From Thecamonas trahens ATCC 50062 (Eukaryota; Protista; Apusomonadida): 8,792 nucleotides of DNA. This document shows, piece by piece, positions 1-8,792 of the stretch. Below the pieces are notes generated by a model. The model had not been told where the DNA came from. It saw only the letters and a program-made list of their open reading frames with translations, and made no database searches. The translations under genes and the position numbers were made by a program. The number at the start of each line of letters is the position of its first letter. Position 1 is the stretch's first letter. The stretch covers positions 1-8,792 of the forward strand of contig NW_013657594.1 in assembly GCF_000142905.1 (NCBI RefSeq), given 5' to 3'.

Positions 1-33
1 CCCTCCGCGTGGGTCACCGTTCCTCGCGCCGAA

Positions 34-2672
34 ATGACGGCCATTGGCACCATTGCACGCCCCACTTTGACGACTTTGGTTACTCATGTGCCGAACTCGG
101 GTCGGCACAAGTACAACCAGAGTGATAGTGATACCCTCTCTCCCTCCCTCTCTCCCTCCTTCACTCACTCTGTTGTGTTCTTGATGTGATACGGCTGCTC
201 TCTCCTTCGATCTCAATGTGTCCGGGGCGGACGGGTGGACTGCCGCATCTTGTTGATGCGCCATGGCTGACCTGGTACTGGCTTGGCTCTGGCTCGGCTC
301 TGGCTTGGCTCGGCTTGGCTGGGACTCTTGTTGATGCGACGGGGTTGATGCGCCATGGCTGACCTGGTACTGGTTTGACTCTGGCTCGGCTCTGGCTTGT
401 CTTGCCTTGGCTGGGACTCTTGTTGATGCGACGGGGTTGATGCGCCATGGCTGACCTGGTACTGGTTTGACTCTGGCTCGGCTCTGGCTTGGCTCGGCTT
501 GGCTGGGACTCTTGTTGATGCGACGGGGTTGATGCGCCATGGCTGACCTGGTACTGGTTTGACTCTGGCTCGGCTCTGGCTTGGCTCGGCTTGGCTCGGA
601 CTCGGCTGTCGATGCGCTTGCCCATGCGGGTGACTGCTCTCCCACCTGTCATGTCCTGGCTCATGTCGGCGGTTGGCTGGGCTCATCTCTCTGAATGCCG
701 TGGCACATGTTGGCTCGGCTCGGTATGCAGCTCGGATGGCTCGCATCACGGGCCAACCAAGGATCGCGGGTGCACGGATATTCTCTTCCTCCTGTTGTTC
801 ATTCTGTTCTGGGTGGGCATGGTGGTTGTCGGCTCGATGGCCCTCGACCGCGGCCAGCCAGAGCGGCTGCTGTACGGTACCGACTCGTACGGAAACCTGT
901 GCTCGAAGCAGAACAATGATGTGTCCGACGGCGAGCCGTGGCGCGACATGCGCGGCAAGAGCAAGCTGTTCTTTGGCAACCCGTTTGTACCGGACAAGCT
1001 GCAGGTGTGCGTTTCGGCGTGCCCGACCGAGTTCTCCAAGAACACCGGGCTCACCCGTGCCGATGTCGAGTGCCGCGTCAATACCACCGACGACTCGACT
1101 AACTACTTTACCGCCACCTGGCTCCGCGGGTGTGTGACCGACGACAACTGCCCGTGCTACATCCGCTACCCCTCGTTCGAGCTGCTCAACCGGTGCATCC
1201 CGGGCCCCGAGTTTGACAATGAGACCCGGAGCGAGATCGCGAACTCGGAGGCCGGCGAGACGGTGCGCGAGATGCTGGGTGATGTCATCAACGCCAAGTA
1301 CATCATTCTGGCGTGTGCCGGCGGCGCGCTCCTTCTCTCGTTCATCTGGCTCATCATGCTGCGGTGCTGCGGCGGGTTTATGGTGTGGACTACGGTCGTA
1401 CTCACGGTAATGGCCATGATTGCCGTCACCGCGTTGTTCATTGTCTATGCAGGGCGGGCCAAGGAGACGTACGATGAGCGCAAGGCCGAGGGGACAGAGA
1501 CGACACGTCTCCGTGCCAACTACATGACGCTTTATGTTCTTGGCGGCCTCGGCGGTCTCATTGTCTTTATCGCATTCCTCGCCCTGCTCTTTATGCGGAC
1601 CGAGATCAACCGGGCCATCGAGATCGTCAAGGAGGCAGCGCGGACGCTCGGGCACATCCCCATGCTCGTCTTCTTCCCTATCTTTGTGGTCATCGTTCTC
1701 GCGGGCTTCCTCGCCTACTGGGTGGTGGTCATGATCTACCTGGCGACCGCCGGCGACCCGGTCTTTACACGTGTTGGCTTGCTCGATAATGAGCCGCCGC
1801 GGCTGCTCGAGTACAAGGCGGACAACACACTGCGCCAGCTGCAGGCGTACCACGTGTTTGGCGGCCTGTGGACGGTCAACCTCCTCCTCGCCTTCAACGA
1901 GATGGTAATTGCCGGCGCCGTCGCGCACCACTACTTCCGCGAGGGCACCTCGCACATCCTGCGCTTCCCTCTCCTCGCCGCCGTCTGGCAGACGATGCGG
2001 TATCATCTCGGCACGCTCGCCTTTGGCTCGCTCATCATCGCCATCGTCCAATTCATCCGGCTCGTCCTCATCTTTGTGCAGAAGCGGCTGGAGGCGGCCA
2101 ACAACCGGGTTGCAGACTTTATCTTTGCCTGCCTCCACTACGCCTTCCTCTGCCTCGAGCGCTTCCTGAGGTTCATTTCGCGCAACGCGTACATCATCAC
2201 CGCCATCCGCGGCTCGTCGTTCTGCTCGTCAGCGCGGACCGCCTTCCATCTCCTCACGTCGAACGCGCTCTCGCTCCTTGCCCTCACCTTTGTCTCCAAC
2301 TTCCTCATCCTCCTCGGCAAGATCGTCGTTGTTGCCATCACCGGCCTTGTGGGCCTCGTCTGGCTCAAGACCCGCGACGACCTGCAGTACTACGCCATCC
2401 CGCTCATCCTCATCATATTTGCCGCCTACGCCATCTCCGCCCTCTTCACCACCGTCTTTGAGATGACCATCGACACCATCTTCCTTTGCTACTGCATCGA
2501 CCTTGATGAGTACGACGGCCGCTACATGTCGCCCTCGCTCCGCGCCTTTACCGACGCCCACGCTCCGCCGCGAAAGAGCTCCAACTCTGGCTCTCGCTCG
2601 CGTTCGCGCTCACGTACCCGCTCCCGCTCTCGATCCCCGCGCCCGGCCTACGAGCAGCGCTCACACCATTGA
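34..2672 (+). CDS. SLC44A: Choline transporter-like protein (SLC44/CTL family). Predicted exons 34-110 and 731-2672, about 672 aa. The exon 1 frame is open back to base 1, so the true start may lie upstream of the window.
   Basis: Family motifs in the translation: GPTKDRGCTDILF, LLYGTDSYGNLC, RYHLGTLAFGSLIIAIVQ, NAYIITAIRGSSFCSSA, DTIFLCYCID, plus many hydrophobic segments. The TTG start at 591 lies in repeat sequence. Donor AA|GTACAA (111) and acceptor TGCAG|C (730) are both phase 2 and join in frame as SGRHNSDGSHHGP. The family call is firm; exon 1 is less certain. Confidence 0.93.
111..730 (+). other. Predicted intron 1 of the CTL gene (GT-AG, 620 nt)
   Basis: GTAC donor like the peroxiredoxin introns, followed by a C/T tract. 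ACTCAC branch-like motif at 163-168. The first downstream AG is at 729-730, and splicing restores the frame. Confidence 0.75.
248..616. repeat. Minisatellite, 92-bp unit, about 4 copies
   Basis: GTTGATGCGCCATGGCTGACCTGGTACTGG starts at 252, 344, 436 and 528, an exact 92-bp period. Units are nearly identical and contain GGCT(C/T) subrepeats. Confidence 0.97.
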
Positions 2673-2737
2673 CGGTAAACCCGAAGCCCTTGCACAGTTG
2701 TGGCCCCCACCCAACCACCTCCACCCAACCACCTCCG

Positions 2738-2789
2738 CCAACCGCCCGCCCCAACCGCCCGCCCCAACCGCCCGCCCCAACCGCCCGCC
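2738..2789. repeat. 13-bp tandem repeat (CCAACCGCCCGCC)x4
   Basis: Four exact copies at 2738, 2751, 2764 and 2777, preceded by two related CCCAACCACCTCC units. Confidence 0.95.
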
Positions 2790-2856
2790 TGAATTCATTC
2801 ACCACCGCACCCCCCCGCCTCCTCGTCTCCCCACTCCACCCACTCGACTCACTCCA

Positions 2857-2913
2857 CCCAACCCCAACCCCAACCCCAACCCCAACCCCACCCCCACCCC
2901 CACCCCCACCCCC
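2857..2913. repeat. Hexamer microsatellite (CCCCAA)4(CCCCAC)4
   Basis: Read directly from the sequence. The minus strand carries repeated G4-G5 runs. Confidence 0.95.
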
Positions 2914-2975
2914 TACAACCCCAGCCCGTTCCAACTTCTCTATCCCCTCGACCACCGGCGCCTCCAAAAAGAGCC

Positions 2976-5330
2976 ATGAGCAAGGTGACAGTGGTAGATT
3001 CTACGGCGAGTGTTCCAGCCTCGGCCACGGGGGCCACGGAGGCTACGGGGGCGACGGCGAGCAAGGACATGGCCGAGACAGAGTCTGTAGTCTTCACTCT
3101 CTCTGCAGACGTAGCTGATATGGATGCCGCGTCAGATTCGATGGAACCGTCGCTCTCGGCCTCACAGACCGTCGGCGCGACGGGAGACGATGCTCGCTCG
3201 CAGTCGGGCAAGCGGAAGCTCATTGCCGACGACTTGGACGACTCGGACGACGAGAATGACGAGGATGACGAGAATGGTGGCAATGGCGACACGTCCGAGT
3301 ACGATGAGGAGCTCGCTCCGCTGCCGGCGTTCAAGAAGCTCAAGACGCTCGACGGGAGTGCGAGCTCGGTCCGGGCCAAGATGGCCGCCTATCGTGCCGA
3401 GCAGATGGCCAAGATCGAGGCCGAGGCCGAGGCCGAGGCGGAGACCGTCGGCACCGGGCCGGTCGTCGGCAGTGCTGGAGTGACCGAGGGCGAGGTCGAG
3501 GTTCGGAGCGCCAAGGAGATGGAGGCCGAGCGCGAGGAGCTGTCTCGCGAGCAGGCCCGGCTTCTGCGTGAGAACGGGGCGGTGGTCCCGGGCCTGGGCC
3601 TGGACGAGGCGCAGACAGGGAGGGAGGCAAAGCCGCGGTTCATCCCTAAGCTCATCAAGTCGTCGATCTCGGCCTTTGGCCTCGACGGCGTGCTCTCCAA
3701 GCTCAAGCGATCGTCGAGCCTTGCATCGCCGACGGCTGGCTCGCCGACGGCCGGCTCAGGCTCGGGCTCGGGCACAAGCTCGGGTCCGCGGTCGCGGTCG
3801 CGGTCGCGGTCGCACTCGCTGGCTGGCCTCGAGCTCAAGCCGCAGCTCGGGCGCGAGATGCCCGAGGGCATGGTCCTCTCGTCAGGGGCACTCAAGATCA
3901 AGGTCCCACAGCATGTCCGCAAGTCGCGGTCGTTTGTCAAGTCGTCGCTCAAGGCGTCGATTGCCCAGCGGCGCGCGCTCGAGCGCGCCCGGGCCGAGGA
4001 GATGCGCCGCCTCGACGAGGAGGACTTTTCCGAGGACGAGGCACCTGCGACGGCCGTCGCCCCGGGTGTCGCCCCGGCCGCAGTCGAGGAAGACGAGGAC
4101 AACATGGAGAACGAGGGTGCCAGCGAGCTCGAGGAGGCGCTGCAAGAGGCGCGTGCGGCGACCGAGGCCGAGCCCGAGGCCGAGGCCGAAGCCGAGCCCG
4201 AGGCCGATGTCGACGCATCGCTCCATCTCGACTTCCAGGCATCACTTCCCGCCATTCCGCTAGCTGCATTTGCCAGCATGCCCAAGAAGCAGACCGCATC
4301 GAGCTACGCGCGCCGCAAGCGCGAGCCCGCCATCTTTGACGGCATCCGCGCGCTCATCGACGACAAGGCCGAAGAAGAGGGAGATGCCGAGGGCGGAGCG
4401 GGCAGCGGCGGTGAGGACGACGACAGCGACGAGTCGCGGCCGATGGATACCCAGGAGGCGGCGGAGATGGCCGAGTTTGTGGACGACGCGGGAGAGGAGA
4501 GCGTTGCCCACGACGCACACGCTGGATGGGCGGCCGAGCGCGACGAGGCCGAGCTAGAGGCGTTGAAGGCGCGGCTTGTGCGCGGCGGGAGCGGCGATTC
4601 GGACAACGAAGGCGGGTTGTCGCGGGCGGAGCAGATTGCGCGGGCGCGAGCGCGTGCGGCGCGTCGGGCCAAGACGGTCTCTGCCTCGGGCTCGGACTCG
4701 GACGATGACGACGAGGCACCCAAGCTGGTGCGGTCGGCAACATCGATTTCGCTGGCGTTTGACGAGGAGAGCGAGAGCCATGAGGCCGTGACCGAGTCTG
4801 CTCAGCGGCTGCGCGAGCGTGTGGAGAAGCGGCGGGTGTTGGAGGAGTCGCGGTCGCAGTCTGCGGCGTCGCTGCCGACGCTGCTGCAGGATGAGTCATC
4901 GCGGGCGATGATGACCCGAATTGCCAAGACTAATGTTGTCTCACCGGTGCTCTCGACCTCGCGCTCGTCGTTTGGCTTTCTGGAGACCTCGCGGTCGTCG
5001 TTTGGCTTTGCTGACACCTCGCGGTCGTCGTTTGCGGTATGCGAGGCGGTCGTCTCCGAGTCGTCGCGGTCGTCGTCAGCGCCGATGCTGGTCCGCAAGG
5101 GCTCGCTCATTGCCCGTGAGGAGACGGTGAGCCGGCTGCGGACGCTGTCCAAGGCTGCGCCGTCGGGCCAGTCATCGTACGTCTTTGCCGACGCCTCGGC
5201 AGGATCGCGGTCGTCATCGACGGCGACAACGCCGCGGGCCGGCGGGCCGACCGCCACCACACCGCGCGGCCGCGACGCCGGGCCGTCACTGTTCTCGATG
5301 CTCAAACAGCAGACTCAGACGCTGCGATAA
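2976..5330 (+). CDS. CLSPN: Claspin/Mrc1-like DNA replication checkpoint mediator, 784 aa, single coding exon
   Basis: Acidic, low-complexity protein with Claspin-like blocks in the expected order (compared from memory with human Claspin and fungal Mrc1): ELSREQARLLRE, LKASIAQRRALERARAEEMRRLDEEDFSEDE, an MRC1-like acidic block IDDKAEEEGD...EFVDD...ERDEAELEALKARL, and a C-terminal GSLI...SRLRTLS...SYVF...SLFSML. The ATG context is GCCATGA. Confidence 0.8.
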   Translation: MSKVTVVDSTASVPASATGATEATGATASKDMAETESVVFTLSADVADMDAASDSMEPSLSASQTVGATGDDARSQSGKRKLIADDLDDSDDENDEDDENGGNGDTSEYDEELAPLPAFKKLKTLDGSASSVRAKMAAYRAEQMAKIEAEAEAEAETVGTGPVVGSAGVTEGEVEVRSAKEMEAEREELSREQARLLRENGAVVPGLGLDEAQTGREAKPRFIPKLIKSSISAFGLDGVLSKLKRSSSLASPTAGSPTAGSGSGSGTSSGPRSRSRSRSHSLAGLELKPQLGREMPEGMVLSSGALKIKVPQHVRKSRSFVKSSLKASIAQRRALERARAEEMRRLDEEDFSEDEAPATAVAPGVAPAAVEEDEDNMENEGASELEEALQEARAATEAEPEAEAEAEPEADVDASLHLDFQASLPAIPLAAFASMPKKQTASSYARRKREPAIFDGIRALIDDKAEEEGDAEGGAGSGGEDDDSDESRPMDTQEAAEMAEFVDDAGEESVAHDAHAGWAAERDEAELEALKARLVRGGSGDSDNEGGLSRAEQIARARARAARRAKTVSASGSDSDDDDEAPKLVRSATSISLAFDEESESHEAVTESAQRLRERVEKRRVLEESRSQSAASLPTLLQDESSRAMMTRIAKTNVVSPVLSTSRSSFGFLETSRSSFGFADTSRSSFAVCEAVVSESSRSSSAPMLVRKGSLIAREETVSRLRTLSKAAPSGQSSYVFADASAGSRSSSTATTPRAGGPTATTPRGRDAGPSLFSMLKQQTQTLR
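4955..5034 (+). repeat. In-frame 30-bp repeat x3 encoding TSRSSF(G/A)
   Basis: ACCTCGCG(C/G)TCGTCGTTTG at 4956, 4986 and 5016. Confidence 0.9.
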
Positions 5331-5427
5331 AAAAAGAGCGGTAGTGCTGCAATGCTAATTTACTCTGCTTCTCCAGACGCTTCTGCGCCTCATCGGCTCG
5401 TCTGCTGGGCTGGCACGCGGTCTGCCT

Positions 5428-5453
5428 GTTGCGCGCGCAAGTTGCGCGCGCAA
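5428..5453. repeat. Tandem duplicated palindrome (GTTGCGCGCGCAA)x2
   Basis: Two exact 13-bp copies, each containing the perfect 12-bp palindrome TTGCGCGCGCAA. Confidence 0.9.
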
Positions 5454-5589
5454 TGGAACGACCCGACATCCGTCGCCAGAGTCGAGCCCTGCACCTCGGC
5501 AAAAAGTGAGCGTGCAGAACGACATCAATGGCGGGACGGAAGCGGGTACGCAGGCAAGAGTCCGACATGCGCAGTGCGGCTCGGGCGCG

Positions 5590-5644
5590 GCTCCGATCTC
5601 GGCGGCAGGGCCAGACTTGAGGAGCTACGCCGTCAGGGCGAAGC
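5590..5644 (-). promoter_or_regulatory. Weak candidate SECIS element in the 3' UTR of the predicted selenoprotein
   Basis: Lower helix GCUUCG/CGGAGC, core cUGAC/CGAG, and AA 13 nt after UGAC. The upper helix is imperfect and the base before UGA is C rather than A/G. Confidence 0.3.
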
Positions 5645-5717
5645 AGACGATGGTCAGAGGCGACAGAACGGGGAGAAGAACAAAGGCGCAGCAAGTTAGC
5701 GACGAGGAGCACAGCAG

Positions 5718-6231
5718 CTAGCCCTCAAACTCGCTGTAAAGACGCTCGACGACGGCGGTAAGATCAGCTGCAATCTCCTTCATGGCCGTCCGCCGAAGCT
5801 TGGGGTACTTTGAGAAAAGGTTGCGCTGCGCCTTGTGCCAGACCACTTCCTTGACAGCGTGCTCTTCGCCGCCGAACGAGACCGCAGTCAGCACGATCTT
5901 GACGCCGGTCGGCGACGGCACACCCTCCACTTCAGTGTTGGGGAATGCCGTCTGCACAGCCTTGGTTGCCGAGTTAAGCTCGTGCGGTGGGGGTGAGTAG
6001 ATAAGGCCGGGGGGGGGGGGGGAGTTGCCATTCAATTTTTTGGTCGGAATTGGCTTGGCCGGGTGATGACGACACTGTGCCGGCAGCAGTAGGCGGGACC
6101 AGGGGGGAGGAGCGGAAGGAGGGGGGGGGGCAGCAAAGAGGTAAGGGGGAACGTATTTGGTAGCCGCCTCACGAAGGCGAGTAGAAGACCGAGATGGAGA
6201 GAAGGGCAGAGTCCTTGAGATTGGCAGCCAT
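5718..6231 (-). CDS. Candidate small selenoprotein, SelW/Rdx-like thioredoxin fold, 112 aa. Exons 6231-6157 and 5981-5718; TGA at 6171-6169 read as Sec.
   Basis: The minus strand from ATG 6231 reads MAANLKDSALLSISVFYSPS(TGA)GGYQ. It joins in phase 0 to ELNSATKAVQTAFPNTEVEGVPSPTGVKIVLTAVSFGGEEHAVKEVVWHKAQRNLFSKYPKLRRTAMKEIAADLTAVVERLYSEFEG. The layout (hydrophobic strand, Y-xxx-U-G, helix ending in FP, strands, VWxK) matches the Rdx family. Confidence 0.75.
5982..6156 (-). other. Predicted AT-AC intron (175 nt) with U2-type signals
   Basis: 5' end ATACGT, poly-C tracts, ACTCAC at 5998-5993, 3' end CCACCGCAC. Splicing restores the frame. Confidence 0.65.
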
Positions 6232-6829
6232 TATGAGACCGAGTTGAGTGTGGAGTGCTCAAGACTGCTGCGCGCTCGAGTACAAGTCACAGAATCAATG
6301 TGGTCCAGCCATTGGGCGACCCGACTTTTGAGTTGGGTAGAGGTAGGACAATGGAGAAAGCGCGGCAGAAGTGTATAAAAAATGGTACATTTTTTTGGCA
6401 GATAGCGAGTCCGTGGTCTGTTGTCCTGTTCGGCCCTCTCGCAGCCCATCAGTCTACGTGTGCTCGGCTCTGCCGCGCCGCATTTCCCGCTCTACACATC
6501 AGGCGGTAGCTACGCGTAGCTGCTGCGGCAAATCTCAGATGCAGCGCCATCTCGCTGCTCTTCTCGCTATCTGTAGGTGTGACGATCACTGGCGATCGCG
6601 CTACCGGCTATCACCCAGCCGCCACTTGCTCACCATCGCAACATTCCGACGCACACCGACAGCCACATGCCGCATGACAAGTCCATCCAAGCTCCATCGC
6701 GTCGCCCACGATGTGTCCACCCCAGCCACCACCAGACCGAGCGAGGCCAAGCCCGCCAGCCGCCGCCGATCACTGCCCCGCATTCCGGGCCACACGGTCA
6801 CACGGCCACCCCACTCTCTACCCAATACC
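6232..6829. promoter_or_regulatory. Putative bidirectional promoter and 5' UTR region between the selenoprotein candidate and the peroxiredoxin
   Basis: Lies between divergent ATGs. It contains TATAAAAAA (6374), CCAAT on the minus strand (6315-6311), TTTCCCGC (6483-6490) and the palindrome AGCTACGCGTAGCT (6508-6521). Confidence 0.55.
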
Positions 6830-8677
6830 ATGTTCCGCACTCTTGGACGCAGCGTGTGCCAGATGGCGCCTGCCATGACCACGGCCTTTGCCAGCTCTGC
6901 CTCGGGCCTTGCTGCCTCGGTCGCCTCCACTGCCAGCATCGGCGCCGCCATCGGCGCCGCCCGCGCCTTCTCGGCCTCGGCTGCCGCCATGACCTCCACC
7001 AAGGTACCTCCCTCTCCCACTCTCTCCCCTCCACCCCCTCGTCCCCCTTCCCCGCCCTGCCTCCCCCCCCCCCCCCCCACCCCACCACCCCGTCCTCTCG
7101 CCGGCCTTTGTCCTGCCCGCGCTGCAGCAGTGACGATCACGATCGAGTGCGATCGTGATCGATCGCGCCATGAGTGACCATGATTGACCATGGTCGACGT
7201 CGGTCGCACAGCCACAGCTGAAACAGGACGCCGCAACTGCTGTCATAGCCACAGTTGCGGCTCCCGATCACTAGCGCTTGCTCTGATCACGCCTATGGTC
7301 ACGATCGTGATCGTCGTTGCTGTGCTTGAGATCAGCCTCTTTCTTCCCTTCCTCCTCGATCATCTACCATGACGATCAGCATCCCTACCTCTCCCCACCA
7401 CGGCTGGCGTCAGCTTGCGGCGTTTGCAATGTGGTTGATTCTCCGCCAATTTGTGGGGCAAGCATCAGCAGGGCCTAGACCATTGACCGAGAATGGCTCA
7501 ATTTGGAAGTGAGGCGAGCGTCATGCATTGACACGAGATTAATGGTAGATGGAACGATTATTGTTGAGGTGGCCACCACCGCACTCACCACCCTTGCAAC
7601 AACCATGGCTGCCTCCTCGTCGTCTGCCTCTGCTCAGATCCAGAAGCCCGCCCCGCACTTTGCCGGCACTGCTGTTGTCGACGGCGATTTCAAGAAGATC
7701 TCCCTCGATGACTACAAGGGTACGTCCTCCACCACTCCCCTCCCCCCCCCACTCATCCCCATACCCCCCCCCCCCCTCCTTCCCACACGCCCTTCCTCCC
7801 GCAGCTGCAGGTCGCCTGCGCTTCATGATTTTTTCCCAACGAAAGCCATGTGGTTGCCGACGCGCCCTCGCCTCCCCTCCCTTTCCCTCCCCCCCTCCTC
7901 CCTCCCCCCTCCTCCCTCCCGTCCACCGCATACCATATCATCTGTTCTCCATTCCCACCTCTGCCTTCTCCGCCTTCTCCGCCATGGCAACGCTGGCACT
8001 GCCAACTGCCGTACTCGGCCAGGCGCTGCGGATCCTAGCCATGATCGATCACCGTTGATCATGAACATGATCACGACCACGACCACGATCATGATCACAA
8101 CCCCCCCCCCCTCCCCTCCACGCACCAACATACTGCTGTCATGGACTCACCCATACCCCCCACCTCCTTTGCGCACCGCACAGGCCAGTGGCTCGTGTTC
8201 TTCTTCTACCCGCTCGACTTCACCTTTGTCTGCCCGACTGAGATCATCGCGTTCTCGGACCGCGTGGAGGAGTTCAAGGCGATCGGCGCCGAGGTTGTCG
8301 GCTGCTCGGTCGACTCTGAGTTCTCGCACCTCGCGTGGATCAACACCCCGCGCAAGCAGGGTGGCCTTGGCGAGATGAAGATCCCGCTGCTCTCGGACAT
8401 CACCAAGCAGGTCTCGCGCGACTACGGTGTCCTCCTTGAGGACGAGGGCATCTCCCTCCGTGGTCTCTTCATCATCGACCCGACCGGCACCCTCCGCCAG
8501 ATCACCGTCAACGACCTCCCTGTCGGCCGCTCCGTCGACGAGACCCTCCGCCTCATCAAGGCCTTCCAGTTTGTTGAGGAGCACGGCGAGGTCTGCCCTG
8601 CCAACTGGACCCCTGGTGAGTCGACCATCAAGCCTGAGGTCGCTGCCTCCAAGGAGTACTTTGAGGCCGCCAACTAA
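6830..8677 (+). CDS. PRDX: Typical 2-Cys peroxiredoxin (AhpC/Prx1 subfamily), mitochondrial-precursor isoform. Exons 6830-7003, 7638-7719 and 8184-8677, 249 aa.
   Basis: Peroxidatic motif [14 protein letters not shown], resolving motif GEVCPANW, and GGLG and C-terminal YF motifs. Exon 2 reads [28 protein letters not shown]. Exon 1 ([11 protein letters not shown]...[15 protein letters not shown]) is Ala/Ser/Arg-rich with no acidic residues, like a mitochondrial presequence. All junctions are GT-AG and in frame. Confidence 0.93.
7004..7637 (+). other. Peroxiredoxin intron 1 (phase 0)
   Basis: Donor AAG|GTACCT, ACTCAC at 7583-7588, and the first downstream AG at 7636-7637 (CTCAG|ATC). Confidence 0.82.
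7605..8677 (+). CDS. PRDX: Alternative short (cytosolic-type) peroxiredoxin isoform. Exons 7605-7719 and 8184-8677, 202 aa.
   Basis: In-frame ATG in a strong context (ACAACCATGG) 33 nt upstream of the intron 1 acceptor. It gives [17 protein letters not shown], similar to the yeast Tsa1 N-terminus MVAQVQKQAP. Confidence 0.65.
7720..8183 (+). other. Peroxiredoxin intron 2 (phase 1)
   Basis: Donor AAGG|GTACGT, poly-C tracts, ACTCAC at 8145-8150, acceptor GCACAG|GC. Splicing yields [12 protein letters not shown]. Confidence 0.93.
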
Positions 8678-8792
8678 GCCATCGCCAAAGCCGTCAGCTG
8701 AGCCGGCCTAGCTGGCCGGTGGTTGAGCACCGCATTTTTTTGATGACAACCGCGTGTTGAGTAAACCAGCCACCGTCACCCGATCCGCCGCT

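What the first reader, a model, noticed from the sequence alone, without database searches (positions are those of the whole stretch)
5982..6156. AT-AC intron with major-spliceosome (U2-type) signals right after the Sec codon
Seen: the intron begins ATACGT, identical to the peroxiredoxin intron 2 donor GTACGT except at +1. It ends CCACCGCAC, the usual GCAG ending with G changed to C at -1. It has the same poly-C tracts and ACTCAC branch as the GT-AG introns and lacks the U12 signals ATATCCTT and TCCTTAAC. I found no plausible GT-AG pair that keeps both the TGA motif and the following helix in frame. Known: A..C termini are the compensatory alternative to G..G, and U2-type AT-AC introns exist but are rare. 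Changes at both ends argue against a single sequencing error. An AT-AG variant 3 nt downstream (losing one Glu) is also in frame. Inference: this may be a slow or regulatory intron, or a U12-to-U2 conversion intermediate.
Basis: partly seen in the sequence, partly recalled or inferred. Interest (0 to 1): 0.8.

Follow-up and report, generated by a model that had tools for sequence, protein, structure and literature searches.

The report
AT-AC intron in hidden selenoprotein gene
A small, mis-annotated selenoprotein gene of the marine flagellate Thecamonas trahens can only match its relatives if a 175-base intron that begins AT and ends AC, but otherwise carries this organism's ordinary splice signals, is removed: a rare but already known kind of intron, not yet confirmed by RNA data.

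Summary
On the minus strand, exon 1 (6231-6157) reads MAANLKDSALLSISVFYSPS-TGA-GGYQ. An intron (6156-5982, 175 nt) begins ATACGT and ends CCGCAC. Exon 2 (5981-5718) begins ELNSATK.

The organism is Thecamonas trahens. Its public model, AMSG_11474, instead uses a weak GT-AG pair (6189/5979) that deletes the TGA motif.

Three uninterrupted homologous contigs read YSPS-TGA-GGWQ-EL. This matches the predicted junction exactly, and the differences are mostly synonymous. More distant relatives carry CRN-TGA or CRNC at that spot, and Gln-Glu across the junction is kept wherever that stretch is available. That favours AT-AC over the AT-AG alternative.

A CUGA-type SECIS-like hairpin lies 81 nt past the stop. 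It is built like the one behind a glutathione peroxidase (GPx) gene of the same genome.

The donor equals the local GTACG(T/C) consensus except at +1. The branch site (CTACTCAC) and the C-rich body are also local. Resemblance to U12 signals is no better than in control introns.

The best reading is a U2-type AT-AC intron, a new member of a known rare class. There is no RNA evidence. Presence of the minor spliceosome could not be tested because the positive controls failed.

The scan also noted this same stretch under two other entries.

The parts
6157..6231 (-). Exon 1 (coding part): 25 codons, MAANLKDSALLSISVFYSPS-U-GGYQ. The in-frame TGA (selenocysteine) is at 6171-6169, 12 nt before the exon end.
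   Evidence: Translation. Aligned codon by codon with L002, L003 and L001, which keep the TGA and differ mostly at synonymous sites, including TCN/AGC serine switches.
5982..6156 (-). Intron, 175 nt, AT...AC, phase 0, 50% C and 14% G.
   Evidence: Sequence. It is the only in-frame removal that reproduces the homologues' ungapped U-GG(Y/W)Q-EL. Its composition equals that of peroxiredoxin intron 2.
6151..6156 (-). 5' splice site ATACGT. It equals the local donor GTACGT except at +1.
   Evidence: Local donors are GTACCT and GTACGT (peroxiredoxin) and GTACGC (HSP70, SelW-like, GPx). GTACG[CT] is the hexamer most often followed by C-rich DNA in 274 kb. A preference for C at +4 is published for this species.
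5993..6000 (-). Branch-site-like CTACTCAC. The presumed branch A is at 5994, which is -13 from the AC end.
   Evidence: The same CTCAC motif lies 17-51 nt before the AG of four control introns of this genome.
5982..5984 (-). 3' splice site CAC|G. The alternative AG lies 3 nt further on, at 5980-5979.
   Evidence: Using the AG would delete the Glu that is present in every family member where this stretch is available.
5718..5981 (-). Exon 2 coding part: 87 codons (ELNSATKAVQTAFPNTEVEG...EFEG) plus TAG.
   Evidence: It is 100% identical to the public protein AMSG_11474 over 99% of its length, with homologues at 69% and 56% identity.
5580..5636 (-). SECIS-like hairpin in the 3' UTR, 81 nt after the stop. 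Its parts in order are CUGA-C, an 11-nt arm, unpaired UCAA, a mini-stem, the 11-nt return arm and C-GA-G.
   Evidence: Fold, sequence. It has the same build as the element behind a TGA-containing GPx gene of the same genome and as the SelT-like gene's element. A descriptor taken from those other elements gives 13 hits in 497 kb, so 0.01 are expected in this UTR.
6188..6189 (-). GT of the donor used by the public gene model (TCG|GTCTTC). It skips VFYSPS-U-GGYQE.
   Evidence: The protein P0001 reads ...LLSIS|LNSATK. Enumeration. The donor does not fit the GTAC consensus.

Best explanation
This is a genuine spliceosomal intron of the rare U2-type AT-AC class ("AT-AC II"). It sits in a real two-exon selenoprotein gene of Thecamonas trahens.

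Shown:
- The gene encodes a small protein with a SelW/Rdx-like thioredoxin-type fold. Its redox motif is S-P-S-Sec, where distant relatives have C-R-N-Sec or C-R-N-C.
- The relatives' protein sequence is reproduced only if exactly bases 6156-5982 are removed, joining ...GGYQ to ELNS...
- Apart from A at +1 and C at -1, the intron carries this organism's ordinary major-spliceosome signals: donor xTACGT, branch CTACTCAC 13 nt from the 3' end, and a C-rich body.

Inferred from established work on G1-to-A donor mutants rescued by a G-to-C change at the last intron base in yeast and human, as summarised in PMC1557818:
- The major spliceosome recognises the site through positions +2 to +6 and the branch site.
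- The A(+1)-C(-1) pair replaces the usual G-G interaction of the second catalytic step, so the AC is chosen rather than the AG 3 nt downstream.
- The two-ended change most simply arose from a GTACGT...GCAG intron by two substitutions.
- Splicing is probably less efficient than for GT-AG neighbours. This is not shown.
For: 1. Junction. L002 and L003 (ENA assemblies) and L001 (Logan) are uninterrupted here. They read YSPS-TGA-GG-W-Q-E-L, with no gap against exon 1 plus exon 2. All have 20 codons before the TGA.
2. Family. L042 has C-R-N-TGA-D-G-G-G-Q-E and a canonical AUGA SECIS. P0004 has YCRNCDGGDQE. Gln-Glu is kept wherever the stretch is available.
3. Selenocysteine use. A CUGA-type SECIS-like element lies 81 nt after the stop. 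L001 has an AUGA...AAA...GA element at 85 nt. The same genome has TGA-containing SelW-like, SelT-like and GPx genes, and one GPx carries a CUGA-type element of the same build.
4. U2-type signals. Five homology-anchored local introns begin GTAC and carry CTCAC or CTTAAC before the AG. GTACG[CT] is enriched before C-rich DNA. A published preference for C at +4 with a standard U1 is reported in bioRxiv 10.1101/2022.06.08.495308.
5. Not U12-like. The donor matches ATATCCTTT at 4 of 9 positions. The branch box matches at 6 of 8, the same as control introns.
6. Rival splice pairs are all worse.
7. The class is known: 15 human, 6 mouse and 3 fly cases (PMC1557818).
Against: - I had no cDNA, RNA-seq or raw reads, so removal at these bases is inferred from protein conservation only.
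- The public annotation uses a different GT-AG pair.
- The -1 exon base is A, where local donors mostly have G. With A at +1 and C at +4, U1 pairing is weak.
- The branch-to-3' distance (13 nt) is shorter than in the control introns (17-51 nt).
- Rfam finds no SECIS, although it also misses the SelW-like and SelT-like elements.
- Presence or absence of U11, U12, U4atac and U6atac could not be established, because the U6 and U2 controls also came back blank.
- Whether L001-L003 are genomic or transcript-derived is not certain.
Confidence: 0.68

Rival explanations
1. The public model is right. The mRNA is spliced GT(6189)-AG(5979), giving a 100-residue protein without the TGA motif, either as the only product or as an alternative isoform.
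For: It is an in-frame canonical GT-AG pair and the deposited annotation. The AG at 5979 is the first AG after the branch site, and its context resembles the peroxiredoxin intron 2 acceptor (CACCGCACAG).
Against: - The donor GTCTTC lacks the GTAC(G/C) pattern seen in every checked local intron.
- It deletes 12 residues, including the Sec motif and the Glu. These are conserved, with synonymous variation, in relatives that have no intron there.
- It would leave the SECIS-like element without a purpose.
- Gene callers routinely splice around in-frame TGA codons.
Confidence: 0.08
2. The assembly is wrong at both ends, and the real intron is an ordinary GTACGT...CCGCAG.
For: Changing only 6156 and 5982 to G would give a textbook local intron. 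I could not inspect reads. The contig is short (12.4 kb).
Against: Two independent substitution errors would have to fall exactly on the two terminal bases and produce exactly the known compensatory A/C pair. That is very unlikely. The rest of the gene is clean and in frame.
Confidence: 0.07
3. It is a minor-spliceosome (U12-type) AT-AC intron with diverged signals, or a relic caught in U12-to-U2 conversion.
For: It has AT-AC termini and a GCCTTATC near match to the U12 branch box about 20 nt from the 3' end. Absence of the minor snRNAs was not shown.
Against: - The 5' site matches ATATCCTTT at 4 of 9 positions and fails at +4 to +6, the positions that define the class.
- The branch-box match is no better than in control GT-AG introns.
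- The intron is missing from the three closest homologous contigs. L042 has its intron elsewhere, so there is no sign of an old conserved minor intron.
- The lineage is described as intron-reduced with homogeneous major-type signals.
Confidence: 0.06
4. The donor is the AT at 6156, but the acceptor is the AG at 5979 (AT-AG, 178 nt), giving ...GGYQ|LNS...
For: It is in frame. It uses the first AG after the branch site, in a context like a local acceptor.
Against: It removes the Glu that is present in all family members where this stretch is available, and it shortens the spacing to the FP motif, which is otherwise 11 residues in both this gene and L042. By established second-step genetics, A at +1 pairs poorly with G at -1 (summarised in PMC1557818).
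Confidence: 0.06
5. The gene is decaying. A former GT-AG intron has been disabled and the locus is no longer expressed as a selenoprotein.
For: The termini are non-canonical, I had no expression data, and the public model avoids the region.
Against: Both exons are intact and the TGA is retained. The SECIS-like element is intact, with 10 of 11 arm pairs. The two changes are exactly the compensatory pair, and no other lesions are present.
Confidence: 0.04

Closest known systems
U2-type AT-AC introns ("AT-AC II"; human SCN4A and SCN5A, TAF2; Sheth et al. 2006, PMC1557818)
   Same: They have AT...AC termini. The 5' site equals the species' own U2-type consensus except at +1. They have an ordinary branch site and pyrimidine tract and no U12 boxes. 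They are extremely rare.
   Different: This case is in an apusomonad, an intron-poor lineage whose donor consensus is GTACG(T/C) rather than GTAAGT. It is not conserved in the nearest homologous contigs, whereas the animal cases are old and conserved. It has no experimental proof.
Engineered G1-to-A 5' splice-site mutants rescued by G-to-C at the last intron base (yeast and human, as cited in PMC1557818)
   Same: They have the same pair of terminal changes on an otherwise consensus intron. The expected mechanism is the same: an A-C interaction in place of G-G at the second step.
   Different: Here the pair is natural and presumably fixed. Its efficiency is unknown.
U12-type AT-AC introns
   Same: The terminal dinucleotides.
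   Different: The 5' box ATATCCTT and the branch box TCCTTAAC are absent. The body and the branch site are those of local major introns.
SelW/Rdx-family selenoprotein genes (Pfam PF10262; mouse SelW, PDB 2npb)
   Same: They are small beta-alpha-beta-beta-beta-alpha proteins with a redox motif ending in Sec between strand 1 and helix 1, and a SECIS in the 3' UTR. The same genome has SelW-like and SelT-like members.
   Different: This gene falls below Pfam's threshold (13.3 against 22.6 bits). The apusomonad members have Ser, not Cys, three residues before Sec. The SECIS core is CUGA. The intron position differs from that of the SelW-like gene, which is split in the Cys codon before the Sec.

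Membership tests
U2-type AT-AC (AT-AC II) intron | Intron begins AT and ends AC | tested here: met
   Bases 6156-6155 are AT and 5983-5982 are AC on the minus strand. The boundaries cannot slide, because the flanking bases differ.
U2-type AT-AC (AT-AC II) intron | 5' splice site fits the organism's own U2-type consensus apart from +1 | tested here: met
   ATACGT against the local GTACGT, GTACGC and GTACCT. A preference for C at +4 is published.
U2-type AT-AC (AT-AC II) intron | U2-type branch site and pyrimidine tract; no U12 boxes | tested here: met
   CTACTCAC with its A at -13 and 50% C. The U12 comparisons give 4 of 9 and 6 of 8, equal to controls.
U2-type AT-AC (AT-AC II) intron | Splicing at these bases seen in RNA | not testable with these tools
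   No transcript of this species was retrievable. Only protein-level agreement with homologues is available.
U2-type AT-AC (AT-AC II) intron | Dependence on U1, U2, U4 and U6, not on U11, U12, U4atac and U6atac | not testable with these tools
   This needs experiments. The snRNA inventory was inconclusive.
U12-type (minor) intron | 5' box (A/G)TATCCTT | tested here: not met
   ATACGTTCC matches 4 of 9 positions and mismatches at +4, +5 and +6.
U12-type (minor) intron | Branch box TCCTTAAC 10-20 nt from the 3' end | tested here: not met
   The best match is GCCTTATC, 6 of 8. Two of four control GT-AG introns reach the same score.
U12-type (minor) intron | Minor snRNAs present in the genome | tested here: inconclusive
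   U12, U6atac, U11 and U4atac were all blank. So were the U6 and U2 controls and two U6 patterns.
Eukaryotic selenoprotein gene | In-frame TGA conserved among homologues and aligned with Cys in a Cys-form relative | tested here: met
   The TGA is present in this gene, L002, L003, L001 and L042. P0004 has Cys there.
Eukaryotic selenoprotein gene | SECIS element in the 3' UTR | tested here: inconclusive
   Rfam finds none, but it also misses the SelW-like and SelT-like elements. A structural descriptor taken from other SECIS elements of this genome hits 5636-5580, where 0.01 hits are expected. The core is CUGA, not AUGA.
Eukaryotic selenoprotein gene | The organism uses selenocysteine | tested here: met
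   There are TGA codons at the CxxU site of SelW-like and SelT-like genes and inside four GPx domain matches.
Rdx family (PF10262) | Pfam score above the gathering threshold | tested here: not met
   13.3 bits (E 0.097) for exon 2 and 13.8 bits for L002, against a threshold of 22.6. P0004, L001 and L042 give nothing.
Rdx family (PF10262) | beta-alpha-beta-beta-beta-alpha thioredoxin-like fold with the redox motif between strand 1 and helix 1 | tested here: met
   The AlphaFold model of the Cys-form P0004 has mean pLDDT 70.5, with elements E38-46, H53-67, E72-77, E83-91, E94-103 and H111-131. CRNC sits at 47-50. Foldseek hits are weak (E 0.004-0.04): NDUFA2, mouse SelW 2npb and SelW-related 3dex, 2fa8, 2obk and 2ojl.

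The most novel reading that the evidence does not exclude
The major spliceosome of Thecamonas trahens tolerates non-GT-AG termini unusually often, and this intron is the first case anchored by cross-species protein conservation. This would fit the remark in PMC11347168 that its annotation holds a large share of non-canonical introns. A related possibility is that the weak AT-AC intron 12 nt after the UGA is kept because slow splicing, or the nearness of the junction, affects selenocysteine decoding or shields the mRNA from nonsense-mediated decay.
Probability: 0.1. Interest if true: 0.65.

Novelty: new member of a known kind. Interest (0 to 1): 0.4.

Why it matters
U2-type AT-AC introns number about two dozen in the five genomes surveyed in PMC1557818, and none was found in worm or Arabidopsis. 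A natural example in an apusomonad would be a useful test case. This lineage has few introns and very uniform splice signals. The example would show how far the first-base/last-base pairing rule holds outside animals and yeast.

In practice, it also shows that the public gene model is wrong. The gene callers removed the active site of a selenoprotein that belongs to a small family not captured by Pfam. A correct model needs both UGA recoding and a non-canonical intron. Standard pipelines will miss that combination elsewhere too.

Tried and rejected
1. Covariance-model searches of the whole assembly for U12, U6atac, U11 and U4atac were blank. No conclusion about the minor spliceosome can be drawn.
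2. Rfam SECIS models found nothing in the window, in the homologues, or in the SelW-like and SelT-like genes of the same genome. The blank is therefore uninformative, and I used a structural descriptor instead.
3. An unsupervised intron finder (codon-usage log-odds plus frame continuity) on 200 kb of contig 3 did not separate GT-AG from decoy dinucleotide pairs. I abandoned it and used homology-anchored introns and the literature for the consensus.
4. HSP70 genes as a source of introns: 11 of 12 loci are intronless, and they yielded one intron.
5. Repeat or "introner" origin: blastn of the intron against about 280 kb of this genome found only poly-C matches. The whole genome was not searched.
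6. A second AT-AC candidate (contig 3, about 89,883) turned out to be CA-rich intergenic DNA.
7. The first metagenome scan found nothing. The second found L042.
8. L041 has an acceptor CAG|GAG at exactly the homologous codon. Its upstream exon is unclear and the contig may be transcript-derived, so I gave it little weight.
9. Literature searches for a statement on minor introns or selenoproteins in Thecamonas found none.
Exons and the pieces on either side of the TGA were handled separately by reference.
11. The large representative-protein search was not used, because the claim does not rest on absence of relatives.

Full report
**What is there**

The gene lies on the minus strand.
- From ATG 6231, exon 1 reads MAANLKDSALLSISVFYSPS, then TGA (6171-6169), then GGYQ, ending at 6157.
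- The next 175 bases (6156-5982) begin ATACGT and end CTACTCACCCCCACCGCAC.
- From 5981 an open frame of 87 codons (ELNSATKAVQTAFPNTEVEG...) runs to TAG at 5720-5718.

**Organism and public model**

The exon-2 protein is 100% identical to AMSG_11474 of Thecamonas trahens ATCC 50062. That 100-residue model reads ...LLSIS|LNSATK.... It therefore splices TCG|GTCTTC (6189) to CGAG|CTT (5979) and removes VFYSPS-TGA-GGYQE.

**Is the TGA-containing exon real?**

- Two ENA assemblies (L002, L003) and one Logan contig (L001) carry homologues that are uninterrupted at this point.
- They read MAANLKDTALLDVSIQYSPS-TGA-GGWQ-ELDAATKAVQ and MAATDADDVVMDVEVIYSPS-TGA-GGWQ-ELQAATTAIH.
- All have exactly 20 codons before the TGA.
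- The nucleotide differences are mostly synonymous. Examples are CCT/CCC, GGC/GGA/GGG, CAA/CAG and TCG versus AGC for serine.
- A profile search added a Cys-form relative, P0004 (...ITYCRNCDGGDQEKRTAIAAV...), and two distant truncated ones.
- A metagenome scan found L042, a contig with its own GT-AG intron. It reads MSSPSFTVTY|intron|C-R-N-TGA-D-G-G-G-Q-E-R-D-T-A-V.
- The family therefore has CxxU, CxxC and, in the apusomonad-like sequences, SxxU forms. The TGA aligns with Cys.

Pfam does not capture the family: Rdx scores 13.3-13.8 bits against a threshold of 22.6. An AlphaFold model of P0004 gives the SelW-type beta-alpha-beta-beta-beta-alpha fold, with CRNC between strand 1 and helix 1. Foldseek gives weak hits to NDUFA2, mouse SelW and SelW-related proteins. 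The splice junction Q|E falls in the first turn of helix 1.

**Selenocysteine decoding**

Rfam reports no SECIS here. It also misses the elements behind the SelW-like and SelT-like genes of the same genome, so that blank means nothing.

Folding shows a hairpin at 5636-5580. Its parts in order are CUGA-C, an 11-nt arm, unpaired UCAA, a mini-stem, the return arm (10 of 11 pairs) and C-GA-G.
- A GPx gene with an in-frame TGA on contig 12 carries an element of the same build, also with a CUGA core.
- The SelT-like element is AUGAC...CGAC with similar arms.
- A descriptor taken from those other elements (NUGAC, at least 9 of 11 arm pairs, CGA[C/G]) hits 13 times in 497 kb. That gives 0.01 expected in this 388-nt UTR, and none of the 13 reaches 10 of 11.
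- L001 has an AUGA...AAA...GA element 85 nt after its stop, against 81 nt here, with a folding z-score of -2.6. L042 has a canonical AUGA/UGAC element.

I regard the gene as a real selenoprotein gene.

**Which bases are removed?**

I enumerated every GT-AG, GC-AG, AT-AC, AT-AG and GT-AC pair that keeps the ATG frame joined to the exon-2 frame.
- Only 6156/5982 (AT-AC) reproduces the ungapped U-GG(Y/W)Q-EL of the relatives.
- The boundaries cannot slide, because the flanking bases differ.
- AT-AG (6156/5979) drops the Glu. That residue is present in every family member where the stretch is available, and the 11-residue spacing from it to the FP motif is shared with L042.
- GT-AG 6099/5979 and 6075/5979 keep the TGA but insert 19 or 27 proline-rich residues that no relative has. 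Their donors are GTCCCG and GTGTCG.
- The public pair 6189/5979 deletes the conserved motif and has the donor GTCTTC.

**Which spliceosome?**

Local introns anchored by protein homology:

| Gene | Donor context | 3' end |
|---|---|---|
| Peroxiredoxin intron 2 | AGG\|GTACGT | GACTCAC...CACCGCACAG |
| Peroxiredoxin intron 1 (probable) | AAG\|GTACCT | not recorded |
| HSP70, contig 54 | CAG\|GTACGC | GACTCACCGCAAAACACCACAG |
| SelW-like gene | CTG\|GTACGC | CTCACTCAC...CCCCAG |
| GPx, contig 12 | AAC\|GTACGC | CTTAAC...CGACAG |

- In 274 kb, GTACG[CT] is the hexamer most often followed by C-rich DNA: 24 of 291 sites, against 9 of 368 for GTGAG[CT].
- A preprint reports that T. trahens prefers C at intron position 4, has a standard U1, and belongs to lineages with massive intron loss and a transformed donor motif (10.1101/2022.06.08.495308).
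- The intron here is ATACGT...CTACTCAC, with the A at -13. It is 50% C and 14% G, the same composition as peroxiredoxin intron 2.
- Against the U12 consensus, the donor matches 4 of 9 positions and the best branch box 6 of 8. Two of four control introns also reach 6 of 8.

The sequence therefore says major type.

I could not establish whether this species has a minor spliceosome. All four minor snRNA searches were blank, but so were the U6 and U2 controls and two U6 patterns.

**Mechanism**

U2-type AT-AC introns are documented: 15 in human, 6 in mouse, 3 in fly, and none in worm or Arabidopsis. G1-to-A donor mutants are rescued, less efficiently, by G-to-C at the last intron base (PMC1557818).

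The present intron is exactly a local consensus intron with those two changes. I infer three things, none of them shown:
- It is spliced by the major spliceosome using the A-C terminal pair.
- This explains why the AC is used although an AG lies 3 nt further on.
- It descends from a GTACGT...GCAG intron.

**History**

- The intron is absent from L001, L002 and L003. If these are genomic, it is either young in the T. trahens line or lost in the others. They come from assemblies and carry 217-457 nt of non-coding upstream sequence that differs between L002 and L003.
- L042 and the SelW-like gene have their introns before the Sec codon, not after it.
- L041 has an acceptor at the homologous codon, but its upstream exon is unclear.
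- Nothing points to an old conserved minor intron, and nothing bears on regulation.

**Limits**

- I had no RNA data and no raw reads.
- The spliced coding sequence was never joined, and the TGA was never read through.
- The SECIS statistics use a descriptor I wrote after seeing the elements, although its form was taken from other genes.

**Verdict**

It is most likely a genuine U2-type AT-AC intron in a mis-annotated selenoprotein gene. That makes it a new member of a known rare class, of moderate interest.

Noticed in passing
window 5718-6231 (-): The public model AMSG_11474 splices out the selenocysteine motif. The corrected product would be 111 residues plus Sec. It belongs to a small family (SxxU, CxxU and CxxC forms) that Pfam does not capture.
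   Followed up: yes
window 7203-7246 (-): A second match to my SECIS-type descriptor (ATGAC...CGAC, 10 of 11 arm pairs) lies antisense within peroxiredoxin intron 1, about 1 kb upstream of the selenoprotein gene. No such 10-of-11 match occurred in 497 kb of background. Its meaning is unknown, and it may be chance.
   Followed up: no
window 6157-6171; L039 about 1700-1990 (-); L042 360-466: Introns lie within 12 nt of the Sec codon in three genes: 12 nt after it here, 7 nt before it in the SelW-like gene, and 9 nt before it in L042. This may be chance, or it may relate to nonsense-mediated decay rules.
   Followed up: partly
L038 (G000 contig 61, 25900-26170, minus): A further Rdx-like gene (IEYCTS-TGA-GYSGRY...) appears to change frame after FEITDYHK. 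This is either a 1-nt assembly error or a real frameshift. Behind it lies a UUGA-type SECIS-like hairpin.
   Followed up: no
L005-L016 (HSP70 loci of G000): Eleven of twelve HSP70-family loci are single open frames without introns. This fits the published description of this lineage as intron-reduced.
   Followed up: partly
L041 78-284: A distant homologue (JGI 3300017172) has a strong acceptor, TCGCAG|GAG, at exactly the codon where the T. trahens intron ends. A possible first exon is MGQFLRAE|GTGAGC, which lacks any redox motif. This may be a shared intron position or a truncated paralogue.
   Followed up: partly
L002 100-190 versus L003 70-140: The two ENA contigs encode identical proteins but differ strongly in part of the upstream non-coding region. 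This suggests two strains or species of an uncultured Thecamonas relative.
   Followed up: no
window 5977-6168 (-): The ATG frame stays open through the whole intron. The next stop is TAA at 5976, so an intron-retaining mRNA would add about 60 proline-rich residues after GGYQ before terminating.
   Followed up: no
G000 whole assembly: Neither the Rfam U6 and U2 models nor two conserved U6 sequence patterns found anything in the 28.7-Mb assembly. A preprint reports a standard U1 there. The genome-search tool seems unable to find snRNA genes in this genome.
   Followed up: partly
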